The translations under genes were made by a program, and so were the position numbers. A DNA stretch of 64,000 bases from an uncultured Pseudomonadota bacterium. Its GTDB lineage: Bacteria > Vulcanimicrobiota > Vulcanimicrobiia > Eremiobacterales > Eremiobacteraceae. The stretch spans positions 1,440,001-1,504,000 of the forward strand of contig CAVTNB010000001.1 of NCBI GenBank assembly GCA_963736005.1, written 5' to 3'. Numbering within the stretch: the first letter of the stretch is position 1; each line of letters begins with the position of its first letter. Positions 1-64,000 of the stretch are shown here, piece by piece. The notes under the pieces are model-generated. The model was not told the DNA's origin, searched no databases, and was given only the letters and a program-made list of their open reading frames with translations.

Positions 1-1197
1 AGCATAACGTGGTAGGGTGTGCGCGGGTCAATGGTCTGTGCAAAGGCCGAATCGAGGGGCACTGTCGCTGCGCCATTGACCAGTTGGGCTGACCCTGTAT
101 CTTCAACCGTTGGTGATGTGGATTTCGATCCGTAGGCCGCCGCAACGAATCCACCTCGAGTAGCAATGAACGTGTTGTAAGTTCCGTGGATGAAGAGATT
201 CCCGGCACCATCAACGTAGAACAGATCGTTTCCGTTCTGGTCGGTCGCCACAATCGGAAAACCGCCCGACGCCGGCGCCCGGCCAATGACGCCGATGTAA
301 CTTCCGGTGACGTCCGCACCATTGCCACTGCTATTTGTGCCAACTATTGCGACACCACCGGCTGAGGCTGCGTAGACTCCGAATCCGGTGGTTGACTCGC
401 CGGCAACGCCATCGCTGTCGAGGAAGAGCCTTCAACGCCAACGGAGCTCGTCGACTCGCCTCTGACGCCAACCTGACCTCCGCTGTTTGAGATGCCCAAA
501 ACACCAAATTGACCGTCGGTATCACCCTGGCCAAAGATTCCTGCCGTGGAATTCCCGCCGGCGTAGCCCACAACGCCATAAAGGCCAGACGTAGTTACGC
601 CTTCGACGCCGTTGTTGAACGAGCTTGACGAAACGGTGTCGAATCCCTCGATCGCCGCACCGCCGCTGTCAATGTTGTTGAGGAGCGAGGTCACGCCGTT
701 GCCTTCAGGCGCGTCGGAAAGACGCACATCATAATTTCCAACTCCGTCCAAAGAACGCAGCGATAAGAAAACTCGCCGATAGACTTTGCGCCAAGACGCC
801 TTCCCCGTTTTGGGAAAAACCTTCCAAACCAACGCTTGGTGCGCCGGTCGTGGCGTTAGCGTTACCAATCAGCGCCGTCGAGCCGGGTCCATCCACTGAG
901 CCATTGACGCCCACCGTTGCGTGCGTCGTGCTTGTGCCGAAGCCATTCAGGGCTATTGAGCCAGCTGCAGCTCCAGTGTTCGTTACACCCTCAACACCGA
1001 TCCCACTCCCGTCTTGAACGCCCTCGATGATCGGACCGGAAGTTGTTGACTCGTAGTTAATCGTTCCCAAAAGTGTCGCGATGAAAATGCGTCGCTGCGG
1101 CCGTCAATGACGCGCTCGCAGCCAGAATCGTCAGCGTTGCAACGATTCCCGCCGTAAAAGGTCGGGTCTCGGCGAAACGCCGGATGCTAAATTTCAT
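1..1197 (-). CDS. Secreted Gly-rich repeat protein with a C-terminal region resembling phage tail-fibre/chaperone-type domains; frameshifted; 3' end runs off the window
   Basis: ATG at 1197 with RBS GAAAGGAG, signal-like MKFSIRRFAETRPFTAGIVATLTILAA. GVxGxS-type repeats continue across ORFs 729..1070 and 344..868 and end in VEDTGSAQLVNGAATVPLDSAFAQTIDPRTPYHVML. Several indels. Confidence 0.6.
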
Positions 1198-1361
1198 AAA
1201 CACTGCTCCTTTCGAAAGCAGGCGCAGCCCGCAGCCACATGAGACAGCGCGCTTTCGCGAACGTACGTTCGCTAGGGCAGATATCCCTCTTATCGTCCCT
1301 CAGGCAAACTGAAGTGTGAGCGGTCGCGCTCTATTGCTTCCAAGAGTGTCACTAAGCGGCA

Positions 1362-2352
1362 TTAGACAATATCAACCGGCATGTCGCGCTTCAGACATGC
1401 AAAGTCAATGCCAAGTGCGCAGCTTGTGTTGCGCAACCGTGGATCAAAGCACGCCGGGCAAGGTGATGGCCGAAAGCGCACAGCCCACGTACCAAACGGT
1501 CCGCCCTCGACGGGCGTAGGACCGTGCAGCGCCAGAACCGGCGTTCCAACTGCGCCAGCCAAGTGACCAATCCCCGAGTCGTTTGTTACCGCGGCCGTGA
1601 CACGCGACAAAAACCGAGCTACCTCCGGCCAATGACCCTCAAACAAATTTGACCCTTCGACTTGCACCACCAATTTGCACGTCGATTCGCGTCGTCGGGA
1701 CCAGCGATGAAGTGGACGGCGTATCCTCGTGCGATCATGCGGGAGGCGAGTTGCGAGAAACGCTCTTTGGCCAGCGCTTGGCTTCAAGACCATGATGAGT
1801 GACAGTGCCGATGTGAAATGCGAGCAGACCTGGTTCTCGCGCGCGCTGTCTCCAACTAGGCGGCACGAGGTACTCCGGAGACGGCCCGGACTTGACGCCA
1901 ATTGCCCGTAAAAGATCGAGATTGCGCAGCACGTTATCAGTCTCGCCCGATACAGGCACGAGCACCGTGTTCAGCCCTAACAGATTGGTGAACGTTGGTC
2001 GCCAGTAGGCATGCGCCACGCGCACGCGTGCGCCGAAAACCCAACTCAGCATTTGGTACTCGGGGCGGCTCGCGGGATAGGCGAGAAACGATGCGTCATA
2101 CCGCCGCTTCCGCGCGTGTTGCACAATGGATGCTAGGAATGGACCGAGGCCACCCTGCCAGTACGGCAAATAAATCACGCGGTCGACAACGTCAGTCAAG
2201 CCTTCAAAGAGCTCGCGTGGTCCCGGCCGAAGGACGGCCACGTCGACAGCGGCCCCCGCATCCTTTAACGCGGCAATCAGTGGCGTCGCTTCGAGCGCAT
2301 CACCCAAACCTTGTGGGGCAATGACAAGACACCGGCCCAAGCCGGCGATCAT
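1362..2352 (-). CDS. Glycosyltransferase family 9 (heptosyltransferase-like), frameshifted
   Basis: GLGDALEATPLIAALK, KRWP and VTNDSGIGHLAGAVGTPVLALHGPT motifs are split over ORFs 1735..2448 and 1362..1901. ATGA overlap with the upstream gene. Confidence 0.8.
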
Positions 2353-3666
2353 GCGTTGAGAATCGAGCTCGCCGGTGATGTTCCCACGGGAAGCGCGCTC
2401 GCGACGAACACTGACTGGCGGCCGTCTGCGTGCGTGAGCAACGACCACGTCCCGTCACGCTGGAGAACGAAGTGTGCGTGATATGCTGCGATCGCGTTAA
2501 ACAATGCCCGCTCGAGCATCGTCGCATCGAGAGGAGCCGCATTGAGCCGGATTGCCCGCCCGTACACGGGCGAAGCACCGCGCATTCCAGGCGCAATGAC
2601 AACCTTCGGCTTCATGGAAAAGAGAGGGGTCCAATAGTAGCGCTTTCGGCACACTTCTACGACACAGTCAAACCTGTCGCGGTAGTCTCGCAAATACGTC
2701 GACGCGAGCGAACGAGTGCGGCGCTCGTAGCGCAGAGTGCTCTGCTCAGCAAACGACTCCGCCAGCGCGGGCGGAAGCGAATAACTCCACACCGCGGACC
2801 ATTCAGATTGTGCGAGTTCGGAGACAGCGGACTGTACGCTTCGCTCTAGCGGTGAGGCCTGTGCGCTGAGCGGATGCGCATCCGAGACAACCAACACCCG
2901 CAACGCCCGTCTGCAGCGAATAATTTCCAGCTGTCCTAGCCGGTCGAGCCAAGGCACGAGGACGCGAAGCGGCGAGTATTTTAAACGGAGCCTTAACATC
3001 GCGGTGAGCATGCGAGGCACGGCAATCCAAACATTCACCTTCGAACCGCTGCAGTCGCGCCAAACGATCGGAGCCTCAACAATAGTCCGCCCGTGGCGCA
3101 TGAGCTGGAACAACAGGTCAACATCAAACGCAAACCCTGCGGTTTCCAGATCATCGAGAATGCCTTCGAGCGCGGCTCTGCGTACGAATTTGCGCCACAC
3201 TGCGTGTCGGTAAAATGCAATCCGAACAGCAGGCGTACGAGCAAGTTGAACCCGCGTCCCATGAATCTGCGCCAGCGGCTTTGCGCGACCTGCACTACGG
3301 CGCCTGATCCCCAGCGCGTTGCGACGACGCAGTCGGCATTCCCCATCGATTGGTAGAGCCGTTTCACTTCAGCACCTGGAGTTGCACCGTCCGCGTCGAC
3401 GAACGCGACCACATCGCCGCGCGCTATTTGAAAACCGAGGCGAACGGCGCCACCTTTGCCGATCCGCGCGCCCACATCGAGCACTTGCATCAGCAGATCG
3501 GAGCGTGCGATCTCAGTGGCGATAGCGACCGTTGCATCGCTGCACGAGTTGGCCACGACAATAATCTCGGCACCCGACAGTTGCTCTCGCAGGTCTGCCA
3601 GGGTGCGCGCAAGACGCTCTTCCTCATTGTGTGCAGGAACACAACGGTAAGGTGGGGAGCGGACAC
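2349..3666 (-). CDS. Glycosyltransferase family 2 (DPM/DPG synthase-like) with C-terminal extension, frameshifted
   Basis: GTG at 3666 after GGAGG. PAHNEEERL, GKGGAVRLG, FVDADGAT, DTQCG and GFAFDVDLL motifs across ORFs 3035..3556 and 2349..3200. Confidence 0.8.
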
Positions 3667-3759
3667 GAGACCTCCGTCACACTGGTGCAGTCTAGCCTTT
3701 TTGCCTGCAGGCTCTGTCGCCTTCAGACACTTGCTTGGTGTCCCAAAGCGAAATCGCCC

Positions 3760-4548
3760 TCAGGGTAAGTCCGCCCAGCGGTAAACGGTCACGTTGATGA
3801 CTCTTACATCGCCACCCGGCACCAAGAGATCTCGAGCTTGACGCTGTAGACCCGCGCGATCTCGCTCGACGGTGTTCCAAGTCCCCCTCGTAAACAAGAA
3901 GTGAATCTCGGTCCCGCGTTGCAGTTCCATTTCGATTTGGAAATGGAGCCCATCGAGTCGCTGCATTTTCACCGCCTGCGGATTCCAACCGCTCGTATCG
4001 GTGGACATGTAGACATCGTCGCCCAACGGGGTGTTTGCGGGTACCGAGACCACGATCGTCACGCCCACCGTAGCGGAGAACCCTTTGGTGTACGCAACGG
4101 CAGGTGGCGCTAAATCCGGGTTCGGCTTCGGAGATGATGCCACAACAACGTAGCGACGCGGAATCTGCGCCGCAGGTGTGCCTTGCGCTAAGGGTCGCAA
4201 CGACGTGCGCAAGGCCACCACCTGGCCGCTTTGCGAATCGAGCGTTGCCACTGCGTACACGCCGGGATCCAAGGCGTAGGAAGGCACGGTCCCGGTTGCG
4301 TCGTCCGTAATCGTTGCTTGGGGTGAGAGTTTGAACGCATCACCGCTCGAGAACACAACATAGCCACGCTCGAGATCGATGATCTGTCCGTTGACCAATA
4401 ACGGCAACGGCGTCGGGGAGGGTGCAACGACGTCAGGCGGCGGCGTCTGCACGCTCGGCGTTGGGCTAGGATCTGAAAGCGACGCGCCACAACACGCACC
4501 GATCAACGCGATGCACGCGAACGCAACCAGGCTAAGGCGCTTGGCCAT
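3760..4548 (-). CDS. Exported protein with C-terminal CBM20/starch-binding-like domain
   Basis: Signal peptide, Pro-rich linker, then VSVPANTPLGDDVYMS..SGWNP..FTRGTWNTVE..VYRWAD. Confidence 0.65.
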   Translation of the reverse strand: MAKRLSLVAFACIALIGACCGASLSDPSPTPSVQTPPPDVVAPSPTPLPLLVNGQIIDLERGYVVFSSGDAFKLSPQATITDDATGTVPSYALDPGVYAVATLDSQSGQVVALRTSLRPLAQGTPAAQIPRRYVVVASSPKPNPDLAPPAVAYTKGFSATVGVTIVVSVPANTPLGDDVYMSTDTSGWNPQAVKMQRLDGLHFQIEMELQRGTEIHFLFTRGTWNTVERDRAGLQRQARDLLVPGGDVRVINVTVYRWADLP

Positions 4549-4553
4549 GCCGA

Positions 4554-6353
4554 TCACTGCGCCGACACCTGCAGCGAAAATGTCGGCGACCACACCTGAT
4601 TGGCCCAGTTAAAATAGTACGCGCGCCCGATGTCCAAGAATAAGGTCTTCGATATCTTCATGCGGGCATCCGCGATCGCTTGATATTGTGCAGGTCCGGC
4701 CACGAACGGCTCTTGCACTGGCGTGTACCAATTCCGTAGCGCGGTCAAGGTGAACTGAAAGTATGGCGAGGGCGCGTCCGCGGCGGTCACGATCAACGCG
4801 GTGTTCGTGGCGTGCGTGAACTCAGTCGCGACGCCGCCGAGGAGCGGCAACCCGTTGGGAGAGAGGGGCTCCGGCACAAGGCCCGTCGATGTATTCGGAG
4901 AGGCGACGAGCTCGGCGAGCCGTTGGGTGTTCGCGGATTGCAGTTGCAGCGATCCGGTCAGGAAGACTTTTGAGAAGCGCTTGCTGTCGGAGACGATGGC
5001 CGTCTGGAAATCGGCGCTGTTGGGAAAGCTCAACCACACATGACGTTCTTCGTACGAGCCGTTAAGCGAGGTCCCGAATGGCCCAGGATAGACTGGCGAG
5101 GACAGCAGTGCGTCGACATAGACAGACTGCGCGTCGTGAGTCGTCGTACCTGACACGCCGAAGGCATCGTGCGTCGTGCTGACGCCGGAGAGCAGCCGAA
5201 ATGTGAAGCCTGAGGTTCCGACCCCTTGTGCATAGCCAGCCCACGAGACAGCCGCGGTCAACGGGTGGTTTGGCGTAAACGGGTGGCTCGGGTTTCCATA
5301 GTAGCCGAGCGCGGTCGGCGCAAGCAAACTATCGTAGGACTGAGCGACTTCGAGCTTGAGTGCGGATTGCCGGAGCGCCTTTGTGTATTGAACATCGGCA
5401 AAGCCATTCGATGAAAGAGGCTGACTCAAACCAGATTGGTAGGTAAAAAGTTGCGAGTCCAAGGTGAGCGCGGCAGCCGGTCCAGCCGGCACGTAGGCCA
5501 GAAAGTTCCATTGCTTTGGTTGCTGCGTCGCGGGATTCAAACTGAAAACAGCATAGCCCAAACCACCGAACACCGAATGATGCTCGAACGAGAAATAGGT
5601 TTTGAGCACCGGGTCATAGCGAAAGTGCACCGCATCGAGCGAGGCTGACGAGCCAGCGATTCCATAGGGCAAGTCAAACGAAGCGCCGGACAACGAATTG
5701 ACGGCGAAGTTCGGATTCTGTGAATAGTTGCGCACGTACCTAGGGAGCGGTGGCGTGGCAAGCGCGCCTCGGGCCGCGACAAAAACGACGTGCGAAAAGC
5801 TCACATAGTTGTCCGGGTCGATGACGACCGCCGTCGCCCGGATGAATGGTGCGGTGCCCTGCGTGTCCGCCAAGAAGAAGGTATCGCCTGGCATTTCGCG
5901 ACCCAACTCTGGGTGCGCCCAATCGTCGTTCAAGAAAGTCCACCGATCGGGCACATCGGTGAGCGGGATGAAATACGCCCGGTGAAAGGGCAGAAAATCG
6001 GCGAAGGCTGCACCAACATAAGACGCGCCAGGGGTGCTGAGGTGGACATGGCCTGCGACGACGAATCGCCGGAGGCCCAAGTCGACCGAACATGCATCAC
6101 CATCGACGGCAACTCCATTCGAGAGGGAAACGCGAACGTTGCCTCGCGCAACTATCAACCCTTCGTCGGCGAAATACTCCACACGGCGGGCATCGATCGT
6201 TACCTTAAGACCGGATGGCGAGGGCTTCTCGTCGGCTAGCGCCGTTGCAAACGTCGCGAGCAAAGTCGCGACGCTCGTCAGCACTGCCACCGCGATATAA
6301 CGCGCGCGACGACTCACATTCGATCGGCTATGGCTTGGGTGAGCCGGTGACAT
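4554..6353 (-). CDS. Putative outer-membrane protein with OstA/LptD-like N-terminus
   Basis: Signal peptide, IDARRVEYFADEGLIVARGNVRV (OstA-like), beta-strand-rich C-terminal half; 599 aa. Confidence 0.5.
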   Translation of the reverse strand: MSPAHPSHSRSNVSRRARYIAVAVLTSVATLLATFATALADEKPSPSGLKVTIDARRVEYFADEGLIVARGNVRVSLSNGVAVDGDACSVDLGLRRFVVAGHVHLSTPGASYVGAAFADFLPFHRAYFIPLTDVPDRWTFLNDDWAHPELGREMPGDTFFLADTQGTAPFIRATAVVIDPDNYVSFSHVVFVAARGALATPPLPRYVRNYSQNPNFAVNSLSGASFDLPYGIAGSSASLDAVHFRYDPVLKTYFSFEHHSVFGGLGYAVFSLNPATQQPKQWNFLAYVPAGPAAALTLDSQLFTYQSGLSQPLSSNGFADVQYTKALRQSALKLEVAQSYDSLLAPTALGYYGNPSHPFTPNHPLTAAVSWAGYAQGVGTSGFTFRLLSGVSTTHDAFGVSGTTTHDAQSVYVDALLSSPVYPGPFGTSLNGSYEERHVWLSFPNSADFQTAIVSDSKRFSKVFLTGSLQLQSANTQRLAELVASPNTSTGLVPEPLSPNGLPLLGGVATEFTHATNTALIVTAADAPSPYFQFTLTALRNWYTPVQEPFVAGPAQYQAIADARMKISKTLFLDIGRAYYFNWANQVWSPTFSLQVSAQ

Positions 6354-7746
6354 TGACCGGCGTTCTTTCTAACGGTCGCCTGGCGCGGGCTTCCGGGTGC
6401 AGTCTGCCGTTGCCAGACAAGACTTCCTCACCGTGACGATAGGTGCACGTACCGGCTCCTAAGAGCAGCCAGCATAGGCTTGCAACTTTGGGGAAGAAAA
6501 ACAGATCGTCGACGAGTTGGTGCGCGAGCAAACTCGTCAACGCCAAGAACGCCGCAAGGGCGAGCGGCGACTGCGCGCGCAGGGCAAAGGTCTCGCGCAG
6601 GGCGACGATGCCGAACGCGAGCAACGCCAAGAAACCAACCACGCCTTGTTCGGCCAGAGTTTGAAGCCACAGACTTCCGGCATGCGTTTCGATGCCGTGC
6701 AAGCCAACGGTTGGCAAGAGCAGTTGGTAGTTGCCGGCGCCGACGCCGAGCAGTGGATGCGTCAAGAACAGTTTAAGCGCGGCCGGCCAGAGTTGCTCCC
6801 GAGTCCCCACTCCTCCAGGATTCCCAGGAATGTCGAAATAGGCCAGATGTGAAAGGTCTGCGATCGTTGCATGGGCCCACAAAACCGCCCACGCGCCGAT
6901 AGCAACGATGCCAACGCCAGCACCGACCAGCATAGGGACGAGTGAAGCGCGAGCGAGCGGTCGACGCAGGTAGTAGAGTAAAACGAGACTCGCGCCGGCC
7001 ACGACAACGCCCGCGCGGGAGAGGGTGAGGATCATCGCAGCAGACGACGTTGCCGTGACATACTGCTGCACGGGTTTCGAGTACGAGGCGAACGCAGGCC
7101 AGACCCACAGAATCGGCAGTGCCGCTTCGAGGAAACCAGCGAGTTGATTCGGTCCTTCAAGCGTTCCAGCCGCGCGTTGCAATGGATGCCCGTTAATCCA
7201 GATGCCGGATGGAGCGCCACCGATCATGCCTTGAAAGAGCGCGAGCACCGAAACAATCGCCGTAGATGCGACCACACCGGTGACGAGATAGGTCGGCGAT
7301 CGCTCGCTTCGCTCGATGAACGTTGCGGCACACCAGAATAACAGCAGGTACTCGAGCTGTTTGAAGAATTCGCGGGCGACGGGCCCGCTATACGTTGCGT
7401 TGAAACCCGACAACGCGATCGTCAAAACGATAACGCCACCCGCGAGCAGCACTCGCTGCCCCGCGCGCGAGCGCGGCCACAGCGGTGCCCCACCGATGAG
7501 CAATCCCAGCGTTGACCCAAGCGCAATGCATTTCTCAATGGTAATGGTCGTGTTCCCAACGTCGCGGTATGCGGCGAATGGCACGCCGAAGGCAAGCAGC
7601 ATGGCACCGATCGGTGACTTCTTGTACCCAAGATATGCCGCGGCGGCGGCGAGGGCGAGAAACCCGACCGCCGCCGCGGGGTCAAGCGCGACTCGTTGTA
7701 TGCTCTGATCGATAACCGGCGGCAGCAGCGGCAGGCTTGCGATCAC
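6328..7746 (-). CDS. O-antigen ligase/Wzy_C family membrane protein
   Basis: RAAGTLEGPNQLAG, LTLSRAG, HPLLGVGAGNY, HAGSLWLQTLAEQGVVG; multiple TM segments. GTGA overlap suggests start at 7746. Confidence 0.8.
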   Translation of the reverse strand: MIASLPLLPPVIDQSIQRVALDPAAAVGFLALAAAAAYLGYKKSPIGAMLLAFGVPFAAYRDVGNTTITIEKCIALGSTLGLLIGGAPLWPRSRAGQRVLLAGGVIVLTIALSGFNATYSGPVAREFFKQLEYLLLFWCAATFIERSERSPTYLVTGVVASTAIVSVLALFQGMIGGAPSGIWINGHPLQRAAGTLEGPNQLAGFLEAALPILWVWPAFASYSKPVQQYVTATSSAAMILTLSRAGVVVAGASLVLLYYLRRPLARASLVPMLVGAGVGIVAIGAWAVLWAHATIADLSHLAYFDIPGNPGGVGTREQLWPAALKLFLTHPLLGVGAGNYQLLLPTVGLHGIETHAGSLWLQTLAEQGVVGFLALLAFGIVALRETFALRAQSPLALAAFLALTSLLAHQLVDDLFFFPKVASLCWLLLGAGTCTYRHGEEVLSGNGRLHPEARARRPLERTPVNVTGSPKP

Positions 7747-8447
7747 CAAGCCCCTTCCCGTCGGACGACTGCCGGGAGGGTTTGCAGCAAGATCCAGGCG
7801 TCGACGAGAGGTGACCAGTTTCGCGCGTACCAAACATCCATCGCCATCCAGCGCTGGAAAGCGACGCTCGCGCGCCCGCTCACTTGCCACAAACCCGTCA
7901 TCCCCGGTGAGACGGTGAGCCGCTGGTAATAGTGCGGCGTATAATTTTCGACTTCGTGAGGCAATGCCGGGCGCGGGCCAACGAGACTCATGTCGCCGCA
8001 TACGACGTTCCAGAGTTGAGGTAATTCATCAAGACTGGTTCGACGCAAGAAAGCTCCGACGGGATGGAGCCGCGGATCGTTCGCTATTTTCAGCGCTGGT
8101 CCATCAGCCTCGTTGAGGTGCGCAATGTGCTTGTGCATGAGATGCGCACCGTCGACCATCGTGCGGAACTTGTACATCGCGAAAAGCCGACCACTCTTCC
8201 CCACGCGCTCTTGCACGAAGAGCACCGGGCCGGGAGAGACGATCTTGATGACCGCGGCGATGAGAAGCCACAGCGGCAAGCTGACAAACAGGAGCGCGGC
8301 CCCTAAGAGGAGATCACCTGTGCGCTTGATGAGCACCCAGGGGAGCGGCTTTTGTACACGGGCACTGCGCCAGTAGCTCACGCTCTCGGCCTGGCTCCAT
8401 CGCCTGCGACGAGCGGCTGGCGCGCGCGGTAACGCAGTTGCGATCAT
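7743..8447 (-). CDS. Bacterial sugar transferase (undecaprenyl-phosphate glycosylphosphotransferase)
   Basis: KFRTM, LRRTSLDELPQLWNV..GDMSLVGPRP, PGMTGLWQVSGR. Confidence 0.92.
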   Translation of the reverse strand: MIATALPRAPAARRRRWSQAESVSYWRSARVQKPLPWVLIKRTGDLLLGAALLFVSLPLWLLIAAVIKIVSPGPVLFVQERVGKSGRLFAMYKFRTMVDGAHLMHKHIAHLNEADGPALKIANDPRLHPVGAFLRRTSLDELPQLWNVVCGDMSLVGPRPALPHEVENYTPHYYQRLTVSPGMTGLWQVSGRASVAFQRWMAMDVWYARNWSPLVDAWILLQTLPAVVRREGAW

Positions 8448-9598
8448 ACGCTCAAAGCCTCGGGTTGGGCAACACCAAATGTCTCCAATATTCGGGCGCC
8501 GACTTGCGAAAAGGAATCAAGCGAACCCAATCCACGACCTTCGCTGCCTGGACGATAGTCCAAAAGGGGAACAAACTCCCGCGTGTGATCGCTGCCTGGC
8601 GCCGTTGGATCGCAGCCGTGGTCCGCGGTGACGATAAGACGATCTCCATCGCCGAGCTTGTTCAACATGTCGGGCAGCTCTCTATCAAGCTGGATGAGCG
8701 CCTTGGCATAGCCATCGGCGTCCCGCCGGTGCCCATACTTAGAATCAAAATCGTTCAGATTCGTAAAGCAAAAGCCGCCTATAGGCCGCTCCAACCATTC
8801 GACAGTCCTTCGAACTGCCTCATTATTATCGACCACGCGCCAGCTCTGCGCGATGCCCTTGCCGCAGTAGATGTCGTTAATCTTCCCAATGCCGCTCGTC
8901 GGAACGCCAGCGTTCTGGAGAACTTCTAGCATGCTGGGGGACGGGGGCTCGACGGCAAAGTCGCGACGACCGGACGTGCGATACAGAGCGCCGGGTTTCC
9001 CAGCAAACGGCCGAGCGATAACCCGGTTGACCTGATGGGGCGGTACAAGCATCGCTCGCGCCTTTGCGCACCACTCCCAAAGCGTTTCCACCGGCACGAT
9101 ATCCTCGTGAGCCGCCACCTGAAAAACAGAATCGGCGGACGTATAGACGATGGGGTAGCCTGTTCGCAAATGCTCTCTGCAGAGGCGCTCGATGATTTCC
9201 GTTCCCGAGGCCGCGACATTGCCGAGCGTCTTGCGACCGATGAGTTCTTCGAAACCGCCGATGACCGCGGGCGGAAAGCCATTCGGATAGGTTGGGAATG
9301 CGTGACGCACCGTAATGCCCATCATCTCCCAGTGGCCAGTGACGCTATCCTTACCGTTGCTTGATTCGCGCAGCCGCCCCCAAGACGCAACAGGGTTGGA
9401 CACAGTCGCAACTCCCTTGATGGCTGTGATGTTTCCGAACCCGAGTCGCTCGAAGTTTGGCAAACGCAGGCCGCCAACCGCTTTCGCCGTGTTGCCGATC
9501 GAGTTGAAAGAGGAGAGGTCCGAGTAGGCGGCAGCATCTTCGCTTGCACCAACCCCACCACCGTCGACGACAAGAACAATCGCTTTCGATTGCTTCAT
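8444..9598 (-). CDS. deoB: Phosphopentomutase
   Basis: GKDSVTGHWEMMG, YTSADSVFQVAAHE, RVIARPF, FDSKYGHRRD, TADHGCDPT..DHTRE. Confidence 0.95.
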   Translation of the reverse strand: MKQSKAIVLVVDGGGVGASEDAAAYSDLSSFNSIGNTAKAVGGLRLPNFERLGFGNITAIKGVATVSNPVASWGRLRESSNGKDSVTGHWEMMGITVRHAFPTYPNGFPPAVIGGFEELIGRKTLGNVAASGTEIIERLCREHLRTGYPIVYTSADSVFQVAAHEDIVPVETLWEWCAKARAMLVPPHQVNRVIARPFAGKPGALYRTSGRRDFAVEPPSPSMLEVLQNAGVPTSGIGKINDIYCGKGIAQSWRVVDNNEAVRRTVEWLERPIGGFCFTNLNDFDSKYGHRRDADGYAKALIQLDRELPDMLNKLGDGDRLIVTADHGCDPTAPGSDHTREFVPLLDYRPGSEGRGLGSLDSFSQVGARILETFGVAQPEALSV

Positions 9599-10281
9599 TA
9601 GTAGTCGACATCGACCGGAACGACCCGTTGCGCAGTTGCGCCATCAGCCCGGATCGCGGTCACGACTATCTCGAATTGATGCGTAGGAAGTAAACTCGGT
9701 ACGGTGATGGAGAGTGCAAAGGTCCCTGGCGCAACTTTCGGCACGTTGACTTGGTACGTGCCAATGCGCGCCGTGAGGGCCGCTGCGTTGCTGGTCGTGA
9801 GAATGCGCGCCGAGGCGACGTCGCCTGCGTGAACATGGTCGGGCGAGAATGTGACAGACTGGATTTGCACGGGATCGGTGGGCGTCGCGTAGGGAACTCC
9901 TGGCGGAAGATCGGGATGAGCTGAGCGAATCTGAAGGTTCGCTGCTACATTAGGACTCGAGGGGACCATAAGCGTCGGGTAAGACGTTGGCGCCGAGCGG
10001 ACCTGAGGGCCCACGGTTGCAGTCGGCGTCGAGCGGACCTGAAGGTCCGCTGCTACATTCGGGCTCGAACGGGCCGGAAAGTTTGGTGCGGCGCTGGGTT
10101 TCAAGTGGACTTGAAGGGGCGCTGCTGCACGCGGGCTTGAGCGGACCTGAAGGTCCGCTGCTACATTTGGGCTTGAAACGGGATGCGGATGTGAATGCGG
10201 ACGAACAAACAGCACCACCGCGAGCAGCGCCGCCACCACAAGGGCTACGTACATCACGGATCTTCTCGATGAAAGCAGCAC
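9598..10281 (-). CDS. Membrane-anchored hypothetical protein with a linker built from REP-derived 12-aa repeats and a C-terminal beta-rich domain
   Basis: N-terminal TM segment, repeats of SSPNVAADLQVR; the stop overlaps the deoB start (TAATG). Confidence 0.75.
   Translation of the reverse strand: MLLSSRRSVMYVALVVAALLAVVLFVRPHSHPHPVSSPNVAADLQVRSSPRAAAPLQVHLKPSAAPNFPARSSPNVAADLQVRSTPTATVGPQVRSAPTSYPTLMVPSSPNVAANLQIRSAHPDLPPGVPYATPTDPVQIQSVTFSPDHVHAGDVASARILTTSNAAALTARIGTYQVNVPKVAPGTFALSITVPSLLPTHQFEIVVTAIRADGATAQRVVPVDVDY
9923..10166 (-). repeat. 36-bp tandem array (7 units, 108-bp higher-order period) of REP family A inside a CDS
   Basis: GAGCGGACCTGAAGGTCCGCTGCTACAT at 10031 and 10139, a variant at 9923, degenerate units at 9959, 9995, 10067 and 10103. 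Confidence 0.9.
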
Positions 10282-10376
10282 TGCGTCCGTAATCCTGTTT
10301 GGCTAGGTGTTTTACCTCGTTTTCGGCAGGCAAAGGCGGCGCAGATAAAATAGAATGAAACAAATCACAGCTAGCA

Positions 10377-10400
10377 GGCCGGGTCGCGCGCGACCCGGCC
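10377..10400. repeat. Perfect 24-bp palindrome preceded by CTAG; possible fifth REP-like family
   Basis: CTAGCA-GGCCGGGTCGCGCGCGACCCGGCC; a similar hairpin lies at 14818..14838. Confidence 0.6.
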
Positions 10401-10420
10401 ACGGCGCTTTGGAGAATTTA

Positions 10421-13400
10421 GTGGCACAAGAGATCGGCGCAACAATTGTTCGCGGGCTGCGGACTTGGGACAAAATCGGCGATGCGGCTGCTCAGTTGCG
10501 GTTGCACGCGGCGCTCGATATTGTCGGCGCAGCTGCAGCATCCCGACCGGCGCTTGTGTCTGCGCTTTGGACCGAGCTCGGCGGTCAGTTTCTCGTTTGG
10601 TCGGCGAGTCAAGATGGCGCCGACCGGTTTGCCAATGATTGTTCCTTCTATGCAAGCGAGTTTGGGCCGGTTGTGCACACGCTTCGTCCACGCGACGAAC
10701 AGCAAAACGCCCTCGTCAATCCTACCGAGCGCGCTGACCGAATCGCATTCTTGGATTCTCTTGCGTCTGGGGAGCCGGGCATCTTTTGCGTCTCGCATGC
10801 CGCAGCCCGCCAGCCCTTGCCTGCTAGCCAAGACGTTCGCCGGCGCGGCACGACGTTTGCAGACTGGCCGCGAATACAAGTGGGAAGAAACGCTGCGCGA
10901 CCTGGCTGCGCTCGGCTACGAACGAGTCGACGTCGTCAGCGCGGTCGGTGAATACGCCGTGCGAGGCGGCATCATTGACATCTTTCCCGCAACGGCCGAG
11001 TTCCCGGTTCGGCTCGAGTTCTTCGGAGATCGTGTCGAGCAGATCCGAACCTTTGCGATCGTCACGCAACGCTCGCTCGATGAACTCGAGGCGGTTCGCA
11101 TCACCCCTTGGTCCGAAGGTATTTTTGGCGACGAGCAAGCGGCAATTTGGTCCTATGCGCCCGGAGCCGTTCTGGTCATCGACGACCCCGACACGATCGT
11201 CGCAATCGATCGCGGGTTGCAAGTGGCTCGGGAGCAAGCGACGGTTGCCGCAGCGGATCGCGGAGAAGAGATCGAAGAAGATATAGATGTACCAGCGGAC
11301 CTTCAGGTCCGCTCGGCGCCCGATGATGACGAGAGCGAACCTAAAGGTTGGCTGCTACATACTCTAGATAAACTGCAGGATGCAATAGGCGCGCGAGCCG
11401 TCTGCAGCTTCCACACGAGCGCAGTTGCCGCGCACTTAGGTCCGCACAGCAAAAAGAAGATTGAAACGAGCACCCAGATGGCTCCGGCCTTCGGTCGCAG
11501 CATCGAACGCTTCGTCGAGTACACGCGCGCTGCGATCGCCTCGAAAACGATCCTGGCCATCGCGGCGGTCGGATATCGTCGTATCTCGGAGGTCCTCGAG
11601 GAGCACGACGTATCCGCGACGCCCGTGCCTAAGCGCTTGAAATTGCCACCAGAACGCGGTGCTGTCATCTGCGGCGAAGGAATGATCGATGCCGGCTTTG
11701 TCATCCCGTCGCTTGGCCTCGCGGTCATCGGAGACAACGAACTGTATGGACACCCCGCTCGACGGCATAAACGCAGACCCGCCAAGGAAGGCGTGCCGGT
11801 CAGCGTCGCTGATCTCAATCCTGAAGACTACTTGGTGCACGCGCATCATGGCATCGGTCAGTATCTCGGTTTGGAACACATCATCGTGGAAGACGTGGGT
11901 CGCGACTTCATGCAGCTCGCCTACGCGGGCGGCGACCGCCTCTACGTGCCGGTCGATCAAATGCACTTGGTGCGCAAATATGCGGTCGCTGATGGCGCTG
12001 CTCCCCGGCTTTCCAAGATGGGCGGAAGCGACTGGGTGCGCACCCGCTCCCGCGTCCGCGAGGCTGTCGAGCGAATTGCCGAAGGGTTGGTGCGACTGTA
12101 TGCGGCAAGAGAACTCGCCGTCGGCCACGCCTTTGCCCAAGACACGCCGTGGCAAGCCGAACTCGAAGAGTCGTTTCCTTACGACGAAACACCGGATCAA
12201 GCCGAAACGATTCGCGTCGTCAAAGACGACATGGAGCGTCCGCGTCCTATGGACAGACTCGTGTGCGGCGACGTGGGGTACGGAAAGACCGAAGTAGCCG
12301 TTCGCGCAGCGTTCAAAGCTATCATGGATCGCAAGCAGGTGGCATTGCTTGCACCAACGACCGTGCTCGCGGCGCAGCACTTCCGCACGTTTAGCGAACG
12401 CTTCGCTGCCTATCCCGTGACGATCGCACTCCTCTCCCGCTTTCGTTCCAAGGCCGAGCAGAAAGTATCACTCGCCGGCTTAGCTGATGGAAGCGTCGAT
12501 CTTGTCATCGGAACGCATCGGCTACTGCAACGAGACGTGGGCTTCAAACAACTCGGCTTGCTGATCGTCGATGAAGAGCAGCGTTTCGGCGTCATGCACA
12601 AAGAGCGTCTCAAGGAATTGCGTCAATCAGTCGACGTGATGACGCTGTCGGCCACCCCGATCCCACGCACGCTGCATATGGCCATGGCGGGCGTTCGCGA
12701 TCTCTCCCTCATTCAGACGCCCCCGGCCAATCGCGTCTCCATCAAGACGGTGGTCACACCAAGCAGCGATGCGCTCATTTCGAGCGCGCTGACGCAAGAA
12801 CTCGACCGCGGCGGGCAAGTCTATTTCGTGCACAACCGCATCGATACGATCTACGGCGTCGCTGCGGCGCTTGGAGCGCTGGCTCCACGCGCGCGCATCG
12901 GCGTCGGCCACGGGCAAATGCACGGTGCATGAACTCGAAGACATCATGCTGTCGTTTGTGAACGGCGAGATCGACATCTTGGTGTCCACGACGATCATTG
13001 AAAACGGACTCGATATTCCAAACGTCAACACGATCATCGTCAACAACGCAGATCACTTCGGGTTAGCGCAACTCTATCAGCTTCGCGGTCGCGTGGGCCG
13101 CAGCGCTCACCAAGCGTTTGCGTATTTCTTGTACCAGCCGCACCGATCGCTTTCCGAGGTAGCCCAATCGAGACTGGAGGCCATCCGCGAGTTTTCGCAT
13201 TTGGGCTCGGGCTTGCAACTTGCCATGCGCGACCTGGAAATCCGGGGTGCAGGAAATTTGCTGGGCCGCGAGCAGAGCGGCTTCATTGCCGCCGTTGGTT
13301 TCGAGACATACTGCGAGATTTTGCAAGAAGCCGTGGCGCAACGCCGCGGGCAGCCGATCGTCCAAGACGTACCGCCGCCGGTTCTCGACGTGCGGGTGAG

Positions 13401-13800
13401 CGCATTCATTCCGAGTGAGTACGTGAAAGGTGCAAGTCAGAAGATTTCGTTCTACCAACGAATTGGAGCGGCACAATCGATCGAAGAGGTCGATCGCCTT
13501 GCTGAAGAGCTGCGCGACCGTTTTGGTCCGCTGCCCTCAGAAGTGGTTGCGCTCCTCGATTTGACCAAGTTGCGCGTTCTCGCAACCGCTAAAGGAGTAC
13601 AAAAAGTTGCACTCGAACAGCGACGTCTAACCCTCGAAATGGGGCCGAAGTTTTTATTGTCCGAAGAGGCCCTTCCAAAGCTAACATCCATCAGCGAGGG
13701 AAATTTCCGGTTCACAAAGGACGCGGTCGTGGTGGGTCTTCCCGACTCGAACGCAGGTGGCCGGCTGGCGTTCGTGCGTGATGTTGTGTCCGCGCTGTGA
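10421..13800 (+). CDS. mfd: Transcription-repair coupling factor (two probable sequencing frameshifts, near 10850 and 12925)
   Basis: GEYAVRGGIIDIFP, VHAHHGIG (RID), DRLVCGDVGYGKTEVA, DEEQRFGV, QLRGRVGRS, DLEIRGAGNLLG. GTG 10421 follows GGAG; ATG 10355 is an alternative start. Confidence 0.95.
11287..11360. repeat. Inverted pair of family A REPs (REPIN-like) translated within mfd
   Basis: ATGTACCAGCGGACCTTCAGGTCCGCTC (11287..11314), 18-nt spacer, GAGCGAACCTAAAGGTTGGCTGCTACAT (11333..11360). Confidence 0.88.
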
Positions 13801-13806
13801 CGCAAC

Positions 13807-13852
13807 CTAGCCTCGCGAATTTATTTGTAGGGGGCGATTGGAAAATCGCCCC
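13807..13852 (+). repeat. REP cluster: partial family B plus family C
   Basis: CTAGCCTCGCGAATTTATTT followed by GTAG-GGGGCGATT-GGAA-AATCGCCCC, directly before the prsA RBS. Confidence 0.85.
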
Positions 13853-13865
13853 GTAAGGAGCAAGA

Positions 13866-14807
13866 ATGACGTTGAACAGGTTTGCCGCCGTTGCATGCGC
13901 GGTCGTCGCGCTCGGGCTCGTGCCAGCGCTGGCAGGCTGCGCGAATACCGGAGATAAGACCATCGTCTCGGTCAACGGCGAGAAAATTACGAAGTCAGCG
14001 CTCGACACCCGCCTCGAGGGCCAGGCTGGCAAGACCACGCTGCAGCAAATGGTTGATACGGCAATCGTGCTGCAGTACGGCAAGCAAGCGGGCATTAATC
14101 CGACCGATGCCGAGATTCAAGATCAAGTGAACCAGCTCGAGCAGCGTTTTCCGCCGGGCCAGTTCGACACGATTTTGAAACAGCAAGGGCTCACGATGGA
14201 CGATGTCAAGACGATTGAAAAGGTCCAACTGATCATCAAGAAGGCCGTCGACAAGCAGATCAGCGTGAGCGATGCGCAAATCGCCGACTTCTACAATAAG
14301 AATACCGCGATGTATAGCACCCCCGCCCAGGCGCGCGCTCGCCACATTCTCGTAAAGACCAAGGTCCAAGCCGACGCGATCGAAGCTCAACTCAAGAGCG
14401 GTGCCGATTTTGCATCGCTGGCCAAGAAATACTCCATCGACCCGGGCAGCAAAGATCAAGGCGGCGAACTCGGTTGGTTCTCGGCAACCCAAATGGTCAA
14501 GCCGTTTTCAGATGCGGCTTTTTCTCTGAACGTCGGGCAGACCAGCCAGCCGGTGAACACGCCGTTCGGCTGGCACATCATCCAGCTGGAAGGCAAGCGT
14601 CCGGCCCACCAGTCAACCCTCGCCGAGGCGACGCCCAAGATCCGTGACTCGCTTGTGCAGCAACAGGAAGCGTCAGCGGGCGCTCCCTTCATCGAACAAT
14701 TACGGAACAAGGCAAATATTCAAATCTACGACGATCGGTTCAATCCGCTCTTCCCACCGCCTCAAACCCCCGGCATGAGCCCGTCGGCGGCTCCCTCCGG
14801 CAAGTAA
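13866..14807 (+). CDS. prsA: PrsA-like parvulin peptidyl-prolyl isomerase lipoprotein
   Basis: Lipobox LAGC; ARHILVK, FASLAKKYSIDPGSKDQGGELGWF, MVKPF, TPFGWHII. Confidence 0.9.
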   Translation: MTLNRFAAVACAVVALGLVPALAGCANTGDKTIVSVNGEKITKSALDTRLEGQAGKTTLQQMVDTAIVLQYGKQAGINPTDAEIQDQVNQLEQRFPPGQFDTILKQQGLTMDDVKTIEKVQLIIKKAVDKQISVSDAQIADFYNKNTAMYSTPAQARARHILVKTKVQADAIEAQLKSGADFASLAKKYSIDPGSKDQGGELGWFSATQMVKPFSDAAFSLNVGQTSQPVNTPFGWHIIQLEGKRPAHQSTLAEATPKIRDSLVQQQEASAGAPFIEQLRNKANIQIYDDRFNPLFPPPQTPGMSPSAAPSGK

Positions 14808-14817
14808 CAATCGCACA

Positions 14818-14850
14818 GGCGCGGGCACGACCCGCGCCAAACCTTTTCTT
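14818..14850 (+). terminator. Hairpin / possible intrinsic terminator after prsA
   Basis: GGCGCGGG-CACGA-CCCGCGCC followed by AAACCTTTTCTT. Confidence 0.4.
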
Positions 14851-14852
14851 CC

Positions 14853-16046
14853 ATGCCCGAAGTGTCAATTGTTGGTCTGGGTCCGAGCGATGCTCGGCTT
14901 TTGACCATTGGTGCGCTCGATTGCCTGCGCGCCGCTCCCAGAGTTTTTACCTGCAACGCCTCGCCCGCAACGCTCCAATACTTGCGCGAAGCCGGCGTCA
15001 ACGTCCAAAGCACTCCTTTCGACGGTGGGGCACTGCTGCGCGGCGTTGCGAGCGCGGCCGAAGCAGCGAGCATCCTGTTCGCCGAGGGTGACGGTGCGCT
15101 GGGCGTCCCCGGGCATCCGCTGCTCGACTTCCCCGGACTGCCTCATTTGTTGCGCGCGCTCTCGGAGCGCGGCGTGAGGGCAACCATCATCCCTGGCGTA
15201 CCACGCTCGGCTCTCTCTGCCGCGGCCATGTCGCCACTCATACCCTTGCCGCCGGTCGCCGTCCACCACAGTTGGGACGAGCTGGTCGAGATCATGGCTC
15301 GGCTGCGCGCCTGCTGCCCGTGGGATCGAGAGCAAACCCATGCCTCCTTGCTCCCCTACCTCGTCGAAGAAGCGCACGAGGTTGTCGAAGCCGTGGACGA
15401 ACAGGATGCAAAAAAATTATGCGAAGAGCTCGGCGATCTGCTTCTACAAATTATTTTTCATTCGCAGATTGCGTGCGAGCGCGGGCAATTCGCGGTCGCT
15501 GACGTCATCGACGCACTCGCCAACAAGATGATTCGACGCCATCCTCACGTTTTTGGCGACGCAAGCATTTCAACGTCGCAAGAGCAGATGAAGTCGTGGG
15601 AGCTCATCAAAACGCAAGAGGCGTCGATTCGTCACCGCGAATCGCTGCTCGACGGCGTGCCCAAATCGCTTCCCTCACTGCTCCACGCGCAGCGTATCCA
15701 AGAGAAAGCTGGCACGATTGGGTTTGATTGGCCACAAGCGCGCGACATCATGGGGAAACTCGAGGAAGAGCTCGGCGAGCTACGGCACGCCATCGAGGAT
15801 GACGACCAGCATGGTATGCGCGACGAGGTCGGCGACCTGCTCTTCACCATCGTCAATTTGGCTCGGCGCAGCGGCATCGACGCCGAGGCAGCGTTGCGAG
15901 CGGCCAACAACAAGTTTCGGCGCCGCTTCGCAGCAATGGAGCAGATGGCGGGTGGCGGCGCAACGGCGCTCGCCAATCGCAGCTTGGGCGACCTCGACGC
16001 ACTCTGGCAGCAGGCAAAAGCGCTTGAGGCTGGACAAGTTTCTTAA
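14853..16046 (+). CDS. mazG: MazG nucleoside triphosphate pyrophosphohydrolase with tetrapyrrole-methylase-like N-terminus (YabN-like)
   Basis: VGLGP N-terminus; CPWDREQTH, EELGDLLLQ, KMIRRHPHVFG, GFDW, EVGDLLF. Confidence 0.92.
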   Translation: MPEVSIVGLGPSDARLLTIGALDCLRAAPRVFTCNASPATLQYLREAGVNVQSTPFDGGALLRGVASAAEAASILFAEGDGALGVPGHPLLDFPGLPHLLRALSERGVRATIIPGVPRSALSAAAMSPLIPLPPVAVHHSWDELVEIMARLRACCPWDREQTHASLLPYLVEEAHEVVEAVDEQDAKKLCEELGDLLLQIIFHSQIACERGQFAVADVIDALANKMIRRHPHVFGDASISTSQEQMKSWELIKTQEASIRHRESLLDGVPKSLPSLLHAQRIQEKAGTIGFDWPQARDIMGKLEEELGELRHAIEDDDQHGMRDEVGDLLFTIVNLARRSGIDAEAALRAANNKFRRRFAAMEQMAGGGATALANRSLGDLDALWQQAKALEAGQVS

Positions 16047-16281
16047 AGTCGCAAGACTCGCCAAGCGTCGCACCGAGGCAAAAGAGGCTTTGGCTGCGGG
16101 CCGCATCGAGTCTGGCGGTCGAGCGCTGAAGGCGTCGCATGCGGTCAAGCAGGGCGATGAACTGGTCATTCACTACGCGAGCCGGACCCTTCGAGTTCGC
16201 GTCGAAGCGGTGCCTGAGAGAATGGTGCCGAAGCACGACGCCGGATCACTGTACACCGTGCTTGAAGATAAGCCGGCGTAA
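16024..16281 (+). CDS. S4 RNA-binding protein (YabO/RqcP/Hsp15 family)
   Basis: TTG start, MRLDKFLKVARLAKRRTEAKE; follows the yabN-like gene as in Firmicutes. Confidence 0.88.
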   Translation: MRLDKFLKVARLAKRRTEAKEALAAGRIESGGRALKASHAVKQGDELVIHYASRTLRVRVEAVPERMVPKHDAGSLYTVLEDKPA

Positions 16282-16296
16282 GCTCTAAGGACTTTA

Positions 16297-17472
16297 ATGG
16301 ACGCGACCCCAGGACCCCAACTGACCATCGGAATGTTCAGCGACACCTATGTCCCCGAGACCAACGGGGTCGTGACGTCGATTGTTTCAACCGTTCGAGC
16401 ACTGCGCCGCCGCGGCCATCGGGTCATCATCGTCGGTCCCGCGCATCCGCAAGGCGATGAAGAGCATCCGGACGTCTTCCATCTGCGCTCGACGTCGTTT
16501 CCGTTTTATCCAGGATTCCGAATGGCGTTTCCGCTGCCCGCCAAACTTGTGGCAGGTCTGCCAAACGTTCCCTTTGACGTGATCCACGCGCACACGTTTT
16601 TCTTCATCGGCTGCTTGGGCGCGTATCTGGCCCACATGCGGCGCATGCCGCTCTTCTTTACCTACCACACGCGCTTTGAAGATTACACGCACTATCTTCC
16701 GGTTCACCAGCGCATCACGCGCCCACAAGCAGTGTGGCTGTCACGCGAATTTTCCAACCGGTGCGATCGCGTCATCGCGCCCTCAAACGGCACGGCGGAG
16801 CTGCTTCGCTCCTATGGCGTCACCGTGCCCTTCTCCCTTTTGCCTGGAGGCGTCGACCTTGAGAGCTTTGGCCCGGCCGACGTTGTGCCCGCTGCCATTT
16901 CCAACACCGGGGATGGTCCCGTGTTGCTCTCCGTCGGGCGCTTGGGCAAAGAAAAGAATTTGGATCTCCTCCTCGAGGCCTTTGCGAAACTTTCCGACCG
17001 CTGGCAACACGCGCGGCTCCTCATTGTGGGGGATGGTCCACACCGAGCCGAACTCGAACAGCGCGCGGGCACCCTTGGGATCGGTGACCGAGTTGTGTTT
17101 CTTGGTGCGCTCGAGCAACGCGAACTTGGTCCATACTACCGTAACGCTGATCTGTTTGTTTTCACGTCGATCACCGAGACCCAAGGCCTGGTCATCGTCG
17201 AAGCGCTCGCGCACGGACTTCCGGTTGTGGCCGTCGACTGTCCGGTTTCTCGCGAAATCATCGTCGGCGACGCGGGGCTGTTGACGCAAGAGGACGCGGG
17301 GATGTTCGCGGCCGCTGTTGATGAATTTCTGAGCGAGTCAGCTCAGCGGCGCGCTGTGCGTGGTGAAGCAGCGCGGCATGCCGCGGCACCGTTTGGCGTT
17401 GATGCGCTCGCGCAGCGGCTTGAGGGACTGTATCTGCGCGCGCGGCGCAACGCGGTTGCCGCCGGCTCGTAA
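16297..17472 (+). CDS. Glycosyltransferase family 4 (diacylglycerol glucosyltransferase-like)
   Basis: MFSDTYVPETNGVVTS, TYHT, VGRLGKEKN, ETQGLVIVEALAHGLPVV. Confidence 0.9.
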   Translation: MDATPGPQLTIGMFSDTYVPETNGVVTSIVSTVRALRRRGHRVIIVGPAHPQGDEEHPDVFHLRSTSFPFYPGFRMAFPLPAKLVAGLPNVPFDVIHAHTFFFIGCLGAYLAHMRRMPLFFTYHTRFEDYTHYLPVHQRITRPQAVWLSREFSNRCDRVIAPSNGTAELLRSYGVTVPFSLLPGGVDLESFGPADVVPAAISNTGDGPVLLSVGRLGKEKNLDLLLEAFAKLSDRWQHARLLIVGDGPHRAELEQRAGTLGIGDRVVFLGALEQRELGPYYRNADLFVFTSITETQGLVIVEALAHGLPVVAVDCPVSREIIVGDAGLLTQEDAGMFAAAVDEFLSESAQRRAVRGEAARHAAAPFGVDALAQRLEGLYLRARRNAVAAGS

Positions 17473-17477
17473 CCTCG

Positions 17478-18344
17478 TTGTTTTCACAAGACGCCAAAGA
17501 CGAAGTCGCGAGTTATCGCGAACACCGGACCTGCTGCACGGGCTCTTTCGTTCGTGCGCTGCGCGTCTTTGGAACGGTCCGCAGGCGAGACGGAGCACGA
17601 ACGCTTGCGATCGCAAGCGAGCGAGCGGCCGTCGCGCGCGCGATTATCGCTGCAGCGCACAATGCCACGATTCAGGCACATGCGCGCCGCGCGCCACATG
17701 CTGGCGCTCGGGGGCGCTGGTTGGTCGAAATCTCGCTCAGCAATTCCTCGGGCAATTCGAGCATCGCCTCTGGCACGCTTCCGCGGCGGAAGTGTTGCCG
17801 GCGCGCGGTGCTGCGCGCCGCGTTCTTAGCCTGCGGTTCGGTCAGCGATCCGGCGCGGGGCTACCACCTAGAATTTTTTTGCCGAGATGATGATGCGGCT
17901 CGTCTTGTGTGCGATCTCATCGCGAGCTTTGGAGGAGATGCGGGCATGACTCGGCGTCGCGGCCGCCCACTCGCGTACGTGAAGGACGCGCAGACGGTGT
18001 CTGTGCTGCTTGCGCATTTAGGGGCAACGAGAGCTGTTCTTCGACTGGAAGAACAACGCGCGCGACGGCAGACGAAGAACTTAATTCACCGCACGGTCAA
18101 TAGTGAGGCCGCCAATGCGGCGCGTGCCGCGGTGTCGGCCGCGCGCCAACGCGAAGCTGCGCGGCGAATCATGGCCAGCGTGGGTGCTGCGAAGATGTCG
18201 CGTGCCGTGCGTGAAGCTGCTCAGCTGCGCATCGCGCACCCCACGCGGACGCTCGCCGAGCTTGCGGAAGCGGCGAGGCCGCCGATTACCAAGGCCGCGA
18301 TGGCAAATAGGATGCGACTTTTGGAGCGCATCTCCAAGAGGTAA
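17478..18344 (+). CDS. whiA: DNA-binding protein WhiA
   Basis: LRAAFLACGSVSDPARGYHLE, RTVNSEAAN, LRIAHPTRTLAEL..PPITK; lies upstream of gap. Confidence 0.9.
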   Translation: MFSQDAKDEVASYREHRTCCTGSFVRALRVFGTVRRRDGARTLAIASERAAVARAIIAAAHNATIQAHARRAPHAGARGRWLVEISLSNSSGNSSIASGTLPRRKCCRRAVLRAAFLACGSVSDPARGYHLEFFCRDDDAARLVCDLIASFGGDAGMTRRRGRPLAYVKDAQTVSVLLAHLGATRAVLRLEEQRARRQTKNLIHRTVNSEAANAARAAVSAARQREAARRIMASVGAAKMSRAVREAAQLRIAHPTRTLAELAEAARPPITKAAMANRMRLLERISKR

Positions 18345-18352
18345 CCCGCGAT

Positions 18353-18434
18353 GGAGCGGCGGACCACGTTGTAGCGGGCGACTGTAAAGTCGCCCTTGTA
18401 GGGGGCGATTCGAAAATCTCCCCACGTCCGCTCC
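18353..18434 (+). repeat. REP cluster D + C enclosed by inverted arms resembling family A
   Basis: GTAGCGGGCGACTGTAAAGTCGCCC (18371..18395) and GTAGGGGGCGATTCGAAAATCTCCCC (18398..18423), flanked by GGAGCGGCGGAC and GTCCGCTCC. Confidence 0.85.
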
Positions 18435-18453
18435 GATCCTTGGAGGCACATCC

Positions 18454-19474
<1,021 letters not shown>

Positions 19475-20699
19475 TCGCAGCGCGCTGAAGCTCGGGAGAT
19501 CTCGATCTCGGCTCCGCGGCAAGCGCGTGCTGGTCCGCGAGGATCTCGAACGTACCGCTGGAAGACGGCCGCAATGACCGACACAACCCGCATCGATGCC
19601 GCCGTTCCGACGCTGCGCGAGCTTCGCGAGCGCGGAGCCAAGCATGATCGTCATGTCGCATCTCGGCCGCCCCGACGGGAAGGTGGTCGAAAGTCGCTCC
19701 GCATGACGCCGGTCGCCGCCGCCTTGAGCCAGGCCCTCGGCATGCCCGGTGACCGCTCGCTGCCGACTGCATCGGCGCGGCGCCCGAATCCGCAGTGGAC
19801 GCGCATGCACGACGGCGACGTGCTGTACTGCTCGAAAACCTGCGCTTCCATCCAGGAAGAGGAAGCGAACGATCCAACGGTTCGCCAGCGCAGCTGAGCC
19901 GGAACTCGGCGACTCTACATCAACGACGCGTTCGGGACCGCACATCGCGCGCACGCTTCGACGGTGGGCATCACCAAGTACTCTGCCCTCGTACATGGGA
20001 CCGCTGATGCAGCGCGAACTCGGAAATGCTCGACGAAGTCCTGCGAGACACCCGCGCCGGCCGTTCGTCGCGGTGCTGGGCGGCGCCAAGGTGTCCGACA
20101 AGATCGGAGTCATCGAGCGGCTTGATGTCGATGTGCGACGCGATCGTCATCGGCGGCGGCATGGCAAATACGCTGCTTCGCGGCGCAAGGCTTCGAAGTC
20201 GGCAAATCTCTGCGCGACAAAGATCTCGCGCCTGCGAAAAGATCTCATCCACACGATCGACCACGAGGCGCACGAAAGTCGACGTGCATCTCCGACGGAT
20301 GCGAGTCGTCGCGAAGCAACTGGCGCCCGAGGCGGAGACGCGCGACGTGGACATCGACAAATCACGGCCGACGAGATGATCCTGGACATCGGCCCGGGCG
20401 CCGCCGATGGATTTTCGCGGCGTCATCTTGAAGCGAAGACGGTGCTTTGGAACGGTCCGATGGGCGTGTTCGAAATGGACGCGTTCGCGCGCAGGGCACC
20501 GAAGCGGTCGGCCAGGCGATCGTCGATTCCGGCGCCATGTCGGTCGTCGGCGGCGGCGATTCTGCGGCGGCCGCGCACAAGATACGGATTCGCAGACAAG
20601 ATGACGCACATGTCCACCGGCGGCGGCGCGACGCTCGAGTACCTCGAAGGCAAGGAACTGCCCGGAGTTGCGGCGCTGCGCAACGCAGGCCGCGCGTGA
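19475..20699 (+). CDS. pgk: Phosphoglycerate kinase (heavily frameshifted; start approximate)
   Basis: [63 protein letters not shown]. Confidence 0.9.
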
Positions 20700-21505
20700 C
20701 GCGGCGCAGCCGCTGTTCGCCGCCAACTGGAAGATGAACAAGACGCCGGCACAGGCGCGCGCGATTTCGTCGCACGCATTCATGGGCCGCCGCGGAGCCG
20801 CTCGCTCGCCGCCGCGGACATCGTGCTGCTCGCGCCGTTCATGTCGACTCGAAGCGTTGCACGCGAGTCTCGCGCCGAGCACGAGTGCGCGATCGGCGCG
20901 CAGGACTGTTACTGGGAACCGCAGGGCGCTACACCGGCGAAATGAGCGCGGCCATGCTCGCGGCCGAGGGCTGCACGTATTGCATCGTCGGCCATTCGGA
21001 GCGACGTCGTTTGTTCGGCGAGACCGATGAGGACGTCGCCCGAAAGTCTCCGCGCTCTTGGCGGCCGGGCGTAACCCCGATCGTGTGCGTCGGCGAGACG
21101 CTCGAGGAAAAGCAGCCGGGCGTGACCGCGCAGCGAGTGGCCTGCGCAGATCGCCGACGGCCTAGGGTCATCTCGACGACGATCAGCGCGCGGAGACGTG
21201 GATCGCCTACGAGCCGATGTGGGCAATCGGCACCGGCCTCTCCGACGATCCCGACGGCGGCGAACGAGACGATCGCCTCATCCGCGCTTGACGCTCGGCG
21301 GACTCTGCCGACGCGCCCGCATCCTCTACGGCGGATCGATGAAGGCCGAGAACGCCGGCGCATACTGCGCGCAGCCGAAATCGACGGCGGACTCGTCGGC
21401 GGCGCGAGCCTCGACCCGCGAGCGTTTTTGACCCTCATCATGAACGGCCTCAAGAAAATGTGGGGCGATCGGAAAATCGCCCCACATCGTAGCGGGCGAC
21501 TGTAA
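20696..21505 (+). CDS. tpiA: Triosephosphate isomerase (frameshifted)
   Basis: [42 protein letters not shown]. Confidence 0.9.
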
Positions 21506-21513
21506 AGTCGCCC
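21460..21513 (+). repeat. REP cluster C + D at the tpiA/gpmI junction
   Basis: GTGGGGCGATCGGAAAATCGCCCC followed by GTAGCGGGCGACTGTAAAGTCGCCC (21489..21513). Confidence 0.85.
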
Positions 21514-21529
21514 ACGCTCGAGGAGATCT

Positions 21530-23068
21530 ATGACCCTTTCTGATCCGCGCGTCGTTCTGTGCGTGCTCGACGGCTTCGGCATTTCCGACGAGACCGCGCG
21601 GCAACGCGATCGCCGCCGCGAAACTGCCGACGTATCGCGCGATGCTGGCCGCAAATATCCTCACTCCAGATCGGCGCCGCCGCAAGAAGCCGTCGGCTTG
21701 CCGCACGGCCAGCAGGGCAACAGCGAAGTCGGCCACCTCAATCTGGGCGCCGGCCGCGTCGTGCTTGCAAAGCGTCACCCGCATCGACAAGTGCGATCGA
21801 GGACGGAACGTTCGCGCAAAACCCGGCGCTCCAGCAATGCTTCGCGCACGTGAGGCGCACCGGCGGCACGTTCCATCTCCTCGGGCTCGTGTCGCCCGGC
21901 GGCGTGCACTCGTCGATGAAGCATCTGTATGCGCTCATCGACGCGGCAAAAGCGGCCGGCGTGCCGGTGAAAGTCGCGGCATTCCTCGACGGGCGCGACA
22001 CGCCGCCGCATAGCGCCGGCGCGTATCTCGAACGGCTGCAAGCCAAATGCGCGCAAGCCGGGAACGCGTCGATCTCCATGATTTCCGGACGTTACTTCGC
22101 AATGGATCGCGACAAGCGTTGGGAGCGCACAAAGGTTGGCATACGACGCGCTTGTCGAACGGCAAGGCGCTCAGCGCCGCAGGCTCGTCCAAGCGGCGAT
22201 CGATGGAGCATATGCCCGCGGCGAAAGCGACGAGTTTGTCGAAGCCGACGATCATCGGCACGCATCGACCCATCGTCACGACGGCGATGCGTGCTTCTTT
22301 TTCAACTTTCGCCCGACCGAGCACGCCAGCTCACGCGCGCTTTCTCGCAGCCAGATTTCGACGAATTCCCCGTCAAGCAGTTTCGCGATTTTGTTTTCGC
22401 CATCATGACGTTGTACGAGCAAGACTTTACGAATCCGGTAATGTTCGGAAAAATTTTCGAGAAGTGGACGCTGGGCGAAGTTGTCGCGAGGCGGGTTTGC
22501 CACAACTTCGACTGGCGGAGACCGAAAATATGCGCACGTAACCTACTTTTTTTCCGGTGGGCGCGAGGAGCCGTTTGACCTGGAAGACCGGATTCTGGTG
22601 CCGTCGGCGCGTGACGTCGGCACGTACGATCATCTTCCCCAAATGCGGGCACGCGAAATCACCGATAGGGCCGTGGAAGCGATCCGCGTCCGAAACGCTA
22701 TCCGCTGATCGTCATGAACTACGCCAATCCCGACATGGTGGGTCACACGGGTAAGTGGGATGCGATCATCATCGCGCTTGAGGTTGTTGATGAATGTCTC
22801 GACGCGGCTCGAGGCGGCCGTCCTCGAGACCGGCGCAATCATGCTCGTCACCGCAGATCACGGCAATGCGGAGGAAAAGATAGATCTCTCGACCGGCAAA
22901 GAGCTAACCGCCCACACGTGCAATGACGTGCCGCTCATCGCCGTCAGCAACCCAAGACTTGGCGGGCTGAAGAGCGGCGGTAAACTCGCCGACGTCGCTC
23001 CATGCATCTGTCAGATTTTAGACTTGCCACAGCCGGCCGTAATGACCGGTCACTCGCTGCTCACGTAG
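21530..23068 (+). CDS. gpmI: 2,3-bisphosphoglycerate-independent phosphoglycerate mutase (frameshifted)
   Basis: [64 protein letters not shown]. Confidence 0.92.
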
Positions 23069-23074
23069 TCTGCT

Positions 23075-23749
23075 CTATCCCAACCGCCAAAAATCTCCAC
23101 TGAGCCCCAACTCCGCAAACCTCGCCTGCGTTTCTTCCAGGGTGAAGCGCCGCCAGTTTGGGTCGCGTCGGTCGCCACTGTACCATGCGTTGGCAAGTCG
23201 CCAGCATTGGCCGAGCGGAAGCACGGCACCGCGATCGAAGCGCCAATCTTTGCACCATTTCGCAACGTGCTCTTCCGACCGGAAGAGGAGCATGGTCTTT
23301 CAGTTAAAGACGATGTCGTCCCACCATCGCGCCGCAGGAAGAGCGAAATGAGCAATGCGTTCGTCGTCATCAGTACAGTCGTCCGGTGCTTGCAACGTCA
23401 TGGCCGTGCCGCAGCAGCCACATGAAGTTTCAATGCGGGCTTTGCCTCGGAGCATTGCTGCGATGCCCATTGCATCCCAGATGCAGTTGCCATACCAAGA
23501 AAATTGGCCAATGCTCACAAAAAACGGGGTCGGCACTGCCGAGAACGGATTCGCCATGAGGATCTCGCCATTGCGTTGCAAGACGAACATGTGCGCGTCA
23601 CTCAGCCGGCGCAACGCGTCGCGGATATTTGCCTGCGTCGTCCCAGTCGTTGAGACCAGCGTGGAAATCAATGGTACCGTGCCGCCGGCCATGAGCTTTT
23701 CGTAGACCAATCGGCGCAACTCTAAATCTAACGCTTGCAGATCTGCCAT
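23075..23749 (-). CDS. MerB-like organomercurial/organometallic lyase, probable selenoprotein (in-frame TGA at 23300..23302)
   Basis: MANPFSAVPT and WYGNCIWDA (MerB CxxD). ORF 23300..23749 continues in frame through TGA-AAG-ACC into ORF 23075..23293, giving 224 aa. Confidence 0.8.
23270..23287 (-). promoter_or_regulatory. Putative bacterial SECIS element
   Basis: CTCTTCC-GGTC-GGAAGAG: 7-bp perfect stem; the G-leading loop follows 19 nt after the TGA. Confidence 0.7.
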
Positions 23750-23805
23750 ACGCTTTCGTGTTTGACAGTCGCTGCCCCGATCACTCGCGGGTGCAGGAGC
23801 GCGTT

Positions 23806-23832
23806 AGCGGACCTAAAGGTCCGCTGCTACAT
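23806..23832 (-). repeat. REP family A, intergenic copy
   Basis: AGCGGACCTAAAGGTCCGCTGCTACAT (GTAG on the minus strand). Confidence 0.9.
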
Positions 23833-23970
23833 CCGCGACTTGACCGACTACACGTCTGCGGCGACACGAACGTAGCGCTCGTTCACAATTTGGCCATAAC
23901 TTGAGCAGCGGCGCGGTCAAACATCGCCTATAAGGTTAGCCTCCCACGAATCTTACGGAGGCTTTCTTCG

Positions 23971-24654
23971 ATGAATACTCCGGATGCGCTGACGTCGGCT
24001 GCCAGCGGCATGCGCACGCAGGCCGCCGAGCTCGACACCGTCGCTTTCAACCTTGCCAACGCTTCAACCGTGGGGTATCGTTCGCGCACCGAGGCATTTT
24101 CCCAATTCGGTGAGGGCCTTGTGGCGCACGCGGGCACAAGCCAAGCACAAGGCCCATTGCGTCACACCGGCATTGCAACAGATCTCGCGCTGGTTGGCCA
24201 AGGATACTTTGCCGTTGCAACTCCCCAAGGCGTGCGCTATACGCGCGATGGGCGCCTGAGCCCAGACCCGCGGGGTTACTTGCGCGACGCTGCAGGCAAT
24301 CCAGTCCTCGGATCCTTAGGGCCCGCTCGCTTCCCACAGAGCGCGCGCGTTCTCGAAGATGGGCGAATCATCGCCCACGGTGCGATCGTCGACCGTCTGC
24401 GCATCGTAACCTTTGATTCGCCGTGTTCGGCCCTCGATGAGAATCTTTTTGCGGCGCCTGTCGAGTCGGTGCCGAAGCGATCGTCTGCGGCTGTGCGCGC
24501 CGGATATCTTGAGGATTCCGGAGTTGATGCTGTCGCAGAGATGACCTCGCTGATTTCCGCGGAACGCGCATTCGAAGCAAATCAAAAATCCATTCAACGT
24601 ACCGACGAATCGCTCCGCAGACTGGTCACCGAAATCCCGCTGGTGCGGCCATGA
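23971..24654 (+). CDS. Flagellar basal-body rod protein (FlgF/FlhO-like)
   Basis: NLANASTVGY, TDLALVGQGYFAV, YTRDG, GYLEDSGVDAVAEM..RAFEANQK. Confidence 0.85.
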   Translation: MNTPDALTSAASGMRTQAAELDTVAFNLANASTVGYRSRTEAFSQFGEGLVAHAGTSQAQGPLRHTGIATDLALVGQGYFAVATPQGVRYTRDGRLSPDPRGYLRDAAGNPVLGSLGPARFPQSARVLEDGRIIAHGAIVDRLRIVTFDSPCSALDENLFAAPVESVPKRSSAAVRAGYLEDSGVDAVAEMTSLISAERAFEANQKSIQRTDESLRRLVTEIPLVRP

Positions 24655-25382
24655 ACAAGACTCTCGCGGTCGCCGCCGCAGGCATGGCCACCCAGCAAGC
24701 CGTGCTCGATAGCATCGCTGCAAATCTGGCCAACGTCGATGTGCCCGGCTATAGAGTAACCCGCACCGATTTTTCCGCTTTTATGAATGCGGACGGCCGC
24801 GTCATGGCACCGGAATCCGGAGACGCGCGACGGCTGTTCACCCAAGGCCATTTGGACCCGACTGACAATCCGCACGACCTTGCCATTGACGGTGAAGGTT
24901 TTTTCTCGGTCATCACTGCGGCTGGCCAACGAGGCTATACACGCGCCGGCAACTTTTTGCCGGATGCAATGGGTCGCCTGCGCCTTCCGAATGGAGCGGT
25001 TCTCGAAGGCGTTCGACTTCCTTCCGGCACGGTCACCTTCACGGTGGACGAGCGGGGAAAAGTGCTGGCGCAGGTAGCCGGTCGCCCAGGGGACGCGGGC
25101 GCGGGGCGCATCGCCCTTGCGACCTTTGCAAACAATAGTGGATTGCGTCTTGGCCCCGATGGATTATTCTACCAAACTCCCGCGGCTGGTCGCGTGCGCA
25201 GCGAGCCAGGCGGCGCACCGCTCGGCAAGATCAAGCAGCGCTGCTTGGAGCGGGCCAACGTGACCGTCGTCGCGGCTATGATGGCGGTCCTCGCCGCCCA
25301 GCGTGCATATGAGGCAAACGCGAAGGTCGTGCAGGCGGCCGACGAGATGCTCCGCCTCGCGAACAATCTCGAGCGCACCTGA
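24651..25382 (+). CDS. Flagellar basal-body rod protein (FlgG/FlhP-like)
   Basis: IAANLANVDVPGY, DLAIDGEGFF, YTRAGNF, QRAYEANAKVVQAADEML. Confidence 0.88.
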   Translation: MNKTLAVAAAGMATQQAVLDSIAANLANVDVPGYRVTRTDFSAFMNADGRVMAPESGDARRLFTQGHLDPTDNPHDLAIDGEGFFSVITAAGQRGYTRAGNFLPDAMGRLRLPNGAVLEGVRLPSGTVTFTVDERGKVLAQVAGRPGDAGAGRIALATFANNSGLRLGPDGLFYQTPAAGRVRSEPGGAPLGKIKQRCLERANVTVVAAMMAVLAAQRAYEANAKVVQAADEMLRLANNLERT

Positions 25383-25615
25383 TGCAGGCGCAACTTCGAG
25401 AGGCCTGCGGCGAGTTCGAGCAAGTCATGCTAACCTCGCTCGTGCCGCGCTCTCTTTTCAGCCTTGGGATTGAGAGCGGAAGCGAGAGCGAGCCATCGCT
25501 TGGGTCGGCTTGGGCCGCAGACCTCTTCCCGCAAGTTTTCGCTGCTGCGCTCGAGCGCGCCGGCGGCATCGGACTTCGGACAGAGTTCCTTCACGATCTG
25601 TGGGAGCCAGCGTGA
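25382..25615 (+). CDS. FlgJ-like rod-binding protein (short)
   Basis: LREACGEFEQVML..GGIGL; follows the flgG-like gene. Confidence 0.7.
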   Translation: MQAQLREACGEFEQVMLTSLVPRSLFSLGIESGSESEPSLGSAWAADLFPQVFAAALERAGGIGLRTEFLHDLWEPA

Positions 25616-26385
25616 TCGCGCCACACGACGAGGAGCTCGAAACAGCCGCGCGCGCATTTCTTGCGACCCGCTCCGCGGGCGCGCGCGAACGCCTCTGCGA
25701 GGCAGCCATGCCACTCGTGAGGCGCATGGCCATGAGCATTTTGCGGCGTTTACCGGCGCATTTCACGCCTGACGACCTTATCGGAGACGGTTGCGTTGGC
25801 TTGTTGCGGGCGATCAATCGCTTCGACCCGGATCGCGGCATGCGCTTTGAAGTTTGGGCGGCGCGGCTTGTGCGCGGCGCCATCCTCAATGGCCTGCGCA
25901 CGATGGATCTCATCCCCGAGCGCGTGCGCCGCGACGCGCGCAGCCTCGACCGCGCTCGTTGGCGCCTGGCGCAACATCAGGGCACAGCACCTACTGATTC
26001 GGCGGCGGCGGCGCGTGCTGGCTTGAACGCAAGAAAACTCAATGCCGTGCTGCTCGCCTTGCGCCGAGCGGTGCCCGCATCGCTCGATGCGCCGCCTCCG
26101 CAAGCATTCGACCAAACGTCCGTGCTTGCCGACCGGCTGGCTTCCCAGAGTGACGACCCCGGCCGCACGATCGCGGATCGAGCGATCGCCGATGCAGTTG
26201 CCAGTGCAGTGCAATCTCTCGGCACGCGCGAGCGACTCATCATTGCATCTTTCTATTCGGGCGGATCGACATTTCGCGCCATCGGCGGGCGGTTGGGTAT
26301 CAGCAAGCAGCGCGTCTCGCAGATCCACGGACGGGCGCTTGAGAGCTTGCGCAGCATCCTCGTCGCTCAGCACCTCGACGCGTGA
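25612..26385 (+). CDS. FliA/WhiG family sigma-28 factor
   Basis: DDLIGDGCVGLLRAINRFDPDRG..RGAILNGLR; IGGRLGISKQRVSQIH. GTGA overlap start. Confidence 0.88.
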   Translation: MIAPHDEELETAARAFLATRSAGARERLCEAAMPLVRRMAMSILRRLPAHFTPDDLIGDGCVGLLRAINRFDPDRGMRFEVWAARLVRGAILNGLRTMDLIPERVRRDARSLDRARWRLAQHQGTAPTDSAAAARAGLNARKLNAVLLALRRAVPASLDAPPPQAFDQTSVLADRLASQSDDPGRTIADRAIADAVASAVQSLGTRERLIIASFYSGGSTFRAIGGRLGISKQRVSQIHGRALESLRSILVAQHLDA

Positions 26386-26660
26386 CCGTCTGGGCGTCTG
26401 GCTCGGCCGCGCTCAGTGCACCGGCGCCCGCCGGTACCACGTCGGCAGCGGAGCTAAAAACCGTGAGTGGTGTCGTCTTAGGAGGCTCGCTGAGCGGTGA
26501 CGTTGTGATTGCAAGCGCCGAGGCGCTGGCAATCGTGAGGGCAGGCCTGCTCGTTCGAGCCTTTGTCATCGCGGGAATCGAACTTATAACAAAAACCGTC
26601 GCGGTAGGCGGCGGTCGTTCGATTCGGCTTGCGTTTGGCGTGTATCGAGCGGTGCGCTAA
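26382..26660 (+). CDS. Hypothetical protein
   Basis: GTGA overlap with the sigma gene; fills the gap to the convergent divIVA. Confidence 0.35.
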   Translation: MTVWASGSAALSAPAPAGTTSAAELKTVSGVVLGGSLSGDVVIASAEALAIVRAGLLVRAFVIAGIELITKTVAVGGGRSIRLAFGVYRAVR

Positions 26661-27133
26661 GTCAACACGGCGCTCTTGGCGCTGGGGTGCATGTCGTCGA
26701 TCAGTTCCAGCTGCCGCGAGAGGAAGTTGCGTAGGTCATGCTTCGCGGCTACCGTTTTGTCATTGACCCGTTGGAGCTCTGCCTTCGCTTCGGCAATCTG
26801 TTGGCGGACCGCCTTGAGATCGTCTTCAATATCCAGCTTTGCTCGCGCTTTGATCACGTCGACTTCCTTATGCGCCGAAGCCTTGAGCTCGTCGGCGGTG
26901 CGCTGCGCAAGCACGAGCGTGCTGCGCAGGCTCTCCTCCATCGCTTTGAAATGCGAAACTTTATCCTGGAGCTCGCTCACCAGTGCTTCGAGGCGCGTCC
27001 GCTCCTCGACATCTGCCTCCAGCTGCTCGATAACGTCGTCGAGAAACTGGTCAACTTCCTCGCGCGCGTAGCCCTGAATCGACTTCTTGAACTCTTTGTG
27101 CTGAACGTCAACAGGCGTTATCTTGCCAGGCAC
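26657..27133 (-). CDS. divIVA: DivIVA domain protein
   Basis: ITPVDVQHKEFKKSIQGYAREEVDQFLD followed by coiled coil. Confidence 0.9.
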   Translation of the reverse strand: MPGKITPVDVQHKEFKKSIQGYAREEVDQFLDDVIEQLEADVEERTRLEALVSELQDKVSHFKAMEESLRSTLVLAQRTADELKASAHKEVDVIKARAKLDIEDDLKAVRQQIAEAKAELQRVNDKTVAAKHDLRNFLSRQLELIDDMHPSAKSAVLT

Positions 27134-27143
27134 TGCGTGTCCC

Positions 27144-27548
27144 TCAATATCCCTCGTAACCCGCTGCTGCGGCCAATTCGTTGTCGTGCGCTGTCACCGG
27201 TACGTTGGCGGGCACGAACAAATAGATGCTCTCGCCCAGGCGCTGCATCTTCCCGTCGACCGTGTACACAACCCCGCTGAGAAAATCCACGATTCTTTGA
27301 CTGAGCGTCCGATCTGCGCCCACAAGGTTCACGACGACGTGACGCCCACCGCGAAGGTTATCCGCAATCTCCGTCACTTCGTCGAAACGCCTCGGATGAA
27401 AAATCGACACGCCCCGGCAACGGCCGGATTTGCTCTCGGGAAAAAGCACGACGTTACGGCGCGTCTCGTCGCCCGGCACGACGTCATCGTAATCGTCGTC
27501 GGCGTCGGTGCCAGCGAAGAAGTCTCTGACTTTCGACCACATGCCCAT
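27144..27548 (-). CDS. sepF: Cell division protein SepF
   Basis: PRRFDEVTEIADNL..VVVNL..RIVDFLSGVVYTVDG..YLFVPANV. Confidence 0.92.
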   Translation of the reverse strand: MGMWSKVRDFFAGTDADDDYDDVVPGDETRRNVVLFPESKSGRCRGVSIFHPRRFDEVTEIADNLRGGRHVVVNLVGADRTLSQRIVDFLSGVVYTVDGKMQRLGESIYLFVPANVPVTAHDNELAAAAGYEGY

Positions 27549-27554
27549 AGTGCT

Positions 27555-28304
27555 CTACCTTCCTCCTGGGCTTTGATGTTCGTCTGTGACTGCGCGGAAG
27601 CCTATCGTGGAAAGACCCGGACGCGGGCCGAAGAGGGCGGTGCCGAGACGAAGCATCGTCGAGCCATGTGCCAGCGCAAGATCCATATCGTCACTCATGC
27701 CCATCGAGAGAATCGACGCGTTCGGCACATCGGCGCGCACTCGCTCGAAGCATGCAGCAGCGCGCGCAAAGGCCTCCGCGGCAGCGGCGGGATTGTTTGG
27801 TCCCATCGCCATCAGGCCGCGCACGCGAAGATGTCGGTGCTGCGCGAGCGCCTGCACAAAGTCTCCGAGCAAGTCAGGTGGGATGCCCTGGCGCTGGTCG
27901 CTTGCAACGTTGACTTGCACGAGCACGTCGAGCACCTTGCCTGCACTTGCGGCCCCTCGCTCGAGCGCCCCGGCGACCTCAAGGTCGTCAACCGTCTGCA
28001 CCAAGTCGAACAGGGCCGCAATCCGGCGGGCTTTGTTGCGCTGGACGCGGCCGATAAAGTGACGTTTGATACCCGAGGGCCACGAGATCCGATGGAACTT
28101 TTCTGCCGCTTCCTTATAGTAGTTCTCGCCGATATCGCGCAGTCCGGCGGCCAAGGCTGACTCGATTGCCTCCGTCCCAAAGCCTTTGGTGACGGCCACA
28201 ATCGTCACATCCGCCGGTGTGCGAGTGCTCGCCTGAAATGCTTGTTGAATTCTCGCGCGCACCGAGGCGAGGGCCAAGGCGACCTGGGTTTCGGCCTCCA
28301 TCAC
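27555..28304 (-). CDS. yggS: PLP homeostasis protein, YggS family
   Basis: VAVTKG, IGENY, HFIGRVQRNK, GLMAMG, LSMGMSDD..RLGTALFG. Confidence 0.93.
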   Translation of the reverse strand: MMEAETQVALALASVRARIQQAFQASTRTPADVTIVAVTKGFGTEAIESALAAGLRDIGENYYKEAAEKFHRISWPSGIKRHFIGRVQRNKARRIAALFDLVQTVDDLEVAGALERGAASAGKVLDVLVQVNVASDQRQGIPPDLLGDFVQALAQHRHLRVRGLMAMGPNNPAAAAEAFARAAACFERVRADVPNASILSMGMSDDMDLALAHGSTMLRLGTALFGPRPGLSTIGFRAVTDEHQSPGGR

Positions 28305-29416
28305 GCCGACGCCACCGATTCGCGCAGCATCCCCAAACGGCGATCGCGCCAGGCCGCGAAAGTGCCGCCGGTGATTGCCTCGCGCGCCGCTCGCGCGATG
28401 GCGACCAGCATGGCGATGTTATGGACGCTTACTAATCGCGCAGCCAACATCTCGCCCGCCCGGAAGCAGTGAGCGAGATACGCACGAGTAAAGAACTCGC
28501 ACGTGCTGCACGAGCACGTATCGTCAAGCGGAGTAAAATCATTCGCAAAGGCGGCATTGCGCAGGTTGAGGCGCCCTCGTGACGTCAGCGCGAGAGCGTG
28601 GCGCGCGCAGCGCGTCGGGTAGACGCAGTCGAACAGGTCGACACCGCGAGCGATCGCATCGATGATGTCTTCCGGCGTGCCAACGCCCATGAGGTAGCGA
28701 GGTTTGGATTCGGGCAACTCTTGAGCTGCCACCGAAACGATCTCAAGCCCACGCGATCGCTCCTCCCCTACCCACAATCCCCCAATCGCATACCCAGGAA
28801 AGTCGAGTGCGGCGAGCGCCTGCGCTTGCTGTTTGCGCAGACCTTCGTATGTCGAGCCCTGCACGATCGCAAACGTTAACTGATCCGCACGGCGTATCGC
28901 GCTCTTTGCGCGCGCGGCCCAACGCAAGGTTCGATCGGCTGCTTCGCGGGCCACGACTTCGTCGACGCCGGCAGGCACAAGTTGGTCCAACACCATCGCC
29001 ACGTCGCTGCCCAAGGCTTCTTGCAGTGCCACGACGGTTTCAGGAGTGAACATGTGGCGCGAGCCGTCCAAATGGGAAGCGAAGTGATACCCCTCATCGT
29101 CGACGTGCGAGAGTCTCGCGAGGGAAAAGATTTGAAAGCCGCCGCTGTCGGTGAGGATCGAGCCATTCCATGACATGAACTTGTGCAGACCACCCGCTCG
29201 CGCGATGATATCCTTGCCGGGGCGCAAGTATAGATGATAGGCGTTTGCCAAAAGCATCTCGACGCCGCTCGCCGACAATTCGCTCGGCGTCACTCCCTTG
29301 ACTGACGCTTGAGTCCCGACCGGCATAAACGCCGGCGTCTGGACGGCACCGTGAGCGGTGCGCAGCATTCCCGCGCGCGCGTGGCCATCGCGGGCATGCA
29401 TCGTGAAGCAGCTCAC
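28301..29416 (-). CDS. tgt: tRNA-guanine transglycosylase
   Basis: TPAFMPVGT, LTDSGGFQIFSL, KPRYLMGVG, FDCVYPTR, CSCSTC. Confidence 0.95.
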   Translation of the reverse strand: MSCFTMHARDGHARAGMLRTAHGAVQTPAFMPVGTQASVKGVTPSELSASGVEMLLANAYHLYLRPGKDIIARAGGLHKFMSWNGSILTDSGGFQIFSLARLSHVDDEGYHFASHLDGSRHMFTPETVVALQEALGSDVAMVLDQLVPAGVDEVVAREAADRTLRWAARAKSAIRRADQLTFAIVQGSTYEGLRKQQAQALAALDFPGYAIGGLWVGEERSRGLEIVSVAAQELPESKPRYLMGVGTPEDIIDAIARGVDLFDCVYPTRCARHALALTSRGRLNLRNAAFANDFTPLDDTCSCSTCEFFTRAYLAHCFRAGEMLAARLVSVHNIAMLVAIARAAREAITGGTFAAWRDRRLGMLRESVASA

Positions 29417-30366
29417 GGCGCTCCACCTGTCCGTAGCCGTTGTACGAGCGCGCGAAAATCGTCGGGCCAAGGCGACGTAAACCGCAACATCTTTCCCGTG
29501 ACTGGATGTTCGAACGACAGCTCTGCCGCGTGGAGTGCTTGCCGTTTCATCTGAAGACCGGGCAGGATCGGTCCGTAGGTCTGGTCCCCAATGACTGGGT
29601 GGCCGATGGCCGCCGCGTGTACGCGAATCTGATGCGTTCTCCCGGTTTCAAGTTCCAGGCGCAGCAACGAAGCAGATTCCGGCGCGTCCGTAGCGATGGA
29701 AGGAACCTTCGAGAACGTCTCCACCACGCGATAGTGCGTCACGGCTCGGCGGCCGTCGTCGCGCACGGTGAATTTCGTGCGAGCGCGTGGATCGCGGCCG
29801 AGCGGTGCATCGATGACTCCACGCGCATTGGGAGGAATTCCCCAAACCGCCGCATCGTACGAACGTTTGATTCGCCGTTTCGCCATGGCGCGGGTGAGTG
29901 CGGTCATCGCGCGCTCAGTCTTTGCGACAACCAACAGGCCCGAGGTCTCCTTGTCGAGGCGATGCACGATGCCGGGCCGCCGGACCCCGTTGATTGCAGG
30001 CAGTGAAGGAAAGCGCGCGAGCAAGCCGTTCAGCAGTGTCCCTTCAAGATTGCCGCGCCCGGGATGCGTCGCCATCCCGGCTGGTTTATCAACCACGCAG
30101 AAGTCCTCGTCATCGTGCACAATGCGGAGAGGCAATTCTTCCGGACTCGCTGCCGGCTCGCGCGGCGCAGGAGCGCTCACAAGAATCTGGGCACCTGCTT
30201 CGACGATCTGAGAAGCCTTCGCAGCGTGCGAGTTGATTCTTACGTGTCCGTCACGAATGAGCTCGGCACACGAGGAGCGCGAACGGTTGAGCAGCTTCGC
30301 CAAGACGACATCGAGTCTACGCCCTGCGTCGGCGGCGCTCGTGACGAAGGCGAGCTGTTGGGTCAT
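29413..30366 (-). CDS. rluD: RluA/RluD family pseudouridine synthase
   Basis: S4 domain, VDKPAGM, HRLDKETSG, LETGRTHQIRVH, RQALHA. Confidence 0.92.
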   Translation of the reverse strand: MTQQLAFVTSAADAGRRLDVVLAKLLNRSRSSCAELIRDGHVRINSHAAKASQIVEAGAQILVSAPAPREPAASPEELPLRIVHDDEDFCVVDKPAGMATHPGRGNLEGTLLNGLLARFPSLPAINGVRRPGIVHRLDKETSGLLVVAKTERAMTALTRAMAKRRIKRSYDAAVWGIPPNARGVIDAPLGRDPRARTKFTVRDDGRRAVTHYRVVETFSKVPSIATDAPESASLLRLELETGRTHQIRVHAAAIGHPVIGDQTYGPILPGLQMKRQALHAAELSFEHPVTGKMLRFTSPWPDDFRALVQRLRTGGAP

Positions 30367-30869
30367 TCGTCGGCCGCGGCGGCATCGCCAATCGGGGGCA
30401 GCGATTGCCTCGCCCTTTGCGCCGGCACTCGCTTCTCGTGCACCAGCATTTGGACGAGCAACAGACAGACACCAATCGTGATGGCCGAATCGGCGACGTT
30501 GAAGACCGGCCACACGCGAAAGTCAATGAAATCGTGAACGTAGCCAAAGCGCAAGCGGTCGATGATGTTCCCCACCGCGCCGCCAAAAATCAAAGCGAAG
30601 GCAATGTGCACGGAGGTCGAGGCGCCCTCTTTTCGATACCAGAGATAGAAACTAATCAAGACGAGCGATGCGGCAGCAGTTAAGAGCAATGGATGCGTGC
30701 CGAATAACCCGAATGCGCCATGATAGTTTTGCACGTAGGTGAGGTACAGCACATGCGGTATGACGATGCGGCTCTCGCCCGGCAGGAAGCTCGCGGCCAG
30801 CCACACCTTCGTGACGTGATCGAGCACGATCACCGCGAGCGCAAGGACCGCTAAGAGCAGCGTTCGCAC
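30363..30869 (-). CDS. lspA: Lipoprotein signal peptidase II
   Basis: QNYHGAFG, GGAVGNIIDR, DFIDF..WPVFNVAD. Confidence 0.95.
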   Translation of the reverse strand: MRTLLLAVLALAVIVLDHVTKVWLAASFLPGESRIVIPHVLYLTYVQNYHGAFGLFGTHPLLLTAAASLVLISFYLWYRKEGASTSVHIAFALIFGGAVGNIIDRLRFGYVHDFIDFRVWPVFNVADSAITIGVCLLLVQMLVHEKRVPAQRARQSLPPIGDAAAADE

Positions 30870-31220
30870 CTAGTGGCTCTTCCCGGATTGCTGCAAGAGG
30901 TGGACAAAATTCTGAACGAATTGGCTGACCCCGGGCAAGTTGGACTGAATGATCCGGTTCGCGATGGCGATGATGAGCGAGACGAGCAGCGTTGCTCCCA
31001 AGATGGTGCCGAGTCCGCGAGCTAACCCAGCCAAGAAGTTGAGCCACAGCAGACGCGCTGGGCGCTGCAGCAAGCCGATATAGTCGCCCAAATTCATCCG
31101 CTCGACAATTTTTGCGATGCGATCGACCTCTCGCGTAATGGCCCTGACTTGCTCCGTTTGATCGCTCGCGTCAGCGGGAGCGTCTTTGCGGTGGGCGTCG
31201 TCTGACTTCGGCGCGTACAT
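30870..31220 (-). CDS. DUF5665-like membrane protein
   Basis: YIGLLQRPARLLWLNFLAGLARGLGTILGAT. Confidence 0.7.
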   Translation of the reverse strand: MYAPKSDDAHRKDAPADASDQTEQVRAITREVDRIAKIVERMNLGDYIGLLQRPARLLWLNFLAGLARGLGTILGATLLVSLIIAIANRIIQSNLPGVSQFVQNFVHLLQQSGKSH

Positions 31221-31495
31221 TATTGCAATTCTTGCTCCACCATGGTTCGGAAAATCCTAACGACGGTTTGCAGCGCACGCAGAGCATGGACGATCATTGA
31301 ATTCTCGCCGCGATGAATGTCGAGTCCCAGCAAGACGGCTGCCACGATGAATGCGGCCGCCCCGGCTGCGGCACCCCCCACAAAGTTGCTCGCAAACACC
31401 GCTGACTCATTCGACCAGTAACGTGCCACGCGCTGGGCGCCGAGCCTGACCAACACGTGGCGCAACTCGCGCAGACTCTGAAGGGCGTCAATCAC
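31220..31495 (-). CDS. Hypothetical membrane protein, possible diverged paralogue of the downstream gene
   Basis: Coupled to both neighbours; VFASNFVGGAAAG resembles LWLNFLAGLARG. Confidence 0.55.
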   Translation of the reverse strand: MIDALQSLRELRHVLVRLGAQRVARYWSNESAVFASNFVGGAAAGAAAFIVAAVLLGLDIHRGENSMIVHALRALQTVVRIFRTMVEQELQ

Positions 31496-32268
31496 GCTGG
31501 CGAAGGGGTTTCTCCGTGCCCCTGATAGGACGCAAGGAGGCTCTCAATGCTTTGACCCGTGAGGTAGCTTATGTACACCGGCACGAGTGGCAGCACGCAA
31601 GGAGAAATAAATGAGACGAGTCCGGCAACAAACACAGCTCCCATGGACACGACGCTCCCCGAGGCCTCCGGTCCAGTGCCGATATTGGCCAGTGCAGGGA
31701 ATGTTTGATAGAGCCATCCCGTAAAACGCAAGAACGAATCGGTGACGAGCACGAGGCCCATGCCGATCACGATTAACCCTGCCACGATCTCAATGGCCGG
31801 CAAGAACCGTTTGATCCGATTGAGCAAGGGGAGCACGTATTGCAAGGCGATCGCAGTCCCTAGCAGCGGCAACGACAACCCAAGTGAATAGATGAAAAGA
31901 AGAAACGTGCCTTGACCGACGGTTTTCGCTTCGCTCGCATATGCGAGTACTGCGGCGAGAATGGGACCGATGCACGGCGACCAGCCAGCCGCGAACCCGA
32001 TGCCGACGAGGAACGATCCAACATAGGTAGCGTTCGTGTTGCGAAAGCGCAAGCGTTTGTCCATAGCGAGAAACGGCAAGCGAAACAGGCCCAGCATATT
32101 GAGCCCAAGAACGATGACCACCACACCGAAGACCCGCGTGATGAGGACGCGATATTCAGCAAAAACCTGTCCAAGCGCACTAGCCGTTGCGCCGGCCACG
32201 ATGAACACAAGCGTAAAGCCGGCGATAAAAATCAGCGAGTGAAGAATGACGTTGCGCCTGGTTGACAT
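31492..32268 (-). CDS. ccdA: Cytochrome c biogenesis/disulfide transfer protein CcdA, circularly permuted
   Basis: GWSPCIGPILAAVL lies mid-protein and AGLVSFISPCVLPLVPVYISYLTG at the C-terminus. Confidence 0.88.
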   Translation of the reverse strand: MSTRRNVILHSLIFIAGFTLVFIVAGATASALGQVFAEYRVLITRVFGVVVIVLGLNMLGLFRLPFLAMDKRLRFRNTNATYVGSFLVGIGFAAGWSPCIGPILAAVLAYASEAKTVGQGTFLLFIYSLGLSLPLLGTAIALQYVLPLLNRIKRFLPAIEIVAGLIVIGMGLVLVTDSFLRFTGWLYQTFPALANIGTGPEASGSVVSMGAVFVAGLVSFISPCVLPLVPVYISYLTGQSIESLLASYQGHGETPSPA

Positions 32269-32316
32269 GTAAGACTTGTCCTTTGTGCTGTGCTTTGACT
32301 TTCGGAGGGTGACGGA

Positions 32317-33189
32317 TTGCTCGCGTTGCTAGCTACGGGCGCTCATTGGTTTTCGTATCCAAACATCAACCCGGTGGCGTTTCATGTGGGACCGCTGCCC
32401 ATCCGTTGGTATGGCCTTAGTTACCTTTTCGGCGCAATTCTCGTGTACCTCCAGTTGCAGAGCGGCCGCAGTCGAGAACGCACAGGTTTGACGATCGACC
32501 AGGCGCAGGAGCTCGTGGTCTATGCCATGATCGGCGTCATCGTTGGTGGCCGGCTGTTCTTTTTGATTGCTGACATGCTCACGCCAGCGAGCGCGGGCGG
32601 CCACCCGCCGTCTTACTACGCTGCGAATCCGTTGGAGATCATTGCGATATGGCACGGCGGCATGGCCTTTCATGGAGGTTTCATCGGCGCGCTGATCGGT
32701 ATTTGGCTCTTCCTTCGTCGCACGAAATTCAGTTTCTATCGCGTGACAGATGAAATCGCGCTGTGGATACCCGTCGCTATAGCCGCAACGCGCGTCGTCA
32801 ACTTCATCAATGATGAACTGCCAGGCCGCAAAACGGACTCGCCTGTCGGCATTCTTTTCCCATGCTGCGATGGCTATCGGTACCCATCGCAGATCTTTGA
32901 AGCCATCGGCATGCTTGCGTTTGTGCTTCCTCTGTTGTGGATCTTGCATGGCTCGGGCAAGCGGCGCGACGGGCTTTTGCTCTGGGCTTTTATCGCGGGC
33001 TACGGCCTCGTGCGTACGATCGTGGAGTTCTATCGCGAGCCGGGCATCATCGTGCTTGGACTCACCGGCGCACAGTATCTGACGCTCGCCATGCTCATCG
33101 TTGGGCTTGTCATGATGTGGCGGGTGCAACAAGCACCGATCGCGCCGCCGCGCACGAGCACATCCGGTCGCCTAATCAAACCCTTGTAG
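32317..33189 (+). CDS. lgt: Prolipoprotein diacylglyceryl transferase
   Basis: IRWYGLSY, IWHGGMAFHGG, NFINDEL, YPSQIFEA, VEFYREP. Confidence 0.93.
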   Translation: MLALLATGAHWFSYPNINPVAFHVGPLPIRWYGLSYLFGAILVYLQLQSGRSRERTGLTIDQAQELVVYAMIGVIVGGRLFFLIADMLTPASAGGHPPSYYAANPLEIIAIWHGGMAFHGGFIGALIGIWLFLRRTKFSFYRVTDEIALWIPVAIAATRVVNFINDELPGRKTDSPVGILFPCCDGYRYPSQIFEAIGMLAFVLPLLWILHGSGKRRDGLLLWAFIAGYGLVRTIVEFYREPGIIVLGLTGAQYLTLAMLIVGLVMMWRVQQAPIAPPRTSTSGRLIKPL

Positions 33190-33267
33190 TCGCGCGAATT
33201 TATTCGCGCGTGTAGGGGGCGATTGGAAAATCGCCCCACGTCGTAGCGGGCGACTGTTAAGTCGCCC
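33186..33267 (+). repeat. REP cluster B-C-D, head to tail
   Basis: GTAGTCGCGCGAATTTATTCGCGCG; GTAGGGGGCGATTGGAAAATCGCCCC; GTAGCGGGCGACTGTTAAGTCGCCC. Confidence 0.92.
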
Positions 33268-33287
33268 AAACGTCTGGAGGATTATAT

Positions 33288-34376
33288 ATGCAACGAATCG
33301 CTGCTGCCGGTTTCTTAATCGCCCTCGCCCTCAGTTTGTGCGGCGCTAGCTACCCCGCTCCGACGGAGGGAAACTTTACCGTCAGCAATTACCGCTTCGC
33401 TGACGGAGAAAGTATGGCAAGCGTTCGCATCCACTACCGCACGCTGGGCTCGCCAATGAAAGATTCACAAGGCATCGTTCGCAATGCTGTGCTCATTTTG
33501 CATGGTACCGGCGGATCTGGCGCTCAGTTCCTCAACGACATTTTTGCCGGGCAGCTCTTTGGACCCGGACAGCCCCTCGACGTGACCAAATACTATGTCA
33601 TCCTCCCCGATGACATCGGGCATGGGGATTCGAGCAAACCCAGCGACGGCTTGCACATGCACTTCCCGCACTATGGCTACCGTGACATGGTCGATCTCGA
33701 GCACCGCTTAGTCGTCGATGGTTTGCACGTCAATCACTTGAGGCTTCTCTTTGGGACATCAATGGGCTGCATGCATGCTTGGCTATGGGCCGAAGACTAC
33801 GACACCTTCGCGGACGGCTACATGCCGATGGCGTGCTTGCCGCACGAAATCTCCGGACGCAACCGTATGTGGCGGCGCATGGTGATGGATGCCATCACCA
33901 AAGACCCGCAATTCGACAACGGAGAATATACGACGCAACCACGCGGACTCGTTGATGCGAACTACATCTTTATGATGGTCGGCAGCAGTCCGTTGCGCTA
34001 TCAACAAGCCGCGCCGACGCTGGCGGCGGCCGACGCGTACTTTGACAAACTTGTGGCTGCCTACGTCCAAGGACAAGATGCCAACGACACCTACTACCAA
34101 GTCGCCTCATCGAGCGACTACGATCCGCAACTGGGCCTTGCCAAGATTACGGCGCCGGTGCTTGCGATCAACTCAGCGGACGATCAGATCAATCCTCCGG
34201 AGCTGGGGATTGCGGAGCAGCTGATCAAGCTCGTGCCCCACGCCCAATTCGTCCTTTTGCCGATCAGCAATTTGACCTACGGTCACGGCACACACACGCA
34301 TGCGGCAGCGTGGAAAAACTACCTCATCGATTTTCTCCGCCAGACGAGCACCGCGCCCATCCATGCGGCGTTGTGA
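33288..34376 (+). CDS. Exported alpha/beta hydrolase, homoserine O-acetyltransferase-like family
   Basis: Signal peptide, LHGTGG, GTSMGCM, NSADD, GHGTH. Confidence 0.8.
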   Translation: MQRIAAAGFLIALALSLCGASYPAPTEGNFTVSNYRFADGESMASVRIHYRTLGSPMKDSQGIVRNAVLILHGTGGSGAQFLNDIFAGQLFGPGQPLDVTKYYVILPDDIGHGDSSKPSDGLHMHFPHYGYRDMVDLEHRLVVDGLHVNHLRLLFGTSMGCMHAWLWAEDYDTFADGYMPMACLPHEISGRNRMWRRMVMDAITKDPQFDNGEYTTQPRGLVDANYIFMMVGSSPLRYQQAAPTLAAADAYFDKLVAAYVQGQDANDTYYQVASSSDYDPQLGLAKITAPVLAINSADDQINPPELGIAEQLIKLVPHAQFVLLPISNLTYGHGTHTHAAAWKNYLIDFLRQTSTAPIHAAL

Positions 34377-34705
34377 CAACGGTAATCGTCGCGCATCAAC
34401 CTGCTGACCGTGCGTCCCTGTCTCTTCGAGCCGGCGAAGCAGTGGTGGTCGGAGGTCGCGACGACGAGTGGCCCGCATTTATGTGGTGCTCATGCGCCAA
34501 GGGCGAGGCGTGGATCCCAGACGCTTACATGACGATTGAGGCAAACGTGGGGAAGATACAGCGCGACTACTCGTCGCGAGAGCTGGCAGTCGCTTCAGGT
34601 GACTCGGTGAGCGTGCTCGAGCGATGTGGCGGGTGGGCGTTTTGCGACTTCAACAACGAGCAGGGTTGGATTCCCGAGCGGTGCTTGGGGGGTGAGCGGA
34701 CCTAA
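34373..34705 (+). CDS. Tandem SH3-domain protein
   Basis: GTGA overlap; GEAWIP, RDYSSRELAV..GD.V, GWIP. The stop lies in a REP loop. Confidence 0.75.
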   Translation: MTTVIVAHQPADRASLSLRAGEAVVVGGRDDEWPAFMWCSCAKGEAWIPDAYMTIEANVGKIQRDYSSRELAVASGDSVSVLERCGGWAFCDFNNEQGWIPERCLGGERT

Positions 34706-34790
34706 AGGTCCGCTGCTACATGGACCACGCTCGCGAATAAAATTCGCGCGACTACATGGATCTTGGGGCGATTTTCCAATCGCCCCTTAC
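34694..34790 (-). repeat. REP cluster C-B-A, head to tail on the minus strand
   Basis: GAGCGGACCTAAAGGTCCGCTGCTACAT; CGCTCGCGAATAAAATTCGCGCGACTAC; GGGGCGATTTTCCAATCGCCCCTTAC. Confidence 0.92.
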
Positions 34791-34792
34791 AA

Positions 34793-36364
34793 CTAGCCGC
34801 CGCCTTCATCAGGTGCCGGCGCGGCAGGTTCGGACTCCACCGGCGCGGACTCTTCTTCGCCCCCGCCGCTATCTGCCGGTTGCTCCTCCGAGTAACCGCT
34901 ATCGCTCGATCCACCGTTGTCGCTGCTGTCGCTTTGACTATTCGCGTAGTCTTGGTTCTCTTGCGCTTGTGCCGCAGCGTCTTGTTCTGCCTGTTGGTTG
35001 TAGTTGATTTGCTCTTGGATTTGTTGCTGGGCATCGTAGGCGTCCGACGCCGCCTGATCGGACGCTGTTTGGTCGGCTGACTCGTCATTTTTTGCCTGGT
35101 CGACTCCATTTTGCAAGCAATCGTCGAAATAACTGTCAGACTCTGAGAAGTAGCCGCCGCATTCTGAGGTACGCTGCTGGTACTCGCTTTGCGTCGGCTG
35201 TTGCGCGTTCTCCATCTGCGAGACGTTGAGCGATCCGATGCCATAGCTCTTCACGCCCGCTTGTTGCGCCGCCACGATGAAGTTCCCGAGTTGCGCTCGA
35301 TCTTGCGCGGCCACCGAATAGTGAGGGCTGATGTGCAGGGCCTTATCGTAGTCGATGAACGCCCCACGATACTGCATGAGCCGCTGACGAATCCACCCGC
35401 GGTACGCGTACGCAATGGCGCTATGGGGATCGAGCTTAACGGCATTATTTGCATCCGCAAGTGCGCTCTTATTCGCGCCGAGCGACGCTTTGGCCCAGGC
35501 TCGATCGACATACACATTCGACCACGTCGGATAGTAGGCGAGCGCGCGGTTACAATCGTACAGGGCTTCCTTGACTCGTCCAAGGTTCTCTCGCGTCTCG
35601 CATCGATAGCCCCAGGACCACGCCTTGGGAATCAATTTGATCGCGCGGCTAAAATCGCTATCCGCGTCTCGATAGTCGGCTGCTGCAAAATAGACCTGAC
35701 CGCGGTTTTGATACGGCAACCCCCAACGCGGCGTAAGGTGGATGGCTTTCGTGTAGTCGGCCACCGCCAATCGGAGTTGGCCCGTATGAAAGTATGCCAA
35801 GCCGCGATTGTTTCGATCGATAGCGTCGTTTGCATAGAGCCCAAGCCCACGGTTATAGTCAGGGATCGCGCCTTTGTAGTCGCCCAATTGCGCGCGCGCA
35901 TATCCCAAGCTATCCCACGCCAACCAGCTCTTGGGATACCACCCAACTGCAAGACGCAAGTCGTCTTTGGCGCTCGCCCACTTGCCTTCTTGGATTCTGC
36001 TCACCCCGCGGTAGTAGTATGCGGCGCGGACGAATTTGGGAAGCAAACGGGTATCGCCATTTTTTGCCAGCTGCAATGCTTCGGTAAGGCCCGTGTCTGC
36101 ATTAGCATACTGCTTGAGGTTGTAATAGGCAAGCCCGCGGTCGTAGCTCATAGGAGCTATGTGCGCAAGTGACTCCGCTTGGTTGTAGTCTGCAATGGCG
36201 GTCTTGTAATCTCCATGCTGCTGTGCGGCGCGGCCCTTGTCGAACAACGCGTTTGCGTTTGCGTTTTGTTTGGCCGCGTTGTTGCAGCCAAACACCGTGG
36301 CGCACAGCGCACCCGTCACAAAGAGTGCCGAGACCGCGCCGAAACTAAATTTCACCAATCGCAT
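34793..36364 (-). CDS. TPR-repeat lipoprotein with acidic, low-complexity C-terminal tail
   Basis: VFGC lipobox-like motif; repeated AYxxRG..AIxDYxxA TPR motifs. Confidence 0.85.
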   Translation of the reverse strand: MRLVKFSFGAVSALFVTGALCATVFGCNNAAKQNANANALFDKGRAAQQHGDYKTAIADYNQAESLAHIAPMSYDRGLAYYNLKQYANADTGLTEALQLAKNGDTRLLPKFVRAAYYYRGVSRIQEGKWASAKDDLRLAVGWYPKSWLAWDSLGYARAQLGDYKGAIPDYNRGLGLYANDAIDRNNRGLAYFHTGQLRLAVADYTKAIHLTPRWGLPYQNRGQVYFAAADYRDADSDFSRAIKLIPKAWSWGYRCETRENLGRVKEALYDCNRALAYYPTWSNVYVDRAWAKASLGANKSALADANNAVKLDPHSAIAYAYRGWIRQRLMQYRGAFIDYDKALHISPHYSVAAQDRAQLGNFIVAAQQAGVKSYGIGSLNVSQMENAQQPTQSEYQQRTSECGGYFSESDSYFDDCLQNGVDQAKNDESADQTASDQAASDAYDAQQQIQEQINYNQQAEQDAAAQAQENQDYANSQSDSSDNGGSSDSGYSEEQPADSGGGEEESAPVESEPAAPAPDEGGG

Positions 36365-36443
36365 ATACAGCCATCCCGCTTATGGAAAGAGCACGAGTGG
36401 GGCGAATTCGGTTGCGCCGCCAGTTGGGCCTTTGACGAAAGCC

Positions 36444-39400
36444 TTACGCTCGCGCGAGTGCGAGGCCCAAGCCATCTGGCGACTGGGTCGTAAATGAGGG
36501 CTCGAAAGCGGGACCGTTGAGGTCGGCTGCCAGCGTTTCACCCATGATGTAGTCGCGCCAGCGCTCGATCGCCTGCGCGTAGTCCCCAGCCGCATTGACG
36601 CGCAGGTGGATCCGGTCGCTGATCTGGAGGTCCGCTTGTTTGCGCGCGTCTTGAACAGCGCGGACAACCTCGCGCGCGAGGCCCTCGAGCAACAAGTCGC
36701 GGTCGACCCGCGTATCCAGGGCAACGAGCATCCCGTCACTTTCGGCGAAGGCAAATCCTTGCGCCGATTTGCTGTCGACGAGGACGTCGTCAGGCTCGAG
36801 CGTGAACGTCTGGCCGTTCGCCGCGATGTCGAATGATTTTCCGGCCGCCACCGCAGCCGCGACCGCTCGCGCATCTGCCGAGGCCAGCGCCGCGCGCACG
36901 GCTTGCATCTGCTTTCCGTAGCGCGGACCCAAGCGCGGCAGATTGGGGCGCAAGGCATACTCGATGAATCGTGCCTCAAGGCCCACGACTCGCAGATCTT
37001 TGACGTTGAGCTCGTCGAGCACGAGCGCGCGAAAGCGCTGCAACGCGGCTTCATCAGCGGTCGTTCGAACGCGAACGTGAGCCACCGCAAGCGGCTGGCG
37101 CGTCTTGACCTTGGCACTCGCGCGGGCTTGGCGGCCGAGATCGACCGTTTGTTTTGCAACGCCCATCGGTTGGAGCAGTCCTTCATCGATTGCATCGCCA
37201 TTCGCCGCCGGCCAAGCGCTCAAGTGCACGCTTTCTGGCGCTTGGGCATCTACCGGGCGGATGAGCTCTTGATACAGCGCTTCCGCCAAGAACGGAACGA
37301 ACGGAGCGAGCAGCATGACGACACGGGTCAAGCTTTCGTACAGCGTCCGATAGGCCGCACGTTTGTCGGGTGTGAGCGCGGCGCCCCAAAAACGGTCGCG
37401 GGAAAGCCGCACGTACCAATTGGACAGGTCGTCAACGAAGCGTTCGATGGCGCGGCCTGCCGCTTGCGCGTCGTAGCGCTCGAGCAGTTGCGTGACCTCG
37501 CCCGTCAAGCGCTCCAGGCTTGCAATTGCCCAGCGGTCCAAATCTGACCGCTGCGCGAGCGGCACGTTGTCGGGCACGCCGATCCCGTCCGCGTTTGCGT
37601 ACATCGTGAAGAATTTCGCGCTGTTCCAGAGCGTGTTGAAGAGCTTGTGGGAGCCTTCTTCGACCAGATCCACCGACACGCGCTTTGCTTCGCCCGGCGG
37701 GCTGCCCGTGAAAAAATACCAGCGCAGCGCATCAGCCCCAAGCGCGTCGAAGATGACAGCCGGATCGATTATGTTGCCGCGACTCTTGCTCATCTTTTCG
37801 CCCGCGCGTCAACCACATGGCCGAGGCAGACGACGTTTTTGTATGCCGGACTCTCGAAAAGCATCGTCGCGATAGCGTGCAAGCTGTAGAACCACCCGCG
37901 CGTTTGATCTACTGCTTCGGCGATAAAGTCTGCGGGAAAGCTCTCTTTGAAAAGTGTCTCATTTTCGAACGGGTAGTGGTATTGGGCGTAGGGCATCGAG
38001 CCCGAATCAAACCAAGCGTCCAATACTTCCGGCACCCGGCGAAATTCGCGCCCTTCGTGCTGGAACGTTATGTCGTCGATTGCCGGCCGGTGCAAATCGA
38101 GGCTTGAGAGATCTCGTCCCACGCGCTGCGCGAGCTCGGCGACCGATCCAAAGCACAGATACTCTTCACCGTCGGTCCACAACGGCAGCGGAGTTCCCCA
38201 GAAGCGCTCGCGCGACACAGCCCAGTCAACGTTATTCTCCAACCAGTTGCCAAAACGGCCATACTTGATCGTTTCGGGAACCCAGTTAATCTTGTCGTTG
38301 TTGGCCAGCAGCTGCTTCTTGAAAACGGTCGTGCGAATGAACCATGCAGTTTTGGCGATGAACAGCAGCGGATCGTCCGTGCGCCACCCAAAGGGATAAT
38401 TGTGGCGGTAGGTTTCGGCGCGAAAGAGCAGCCCACGCCGCTTCAAGTCGTCCGTTATCGGCTTATCCGCATCCTTGAAGAACAAGCCGGCGGCGATCGT
38501 CACTTCGGACACCACGCGACCGGTGAAGTCGACGCTATAGTAAATAGGAAGCTTGTGTTCTTTGCCCAGAGCTAAGTCGTCGGGACCATAGGCCGGAGCA
38601 ACATGGACGATGCCCGTGCCGTCTTCCGTCGTGACGAACGGCGCCGGAATGACGAAGTAGCGGTCCTCGGGAGCCTTGCAGTAGTCAAAGAGCGGCTGAT
38701 ACCGCACGCCCGCGAATGCATTGCCGCGCTTTTTCTCCAGCACCACGATCTGTTCGTCGCGAAAAACCCTTGCGAGCAATGGCTCCGCTACGATGAGTTT
38801 TTCGTTTTGGCGTTCCACCACGCAGTACTCCACGTCGGGATGCACGGCGAGCGCCATGTTCGCTGGCAACGTCCAAGGTGTCGTCGTCCAAGCCAGAAAC
38901 GACGTGCTGGGGTCGTCACGCAAACGAAAGCGAACGAAGACCGAGGGATCGTCGACCTCGCGATAGCCTTGCGCAACTTCGTGGTCAGACAGCGTTGCGC
39001 CAATGCGCGGATCGTACGGAACCGACTTGTAATCTTGCACGACGAGCTTGCGATCCCACAACTGTTTGAAGAGCCACCAAACGGTTTCGATGTAGTCATT
39101 GGTCAGCGTGAAGTATGCATCGTCCAGATCCACCCAGTAGCCCATGCGCTCGGTGAGACGGTTCCAATCTCCGACATAACGATACACGCTTTCGCGACAG
39201 CGCCGGGTGAATTCGAGAACGCCGACTTCACTCTCGATCCTGCTCTTGTCGAGAATCCCAAGCTCCTTCTCGATCTCGTGCTCCACGGGGAGGCCGTGCG
39301 TATCCCAACCGCCTTTGCGGCGCACGAAGTATCCGCGCATCGTCCAAAAACGCGGGTAGAGATCTTTGAACGCGCGCGCGAGCACGTGGTGAACACCTGG

Positions 39401-39577
39401 CTTGCCGTTCGCGGTCGGGGGCCCTTCGTAAAATGAGTAGCGCGGGCCATTGCTTGTCTGCGCGAGCGTCCGCTCGAAGATCTTGCGCGTGCGCCAAAAA
39501 TCCAGCACCGATTGTTCGCGCGCGACGGGATCGAGGCGCTCGGACATGGCCGGAAACTTGGCGGCCGGTTGTGTCAT
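36444..39577 (-). CDS. ileS: Isoleucine--tRNA ligase, type 2 (one probable homopolymer frameshift near 37800)
   Basis: FYEGPPTANGKPGVHH, GWDTHGLP, WTTTPWTL, SRERFWGTPLP, DQTRGWF. KMSKS is restored by adding one G. Confidence 0.95.
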
Positions 39578-40695
39578 GCGCTCGTCGCGCGCGCCGCATG
39601 GAGCGCGCGGAAGATCGACTCTTGGGTGACGATGCCCACCAGTTCACCCGAATCGTACACGGGGAGCTCGCTGAGGTTGCGCTCGTGCAGACGGTTGAGC
39701 ACGTCGCGGGCAGATTCGGTTCCCGTCAGCGCGACGGTGCGCGCGATCGGCGTCATGATGGTGCTCACCGGCGTCTGATCCCACAGCGGCAACGGAATGC
39801 CCGAGGTGTGACGAACGTCGGCCAAGCCGACGAGCGTCCCCTGATCGACCACGGGATAACCCGTCTGCGGTTTACCGGCAACTTCGCCGATAAATGCCGC
39901 GACTGTCGTATTGGCAGGCACGGGGACGAGCGTCTTCATCATGCAATCGCGCACGCGCATGCACTCCAAGGCGAGATCGATTCGCGCTTGTCGACCCATC
40001 GTCAGTGCTGCCTGAGCGAGAAAGGCGCCGATCAACACCCACCACAAACCTCGCAGCTCGCGCAAGGCAAAGGTGAAGTACAAGCCTGCCAGGATAAGCC
40101 CGGCCGCCACCACCAAACTGACACCGCTCGCCCAAATCGTCGCTCGCGCCTGACTCGATTGCGCCATCCAAAGCAGCGAGCGCAGCACGCGGCCTCCGTC
40201 GCTCGGAAATGCCGGCAACAAGTTAAACGCGGCCAGAAGCCCGTTGGCCCACGCTAAGAAAAAACAAAACGTCCAGCCCCACCCCCAATGCGCTGCTGCA
40301 GCGCCGATGGAGAGCACGTAAAAGACAAGCGCCAGCACGACGCTCAGCGCGGGACCGGCAATGGCCATCTTGAGTTCGTCAACGGGCAGGTCCGGCTCGC
40401 GCATGATGGTTGCGACGCCGCCAAACAAAAACAGCGTGATGCCACCGATCGGTATGCCCAGTCTACGAGCGACAAGCGCGTGCGCAAATTCGTGCGCCAC
40501 GACGCTCGCGAACAAGACAAACGACGCGACAAGGCCCAAAATGAGGCTGCTCGTGCCGCTTTGGTCAGGTGAAAAATAGCGCGCCGCAACGGTTGCCGAC
40601 CAGGCGAAGAGGGCATAGATGGCAAGCCAGCTCGGATGAATGCCGATCGCGATCCCAGCAATGCGGCAAACGTTCCACGTCCCACGAAAACGCAT
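39574..40695 (-). CDS. Site-2 protease (M50) with CBS domains
   Basis: HEFAH, AIAGP, FNLLPAFPSDGGR; C-terminal CBS pair. Confidence 0.92.
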   Translation of the reverse strand: MRFRGTWNVCRIAGIAIGIHPSWLAIYALFAWSATVAARYFSPDQSGTSSLILGLVASFVLFASVVAHEFAHALVARRLGIPIGGITLFLFGGVATIMREPDLPVDELKMAIAGPALSVVLALVFYVLSIGAAAAHWGWGWTFCFFLAWANGLLAAFNLLPAFPSDGGRVLRSLLWMAQSSQARATIWASGVSLVVAAGLILAGLYFTFALRELRGLWWVLIGAFLAQAALTMGRQARIDLALECMRVRDCMMKTLVPVPANTTVAAFIGEVAGKPQTGYPVVDQGTLVGLADVRHTSGIPLPLWDQTPVSTIMTPIARTVALTGTESARDVLNRLHERNLSELPVYDSGELVGIVTQESIFRALHAARATSA

Positions 40696-40715
40696 GTGCT
40701 ATCTTGTTTCCGCCG

Positions 40716-41810
40716 TCACGAGACGGTACCTTCCACGAACGTCTGCAGCCAGTCGAAGGCCTTGGACGCGAGCGCGGCTTGCGCAGCCGCACCTTCTTTG
40801 ATTCTCGCTGAAAGCGAAGATCGTGACGACCATAACGAATCGACAACCTCGTCAGCGTTGCCGGGTTGCAGCGGTGGCAGCGGATAGTGCAGACTCTCGC
40901 TGAGCGCCGTGATTTTTGGGTCGTACGGAACGGACAGAAAGGGCACGCCAAGACGAGCGGCGAGGATGAGCGAATGGAGGCGCATGCCAATCAGCGCCGT
41001 ACAGCGCGCGAACAGCGCCGTCATGGTCGCAAGATCGTAGCCGCCTCCCAGCAGCACCGGCGACGTGCGACAGCGTCGAATGATGGCGACCGCCGCTTCA
41101 ACGTCATTGGGTCGCTGAAAAGGAACGAAAACAACCTGGGCACCGTAACGATTGGCCAGCAGATCGACCGCGCGGGCAATTTCCGCTCCGATTCGGTCGA
41201 GCACTCGAGCGGGCCGAACTACGACCGCGACAAGCTGGCCCAATCCCGTGATGCCTTCTGCCGTCAGCGCGCGCGAGGCTTCGTCGTTTCCCTCATCGGT
41301 TGCCAAGAACACAGGGTCGGCCCCCACGCGGACGTCAACTTTCGGTAATAATTCTTGAAGCAGCGTTGCGCTTGCGGTGTCACGCACGATTGCGAGATCC
41401 ACTTGCGCACAGCCGCGACGAACGATGTGCTTGGCCGTGAATCCGAGCGGTCCAATGCCCTGTGCGAAAATCACGGCTGCGCGCCCAGCTCTTTTCGCCT
41501 CATGAATCAACCCCGTGTAATAGAGCAGACTGCGCAGGCTCGTACTTGACTGCAGCAAACCGCCGCCGCCGCTGACAAACGCGTCAGAGTCGCCTAGGGC
41601 TTGCGCGATAGCAGCATGCGCCATGCGCGGCACCGCCTCGACGCCAAACGTCGCGGCCGTTTGCGCGGGCTTCGCCGAAAGAACGCGCAGCACGTCGCCT
41701 GGCCGTCTGCGGCGCCACTGCTCGACAAACATTTGAAGAATCGCTTCGTCGCCGAAGTTGTCAAAACCGTAGTAGCCGGAAAGAAGCAGCCGCGCGCGCG
41801 CGCCGCTCAT
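40716..41810 (-). CDS. csaB: Polysaccharide pyruvyl transferase CsaB
   Basis: SGYYGFDNFGDEAIL, SGGGGLLQ..SLRSLLYY, AQGIGP, MRLHSLI, YDPK. Confidence 0.9.
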   Translation of the reverse strand: MSGARARLLLSGYYGFDNFGDEAILQMFVEQWRRRRPGDVLRVLSAKPAQTAATFGVEAVPRMAHAAIAQALGDSDAFVSGGGGLLQSSTSLRSLLYYTGLIHEAKRAGRAAVIFAQGIGPLGFTAKHIVRRGCAQVDLAIVRDTASATLLQELLPKVDVRVGADPVFLATDEGNDEASRALTAEGITGLGQLVAVVVRPARVLDRIGAEIARAVDLLANRYGAQVVFVPFQRPNDVEAAVAIIRRCRTSPVLLGGGYDLATMTALFARCTALIGMRLHSLILAARLGVPFLSVPYDPKITALSESLHYPLPPLQPGNADEVVDSLWSSRSSLSARIKEGAAAQAALASKAFDWLQTFVEGTVS

Positions 41811-43843
41811 GCGCTGGCGGTTCGCCTCGCAAACAGTTTGCGGTAGATGAGCTGTACGACGACTCCAATCACGAATCCGAAGACGAGACCGTTCGTAATA
41901 CGCAGCAGCGTGACCAGAAGCGGCGTGTGGATGTGGCTAAACGTATCGATGACGTCAGCAAGAGCGACGCCGGCAGCGAGGACGATAAGCCACCCGATCG
42001 CTCGCCGATGCACGCTGGACAGCGCGGGCAGCAACATGAGCGCCGGAAAACCGATCAAGAATTCCTTGAAGCGCGGCCGGGCGCCCACGAGCGTGGTGAG
42101 CACGCCGCGAAGGTGCGATTCGAATCCTGAGACGCCCACGTCTGGCTGATTCCCAGAACGCACGAGCAGCAAGACGGCCCCGGCGCCGAGGAGGAGGATC
42201 GCGGCAAACTGCCAGGCGCGCAGCGGCGCGTTCCCCACGTCCGATGGCCGGCGCTGCGCTCCAAAGAGCGGAGAAAACGCGTAGAGACTAATCAGGATCA
42301 GCGGAGGCGCCACCAGCAGCAATTTTGTGCCAATGAACTGTTGGACTTCGATCATGAACGTTGCTTGCGAGAGCAAGCCGGCGACGAACAAGCCGCCGAG
42401 CGCCGCTATGCCGACAGTCTTGAGCAGGCAGACGGCGCCATCACGAAGGTCCAGGGAAAAGGCAGGTTGCGCGCGCGGTGCCGGATGGGAAAAGTAAGGT
42501 GCAAGAACCGTGCCGGCAAGCACGGCGAAGGTCAGCGCGCCACCCAGCGCCCACAGTTGGCGCACGATGTAGTCGTGCGCGAGGAGCGCACTCGCCACAA
42601 AGGCCACCACCGTGATTCCAAAAAACGCCCACGCCATCCACAGACGCGCCCATCCGTACGCATCGAGCAGCAACAAGAAGGCGCCGGCAACGCCAAGAGC
42701 CACAAGGCAGTAGAGAATCTCAAGTGTGGGACCCTTGAAATTGACGAACCCCGTGGCCCGTCCAACGGAAAAGCCATTTGCTGCGAGTCCATCGCGTAGC
42801 CGGCGCAGCATGTCAAGGTTGGTCGCTTCTGCTGATTCTGTGACCAGTGTGCCGTCGGCAAGCTTGTTTTGGATCACGTGCGGGAACGGGCGTAAGTAAA
42901 TGACGCGGATGTTGCGCTCGCGCACGCCCAGCAGGTAGCGCGCAATGACGGTGTCGAGATCGAGCTTGTCGAGCTCGACCTTAGAGATGGCTTGCACGCG
43001 AACGGTTTGACTGACGATTTTGCGCGCGAGCGTGATACTGCCTTTCTGGATTTGATCTTCGCTGTACGCCTCGACGTCTCCAAAATTTACGCCAGTCGTG
43101 CGAAATGTGTCAGCCGTGGCGTCCAAATTGAAAGGATAGCCCAGCACGTCGTTACGCTGGCCGAAGAAAATGACCGTGCCGATTCGTCCGCCAGCGAGCA
43201 TTTGCGCAAATGTCGCAGCAATGCGATCGGGCCCCATGCGCTCGTTGTTTTGCACGCGAGGGTCCACCAGCAATCCGGCGCGGCGCACTTGCAATGCGAT
43301 ATCATCGGGAATACCGAGACCAAGACTGTTGAAAAAATCGATCTGCGTCTTCACCGCAACGATGGCGGGCAGCCGGGCTCTGATGAGCCGGACGTTGCGG
43401 GCTTCGAGTTGGTTGCGCAGGACGGTCAAGTATCGCGCGACGGTGGGACGATCGTATACGATGAGGTACACACTGTTGGGATCGATCTGATGCGCCGACG
43501 ACATGGCAGCAAGAAGCGGATCGCCGAGTGGGGAGACACGAGCGCTATCGATCAGTTGTTGACCGGAGAGCGCGAGAGCGTGGCTTGAACTGTTGACCCG
43601 CTGACCTTGCTCCTCGTAGACTGCGACAGAGGTGAGTCCAGCTCGGCGCATCTCGCGCAGTAGCTCGTCTGGGTCGTACCCAAAAGCATGCGCGAAATCT
43701 GCCAGATCTTGTTGATCCATGGTGATTTCGACGCTTCGATTGCGGGCTTCGAATCGATAGCGGTCGCCGGCGACGAGCAATGCGGCAAGCGTCCCGGCAA
43801 TGATAGCGACGAGCGCGAGCCGGCGCACAAAGGAAGTCTGCAT
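41807..43843 (-). CDS. DUF5693-like membrane protein
   Basis: ERNIRVIYLRP, FIGTKL, RSGN, ARPRFKEFLIGFP, DTFSHIHTP; typical csaB neighbour. Confidence 0.75.
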   Translation of the reverse strand: MQTSFVRRLALVAIIAGTLAALLVAGDRYRFEARNRSVEITMDQQDLADFAHAFGYDPDELLREMRRAGLTSVAVYEEQGQRVNSSSHALALSGQQLIDSARVSPLGDPLLAAMSSAHQIDPNSVYLIVYDRPTVARYLTVLRNQLEARNVRLIRARLPAIVAVKTQIDFFNSLGLGIPDDIALQVRRAGLLVDPRVQNNERMGPDRIAATFAQMLAGGRIGTVIFFGQRNDVLGYPFNLDATADTFRTTGVNFGDVEAYSEDQIQKGSITLARKIVSQTVRVQAISKVELDKLDLDTVIARYLLGVRERNIRVIYLRPFPHVIQNKLADGTLVTESAEATNLDMLRRLRDGLAANGFSVGRATGFVNFKGPTLEILYCLVALGVAGAFLLLLDAYGWARLWMAWAFFGITVVAFVASALLAHDYIVRQLWALGGALTFAVLAGTVLAPYFSHPAPRAQPAFSLDLRDGAVCLLKTVGIAALGGLFVAGLLSQATFMIEVQQFIGTKLLLVAPPLILISLYAFSPLFGAQRRPSDVGNAPLRAWQFAAILLLGAGAVLLLVRSGNQPDVGVSGFESHLRGVLTTLVGARPRFKEFLIGFPALMLLPALSSVHRRAIGWLIVLAAGVALADVIDTFSHIHTPLLVTLLRITNGLVFGFVIGVVVQLIYRKLFARRTASA

Positions 43844-43906
43844 TGGCGTTGCCTTTGAGGTTAGCCCGGGGCTTGCCTTCGGCGCTGCCGGCGAATTCGT
43901 CGCGGG

Positions 43907-44344
43907 CTACGTTTTCGTCTTGAACTTGTCGAGCGCGTCGCGCAGCTTCTGCGCTGCAAGCTCGAGCGCATTGGCAGCCGTTTCGATCGACATCGCAAAG
44001 ACGTGCTCGCCGCGTTCGGTGGCCGCTTTCGCAAACTCCGACGCGCGCTCGCCAAATTGCGCCCGGTCGAATCCGAAAGCCTCCGGGGACCAGCGCTTTT
44101 GTTCGGCAGCCAGGTGCCGGGCGAGCTCTTCAGGCGCGCCGAGCGCAAGAAGTTCGGCCGCGATGAGATCGACGCCGATTTCGAGACGGTTTTGCTCGCG
44201 CGCTTTTGCCTCGCAGTTGCTCGTGATCTGCCGGTACAGTCTGTCGACGAGCGGCGTGCGCTGTGACGGTGAGAGCGGTATTGCGCGATGCACGCGGTCG
44301 AGATAATCGTTGAGTGCCGAGGTGGCCTCTTGCGGAGTATACAC
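43907..44344 (-). CDS. Hypothetical protein
   Basis: GTG after GGAG; helical, LGAPEELA motif. Confidence 0.6.
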   Translation of the reverse strand: MYTPQEATSALNDYLDRVHRAIPLSPSQRTPLVDRLYRQITSNCEAKAREQNRLEIGVDLIAAELLALGAPEELARHLAAEQKRWSPEAFGFDRAQFGERASEFAKAATERGEHVFAMSIETAANALELAAQKLRDALDKFKTKT

Positions 44345-44393
44345 GTTTTTCTCCAGAAGCAGGGCTGGGAGTGGGGTTCGCCGACACGTACGT

Positions 44394-45341
44394 ATGGCTT
44401 CGGTGAATCTTACCTGCACGAAGTGTGCGCCAGGGAGCCCCTGTGCATCCTGCCGCGCCATAGCTCGATCGCTACGAACTGCCGGTCATTCCATCACGCA
44501 AACGTCGCGCTACGATGCTTTGAGAGCTGCCGCGGTGGGAAGCTATGGATTCGAAGCTTGCGTGCTTCCACTCGGCAGCCACGAACGCTCAATCTTGGAT
44601 TCTGCCTTCACGTTGCTCGCGAGAACTCGGGTCGCGCTGGTCGTCGAGCCTGGTGCGCTGTCCGGCACTCCTACTCCTGAAGGCTTTACCGTCATCGTGG
44701 CTGCTGATTGGCAGACTCAACCGTTTCCCACAAATTGGATTGACAAGGCCCGAACGAGCAACCCCATCCCGGCGGCGTTTGAGAACAATGTGGAAACGAC
44801 GCATGCCATACTCGAATCCGCCATCCCCGTAGAGCAATTTGGTTCTGCGCGCCGTCGGCTCAAGAGCCTGGCTGCCCGTGCCCAGCGAGATTTGGGTGAG
44901 GCTGGTTTTGGTAAAGACCTGCGGCTGGATTCTATGGCAATGCTCGAGGATGAGATATCGTGGGCAAGCGCGAGTGCGAGTGGCTTTGGCCTCGTCCTCG
45001 TCATCGTCCGAGCCAAAACCGCGAGCGCAACGTTGAGCACCGAGCGATCGCTCGACTCGTTGCGAGAGTACGTGAGTTGCGTCGTCCGGTCGGGCGATGC
45101 GATCGCACAGGGCAGCGATAGCCTGCTCGTCATCGTGCCGGAAGCCGACGAGAAACAAACCGGTCTGGTTGCAAGCAGGATCGCCAACAGAATACGAAGA
45201 GCTTTGAAAAGCTCAAAGAGTGACAAGGCGTTGATGCGCGCTTGCCGCCATGCCACACTTGGAATTGCCACCTATCCCGTCCATGGCCTCACTCGGGAAA
45301 TGCTTTTGGCCCGTGCTACCGCGTCCGCGAAGCCGGTTTAG
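44394..45341 (+). CDS. Degenerate GGDEF-like domain protein with Cys-rich N-terminus
   Basis: CTKC..PCASC; VRSGDAIAQGSDSLLVIVPE, ATLGIATYPVHG..LLARA; no GGDEF motif. Confidence 0.6.
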   Translation: MASVNLTCTKCAPGSPCASCRAIARSLRTAGHSITQTSRYDALRAAAVGSYGFEACVLPLGSHERSILDSAFTLLARTRVALVVEPGALSGTPTPEGFTVIVAADWQTQPFPTNWIDKARTSNPIPAAFENNVETTHAILESAIPVEQFGSARRRLKSLAARAQRDLGEAGFGKDLRLDSMAMLEDEISWASASASGFGLVLVIVRAKTASATLSTERSLDSLREYVSCVVRSGDAIAQGSDSLLVIVPEADEKQTGLVASRIANRIRRALKSSKSDKALMRACRHATLGIATYPVHGLTREMLLARATASAKPV

Positions 45342-45346
45342 ATCCG

Positions 45347-45371
45347 CGCGCGAATAAATTCGCGCGACTAC
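45347..45371 (-). repeat. REP family B between convergent genes
   Basis: CGCGCGAATAAATTCGCGCGACTAC. Confidence 0.9.
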
Positions 45372-45375
45372 ATTA

Positions 45376-46125
45376 TTAGATGCCGGCGTACCACTCGTAG
45401 CCCTGGTCTTCCCAATAACCGCCGCTGCCAAGAGTTCCGCCGAGCGACGCCACGAGTTCGATGCGTTGCACGTACTTCGCGCTCTTGTATCCGAGCTGCG
45501 TCGGCACTTTGAGCCGCAATGGCGCGCCATTCTTTATTGGAATCGGCTTGTCGTTGAGCTCGTAGGCAAGCAGAGCCTGCGGATGAGCAGCCTGCGAAAC
45601 GGAGAGTGACTCGTAGTAATACGTGCCCATCATGTCGGTGTCCATGCAATGAAAAACGACGTACTGCGCCAGCGGTTTCACGCCGCCGTTCGCAAGCAGG
45701 TCGGATAAGCGCACGCCGCTCCACTTACCGATAACGCTCCAGCCCTCAACGCAATCGTGGCGCGTGATCTGCGAGCGAATGGCAAACTTTTGATGCAAGG
45801 CTGCTAGATCGTACGACTGCGGCCGATCGACCAAGCCATCGACGCGCAACTCGTAACCCCTCCAGCCGCTCTTGCTCCAACGCGCATACTGATCCGAACC
45901 CGGCGGATCGAAGCCATTGGCGCGAAAGTCCGCCGATACATCATCAATCGTGTACTCGCGCGCGAGCGGCTGGCCCGCGCCAAGTATCGCAAGATTCAAA
46001 CGCTCCGGCGTTTGGAGAAAATTGTGAAAGCCTTGGTTGTCGTTGAGCGACGTCGCGAGTCGCGCACAACCAGTCAGAGAAGTCACTGCGATGATGCCAA
46101 GAAAGTTTCGGCGTTTGAGTTTCAC
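45376..46125 (-). CDS. Sulfite oxidase family molybdopterin oxidoreductase (MsrP/YedY-like), Tat-exported
   Basis: KRRNFL, HDCVEGWS, NGAPLRL..QLGYKSAKY, GYWEDQGY. Confidence 0.88.
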   Translation of the reverse strand: MKLKRRNFLGIIAVTSLTGCARLATSLNDNQGFHNFLQTPERLNLAILGAGQPLAREYTIDDVSADFRANGFDPPGSDQYARWSKSGWRGYELRVDGLVDRPQSYDLAALHQKFAIRSQITRHDCVEGWSVIGKWSGVRLSDLLANGGVKPLAQYVVFHCMDTDMMGTYYYESLSVSQAAHPQALLAYELNDKPIPIKNGAPLRLKVPTQLGYKSAKYVQRIELVASLGGTLGSGGYWEDQGYEWYAGI

Positions 46126-46922
46126 GGTGCTTGAGCCCCCGGGACCTCTAGCCATCCACTGATCATGGAGCGCAGGTTGTTGACCAACCCGGTCAGCACG
46201 ACCATGAGGATGTGCACGACAAAGAACAGCATGAGGACGATCATGCCCGCAAAATGCCACAGCCGGGCGAACTGCCGCCCGCCGAACATCTGTGGCAGCC
46301 AATGTGCATGCGCGTCGACCGCGGGCGAAAGCGCGAGGCCCGAGAGAATCACGATCGGCGCCACGACGAACACGATGCCAAAGTAGCTGAGCTTCTGCAA
46401 CGGGTTCAGGTGCGCTGATGCAGCAACCCTCCAGGGAACGAGATGCTCGCGCAACGTGCTTGGCAAAGCCCGCAGGTCAGCGCGCGTCGGAACAAGGTTG
46501 AGCGCGAAGCGGGCATACACGGCCGCGCACAACACGAAGATCCACGCGAAGAAGATGTGCCAGCGCCGTCCGTCCGCGAGATCTTGATACGCCGGAATTG
46601 TCAACCATGAAGGAAAGGCCCGCTCTGTCATGCCGCCCATTCCGTCTGGTCCAAAGCCGAGAACACCCGTGGTATTCACGCGCCACGAGCCGATTTGCAC
46701 GTAACCGATTTCGCTTGCGTCGGGAGCTAGTTCCGACCGAATGCTGAGGGCCGGATGGTCGAAATGCGAGGCATCGGATGCATAGAGTGCGGGATGAGCA
46801 TTGAAAATCTGCATGCCGCTCATCGCGAGCACGATCAGGGCGAGCGCACTCACCCAATGCGTGACGCGCACAGCGAGCGGGTGCCGGTAGATACGCGTCC
46901 TAGATGTCTTCACGTTGAGCAA
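46122..46922 (-). CDS. Cytochrome b subunit (Ni-hydrogenase cyt b / YdhU-like)
   Basis: RVTHW, RRWHIFFAW, NPLQKLSY, ARLWHF, VHILMV. Confidence 0.85.
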   Translation of the reverse strand: MLNVKTSRTRIYRHPLAVRVTHWVSALALIVLAMSGMQIFNAHPALYASDASHFDHPALSIRSELAPDASEIGYVQIGSWRVNTTGVLGFGPDGMGGMTERAFPSWLTIPAYQDLADGRRWHIFFAWIFVLCAAVYARFALNLVPTRADLRALPSTLREHLVPWRVAASAHLNPLQKLSYFGIVFVVAPIVILSGLALSPAVDAHAHWLPQMFGGRQFARLWHFAGMIVLMLFFVVHILMVVLTGLVNNLRSMISGWLEVPGAQAP

Positions 46923-47069
46923 TACGATCTATGTGGCCCGCCGGATGCCCGCATTTGGAAAGGCCTTGTGCGTGGCTGGCCGCGAACACTCACCACCGCA
47001 TCTTCGCACGAACTATGAAAATTTCATTCGTGCGAATTTTCCCTATGACCGCAGTTCTGAGGAGGTCTT

Positions 47070-47486
47070 ATGCCGAGTAAAGGCATCAACCATCTCGCCG
47101 TTTGGGTGAGTGCAATTGTTTTCTTTTTGTGGGGCTACGTGTGGTTTAGCGTTCTTTTCAAGAGCCAGGTGATGGCGATGATGTCCCAGATGAACGCTGT
47201 GTCACCGACGAGCCCAGTGCCATATATTGTCGGTTTTCTGATGGCACTCGTGTTGGCTTACGGCACCGCGATCGCTTTGGCAGATAGCCAAAACCCAAGC
47301 GCGTCTCACGGCATTTCGTTCGGACTCTTTATGGGAGTCATTTTCTACGCGGGTCCTAGGTTAACGCAGACGCTTTTTGGCGGCACGCCAGTTTCGTGGT
47401 GGCTGCTGGAAATCGGTTGGGCTCTCATCGGGTTTGCCCTCGTCGGTGCCATCGTCGGCGGCTGGCCAAAGCGGGCAGCAGCCTAA
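47070..47486 (+). CDS. DUF1761-like membrane protein
   Basis: INHLAVWVSAIVFFLWGYVWFS; four TM segments; RBS GAGGAGG. Confidence 0.7.
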   Translation: MPSKGINHLAVWVSAIVFFLWGYVWFSVLFKSQVMAMMSQMNAVSPTSPVPYIVGFLMALVLAYGTAIALADSQNPSASHGISFGLFMGVIFYAGPRLTQTLFGGTPVSWWLLEIGWALIGFALVGAIVGGWPKRAAA

Positions 47487-47487
47487 C

Positions 47488-49200
47488 TTAGTACGACCGA
47501 CTCGTCCTCGTCGCAAAGCCGGCAGGTGGCGTCGCCATTTCATCGGGTACCGCCACCGGCGTGATTCCCAGGCTCTGGCAATTCATCGGGGGCGGAAACG
47601 TGCCGACCGCCTTGTCTGGAATCTGGGCTTGTTCTGCCGCAATGGGCGGCGACGTTCCGGCCAAGCGTGCTGGATCGAAGCCGCCAAGCAAATCTGTGAT
47701 CGCCGGGTTTGTGTCGCGCGGTCCCTTCGGCAGGTAAGGCTTCTCGTCGGGCAACGAGGCAAGCGGCGGTAGGTCAAACAAAACGCTCACGAGCTTCGCA
47801 AACGATGCGTGGTCACCGGGATCCGAAACGATTGCGCCGGACTTCGCATAGGGTGAGATCAGCAGAAGCGGAACGCGTGGACCATCACCGCACGGGCGAG
47901 CATCCGGACAGCTTTCGAACACCGGCGGGGGCACGTGGTCGTAGTAGCCTTCTGAATCGTCCCACAAGATGATGACGACCGAATCTTTCCAATACTTGCT
48001 GCGCGCAATGGCGTTGATGTAGGTTGCCGCCATCGCTTCTGAGATCTGAGAGTCAGAATACCCCGGATGGTCGTCGTCGCCGCGAAAGGTTTGGCGTACT
48101 TGCGCATCGGGGTTTGCCGCCTGCCACCCAAACGGGTTTTGGTAGCCGCCTTTAATAAAGAAGACTCCGCGATCGGGAAGCGTGCCGGACTGGATTGCGG
48201 GTAGCAACTCCGTAAGATCGTGCACGTTGCTCCACAATGGCGCGTTCTGTCGGACGTAGCCAAAGAATTGCGCGGCATTGTGGTGCGTCACATACGCAGG
48301 GTACGTGCCGCTGCCATCGTCCTTGAAACCCTCCTGATACCAACCCCAAGGAACCGGAGCCGTCCCCGATCCGGCGAGCGAAGCGATGTCTTCTTTAATA
48401 TCACCATTGTCGATGACGGCGGAGGTCGCCGACGTACCACTCAAGGTAAGGAAGAGATTGGCAAAGGTGAGATCGATCTGTTTTGTTTTTGGCTCGCCCT
48501 TGTGATAGGGGCCGAACGCTGGATAGAGATCGTCAACCACCGGTACGCCAGGTCCAGTATCCGAATCTGCGACTGCCTCCGAGGGGTGGCGCGCCCATTG
48601 CGTTTGTCCAGTTTGTGCCGCCACGAGATCGATGTTCCCGGGAGTGGAAGGACCGTACATTGCTTGAAAGATGTGATCGTAGAGCGCAAACGTGTGGGCA
48701 TATTTCCAAAGGAATGGAATTGTGTCGCAGTCTTCGTGCGCCATGGTGAGAATGCCAACACGCTGAGCGTCTTGGAGCGTCGCTCCGAGACGCAACATCC
48801 GCCCCTCCTCAGCCGCCACATATAGGTCCATCTTGCCGCCGTCAGCTTTTGCGTACAACGCCGGCCGCGAATGGTCAGCATCCGCCAGATCGGGGTCGCT
48901 CAGGCGAAATGGGCTAATCCATTGATTGCCGATGGGATCGTATTGTTTAAAGCCGTGCAGGCGCGCTTCGTCACTCGCTAGATTGTCGGCCCCGGGGAAA
49001 GTACCGAAGTATGAGTCAAACGACCGGTTTTCCTGATAGATGATGAAGACATGGTGAATGTGCGCCCGGAGGTTTGCGAGCAACACTTGCTGATCGGAGT
49101 TGTCAGCGAATAACGCCGACGGTCTTGCAATAAGCGCCAACACTATGGTGAGCATGAGGAAACCGTATCGCAGCGAGCGCCCTCTCATTATGTACCTCAC
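47488..49200 (-). CDS. Phospholipase C / phosphoesterase family secreted protein
   Basis: IYQENRSFDSYFGTFPGA, GPSTPG, DDHPG, WDDSEGYYDHVPPP, GPRVPLLLISPYAK. Confidence 0.9.
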   Translation of the reverse strand: MRYIMRGRSLRYGFLMLTIVLALIARPSALFADNSDQQVLLANLRAHIHHVFIIYQENRSFDSYFGTFPGADNLASDEARLHGFKQYDPIGNQWISPFRLSDPDLADADHSRPALYAKADGGKMDLYVAAEEGRMLRLGATLQDAQRVGILTMAHEDCDTIPFLWKYAHTFALYDHIFQAMYGPSTPGNIDLVAAQTGQTQWARHPSEAVADSDTGPGVPVVDDLYPAFGPYHKGEPKTKQIDLTFANLFLTLSGTSATSAVIDNGDIKEDIASLAGSGTAPVPWGWYQEGFKDDGSGTYPAYVTHHNAAQFFGYVRQNAPLWSNVHDLTELLPAIQSGTLPDRGVFFIKGGYQNPFGWQAANPDAQVRQTFRGDDDHPGYSDSQISEAMAATYINAIARSKYWKDSVVIILWDDSEGYYDHVPPPVFESCPDARPCGDGPRVPLLLISPYAKSGAIVSDPGDHASFAKLVSVLFDLPPLASLPDEKPYLPKGPRDTNPAITDLLGGFDPARLAGTSPPIAAEQAQIPDKAVGTFPPPMNCQSLGITPVAVPDEMATPPAGFATRTSRSY

Positions 49201-49297
49201 CGTCCCCTTCTACAAAGGTGTGACCCGGTTTTTGTCAGAGTGCGCAGAAGGCCCCTTTTCCTTAGTTCTAGAGTTCGCTATACTACAGGGTAAGCGT

Positions 49298-50797
49298 ATG
49301 ACATCGCCGCTTACGACATTTGCCTGCGATCGTTCCCAGCGGTGGATTCTGGTGCCGGGGGTGGCTTCCACACGCCAGATCGAGATCCGCAACGAAACGG
49401 ACTCGCCAATCGAGGTCCACGTGCACGTTGAGGAGCCGAGCGCGGCCTCCGCGTCTCCCGCCTCGATGACCATCCAACCGCGTCATTCCAGAGTTGCGGA
49501 TATCATTTTTCTCGCGAACTGGTCGCCGGCGCAGGATCGCCGTGCGACCATTTCCCTGCGAGATGGGCAAGGCAACCAACTCTCTTCCTTCTCGCAGGAG
49601 ATTGTCGCCGCAGACAGCTCGGATTGCAGCCTTTCACTCGAGCTCAAAGATGATGTGTTGGTCGACAACGCGATCATTGCGATGAAGCTCTGGTGCACCG
49701 TTGCGAGCCGCAGCGCAACGCCGCGTCGTTTCGAAATTGATTTTGCCCCCCATCCTGCGCTGCAATTTCCCGAGCGCAAGACCGTCACACTCGCGCCCGG
49801 TGAATCGACCGCGTTCGAGGCGCCGGTCCAGTGGAATCGCGCAGTCCGAGATGTTGCGGGTTGGAACCATCCGCGCGTTATCGAAGCATTCGTTCCGGTC
49901 AGCGACGGGCGGCGAACAGCAATCCTCTCCTGGGAACACGTCGAACAGCGGCTCGCTCCATATTTGACCAGCGACGATCAGCAACCCAAACTGATTCCGG
50001 CGCAGCCGCTTGACCAACGGCGCGCAAGTTTTATGGAAAAAACGCCTGGGCAGCTCAAGTACGAAGAACTCATCGAGCTCAAGCGCCTCGAGCAAAGCGT
50101 GGTAAGTTCAACACCCGGCCGCGCACCCGTGAAGCCCATCGATGAACTCGATGCTTCTGCAAGACCCTCGTCGCGGCGCTTGCCCATCGCACCGTTTGTC
50201 ACGATCGCCTTCGCACTGGTAGCGCTGGTTCTCGCCGGTTTTTTCTTCTTACGACCGCCTGAGAAACAAGCTACCAACGGACCGATTTCGGTTTCGCCTT
50301 TGAAACTGAGCCCAGCGCCGGCGGTGCACCCCAGCGCGAAATCTACGACTAGGTCTGCGACCGCGGCGGCCGTTGCAACACAGGTCTTGACGAGCACAAG
50401 CCAAGTGACCCAGCCAAATTCTGTCACCTCGTCAAACGCGAGCGCCCCGCGGACCTCGCCAAAGAGCGTGGCGGCCGCACCCACCAGCAAGCCCGCACCA
50501 CTCCCGACAATCGATCGCAGCCAAGTTGTTGGACTCTCGGGGGTCGCGGCGGAATATGCCCAAGGAGGGCGCGCGGTCAGCGTGGCCTGGTCCGGCGCAG
50601 CACAAGCAAGTGCGCTTGTGCAGCTCGTTGATTTCGATGGTAAGGTTATCGCAAGTCGCTCGATCCGTGGCGACAGTACTGCGGCAGTGTTGCGACTCCC
50701 AAGAGGCTATCACGGACCGGTATCTGTTAACGTCACCGCGTTCGGCTATCACGGAGAGCGGGTCGTTCAGACGGCATCGCTCTCGCCGCCAGGCTAG
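49298..50797 (+). CDS. Hypothetical bitopic membrane protein (beta-rich domains, Pro/Ser/Thr linker)
   Basis: Long ORF with one central TM segment (FVTIAFALVALVLAGFFFL). Confidence 0.65.
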   Translation: MTSPLTTFACDRSQRWILVPGVASTRQIEIRNETDSPIEVHVHVEEPSAASASPASMTIQPRHSRVADIIFLANWSPAQDRRATISLRDGQGNQLSSFSQEIVAADSSDCSLSLELKDDVLVDNAIIAMKLWCTVASRSATPRRFEIDFAPHPALQFPERKTVTLAPGESTAFEAPVQWNRAVRDVAGWNHPRVIEAFVPVSDGRRTAILSWEHVEQRLAPYLTSDDQQPKLIPAQPLDQRRASFMEKTPGQLKYEELIELKRLEQSVVSSTPGRAPVKPIDELDASARPSSRRLPIAPFVTIAFALVALVLAGFFFLRPPEKQATNGPISVSPLKLSPAPAVHPSAKSTTRSATAAAVATQVLTSTSQVTQPNSVTSSNASAPRTSPKSVAAAPTSKPAPLPTIDRSQVVGLSGVAAEYAQGGRAVSVAWSGAAQASALVQLVDFDGKVIASRSIRGDSTAAVLRLPRGYHGPVSVNVTAFGYHGERVVQTASLSPPG

Positions 50798-50822
50798 CAG
50801 CCGTTCCGCCGTGGGAGGGACA

Positions 50823-51263
50823 ATGGTACAGCGTCGACAGACATTCAGAACCTTTGTCGCCGTGGCATGTGCTGTCGTAGTCGTCGCGTTGACGCTCGCC
50901 TCGTGCAACAGTGGTTCCTCGGCTCCCGCAACACCTCTCTCCATCACATCAGGCTCCCCACCCAACGGTACTGTAGGAACAGCCTATAGCTTCAACCTCG
51001 CCGTTACGGGCGGCGAAGGAGGCTATGCCTGGGGTTGGCGTGCGTCGCCAGGTTCGACTCTCCCACCCGGTCTTCGGCTGATGTGTCTTGTTCTCACTCC
51101 GCCTGGGGCGGGTTGTAGCCAGCCTCAGGAGATCGCGGGCATACCAACTACCGCTGGAACCTATAACGTCGTCGTAACGGTAAGCGACGTCGTCCTAACG
51201 GGCGATACTTATTCAAATCCGCAAAGCGCCCGCGCCACATACACGATCACAATTGCACCATGA
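50823..51263 (+). CDS. Lipoprotein with putative Ig (He_PIG-like) domain
   Basis: LASC lipobox; PPNGTVGTAYS, TLPPGL, IAGIPTTAGTY. Confidence 0.75.
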   Translation: MVQRRQTFRTFVAVACAVVVVALTLASCNSGSSAPATPLSITSGSPPNGTVGTAYSFNLAVTGGEGGYAWGWRASPGSTLPPGLRLMCLVLTPPGAGCSQPQEIAGIPTTAGTYNVVVTVSDVVLTGDTYSNPQSARATYTITIAP

Positions 51264-51499
51264 CGATTAAGCCAATTGGTGTGCGAACTATAATAGTTAC
51301 CAATTTATTCGCGACCGAACCCTTAGGCCCAAAGTCTCATCCTTTTTGGGGCGATTTTCCACCGCCGCGTGTGCGCTTGATCAATTCCGGCCGGTCCAAT
51401 CGCTGCTAAGATAACTCCAGACGACCCGATTGATCGGCCTCCGTGCGCAGGGGGTCAACAGCGGGTCTCTTCTTTTTATAGCGCCAACGTTTGGGCGCG

Positions 51500-51897
51500 A
51501 TGAACGCCTCGTACAACCGCATTGCGGGGGAGAGTCTGGCGCGACTGAGCGCTTTGAGCGACGGCGTTTTCGCCGTTGCCATGACCCTTCTCGTGCTCGA
51601 CCTGCGCGTGCCGGCGGCGAGCGCCGTTCATTCGGAACGCGACCTTTTGCAGGCGCTCGCAGGCTCACTCCGCGGCTCATACCATATTTTATGAGTTTTC
51701 TTACGCTGGGCATCTTTTGGGCGGGTCAGCAGACACAGCTCAATAACTTCTCCCGCGCAGATCGCAATGTCGCGTGGATTCACATCGCATTTCTCCTTGC
51801 CGTCTCTATCACTCCATTTTCCACCGTTGCTTTGATCGCGCTCTTGCAGCTCAACTATGCGTTGGGATTGCGCTGGCCGCGCTTTTTGGAACACTAG
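51500..51897 (+). pseudogene. TMEM175/DUF1211 K+ channel, frameshifted and internally shortened
   Basis: RLSALSDGVFAVAMTLLVLDL; the frame changes near 51670 and the sequence ends soon after PFST. Confidence 0.7.
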
Positions 51898-52008
51898 CCC
51901 CCATATGATTGCATAACACTTCACGAGTTCTTCGCCGCATCGCCGTCCATCGAAAGACCTAGGCTGCGACTGAGGAGCATTTTTTAGTAGCGAGAAAAGA
52001 ACCGAGTC

Positions 52009-52485
52009 GTGATTCGACTCACATTATATTCGCGGCCTCGTCTGCAACGCGGCTTCTCACTGATCGAGGCGCTCCTCGCAACCGTTATTTTGCTGCTCCT
52101 ATTCCTTGCGTGGGGCAGCGGTATGATCATCGCGACTGACGGCGAAAACAAAGCAGCGACGCACACGCAAGCGATCGCGACGGCGAACGAGATCCTTGAA
52201 TGGATGCGGCGCGACCCGGGTTTTTGGAACTCTCCCGGCGAGTATGTTGCTGGATCGTGTCCGCATTGCTGGCCCGCGACCTATAATGACACGGTGGGCG
52301 TCACCGCTCCGCAACCGTGCTCTGCGATCATTGTCGGTGCCTCACCCAACTGCTCTTTTAACTGGCTCGCGCTGGCTGATGCCAAATCAAGCGATCTCGC
52401 TCATCTTGCAGTTGTTGTTTTTTACAAAGGCGCCAATCATCAAACCGAACGCTACACCGTCATGGGAATGGCCCGCAAGACATGA
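52009..52485 (+). CDS. Type IV minor pilin (PilV-like)
   Basis: Prepilin site QRG|FSLIEALLA. Confidence 0.8.
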   Translation: MIRLTLYSRPRLQRGFSLIEALLATVILLLLFLAWGSGMIIATDGENKAATHTQAIATANEILEWMRRDPGFWNSPGEYVAGSCPHCWPATYNDTVGVTAPQPCSAIIVGASPNCSFNWLALADAKSSDLAHLAVVVFYKGANHQTERYTVMGMARKT

Positions 52486-53078
52486 TCGTGTCGCGAGGCG
52501 CACCCCAGCGCGGCACCACGATGGTCGAAGGGCTCATCACGGTCGGCATCATTAGCCTTATCTTGACCCTTACCACCGCGATGTTCATTCAAACGGTCCG
52601 TCACAGCGAGAAGACCATGACCGACCTGAGCGCCGAAAGCCAAGCTCGCATCGCCATGACGAAGGTTGCCAACGACCTGAGGCAAGCAATGCCTGCACCC
52701 GGGGCGGCGGGTCTCCCAGTCATATCACCGGTTGCGCCGACAACCGGAACGGCAACGCCGCAACCCTCGGTCACGTTCACTGAGGTTGACTCGCTGAGCG
52801 CAGCCAATTTTACAAACCCTCCGTTTGATACGGTCACCATCAGCTGGAACGTCCCTCAAAGCACGATCACAAGATCGGTCAATGGCGGACCTCCACAGGT
52901 GCTCGAGCACGACGTCACCGCGTTCTCGGTCCTCCCCTTGAATTTTGACGAATATCAAGTCAACCTGACTGTGGCGCCAACGCATCGCGCAGAAGTCTCT
53001 TCTCCACCGTTTACGGTTGTTTCAAGCATATTCATCAGTTACTACAAGACCAACAGCAGTCCAGGAGACGCTCCTTAA
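52482..53078 (+). CDS. Type IV minor pilin (PilW-like)
   Basis: Prepilin site QRG|TTMVEGLI. Confidence 0.75.
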   Translation: MIVSRGAPQRGTTMVEGLITVGIISLILTLTTAMFIQTVRHSEKTMTDLSAESQARIAMTKVANDLRQAMPAPGAAGLPVISPVAPTTGTATPQPSVTFTEVDSLSAANFTNPPFDTVTISWNVPQSTITRSVNGGPPQVLEHDVTAFSVLPLNFDEYQVNLTVAPTHRAEVSSPPFTVVSSIFISYYKTNSSPGDAP

Positions 53079-54676
53079 TGAAGGCTTTGCCCTCTCGGCG
53101 TGGCGTCGCACTTATCACGGTGCTGTTTATCATGGTCATCCTCGTGATCCTCATCGGAGCTTTGCTGACCGTTATTCCAGCCGAACTCCGCGAGGTTGCT
53201 TTCACCGGCTACGACAATCGCGCGCTCTACGCGGCAGATGCAGGTATTGAAGCCCTCACGCAGGGCCTCCAGCTCGGCGACACGAGTCTCGGCGTTGGAT
53301 CGCTTGCCGCTCCAGATGGCAGCGCGTCTACGTACAACGCAACCGTCCTTGCGACAGCATCTGCCTGCGGAGTGCAGCAGAATCTCATTCAGTCGATCGG
53401 TACGTCACCGGCGGGCGATCAGCGCGAAGTCGCGGCAGTTGTGGTGCAGACAACTCTTTCCGACTATGGCCTGTGGGTCAACAACAATCCGGGCGGAGTG
53501 TACCTGGTCAGCGGCTACTCGCATTATGATGGAGCGGTCTATCTCGGTGGCGCCGCCTCTGACCCGCAGTTGGTCAACTACATTGTCGGGAATGCGCCAA
53601 TCTTTGACGATCAAGTGACGTTTGCGGGGACGAACAGCGTCAACTGGTTCGACAATAGCAAATCAACAAGCCAACCAGCCCAAACGAATGCGGGTGCATG
53701 GGCGGCCGTCGACGCAGGTGGTTACGCCAAGGTCACGGTGGGCGGTCAAACGGAAGGGTATCCCGGTTCGCAGCAAAGCCTCCAGCTCGCCAACGACGCA
53801 TACGGCACGCCGACTGGAACGGCGTACCCTGCGCCAAAGCAAGGCAAGACCGTGTACATGAACCAACAACCCGCGGGCGGCCCAGGCGGCAATTTGACGT
53901 CAGGCATCTACGTCCAAGGCGATTCCAACATTACCATGTCCTCATCCACCGTCGGTTCCTCACCCTCGACGATGACGTGGGCATTCACTCCGGTGTCGGG
54001 GGATGCAAACAGTATTGCCGACCCGGTCACGGTCGCCGTGAACTATACCACCAATTCGACGACCATCAGCGACACGACGACCAAGAAGAGCACGACCTAC
54101 ACGGGGGTTCCCGCGCAAACCACGACCGCCAACTCAAATAGTGGCATCGTGTTCGATGACGGCAAAGTTCAAGACGTTGCAGGCACGTACAATGGCTCGT
54201 ACACGCTTGCGGTTCCCGATGACGGCACCACTGACGACGCCATCTACGTGGCGAACAGCATCACTGCACACGATAATCCCCAGACGAATGCGACGAGCGC
54301 TGACGAGTTTGGCTTGTATGCCAACGATATTTATATTGACGACAAAAGCAAGTCGATACCATACAATCTCACGCTCCAAGCGGCGCTCGTTACCGGCAAC
54401 GCATCCGAAGTTGCCAGTGCGGCGAACGATGGCACGTTTACCACCCGAGACAGCGCGGCGAATTTGCCGCTGTACGGAAAGGTTACGCTGTACGGCAGTC
54501 TGGCGGAAAACATCTACGGCGAAACCTATACCTGGCAAGGCAACACTCAATTGAGCGGGTGGGCAAAGAACTTTCTGGCAGATCCTCGCTTCTCGACCTG
54601 CCCGCCACCCGGGTCACCAGTCGTGAGCCCCGATGGCTGGCATCTCGTCGCTTGGAAGGATGAGGGGACGCCCTAG
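53078..54676 (+). CDS. PilX-like large minor pilin
   Basis: RRG|VALITVLF (no E5), ALYAADAGI, C-terminal DPRF..PP..W. Confidence 0.78.
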   Translation: MKALPSRRGVALITVLFIMVILVILIGALLTVIPAELREVAFTGYDNRALYAADAGIEALTQGLQLGDTSLGVGSLAAPDGSASTYNATVLATASACGVQQNLIQSIGTSPAGDQREVAAVVVQTTLSDYGLWVNNNPGGVYLVSGYSHYDGAVYLGGAASDPQLVNYIVGNAPIFDDQVTFAGTNSVNWFDNSKSTSQPAQTNAGAWAAVDAGGYAKVTVGGQTEGYPGSQQSLQLANDAYGTPTGTAYPAPKQGKTVYMNQQPAGGPGGNLTSGIYVQGDSNITMSSSTVGSSPSTMTWAFTPVSGDANSIADPVTVAVNYTTNSTTISDTTTKKSTTYTGVPAQTTTANSNSGIVFDDGKVQDVAGTYNGSYTLAVPDDGTTDDAIYVANSITAHDNPQTNATSADEFGLYANDIYIDDKSKSIPYNLTLQAALVTGNASEVASAANDGTFTTRDSAANLPLYGKVTLYGSLAENIYGETYTWQGNTQLSGWAKNFLADPRFSTCPPPGSPVVSPDGWHLVAWKDEGTP

Positions 54677-54723
54677 GCTGTCGAACAGCGCGGTCCCCAA
54701 CCCTCCCGAGAAAAGGATCTGTC

Positions 54724-55308
54724 ATGGGCAAACTTCGCCGCTGCAGTTGGGCCGAAGGCGATCCAGCCTATACCGCCTATCACGATCGAGAGTGGGGACG
54801 CCCATCGCACGATGATCGGCGGCTCTTCGAGTTCCTCACTCTCGAGGGAGCCCAAGCTGGACTTTCCTGGCTTACGATTCTGCGCAAGCGCGAAAACTAT
54901 CGCGAGGCATTTGCGGGTTTCGATCCGGTCAAAGTCGCGCGTTTTGGCTCAAAAACAGTCAACTCGCTCCTGCGCAATCCCGGAATCGTCCGCAACCGCC
55001 TAAAGGTGCAATCGACCGTCAACAACGCTCGTGTATTCCTTCGCCTCGCGCAAGAGTATGGCAGTTTTGACTGCTATGTATGGCGATTCATCGGCGGCAA
55101 ACCCAGGATCAATCGCTTTCGCAGGCTCGGTGACATTCCGCCATTCACGCCCGAATCGGAAGCTCTCAGCCGGGATCTGCGGCAACATGGCTTTAGCTTT
55201 GTTGGCCCGGGCATCTGCTATTCGTTCATGCAGGCGTGTGGTTTAGTCAACGACCATGTCGCAGAGTGCTTTTTGCACGGCCGCCAGCTCCGACCGGCGC
55301 GCACCTAA
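54724..55308 (+). CDS. tag: DNA-3-methyladenine glycosylase I
   Basis: RCSWA..YHDREWG, LEGAQAGLSW, IVRNRLK, MQACGLVNDH. Confidence 0.95.
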   Translation: MGKLRRCSWAEGDPAYTAYHDREWGRPSHDDRRLFEFLTLEGAQAGLSWLTILRKRENYREAFAGFDPVKVARFGSKTVNSLLRNPGIVRNRLKVQSTVNNARVFLRLAQEYGSFDCYVWRFIGGKPRINRFRRLGDIPPFTPESEALSRDLRQHGFSFVGPGICYSFMQACGLVNDHVAECFLHGRQLRPART

Positions 55309-56106
55309 CTACTGGACGACGATGGGTACCGCTATGGTGTTGCCCGCTTCGTCAGTAACGTGAACGGTGCAGGAGCCGACAGCCAGCGGTTTGACAGAAT
55401 AGGTCGCAGACGCATCGCTGGTGGCGGCCACAAAGACTGAGGCGACTTTGGTGCAGTCATCGGTTTCTTTGAACGCGGCAACGCGCGCGGGGCTTGTGAC
55501 GAGAAAAAGCGCAGAACTCGTCGCACTGTCGACAGTCAAGCTCGCCGGAGTGGCAGACAGTGGAGTGGACGTTTGAGCGGAAGCAGCTGCTGGTTGGACT
55601 GCCGGGACGGGCTGACCCTTGCGCCAGATCGTGCCATCGGCAAACGTCACCGAAGCGACATCGCAGGAAACCTTGGGTGCGATAAACTGCGGCAGTAAGA
55701 ACGCTTGACCTTGGCCATTTCGGTATTGATGCTTAATCGAAACACCGGGCGAGAACGTCCCAACATCTCGAATGACAAATTGATCGCCCGCTGACTGAAC
55801 ATCGAAATTCACCAGCGTCGCCGGCTTGTTAGATTCGTTCACGAACTCAATCGCGATCCCAGTGCTGGCAGCCGCCGGAATGGGGATGCCCGCAATGGTC
55901 GTTTGAGAGTTCTTATCCAGAATCGGGCCGCAGCTATTGATCGTCACCGGTGGCACGCTGGCGTCAGCAACGATCGTGGGTGTGGCTGAGCTTTGGCTCG
56001 AAAAGCAGCTCACCACAACAAGAGTGGTGAGCACTCCCAGGGCGCTTGCGGTGCGACGCGAGGCGGTTTCCACGAACGATCGACGCATGTGCATACCTTT
56101 CATCAA
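55309..56106 (-). CDS. Secreted hypothetical protein
   Basis: Signal-like N-terminus; DVGTFSPGVSIKH, VTFADGTIW; C-terminal Ig-like segment. Confidence 0.65.
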   Translation of the reverse strand: MMKGMHMRRSFVETASRRTASALGVLTTLVVVSCFSSQSSATPTIVADASVPPVTINSCGPILDKNSQTTIAGIPIPAAASTGIAIEFVNESNKPATLVNFDVQSAGDQFVIRDVGTFSPGVSIKHQYRNGQGQAFLLPQFIAPKVSCDVASVTFADGTIWRKGQPVPAVQPAAASAQTSTPLSATPASLTVDSATSSALFLVTSPARVAAFKETDDCTKVASVFVAATSDASATYSVKPLAVGSCTVHVTDEAGNTIAVPIVVQ

Positions 56107-56156
56107 CGTGAAGTACGCGATGATTCGCAGGGCGCTACGGCTTTAGCCTGCCGGCC

Positions 56157-56735
56157 TCACAAATGCTCGAGCAAACTTGGTTCGCTGAGCACGTCATACA
56201 CGACCAAACCACCGTGCACGCGTGCGCCTTCGGTCACTCGGTGCGCCGCGAGTTTGTCATCGTGGAAGAGATCCTGCACGGCCACGCCACGCGTGAGCAC
56301 GGCAGCATCAGCGATCAGGCGACGGTGGCAACGCCACCATAGGGTTTCCGAACACATGATTGCCGTTCGAGCCACTACCGCTTCGTCGAGGAGCTCATCG
56401 AAAGCGTGCCAAAAAGGCGGCGTCTGCATGTAGTCGGCGTAACCGCGAAACGCCGGATGCCTCAGCGCGATGTTCTTTGAGTCAAGGCGGGGCCGACGAA
56501 AACCGCCCAGTCTTTGCTCCCAGCGGTACGACAAGCCAGCCGCGGGGATCCAATCCTGCATGGCTTCGCGCGCGAATTGAGGATTATGCTTGCTCTTTGG
56601 CACCGTACGGACGTCAACGATATGTTTGATGCGTGCATTGAGGGCGAGGGCGATAAACGCTTCGATCGTCAGCGTGCCGTGTCCCAAGGTGAGCAAGTGG
56701 ACTCCGCTTTGGCCCGGACCGAGCTCGTCTGTCAT
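56157..56735 (-). CDS. DUF488 family protein
   Basis: TLGHG, VDVRTVPKS..NPQF, LGG.R, FRGYADYM, IMCSE..WWRCHR. Confidence 0.88.
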   Translation of the reverse strand: MTDELGPGQSGVHLLTLGHGTLTIEAFIALALNARIKHIVDVRTVPKSKHNPQFAREAMQDWIPAAGLSYRWEQRLGGFRRPRLDSKNIALRHPAFRGYADYMQTPPFWHAFDELLDEAVVARTAIMCSETLWWRCHRRLIADAAVLTRGVAVQDLFHDDKLAAHRVTEGARVHGGLVVYDVLSEPSLLEHL

Positions 56736-56879
56736 AGGTCTTCCCATACCGTCCTCTATAATGTACCCTGACAACCGCGAAAATCTCGCATGAGGCGGGG
56801 CTTATTTGGCAGCCTAGAGCCTTTAATGTACTAGCTCGGTCTCGCTCAAACTCACGATATCTCGAGGGAGCTGGCGCGT

Positions 56880-57539
56880 ATGATTCCACTGGGCGATGTC
56901 TCGCGACGCCCCACAGATTTCCCCGTCATTACCCTCTCGATTATCATAATCAACGTCATCGTTTTCATTTTGGAATTGACGAACGGTGATGCTTTTGTGA
57001 CCACGTGGTCATTGGTGCCGGCAGATGTTTCTGCGGGCCATCACTTGATCACGATTCTCACGGCGATGTTCATGCACGCCAGCTGGTCGCACATCATAGG
57101 CAACATGGTGTTCTTGTGGGCCTTTGGCCCAGAGATCGAGGATGCGATGGGACCGTGGCGCTATTCGGTTTTCTACCTGATTGGTGGCGTCGTTGCAATG
57201 CTCGTGCAAGTGGCGTTCGATCCGCATTCCACGGTCCCAAACCTGGGCGCGAGTGGTGCGATTGCCGCCGTGATGGGCGGGTTCTTGGTCACATACCCGC
57301 GCGATCAGATTCGCACGCTTTTGTTCCTCTTCGTGTTTGTGCGGGTGACCTACATCTCGGCTGCGCTCTTGATCGCGATCTGGTTCGTCCTTCAGCTTTT
57401 GAGCATCGGCTCGGTAGCAACGGCGCAAGCAGGCGGAGTGGCGTACCTGGCTCACGTTGGCGGCTTTATCTTCGGGGCTGTTGCAGCGCGTCTGTTTGAG
57501 AACCCACAGCGCATCGCTCAGCAACAGGAATTCGACTAA
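56880..57539 (+). CDS. Rhomboid family intramembrane serine protease
   Basis: AMFMHASWSHIIGNM, GASGA, AHVGGF. Confidence 0.92.
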   Translation: MIPLGDVSRRPTDFPVITLSIIIINVIVFILELTNGDAFVTTWSLVPADVSAGHHLITILTAMFMHASWSHIIGNMVFLWAFGPEIEDAMGPWRYSVFYLIGGVVAMLVQVAFDPHSTVPNLGASGAIAAVMGGFLVTYPRDQIRTLLFLFVFVRVTYISAALLIAIWFVLQLLSIGSVATAQAGGVAYLAHVGGFIFGAVAARLFENPQRIAQQQEFD

Positions 57540-57544
57540 TTCAC

Positions 57545-58222
57545 ATGCGGACTCTGATGACGGCGCTTGCCGGCGGGCTGCTCATCTTCGCGTGCTTTGG
57601 AGCAACGCCAAACGTGAGTGCGACGGTGCCTCCAACACCAACGGTCGATGATATTCTCGGGCGCATGGTGGCGGCCCGCAAAGATCTCAATTCCTATTCG
57701 GTGCCCGTTCACTTCGATGTCGGGATCCAAAAGCCAATTAGCGTGACCCTGCCACTTGATGGTGTTCGTTACTTCGAGCGGCCGGACAAGGAGGCGCTCG
57801 TTATGCAGTCGGTGCCCGCCCTCGCCCAAGCCTTTCAGCGGACGTATGCAGGACTGGGCACCGCGGAAACATGGCCGCAGCGGTATGACCTCAGTGTTGT
57901 TGCTCCCGACCGAACCGCCAGCGCAACAATGTACGAGCTCAAGGGCATTCCAAAAAACGGCGGCAACGTCGCGTACATTTTGATCGACGTTGCTCGAGAT
58001 TCGGCTGTGCCGGTGCGAGCTCGTTGGTTCTATCGCAATGGGGCCACGATCGACATGGCGATCGAGAACGCCCTGGCTGGGAACGGGTATTTGCTTCCAA
58101 AAACCGAAACGCTGGACATCGTGTTCCCGTCATACGTGGGCCATGCGGTCGCCCATTATGGTGACTATGCAATCAACCAGCCAATCCCCGCCTCGGTGTG
58201 GGAGAGTTCGCCGCCCCCGTAA
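57545..58222 (+). CDS. Secreted hypothetical protein (possibly LolA-like fold)
   Basis: Signal peptide; YFERPDK; beta-rich; YGDYAINQPIP. Confidence 0.55.
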   Translation: MRTLMTALAGGLLIFACFGATPNVSATVPPTPTVDDILGRMVAARKDLNSYSVPVHFDVGIQKPISVTLPLDGVRYFERPDKEALVMQSVPALAQAFQRTYAGLGTAETWPQRYDLSVVAPDRTASATMYELKGIPKNGGNVAYILIDVARDSAVPVRARWFYRNGATIDMAIENALAGNGYLLPKTETLDIVFPSYVGHAVAHYGDYAINQPIPASVWESSPPP

Positions 58223-58292
58223 TGATTCGGCTTGGCCTTTCGTTATCAAGTCACGGCGGTCGCCGTATATTATCCTCACATAAGGAGTCCAC

Positions 58293-58634
58293 ATGAAGTT
58301 CATTCGCGTCGCAATGATGCCACTTATCGCTGCTGTCGGCATGCTCGTTCCAAACACGGCATTCGCTGCATCAACGTTCTATGGCATTACAACACACGTT
58401 TCAGTCAACAGCATCAAGGTCCAGAACCCGCAGTCCCATCAGACCCTGAGCTTTGAGATCCTTCCGAAATTCGACCAGATCTTCTCGGCGGATGGGAAGA
58501 CGACATATCAAATGAAGGCAATCCACGCCGGTCAGTACGTCGGCATCATCTACGATCAAAAGGCGCTCGGTATGCGTCATGCCGACAAAATCTATCTTCT
58601 CACCAACGCCAACCAAAAAATCATGGGTCAGTAA
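58293..58634 (+). CDS. Small secreted hypothetical protein
   Basis: RBS TAAGGAG, signal peptide ending in AFA. Confidence 0.75.
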   Translation: MKFIRVAMMPLIAAVGMLVPNTAFAASTFYGITTHVSVNSIKVQNPQSHQTLSFEILPKFDQIFSADGKTTYQMKAIHAGQYVGIIYDQKALGMRHADKIYLLTNANQKIMGQ

Positions 58635-58649
58635 CCCGGCCAATCGCAT

Positions 58650-58679
58650 AAGCAACGCCGCCTCAGGGCGGCGTTGCTT
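58650..58679. terminator. Strong hairpin between convergent genes
   Basis: AAGCAACGCCGCC-TCAG-GGCGGCGTTGCTT (13-bp stem). Confidence 0.6.
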
Positions 58680-58701
58680 CATATCTCGCACGCAGCCGAC
58701 G

Positions 58702-58760
58702 GATGTAGTGTCGCTAATTCATTCGCGATGAGCGCGCGAGTGAATTCGCGCGATTACATC
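58702..58760. repeat. Inverted pair of degenerate family B REPs
   Basis: GATGTAGTGTCGCTAATTCATTCGCGA ... GCGCGCGAGTGAATTCGCGCGATTACATC. Confidence 0.8.
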
Positions 58761-58785
58761 TTCCTCTTCATGCCGGTGACGGGCG

Positions 58786-60237
58786 TTAGCTAATCGTCAC
58801 TTGTCCTCGATAGGTGAGCGGTAGCAGCTGCGTAAGATCGGACGAAAGCGTGTGCGCATCGAGTTCGACGGTGTAGCGGCCGGCTGGGAACGATGTGCGC
58901 CGAGTAACGCGCGCAAATCCATAGGTGATTGGGGCGTTGTAGCCGCCGACCACGGGGGAATCGGCACGCAGTGGTGTCACGCGGAGCGTAATGAGTTGTA
59001 CTGGTTGCGCGAAGTCAAGTTCAAAGGTAGCGAACGACTCGCCGTTGTCATCGCCCCGAACGGCTTCAATGATTCTCGCTGCGGGCGCGCCGGGATTCGG
59101 AGAGCTGAGCGTCACGGTACTGGGATACGCAAAGAATGGCGGAATTGGGTACGCAATCGCGCCGAATCCCTGCGAGGCGTAAAATGACTCGTAGGCCCAC
59201 CACAGTCGACCCTGCATGAGCGTGTCCGTGGCGCTAAGATAAGGCCAGTCTCTTCCGAAGCTGTTTTGGATCAAAAATGCTCCAGTGTGGCCGAGCGAGT
59301 CGTCGTAACCGACGATCACTTGCCCGTGCCCGGATCCTTTCTTGAAGCTTGCGGATGCGGGCGCGAAAGCGCCATTGACCATCGTGGTGGCTGGGTTGTC
59401 GTATCCTTGAGCAACGAGACCGGAAAACGCAATGGCATGCCCTGCGTTGATGTACTGCTTCATAAGGGTGAGGTACATCGACTGTCCATTGAGGAAGTTA
59501 GGAAGCGTCTTATAACTGCCGATCTTAAATTTGCCGATACCGGAGTAACTGTCGATGCTAGTTGTGATTCCGTCGATGTAAGCGCAATCAGGTTTATACG
59601 GGACCTGCGCCGCACTTGGAGCCCCCTCTGCGATGAGTAATCCGAGGTACGGCAGCGCCTTCGACCCCTGGCATTTGCGTTTGGGCGACGTCATGTTGAC
59701 CGTGCTGGTCGAACCGGTAGTTCCGGCTGAACCCTCGCCCTCGTCCGCAATGAATTGATCCTTCTCAGGCGGATACTGCGCAAAGCCAGCGCGCCTTTGC
59801 GCCCACGAGAAAAGCCACGCCGCGCTAATGCGGTTGGCGCGTTCGGACGGATCGAATCCCGGGTACCCTCGCGCAGCGGTGTACGTTCCTAAGCCATATC
59901 CGAAGGAACAGGCCTCGCAGCTTCCCGGAAATCCCAGGGACTTGTTCGTCCCTTGCATGATGATGGGCGGCAGTCCAGTGAGGACGTGTTGATGATCCGG
60001 GCCGGTTCTTACGATCGAGCGCATAGCGGTCTGCGAGGCGAACAGGGCCAAAATCGCCGGCTTGAGCGCGTGGGGTGCTCGGTCAAACTCCTCGCGATTC
60101 AGGAGCGATCCAAAACGTCCCGACGGATCGATGTGGCCGCGAACGGGCTGCGCAAGAATCGCGGCAGGTTTGAGAGCCGCGAGAGTTGCCGCGGCAGCGC
60201 TGCGAGCGAGAAAGGTGCGACGATCAATCGTACTCAT
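58786..60237 (-). CDS. Papain-like C1 cysteine peptidase, Tat-exported
   Basis: DRRTFL; QG..GSCEA, GHGQVIVGYDD, IQNSFG. Confidence 0.82.
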   Translation of the reverse strand: MSTIDRRTFLARSAAAATLAALKPAAILAQPVRGHIDPSGRFGSLLNREEFDRAPHALKPAILALFASQTAMRSIVRTGPDHQHVLTGLPPIIMQGTNKSLGFPGSCEACSFGYGLGTYTAARGYPGFDPSERANRISAAWLFSWAQRRAGFAQYPPEKDQFIADEGEGSAGTTGSTSTVNMTSPKRKCQGSKALPYLGLLIAEGAPSAAQVPYKPDCAYIDGITTSIDSYSGIGKFKIGSYKTLPNFLNGQSMYLTLMKQYINAGHAIAFSGLVAQGYDNPATTMVNGAFAPASASFKKGSGHGQVIVGYDDSLGHTGAFLIQNSFGRDWPYLSATDTLMQGRLWWAYESFYASQGFGAIAYPIPPFFAYPSTVTLSSPNPGAPAARIIEAVRGDDNGESFATFELDFAQPVQLITLRVTPLRADSPVVGGYNAPITYGFARVTRRTSFPAGRYTVELDAHTLSSDLTQLLPLTYRGQVTIS

Positions 60238-60243
60238 CCGAAA

Positions 60244-61833
60244 TTACTCCTCAATATTCGAATGCCCAGTTGTGCCAAGCAGCTGAGTCTCGATCGTCTC
60301 CAAATCGAGCAGCCGTTGAATGCGCCGCAAGACCGTGTTGTCGATCTTGCCATCCTCGCGCAGTCCAATGAGCTTTTTTCTTTGAACGTCCAGCAGCTCT
60401 AATTCAGTTTTCCGATAGGCTGCAGTCAGATGCGCGGCCCCATCTTCGCGGCCACCAGTGCCGAACTCCGCCCATCTCGCCCGAAATCGCTTCCGAAGCA
60501 ATTCCAAAATACCATGAGGAACCGTGCCCTGCCGTTCGAGTTCGTCGATATGCTTAAGCGCAGCTCGTGCCGTCACCGCTAGCGCGATTCGTTCTTCTTT
60601 CTCATCCGCTCCATCGTCCTTGACCCGGAGCTTCCTAATGACATAGGGTAGCGATCCCCCTTGCCCAACCAAGGTTGCAAGTAAAACACCAAACGTGATA
60701 AAGATCAACAAATCGCGAAACGGGAAAGGTCCGGCTATCGTCTCGAGGGGAATCGCAAGCGCCGCCGCCAGTGAGACACCCCCGCGCATCCCACACCACG
60801 CCAGAATAGCGACGTGCGACCAGTCCGCCTTTCCTTCGACATGCTCCGGCTCGTTCGTGGCAGGTAGCAGCCCTTGCGCAAACGTCCACAACAATCGTAC
60901 GAGGATACACGCCGCAGCAACCGCGCCCGCCCACCAGATGAGCTGGCCGGCAGAATACTCATGCAACCTCAACACAATCTGATGAAAGCCGATGCCCACT
61001 TCGACAAAAATAAACGCGTTGAGCAGAAAGACGATCGTTACCCAAAAGCCCGTGAGCAGTTCGCGCGCTCGCGGCTGCATGACGATCGGCGAGAAGCGGC
61101 TGACGAAGATGCCGGCCGTCACGGTGGCTAAGACGCCTGAAGCACCTATATAATATGCTGGCAGATAGGCTAAGAATGGGATAACGACCGAGATCGTCCC
61201 CTGCAGGGTATCATCCTTGAGAAAGTGCCAGGCCAACACCGCAAGACCGCCAGCAGCCAAGCCGATCGCCACAGCCACGACGACCGAGAGCGCTAGGGCT
61301 CCAAACGCATGGAGGAGTGAGAACGATGCACCAACCACCGCCGCGATCCCGACGCCGTACAAAATCAGCGACGTGGCGTCATTGACCAAGCTTTCGCCTT
61401 CGATCGTCCCAATGACGTGCCGCGGAATGCTGAACTGATCGGCGATCGCCGCGAAGGCGACTTCATCTGTAGACGACACGATGGCGCCCAGCACAAATGC
61501 TACGCCCCAACTCATGCCGGGTACGATCGCATGCGCAACGACCGCGACCACGACCGTCGTGACGACAACCAAGCCGAACGCCATCTGGAAAATCCACAAC
61601 GCGCTCGAGCGAAACTCGCTCGTTGGAGCAGTGACGCTTTCCCAATAGAGCAACGGCGGCAAGAAGACAACGAGTACGAGGTCAGGCCGCAGCGGAAACG
61701 TGGGCACGTGAGGAATAAAACCGATCGCCATGCCGCCCAGCACCAGCACAATTGGATAGGCGACGTTGATCCGGTTCGCAATCGTCACCAAGACGATGAT
61801 CGCGACAAAAATGACGACGAGCGCGGTCGTCAC
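60244..61833 (-). CDS. Na+/H+ antiporter, CPA1 family
   Basis: VFLPPLLY, SSTDEVA, EGESLVNDA, WCGMRGGVSLAAAL, DLE tail. Confidence 0.92.
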   Translation of the reverse strand: MTTALVVIFVAIIVLVTIANRINVAYPIVLVLGGMAIGFIPHVPTFPLRPDLVLVVFLPPLLYWESVTAPTSEFRSSALWIFQMAFGLVVVTTVVVAVVAHAIVPGMSWGVAFVLGAIVSSTDEVAFAAIADQFSIPRHVIGTIEGESLVNDATSLILYGVGIAAVVGASFSLLHAFGALALSVVVAVAIGLAAGGLAVLAWHFLKDDTLQGTISVVIPFLAYLPAYYIGASGVLATVTAGIFVSRFSPIVMQPRARELLTGFWVTIVFLLNAFIFVEVGIGFHQIVLRLHEYSAGQLIWWAGAVAAACILVRLLWTFAQGLLPATNEPEHVEGKADWSHVAILAWCGMRGGVSLAAALAIPLETIAGPFPFRDLLIFITFGVLLATLVGQGGSLPYVIRKLRVKDDGADEKEERIALAVTARAALKHIDELERQGTVPHGILELLRKRFRARWAEFGTGGREDGAAHLTAAYRKTELELLDVQRKKLIGLREDGKIDNTVLRRIQRLLDLETIETQLLGTTGHSNIEE

Positions 61834-61948
61834 AGCTCTTTCCCTCCGGGCTCCCGGCCTACGCCGAAAACGACGCTAACTCCCACCGGCCTCCATGGGA
61901 TCCGCGGGGTTACAAGTGGCCTTTTTTGGGGACAAGCAATGGGGAGAT

Positions 61949-62566
61949 ATGCATTTGCGACGGATCGCTTTGGTCGTCCCAGCTGTTCTTAGCATCCTTG
62001 TGTGCCTTAGCTCGTGTGGTCGCGTCTCACCGACGAAGACAAGCCTTGATGTGACACCCTGCGCTGGCTATCGTTGGCCCGTTAAAATCGGAATCGATCG
62101 CGGTGCGAAAACAATGAATCTCACGCCACAGATGACAACCATTGCCGCGCTCGACGGGATCGCTTTGACCCATTTACCACTTGACTCCCGATCCATCCCC
62201 GCGGAAACGACAGTCTACGAGTTGCAAAATGTCATTCTCCTAGAAACCGACACTCAACCTGACCTTGACTACCATCTCATCGTGAGGGATAAGACTGGGA
62301 AGAGGATCACGCTTGAATCTCCCAATCCTTCTTGCCCCGGGCGGAGTGCTTTTGCAAAACAGATCGCGGCTGTCAGGCACACGCTGGATACGCTCAAGCC
62401 CCCGGTCGGAACCGTCTTGAACGTCACCGGGGTTGGTTTTTATGACGCACTTGGAAGTGGGGGCATGGAGTTGCATCCGCTCCTCTCGATCTGTGTCGGC
62501 CGAAATTGTCGCCCAGACTCGGCGACAAATGGTGGCCGGGCTTCCCCAGCGAACGCCCATAGCTGA
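61949..62566 (+). CDS. Hypothetical lipoprotein, possible OB-fold
   Basis: LSSC lipobox; RWPVK, DLDYHL, VTGVGFYD..ELHP. Confidence 0.65.
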   Translation: MHLRRIALVVPAVLSILVCLSSCGRVSPTKTSLDVTPCAGYRWPVKIGIDRGAKTMNLTPQMTTIAALDGIALTHLPLDSRSIPAETTVYELQNVILLETDTQPDLDYHLIVRDKTGKRITLESPNPSCPGRSAFAKQIAAVRHTLDTLKPPVGTVLNVTGVGFYDALGSGGMELHPLLSICVGRNCRPDSATNGGRASPANAHS

Positions 62567-62605
62567 TTCAGGGTGCCTTGCTCGCCAAGTCATGGAGAAC
62601 TTGAG

Positions 62606-63559
62606 ATGAAGGCTTTCCACTTTGGCAGCCTAGCTGCGACTGTTTGCAGATCCGGATTCACACTGATCGCTCTTTGGCTTACCTTTGGGCTTGGTGTTTC
62701 CGCCGCAGCCCAGTGGCGCCCCGCCTTACCTGTTCGTATCACGTTCACTGAGCGTTTTGTTTCCGGCCTCGAGCCAGAGGTCGATCTGCGCCCTCAAATT
62801 AGGCAGCGCCACATTCTTATTCGCGACCAGGGCAATCGTGGTACCTGCACCGTCTTCGCCACGACATTTCTGATCGAATATCAAAAGGCCGGCATGGTTG
62901 GTTCGACCGGCGGCCCTTTGCTTTCTGAAGAATATCTCAATTGGGCCGGGAACAAGTCGACCGGTGAAAATAGCGATGGCGGATTTTTTACGAAGTTCAT
63001 CAGCGGGTATCATGCATGGGGCATTGCGCCTGCCAAGGACATGCGCTACCGAGCAACCTACAATGCCACACACCCCGATACCCCGAGCAAAGCAGCCATT
63101 GCCGCGGCGCAGGCGATGTTTCCCCAAAAATATCCCATCACGATTCTTAAAGTCTGGGATGATACTAAGGGGATGACAAAACTGGAAATACAAAACGTGC
63201 TCGCCACCCTGCGTTCTGGGCGACCGGTGGCCACCGGCATCTGGTGGCTCAACACATTCGCAACAGTGAACGTTCGGGGCGTGCCACTCCTCAAAGACTA
63301 TCCGCGTAGCGCCAACTCAAATCCAAATCCATCGCTGAATCCGATGTTCGACGGCCATTCCATCGACCTCGTCGGGTTCCGCGAGTCGAAGGCGTTCCCC
63401 GGAGGAGGCTACTTCGTCTTTCGCAATAGCATGGGTCGGAGTTTTGGTAACGCCGGATACGGCTTTGTGTCATTTCAATATATACGCACGTACGCGAACG
63501 ATGCGATTGCCATTTCGCCGCAGCCCTGGCGGCCGATTTACCCCCATACGACGTATTGA
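62606..63559 (+). CDS. Papain-like C1 cysteine peptidase, secreted
   Basis: IRDQGNRGTCTVFA, GHSIDLVG, FRNSMG..FGNAGYG. Confidence 0.85.
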   Translation: MKAFHFGSLAATVCRSGFTLIALWLTFGLGVSAAAQWRPALPVRITFTERFVSGLEPEVDLRPQIRQRHILIRDQGNRGTCTVFATTFLIEYQKAGMVGSTGGPLLSEEYLNWAGNKSTGENSDGGFFTKFISGYHAWGIAPAKDMRYRATYNATHPDTPSKAAIAAAQAMFPQKYPITILKVWDDTKGMTKLEIQNVLATLRSGRPVATGIWWLNTFATVNVRGVPLLKDYPRSANSNPNPSLNPMFDGHSIDLVGFRESKAFPGGGYFVFRNSMGRSFGNAGYGFVSFQYIRTYANDAIAISPQPWRPIYPHTTY

Positions 63560-63596
63560 TCAGATAGCGCGCCGCACTGCTCCATAACAAGACGCA

Positions 63597-64000
63597 GTGA
63601 ACTTGCGACCGATTGATCTCCAACCTACCTTGCGGGGCACGCACGTCGAACTCAGACCGCTCCGCGTCGAGGACTTTTCAGACCTTTTCGCCGTCGCTGC
63701 GGACCCACTCATTTGGGAGCAACATCCAAGTCAAGATCGCTACAAAGTAGAAGGTTTCACGGCATTTTTTCACGGGGCATTGGCCTCTGGAGGAGCATTT
63801 CTAGTCGTTGATTCCAAAAATGGCAAAGTTATTGGATCGTCGCGCTTCCATGGTTACAACGAGGACAAAAGCGAGATAGAGATTGGTTGGACCTTCTTGG
63901 CCAGATCGCATTGGGGCGGCATCTACAATGGGGAAATGAAACAGCTAATGCTGCAACATGCCTTTAGTTTTGTCGACAGCGTCATTTTTCTCGTTGGTCT
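63597..64000 (+). CDS. GNAT/RimJ-RimL family N-acetyltransferase (partial, runs off the window)
   Basis: Manual translation: LQPTLRG..VELRPL..DPLIWEQHP..IGSSRF..EIGWTFLARSHWGG..MKQLMLQHAF. Confidence 0.85.
   Translation, partial: MNLRPIDLQPTLRGTHVELRPLRVEDFSDLFAVAADPLIWEQHPSQDRYKVEGFTAFFHGALASGGAFLVVDSKNGKVIGSSRFHGYNEDKSEIEIGWTFLARSHWGGIYNGEMKQLMLQHAFSFVDSVIFLVG

Follow-up and report, generated by a model that had tools for sequence, protein, structure and literature searches.

The locus examined here raises the question of how mobile hairpin DNA can come to lie, and apparently to be translated, inside a core gene. The window, a 64,000-nt stretch of an Eremiobacteraceae genome (G000), contains mfd, and within this gene we found two copies of a repeat, REP-A, that also occurs elsewhere in the window (Table 1). 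As a sequence-only reading of the window had reported, the two copies are inverted, 18 nt apart and in frame; their tags point outward. Read from 11286 across the pair, the mfd frame gives DVPADLQVRSAPDDDESEPKGWLLH, and the same frame encodes the UvrB-interaction, RID and DEAD domains, which suggests, this being an open frame in mid-gene, that the pair is translated into protein. Relative to the reference copy at 34694, copy A differs at 2 of 28 positions and copy B at 3 of 28. As DNA, the pair folds into a single long hairpin, and the spacer together with its flanks occurs once genome-wide at ≤6 mismatches. The stem of copy B has one mismatch in G000 and is perfect in L113, a metagenome contig of 95.6% nucleotide identity. 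An assembly artefact as the source of the pair was ruled out, since L113 has the same pair. Copy A has the loop allele TTCAG, a minority form (37/200 REP-A copies) that is stop-free in the mfd frame. We considered this allele as a sign of selection and rejected it: it is present in 4/4 copies read in that frame, but an open frame is itself a filter, which makes the argument circular. Other REP families are found in the window at 13826, 18370–18423, 21457–21514, 33185–33268, 34764, 45341 and 58727, often adjoining one another in mixed clusters.

Table 1. The mfd region and the REP-A copies referred to in the text, in window coordinates.
Feature	Position	Strand	Remarks
Divergent gene adjoining mfd	9598..10281	−	Pro/Ser linker of tandem 36-nt REP-A units (9923–10166), apparently translated
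mfd (transcription-repair coupling factor)	10421..13800	+	Domains UvrB_inter, RID, DEAD, Helicase_C and TRCF on the window's pieces
Hypervariable, predicted-disordered Mfd loop	11259..11348	+	Between UvrB-interaction domain and RID-proximal region; model residues 139–168
REP-A copy A	11287..11314	+	28-nt unit; 9-bp stem; tag GTAG changed to GTAC; reads VPADLQVRS
Spacer between copies A and B	11315..11332	+	18 nt; encodes APDDDE
REP-A copy B	11333..11360	−	GTAG tag intact; gene strand reads SEPKGWLLH
REP-A copy cited in the sequence-only reading	23805..23832	−	1 mismatch vs 34694 copy
REP-A reference copy	34694..34721	−	

REP-A gave 190 matches at ≤5 mismatches in the 2.84-Mb genome, while five shuffled REP-A patterns gave none at ≤6 mismatches and one at 7. 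A census at ≤4 mismatches counted 200 copies, with the GTAG tag in 167 of them. The repeat unit (9-bp stem, 2-nt loop, 28 nt) is within the ranges given for GTAG REPs in Table 1 of PMC3733652 (stem 5–13 bp, unit 20–40 nt). G000 holds five abundant GTAG families, amounting to 729 copies in 491 clusters, and three genes that score above the NF047646 cut-off for RAYT (C1:912314, C1:1990631 and C3:138044; L031–L033), each bordered by a different REP family that is its cognate. The gene at C3:138044 (L033) is a 157-aa frame scoring 104.5 bits (cut-off 80), with REP-A arrays on both sides. By its tag, stem-loop, copy number, mostly extragenic location and flanked cognate RAYT gene, REP-A is a true GTAG-tagged REP. 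The REP/RAYT perfect-palindrome group described in PMC8266576 likewise has a GTAG-tagged perfect stem and, on the two sides of its HUH Y1 nuclease gene, cognate REPs in inverted orientation; unlike in that group, the tag of copy A is GTAC. On the same L033 locus (14–887, −), a topoisomerase I-like frame seems to shift, probably through another assembly indel of the kind discussed below for mfd.

Tag-outward inverted REP pairs number 14 in G000, against none in the opposite arrangement, and the other inverted REP pairs in this genome have spacers of 5–34 nt. Two inverted REPs with a short spacer constitute a REPIN doublet. The mfd pair shares this arrangement with REPINs and BIMEs (for BIMEs, PMC3333891), and differs from a mobile doublet of this type in that its spacer is single-copy. 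It had been proposed that a mobile REP doublet was inserted into mfd. The presence of a cognate RAYT gene supports the origin of the pair in REP DNA. Insertion as one unit finds no such support in the spacer, which is single-copy in G000, so that the separate arrival of two REPs on either side of older loop DNA is just as possible as that of one doublet. We found no alignable empty allele for the mfd pair, and no empty and filled alleles that could be cleanly matched at exact junctions. The GTAG motif guides TnpA-REP to the short sites at which it cuts single-stranded REP substrates, and altering either of the final two positions of the tag strongly impaired cutting by one enzyme (PMC8266576), so copy A, with its GTAC tag, is probably immobile.

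In the window's assembly mfd runs through three reading frames, the breaks lying near 10825 and 12924. Its start, a GTG, was assigned from a GGAG motif and from relatives; a difference at 10414, the third, precedes this start and was not counted as a frame break. L113 carries the same REP pair in an unbroken mfd frame of 1146 codons, the product of which scores 1016.4 bits against TIGR00580 (equivalog cut-off 800). Contigs from run X1 are without both extra bases, and a 339-nt contig from run X2, with one other difference, is without the base at 12924; L113 and the X1 contig share an indel pattern, may be one population and were counted once. Of the 650 mfd codons compared between G000 and L113 outside the loop, 72 differ synonymously and 10 non-synonymously, a strong signal suggesting purifying selection there, while the 40 loop codons show 2 synonymous and 3 non-synonymous differences (Fisher p = 0.022 versus outside, resting on five loop differences). 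Two of these three non-synonymous differences break REP stem pairs. We found 16 frame breaks in 233 kb of the assembly, affecting 13 of 194 genes, from which ~0.23 breaks would be expected in the 3.4 kb of mfd. Because its two breaks exceed this expectation, strain-specific decay of mfd keeps some weight, and the assembly shows no break in valS, smc, uvrA or polA. Yet there is only a very slight chance that mfd is a pseudogene in the G000 strain and the REP pair untranslated, given the X1 and X2 contigs, the intact L113 gene and the purifying signal between the two sequences; even if it were, the pair would be older than the breaks. The two frameshifts are probably assembly errors, which is far likelier than strain-specific decay. 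That the pair is tolerated, as had been suggested from the window, fits its presence in the intact L113 gene under purifying selection.

The pair had further been placed in a variable region of Mfd, and both alignment and structure prediction bear this out. The loop is hypervariable in all aligned members of the family to which G000 belongs (f1); in f2, the sister family, most rows have a conserved sequence at this place. AlphaFold2, with a 27-sequence alignment, gave pLDDT < 50 across the loop residues, which cover most of the REP-coded stretch (148–172). A fold search confirmed Mfd/UvrB without positioning the loop at the level of residues, and profile alignment to solved Mfd was unreliable across it. 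The expected insertion of ~25 aa did not materialise. Measured from anchor to anchor, the segment is 77 aa in G000, 69 and 68 aa in two congeners (G003 and G001) and 79 aa in a sister species (G002), and the median anchored length is 76 aa in 9 REP-bearing versus 73 aa in 13 library-negative genomes. A run X3 contig of a relative shows a replacement of 193 nt by 199 nt at the loop. These anchored lengths and the X3 contig rule out a net 25-aa insertion. As the G000 segment has 8–9 aa more than that of the two congeners but 2 aa fewer than that of G002, the REP-coded residues appear largely to have replaced a degenerate acidic loop. The peptide encoded by the spacer seems to resemble the acidic Mfd loop of REP-free relatives.

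Repeat DNA is present in the Mfd loop in 12 of the 23 family genomes with a readable loop. Library REPs are there in 9/22 f1 genomes, a count favoured by the 17-motif library having been drawn partly from Mfd loops themselves. In G002, the sister species by tree, the loop has three copies, which belong to two other families (41 and 83 genomic matches, from overlapping patterns). The single copy in G001 is degenerate and of REP-A type, shifted by 9 nt from the register of copy B, and its family has 53 copies in that genome. In G009 the loop contains a tandem whose family numbers 86 copies in that genome and none in four other genomes tested. G006, G015 and G021 have a loop family in common (258, 133 and 122 genomic copies, respectively), with tandem amplification in the G015 loop, and the loop family of G005 and G020 (21 and 20 genomic copies) does not occur in the loop of G014 or G024, which belong to the same genus. 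Three of these loop families flank RAYT genes within the same genus. Three genomes of genus g5 (G016, G007 and G022; L258–L263) have a ~105-nt low-copy repeat in the loop, reversed in G022 relative to the other two; it matched no Rfam family at gathering score, and no RAYT was found in these three genomes. This repeat is without a GTAG tag and is apparently in frame in a second gene too. A DNA search of two of the 11 loops without a repeat, those of G003 and G018, found no repeat family, G023 gave no match and the G017 loop was left out; G008, G011 and G013 enter only the denominators, length medians, tree and control-gene counts. We dropped as chance or extragenic the 5-mismatch or conserved-motif matches in mfd (G003 aa 800, G016 aa 498, G007 aa 84), smc (two) and valS (one), as well as a G019 match before the probable start. 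The loop states fall on separate branches of the tree, and their families, frames and strands differ, with no common peptide, suggesting at least six or seven independent events. Of the 24 relatives, 15 gave a RAYT gene. With G000 set aside, a library REP is in the loop in 8/15 RAYT-bearing versus 0/6 RAYT-less genomes, a comparison in which the p of 0.046 exaggerates the association, as kin are not independent.

Repeated use of one site was not confined to mfd. Counting library REPs at the best site of each gene, we found the Mfd loop occupied in 9/22 genomes, valS in 3/21, smc in 2/25, uvrA in 3/24 and polA in 1/25, where mfd, valS and smc had been chosen because G000 carries a REP there; the reversed library gave 0, 0, 0, 0 and 1 matches on the five genes. 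A 5-mismatch G022 match at the valS site was left uncounted, and a 5-mismatch G006 match at the uvrA site, which coincides with two others, was counted. Near aa 621 of valS (L115), G000 and G002 have the same REP family and G001 another, and near aa 312 of uvrA (L216, L225 and L229) REP-derived inserts occur in genera g3 and g4. There is one shared REP site in smc and one match in polA, and mfd itself has REPs at two additional sites, one in G024 and one in G009. Loop reuse is thus a habit of the family, with the Mfd loop as the busiest site among the five genes tested. Because this loop has more matches than the best site of any of the four control genes, tolerance by itself may fall short as an explanation. 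Conceivably, a REP or hairpin relic in the loop attracts further RAYT events ('REP begets REP') beyond what neutral DNA of equal size would receive, which would be in keeping with the mixing of REP families in 108 of the 162 multi-copy clusters of G000, the two families in the G002 loop and the tandem in G015. We consider such targeting unlikely, however, since 11 of the 23 loops have no repeat, seven of them in genomes with a RAYT gene, and the g5 element is of a different kind; a free loop of ~110 nt is also sizeable as a target, and a coding frame may preserve copies for longer.

Within G000, 31 of the 491 REP clusters (five families) pass a coding filter, an approximate figure obtained with no gene caller. 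The other candidate genes number 29, four of them without a Pfam hit, and some may be start or frameshift artefacts. By Pfam names, from which we interpreted the symbols, REP-bearing genes include valS, leuS, gltX, smc, lhr, truB, rsmB, dprA, dapF, nuoG and sucA, along with genes for a dnaE-type polymerase, a Y-family polymerase and a UvrD-like helicase. A proteome search for peptides of the ADLQVRS and PKGxLLH types, suggested in the sequence-only reading, showed that both recur elsewhere in G000. In-frame REPs in essential or repair genes were seen at L115 (valS), L130 (smc hinge, aa ~547), L134 (leuS), L131 (gltX-like), L118, L119 and L123.

These genes bear on whether the inserts are adaptive, altering Mfd activity, or modulating translation or stability through an mRNA hairpin. 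It has been speculated that REPs in repair genes shift mutability, and a bias towards DNA synthesis and repair is reported in PMC3733652; the polymerase, helicase, lhr, smc and dprA genes listed above and the long DNA hairpin formed by the mfd pair could be taken in the same sense. We nevertheless regard such tuning as highly improbable, as no peptide is common to the lineages, both strands and several frames are used, and stems and tag are decaying, while many of the REP-bearing genes (valS, leuS, gltX, dapF, nuoG and sucA) are unrelated to repair and long multidomain genes may simply provide more loops. It is also quite doubtful that the Mfd loop is a preferred, self-renewing landing site that each lineage's REP family rewrites, with effects on repair or mutation rate; if this were true, a natural allelic series would be available to test the tuning of mutability by REPs in repair genes.

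We favour instead, with a probability of about 0.7, a near-neutral and permissive Mfd loop that mobile repeats have passively and repeatedly recolonised. The Mfd segment behind the UvrB-interaction domain would have decayed to an acidic loop of free sequence, as the alignment indicates, with disorder predicted. RAYT-mobilised REPs would land in this loop as they do in intergenic DNA, and only frame-keeping, stop-free insertions would survive. Neighbouring loop DNA would be lost in frame, and the loop would turn over without growing, in keeping with the net lengths. Afterwards the REP copies would decay, as observed for tag and stem, and the peptide that they encode would be tolerated filler without specific function. 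The locus may offer a comparative case in which selfish hairpin DNA writes new peptide by repeated loop replacement, not by lasting insertion, and the loop would mark a site in Mfd that accepts arbitrary peptide. With REP-bearing and REP-free alleles at hand in close relatives, the published but untested proposal that REP inserts in repair genes are functional can be put to the test.

Intragenic REPs read in frame are already known, and what the present analysis adds is that a single loop has turned over throughout a family. The sequence-only reading had worked from the premise that in-frame cases are best known from Rickettsia, which was incomplete: GTAG REP dimers inside repair genes are catalogued by Di Nocera, De Gregorio and Rocco (2013, PMC3733652), according to whom more than half of the intragenic GTAG REPs are dimers or groups encoding 20–30 aa, and many are in DNA synthesis/repair genes. 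In the same catalogue, different REPs are found at about the same site of recB in two Xanthomonas species. The REPs described here are like those in having a GTAG tag, a short stem-loop, repeat-specific RAYT genes and dimers of 20–30 aa, and repair genes, truB, tRNA synthetases and helicases are targets in both PMC3733652 and G000, with dnaE2 also listed in PMC3733652. They differ from the cases presented there in belonging to a new lineage, and in the turnover of one site without net growth through what appear to be at least six or seven events in one family. A term search of four supplements of PMC3733652 did not find mfd, and a literature search, which covered few subscription journals, found no paper on REPs in the Eremiobacteraceae lineage or in mfd. 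In-frame repeat fusions are reviewed in PMC3184786. Like the mfd pair, Rickettsia palindromic elements (RPEs) are palindromic repeats translated in frame inside functional proteins (PMC3733652, PMC3184786), but their units measure ~105–146 nt (PMC3184786), whereas those of REP-A measure 28 nt, carry a GTAG tag and are linked to RAYT; in size, the g5 element of ~105 nt comes nearer to RPEs than REP-A does.

REP-A was also found in the gene divergent from mfd (Table 1), which has a conserved C-terminal domain without a Pfam family and failed the coding filter of the REP census. In L113 its REP units are different in number and sequence, and a short form of the gene, lacking the linker, occurs in two congeners.

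What the first reader, a model, noticed from the sequence alone, without database searches (positions are those of the whole stretch)
23075..23749. Hidden selenoprotein: MerB-like lyase with in-frame UGA at the catalytic Cys and a SECIS-like hairpin
Seen: two ORFs (149 and 72 aa) are in the same frame and joined as WWDDIVFN-TGA-KT-MLLFRSEEHV. A perfect 7-bp stem with a GGUC loop begins its loop after 19 nt. Known: MerB uses a CxxD pair (here NCIWD) and a distal Cys preceding the HFF-type strand, which corresponds to the TGA position; the E. coli fdhF SECIS has a GGUC-containing loop just downstream of UGA; Sec-containing MerB-like proteins such as SaoL have been reported. Inference: a 224-aa Sec-dependent organometal lyase standing alone without mer genes, so its substrate is unknown. 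Standard annotation would split it.
Basis: partly seen in the sequence, partly recalled or inferred. Interest (0 to 1): 0.82.

Follow-up and report, generated by a model that had tools for sequence, protein, structure and literature searches.

The report
Overlooked selenocysteine MerB-like lyase gene
The apparent stop codon inside this gene almost certainly encodes selenocysteine at the catalytic site of a relative of the methylmercury-cleaving enzyme MerB, and the same hidden gene occurs in many soil bacteria, where databases record it as a truncated protein.

Summary
Observation confirmed and interpretation supported. On the minus strand, 23749-23075 is one 224-codon frame with a single TGA (23300-23302). 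A perfect 7-bp hairpin with a GGUC loop follows at 23270-23287.

- **Conservation:** all 92 orthologous loci examined have TGA at this column: 12 of 12 in this genome and its relatives, and 80 of 80 from eight or more phyla.
- **Hairpin:** it is conserved with compensatory changes.
- **Family:** Pfam MerB spans the TGA. An AlphaFold model (pLDDT 96.9) hits only MerB and MerB2 structures.
- **Active site:** profile alignment puts C89, D92 and U150 on MerB Cys96, Asp99 and Cys159.
- **Sec machinery:** the genome has selA, selB, selD (itself with an in-frame TGA) and tRNA-Sec.
- **Cys relatives:** homologues with Cys at the column exist.

It is not SaoL, the one published MerB-like selenoprotein: 29.7 bits against a cut-off of 140, no Cys-Sec dipeptide, no conserved neighbours. 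It is not canonical MerB either. No MerA was found in this genome. Substrate and activity are inferred only.

This scan noted the same clade earlier on other genomes (e1-1167283, e1-1414999). Verdict: a real, mis-annotated selenoprotein and a new variant of a known kind.

The parts
23075..23749 (-). Complete coding sequence of the selenoprotein: 224 codons plus the TAG stop at 23075-23077. ATG start at 23747-23749.
   Evidence: Orthologues are colinear over residues 1-224.
23300..23302 (-). In-frame TGA, read as selenocysteine U150. It aligns with the catalytic Cys159 of MerB.
   Evidence: TGA in 92 of 92 loci. Aligned to MerB2 and MerB Cys159. Unchanged in an independent contig.
23270..23287 (-). 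SECIS-like hairpin: 7-bp stem with a GGUC loop at 23277-23280. Loop at positions 23-26 counted from the U of UGA.
   Evidence: covariation; same loop letters as E. coli fdhF, and the same spacing to within 1 nt.
23483..23485 (-). Cys89 codon (TGC), equivalent to MerB Cys96.
   Evidence: Invariant in 91 of 91 rows of A3. Aligned to Cys96.
23474..23476 (-). Asp92 codon (GAT), equivalent to MerB Asp99, the proton donor.
   Evidence: Asp in 89 of 89 distinct Sec forms. Aligned to Asp99.
23411..23422 (-). Cys110-x-x-Cys113 motif. Cys110 aligns with the buried structural Cys117 of MerB. Cys113 is an extra cysteine of this clade.
   Evidence: Cys110 in 89 of 89 and Cys113 in 87 of 89 distinct Sec forms. 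Aligned to Cys117.
23180..23545 (-). MerB catalytic domain (Pfam PF03243), residues 69-190, running across the TGA.
   Evidence: 93 bits against a gathering score of 27, profile positions 1-125 of 126.
23570..23749 (-). N-terminal three-helix, winged-helix-like domain, about residues 1-60, as in MerB and MerB2.
   Evidence: Helices 6-20, 28-35 and 39-51 in the model. Aligned to the MerB2 N-terminus. The GntR match is weak: 15 bits, below its cut-off.
23078..23188 (-). C-terminal extension, residues 188-224, beyond the part aligned to solved MerB structures. It carries conserved W189, D193, R194, W199, F220 and W221.
   Evidence: The MerB alignments end at about profile position 181-192.

Best explanation
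**What it is.** Window 23749-23075 (minus strand) is one gene for a 224-residue selenoprotein of the MerB (alkylmercury lyase, PF03243) superfamily.

**How the codon is read (steps inferred from the bacterial Sec pathway).**
- The ribosome reaches UGA at codon 150.
- The hairpin that starts 12 nt downstream, with a GGUC apical loop, recruits SelB carrying Sec-tRNA(Sec).
- Selenocysteine is inserted and translation continues for 74 more codons.

**Shown here.**
- The codon, the hairpin and the reading frame are conserved.
- The fold is MerB-like.
- Cys89, Asp92 and Sec150 sit at the columns of the MerB catalytic triad Cys96, Asp99 and Cys159.
- The Sec machinery is present in the genome.

**Inferred mechanism, by analogy with MerB.** Cys89 and the selenolate of Sec150 would bind the metal or metalloid of an organometal(loid) substrate. 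That weakens the carbon-metal bond, and Asp92 protonates the leaving carbon. The bound metal would then be handed on, possibly by way of the clade-specific Cys110-x-x-Cys113.

**My odds.**
- About 0.95 that it is a true selenoprotein of this superfamily.
- About 0.5 that it is a carbon-metal(loid) lyase.
- About 0.3 that an organomercurial is the natural substrate.
For: **Frame and family**
- One frame with a single TGA.
- Pfam MerB scores 93 bits (gathering 27) over residues 69-190, across the TGA.

**Conservation of the codon**
- 12 of 12 full-length matches in this genome and 11 relatives (36-84% identity) hold exactly one TGA, at the same column.
- 80 of 80 further loci do too. Their records are titled Vulcanimicrobiota, Acidobacteriota, Chloroflexota, Gemmatimonadota, Actinomycetota, Myxococcota, Dormiibacterota, Planctomycetota and Calditrichota.
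- Four of the 80 encode proteins identical to four of the relatives and are probably the same genomes.

**Hairpin covariation**
- Pair 27-40 is CG in 74 rows, GC in 13 and UA in 1, with none unpaired.
- Pair 31-36 switches to UA or AU through a synonymous Ser codon.
- No shuffle of 500 reached the observed score.

**RNA-level constraint**
- The peptide over the hairpin, FRSE, is kept in 78 of 89 distinct Sec forms.
- It is kept in only 2 of 37 Cys forms.

**Sec machinery**
- selA scores 520 bits, selB 302.6, selD 367.4 (with its own in-frame TGA) and tRNA-Sec 71.6. All are over their cut-offs.
- ARAGORN calls tRNA-SeC with anticodon TCA.

**Structure**
- The AlphaFold2 model has pLDDT 96.9 and pTM 0.92.
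- All 11 Foldseek PDB matches with E <= 0.001 are MerB or MerB2.
- The profile alignment places C89 on C96, D92 on D99, C110 on C117 and U150 on C159.

**Cys homologues**
- 36 of 40 full-length relatives, plus P0084, have Cys at the column.
- Sec and Cys forms are interleaved on the tree.

**Comparison and mechanism**
- E. coli fdhF has GGTC at loop positions 22-25. Here GGTC is at 23-26.
- The MerB mechanism was taken from passages of PMC10114901.
Against: - **No experimental evidence.** No RNA run is listed and there is no proteomic or selenium-labelling evidence.
- **Single-sequence fold.** The hairpin is not exceptional on this sequence alone: z = -0.76, and 40 of 200 shuffles fold at least as well.
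- **Rfam.** No Rfam family matched.
- **Scores against named families.** They are far below the curated cut-offs for canonical MerB (35.3 against 193, and 28.4 against 200) and for SaoL (29.7 against 140). Activity therefore cannot be transferred by equivalence.
- **No partner genes.**
  - No MerA scores over its cut-off in this genome, which is 84% complete: best 367.5 bits against 454.45.
  - No neighbour is conserved.
  - A mercury-detoxifying role thus lacks its usual partner.
- **Product release.** A selenolate would bind Hg(II) very tightly, which could hinder release of the product. This is inference.
- **selA in one carrier.** G019 (96% complete, 370 contigs) carries the gene, but no selA was found in it.
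- **Assembly quality.** The window shows frame breaks in neighbouring genes. Its sequence alone would be weak evidence.
Confidence: 0.8

Rival explanations
1. It is a true selenoprotein with the MerB fold, but it is not a lyase. The Cys89/Sec150 pair, with Cys110-x-x-Cys113, would act as a metal-binding or metal-transfer site, or as a selenenylsulfide redox centre.
For: - Most known selenoproteins are redox enzymes (abstract of PMC9312934, as shown in the listing).
- The clade has an extra, nearly invariant CxxC.
- Cys-form relatives often replace the Asp with Cys (20 of 37), which looks more like a metal or redox site than an acid catalyst.
- No mer genes lie nearby.
- A MerB D99S mutant binds copper (passage of PMC10114901).
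Against: - All 89 distinct Sec forms keep Asp92, the proton donor that defines the lyase chemistry of MerB.
- Cys110 aligns with the buried structural Cys117 of MerB rather than with an active-site residue.
Confidence: 0.3
2. The TGA is a real stop. The locus would then be a broken gene, two separate small genes, or a sequencing error in an error-prone assembly.
For: - The assembly has frame breaks in gpmI next door, which is split into five ORFs in alternating frames, and in tuf.
- Gene callers split this gene everywhere: 118 of the 120 best database homologues cover at most 67% of the query.
Against: - TGA sits at the same column in 92 of 92 loci across many phyla, with the downstream 74 codons conserved in frame.
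- An independent contig has the same codon.
- The hairpin shows covariation.
- The confident single-domain model needs both halves.
Confidence: 0.01
3. The TGA is decoded as another amino acid, either Trp or Gly under a variant genetic code or by near-cognate read-through, rather than as selenocysteine.
For: Four database homologues (P0006, P0122, P0129, P0148) are recorded with Trp at this column.
Against: - Conserved genes of this genome show no in-frame TGA: selA and selB and nine MerA-like matches. TGA is therefore not a general sense codon here.
- The full Sec machinery and a SECIS-type hairpin are present.
- The Trp forms keep FRSE or FRSD, Asp92 and the CxxC, like the Sec forms. This fits TGA translated under code 4 by a gene caller. 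That is an inference: their DNA could not be fetched.
Confidence: 0.03

Closest known systems
SaoL (NCBIfam NF040728), the MerB-like organometallic lyase selenoprotein of the SAO locus (Haft and Gwadz, bioRxiv 10.1101/2022.07.06.499078; passages read)
   Same: - It belongs to the MerB superfamily (PF03243).
- Its Sec aligns with a mercury-binding active-site Cys of MerB.
- Databases routinely truncate it at the TGA.
- Rare Cys variants exist.
   Different: - The HMM score is 29.7 bits against a cut-off of 140, and the match covers only residues 33-122. None of the 91 members does better than E = 2.7e-17.
- There is no Cys-Sec dipeptide. The residue before Sec is Thr in 63, Asn in 18, Ser in 4 and Ala in 4 of 89.
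- No conserved nine-gene neighbourhood was seen.
- The records that carry it are titled soil and aquatic phyla. According to the preprint, SaoL occurs only in anaerobes, mostly Firmicutes.
Canonical organomercurial lyase MerB (R831b; PDB 3F0O, 3F0P) and MerB2 of Bacillus megaterium (PDB 5C17)
   Same: - The fold matches: Foldseek probability 1.00, TM 0.54-0.66.
- The N-terminal helical domain is followed by a catalytic core.
- Cys96, Asp99, Cys117 and Cys159 are matched by C89, D92, C110 and U150.
   Different: - Sec replaces Cys159.
- Identity is about 16-20%.
- Scores are far below the NCBIfam cut-offs.
- There is an extra Cys113 and a C-terminal extension of about 35 residues.
- There is no mer operon nearby, and no MerA in the genome.
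E. coli fdhF SECIS element
   Same: - The apical loop letters are GGUC.
- The loop lies at positions 22-25 in fdhF and at 23-26 here, counted from the U of UGA.
- The element lies inside the coding sequence, immediately after the UGA.
   Different: - The stem here is a plain 7-bp helix, without the longer interrupted lower stem that RNAfold draws for fdhF.
- Binding by SelB was not tested.

Membership tests
Bacterial selenoprotein gene (UGA recoded as Sec) | In-frame UGA conserved in orthologues, with the coding frame conserved downstream | tested here: met
   TGA at the same column in 92 of 92 loci. The 74 codons downstream are conserved.
Bacterial selenoprotein gene (UGA recoded as Sec) | SECIS stem-loop shortly downstream of the UGA, with G and U in the apical loop | tested here: met
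   Seven-bp stem with a GGUC loop at positions 23-26. 94.3% of cells are paired and covariation exceeds all 500 shuffles. Loop letters and spacing match E. coli fdhF to within 1 nt. The single-sequence energy is not exceptional.
Bacterial selenoprotein gene (UGA recoded as Sec) | selA, selB, selD and tRNA-Sec present in the genome | tested here: met
   All four score over their curated cut-offs. ARAGORN finds tRNA-SeC with anticodon TCA.
Bacterial selenoprotein gene (UGA recoded as Sec) | Homologues with Cys at the Sec column | tested here: met
   P0084 and 36 of 40 full-length representatives have Cys there.
Bacterial selenoprotein gene (UGA recoded as Sec) | Selenium shown in the protein | not testable with these tools
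   This needs 75Se labelling or mass spectrometry.
MerB superfamily (Pfam PF03243) | Score above the Pfam gathering threshold | tested here: met
   93 bits against 27, profile positions 1-125 of 126.
MerB superfamily (Pfam PF03243) | MerB fold | tested here: met
   Model pLDDT 96.9. The top 11 PDB matches are all MerB or MerB2.
MerB superfamily (Pfam PF03243) | Catalytic Cys96, Asp99 and Cys159 | tested here: met
   C89 and D92 are present, and Sec150 stands in place of Cys159. All three are kept in 89 of 89 distinct Sec forms.
MerB superfamily (Pfam PF03243) | Carbon-mercury bond protonolysis | not testable with these tools
   This needs an enzyme assay.
Canonical MerB (NCBIfam NF009710, NF033555) | Score over the curated equivalog cut-off | tested here: not met
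   35.3 bits against 193, and 28.4 against 200.
Canonical MerB (NCBIfam NF009710, NF033555) | Association with mer genes (merA and others) | tested here: not met
   The neighbours are gpmI and flagellar rod genes. No MerA scores over its cut-off in the 84%-complete genome.
SaoL (NCBIfam NF040728) | Score over the curated cut-off | tested here: not met
   29.7 bits against 140. The best E-value among the 91 members is 2.7e-17.
SaoL (NCBIfam NF040728) | Cys-Sec (CU) dipeptide | tested here: not met
   The residue before Sec is Thr, Asn, Ser or Ala, and never Cys, in 89 distinct Sec forms.
SaoL (NCBIfam NF040728) | Conserved nine-gene SAO neighbourhood | tested here: not met
   No neighbour family recurs in more than 11 of 80 loci. 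The individual Sao family models were not searched for.

The most novel reading that the evidence does not exclude
This clade is a widespread, mer-independent, selenium-dependent organometal lyase of soil and freshwater bacteria. The carriers seen belong to Eremiobacterota, Acidobacteriota, Chloroflexota, Gemmatimonadota, Actinomycetota and other phyla. It would demethylate methylmercury, or cleave another natural organometal(loid). Surveys of merB would have missed it, because gene callers cut it at the catalytic codon and the required Cys159 appears to be absent. If so, part of the unexplained environmental methylmercury degradation would have a genetic marker and would depend on selenium supply.
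Probability: 0.3. Interest if true: 0.85.

Novelty: new variant of a known kind. Interest (0 to 1): 0.66.

Why it matters
- **Published background.** Sec-containing MerB relatives are known only from the SaoL family of anaerobes. Two reviews of prokaryotic selenoproteins list only that entry under MerB (passages).
- **What is new here.**
  - A second, sequence-distinct Sec clade is much more widely spread.
  - It is systematically truncated in databases.
  - No NCBIfam model covers it.
- **Mercury surveys.**
  - In the passages read, the merB survey of PMC8261052 dwells on the essential Cys96, Asp99 and Cys159.
  - Its table lists no MerB for Acidobacteria.
  - I infer that truncated forms lacking the third residue would be missed.
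- **If it is an active lyase.** It would link the selenium and mercury (or other organometal) cycles in soils, and give a testable candidate for mer-independent demethylation.
- **At the least.** Annotation pipelines need a corrected reference for this family.

Tried and rejected
- **Rfam.** A scan of 23150-23400 at E <= 10 gave only a chance snoRNA match.
- **Promoter and terminator scan.** No promoter-like site in 22950-24000. The one terminator-like site lies inside the gene and is within chance expectation.
- **Expression.** No RNA holder is listed among the sequencing runs.
- **Neighbourhood.**
  - I clustered all ORFs of at least 90 aa in the 80 loci.
  - Only the gene itself and ORFs overlapping it in other frames or on the other strand were widespread (in 80, 66, 63, 45 and 34 loci).
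  - The next family occurred in 11 of 80 loci, all of them closely related Acidobacteriota.
- **Search with the C-terminal part.** Residues 135-224 found 1 protein among 21 candidates: P0122, with Trp at the column.
- **Trp-form records.**
  - P0006, P0122, P0129 and P0148 could not be resolved.
- **Co-occurrence with selA.** It does not discriminate, because 58 of 61 relatives have selA.
- **First large alignment.**
  - It stopped on an extra stop codon in L090.
  - I left out L090, and also L087 (which has a long insertion), and repeated it.
- **Not consulted.** No supplementary files were opened. The alignments supplementary to the SaoL preprint could show whether any member of this clade was already included.

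Full report
**1. The observation**

On the minus strand, the ORF listing gives a 149-aa ORF (23300-23749, its stop included) and a 72-aa ORF (23075-23293) in the same frame. Read with TGA=U, the stretch 23749-23075 is one frame of 224 residues. Its only internal stop is TGA at 23300-23302...WWDDIVFN-U-KT-MLLFRSEEHV....

Twelve bases after the TGA begins CTCTTCC-GGTC-GGAAGAG, at 23287-23270. This is a perfect 7-bp stem.

Folded alone, this hairpin is not statistically unusual: z = -0.76, and 40 of 200 shuffles fold at least as well. The single sequence proves little by itself.

**2. Conservation of the codon**

I searched 61 genomes, this one and 60 relatives, with the read-through protein. Thirteen genomes had a match.
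- Twelve matches are full-length, with 36-100% identity, and each contains exactly one TGA.
- The thirteenth is a fragment at a contig end.
- In all twelve the TGA is at the same column.

The best 80 loci were kept. Their records are titled Vulcanimicrobiota/Eremiobacteraceae, Acidobacteriota, Chloroflexota, Gemmatimonadota, Actinomycetota, Myxococcota, Dormiibacterota, Phycisphaerae and Calditrichia.

All 80 have TGA at the column.
- Seventy-nine of the 80 matches hold that TGA as their only stop.
- L090 has one further stop.
- Four of the 80 encode proteins identical to four of the relatives and are probably the same genomes.

An independent public run holds a 10,196-nt contig that covers 23072-23800 with 24 differences. 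None is at 23300-23302.

**3. The hairpin**

I aligned 92 sixty-base stretches, of which 88 are distinct, and counted pairs for the 7-bp helix.
- 94.3% of cells are paired. Shuffles give 86.7%, and slid partners give 40-57%.
- 29 cells changed on both sides, against 4.6 expected.
- The covariation score is 0.226 against 0.104.
- No shuffle of 500 reached the observed values.
- Pair 27-40 is CG in 74 rows, GC in 13 and UA in 1, and is never unpaired.
- The closing pair changes to UA or AU through the synonymous third base of a Ser codon.

The peptide laid over the hairpin, FRSE, is present in 78 of 89 distinct Sec forms but in only 2 of 37 Cys forms. The constraint therefore looks to be on the RNA rather than on the protein.

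As a control I read fdhF of E. coli K-12. Its in-frame TGA is at codon 140, and RNAfold puts an apical loop GGTC at positions 22-25 counted from the T of TGA. In the window the loop GGTC is at 23-26.

Rfam has nothing for this stretch.

**4. Sec machinery**

| Component | Place in the genome | Score | Cut-off |
|---|---|---|---|
| selA | C2:71880-73214 | 520 bits | 267.9 |
| selB | C2:74044-75909 | 302.6 bits | 242.25 |
| selD | C1:2000550-2001494 | 367.4 bits | 125 |
| tRNA-Sec | C2:124341-124433 | 71.6 bits | 47 (gathering) |

- selD is itself interrupted by one in-frame TGA.
- ARAGORN calls the tRNA tRNA-SeC with anticodon TCA.
- The selD TGA is followed by its own hairpin.

selA was found in 58 of the 61 genomes and in 12 of the 13 carriers. 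It was not found in G019. This tally includes three unpublished genomes, none of which carries the gene.

Other conserved genes of the genome show no in-frame TGA. TGA is therefore not a general sense codon here.

**5. What the protein is**

Sequence matches:
- Pfam MerB (PF03243) matches residues 69-190, across the TGA, at 93 bits against a gathering score of 27.
- NCBIfam gives only weak matches, all far below the cut-offs:

| Model | Family | Score | Cut-off |
|---|---|---|---|
| NF009710 | MerB | 35.3 bits | 193 |
| NF040728 | SaoL | 29.7 bits | 140 |
| NF033555 | MerB | 28.4 bits | 200 |

- All 91 members of the family alignment behave alike.

Structure:
- An AlphaFold2 model built on 91 sequences has pLDDT 96.9 and pTM 0.92.
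- Foldseek against the PDB gives 11 matches with E <= 0.001, all MerB or MerB2. The best is 5c17, with E = 1.6e-11 and TM 0.62-0.66.

Active-site columns: a profile of the family aligned to MerB chains puts C89 on Cys96, D92 on Asp99, C110 on Cys117 and U150 on Cys159.
- According to passages of PMC10114901, Cys96, Asp99 and Cys159 are essential in MerB. The two thiolates bind the mercury and Asp99 protonates the leaving carbon. Cys117 is buried and structural.
- In 89 distinct Sec forms, C89, D92 and C110 are invariant and C113 is present in 87.

The clade also has a C-terminal extension of about 35 residues, with conserved tryptophans. It is modelled with confidence.

**6. Relatives with cysteine**

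Among the best 120 database homologues, 118 cover at most 67% of the query. These are proteins of about 127-170 aa that end at the TGA (one, P0091, is 221 aa through a long N-terminal extension). The sources name them 'hypothetical protein' or 'Alkylmercury lyase'.

A Cys form, P0084 (40% identical), was used to search the 50%-identity representatives.
- 1,753 proteins matched at E <= 0.001, and 674 at E <= 1e-10.
- From the 150 listed I fetched 40 whose length and matched range showed them to be full-length.
- At the column, 36 have Cys, 2 Trp, 1 His and 1 Ala.

On a quick maximum-likelihood tree of 133 rows, Sec and Cys forms are interleaved. Parsimony needs eight changes of the Sec label, and at least two are forced by well-supported branches. 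This fits repeated exchange between Sec and Cys.

Cys forms often carry Cys instead of Asp at position 92 (20 of 37), and many lack the CxxC.

The four Trp forms resemble Sec forms in every other respect. They probably reflect TGA translated under another code by a gene caller. I could not check their DNA.

**7. Context**

The gene lies between gpmI (convergent) and the flagellar rod genes flgF/flgG (divergent).
- No MerA scores over its cut-off in the genome, which is 84% complete.
- Only one MerB-family gene was found in the genome.
- Across the 80 loci no neighbouring family recurs beyond 11 loci of closely related genomes.

The gene stands alone.

**8. How it most likely works**

*Shown:*
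- a conserved UGA at the catalytic column;
- a covarying hairpin of the fdhF type;
- the Sec machinery;
- a MerB fold with the triad intact.

*Inferred:*
- SelB-dependent insertion of Sec.
- A MerB-type protonolysis, in which Cys89 and the Sec150 selenolate bind the metal and Asp92 donates the proton.

The substrate is open.
- The invariant Asp favours lyase chemistry.
- The missing MerA, the tight mercury-selenium bond and the extra CxxC leave room for another metal or metalloid, or for a binding or redox role.

**9. Comparison with what is known**

The one published MerB-like selenoprotein family is SaoL (Haft and Gwadz preprint, passages read).
- It has a Cys-Sec dipeptide.
- It lies in a nine-gene SAO locus.
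- It occurs in about 50 anaerobic species.

Two reviews of prokaryotic selenoproteins list only that entry under MerB (passages). Three full-text searches turned up no description of this clade. Those searches cover open PubMed Central papers and bioRxiv only.

The present clade fails all three SaoL tests: HMM score, dipeptide and neighbourhood. It also fails the canonical MerB cut-offs. It is a member of the MerB superfamily and of the class of bacterial selenoproteins, but of neither named family.

This scan had already noted the same clade in two other genomes, with the same reading. That is not independent evidence.

**10. Verdict**

This is a real selenoprotein gene that is mis-annotated everywhere. 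It is a new variant of a known kind. The biochemical function is untested.

Noticed in passing
window 21530-23068 (+), and 20885-21505 (+): The phosphoglycerate mutase gene gpmI is spread over five ORFs in alternating frames. Their Pfam matches cover successive parts of the Metalloenzyme and iPGM_N profiles. The triosephosphate isomerase ORF covers only profile positions 67-139 of 245. EF-Tu-like genes elsewhere in the genome are also split. Either the assembly carries many indel errors or these genes are decaying. This may explain the 84% completeness estimate.
   Followed up: partly
G000:C1:2000550-2001494 (locus L011): The selD gene of this genome has an in-frame TGA in the motif ...SSCAG-U-ASK..., so SelD itself would be a selenoprotein. 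A 6-bp hairpin follows about 17 nt downstream.
   Followed up: partly
window 23807-23824; also 10033-10050, 10141-10158, 11295-11312 and 34696-34713: A palindromic element, GCGGACC-NNNN-GGTCCGC, occurs five times in the window against 0.05 expected. One copy lies in the intergenic region upstream of the selenoprotein gene. In a related strain's contig a similar element appears just downstream of the gene (loose ends). It looks like a REP-type repeat.
   Followed up: partly
loci L024/L036, L025/L035, L023/L034 and L028/L066: Proteins identical to those of this genome's close relatives appear in public records whose titles disagree at phylum level ('Proteobacteria bacterium', 'Candidatus Acidiferrales bacterium', 'Vulcanimicrobiota bacterium'). 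Some record titles are probably mislabelled.
   Followed up: no
proteins P0126, P0127, P0130-P0133 and others: Many Cys-form relatives of this clade carry C-x-x-C in place of the C-x-x-D of MerB (Cys at position 92 in 20 of 37) and lack Cys110 and Cys113. They may form a separate, uncharacterised MerB-like subfamily with different chemistry.
   Followed up: no
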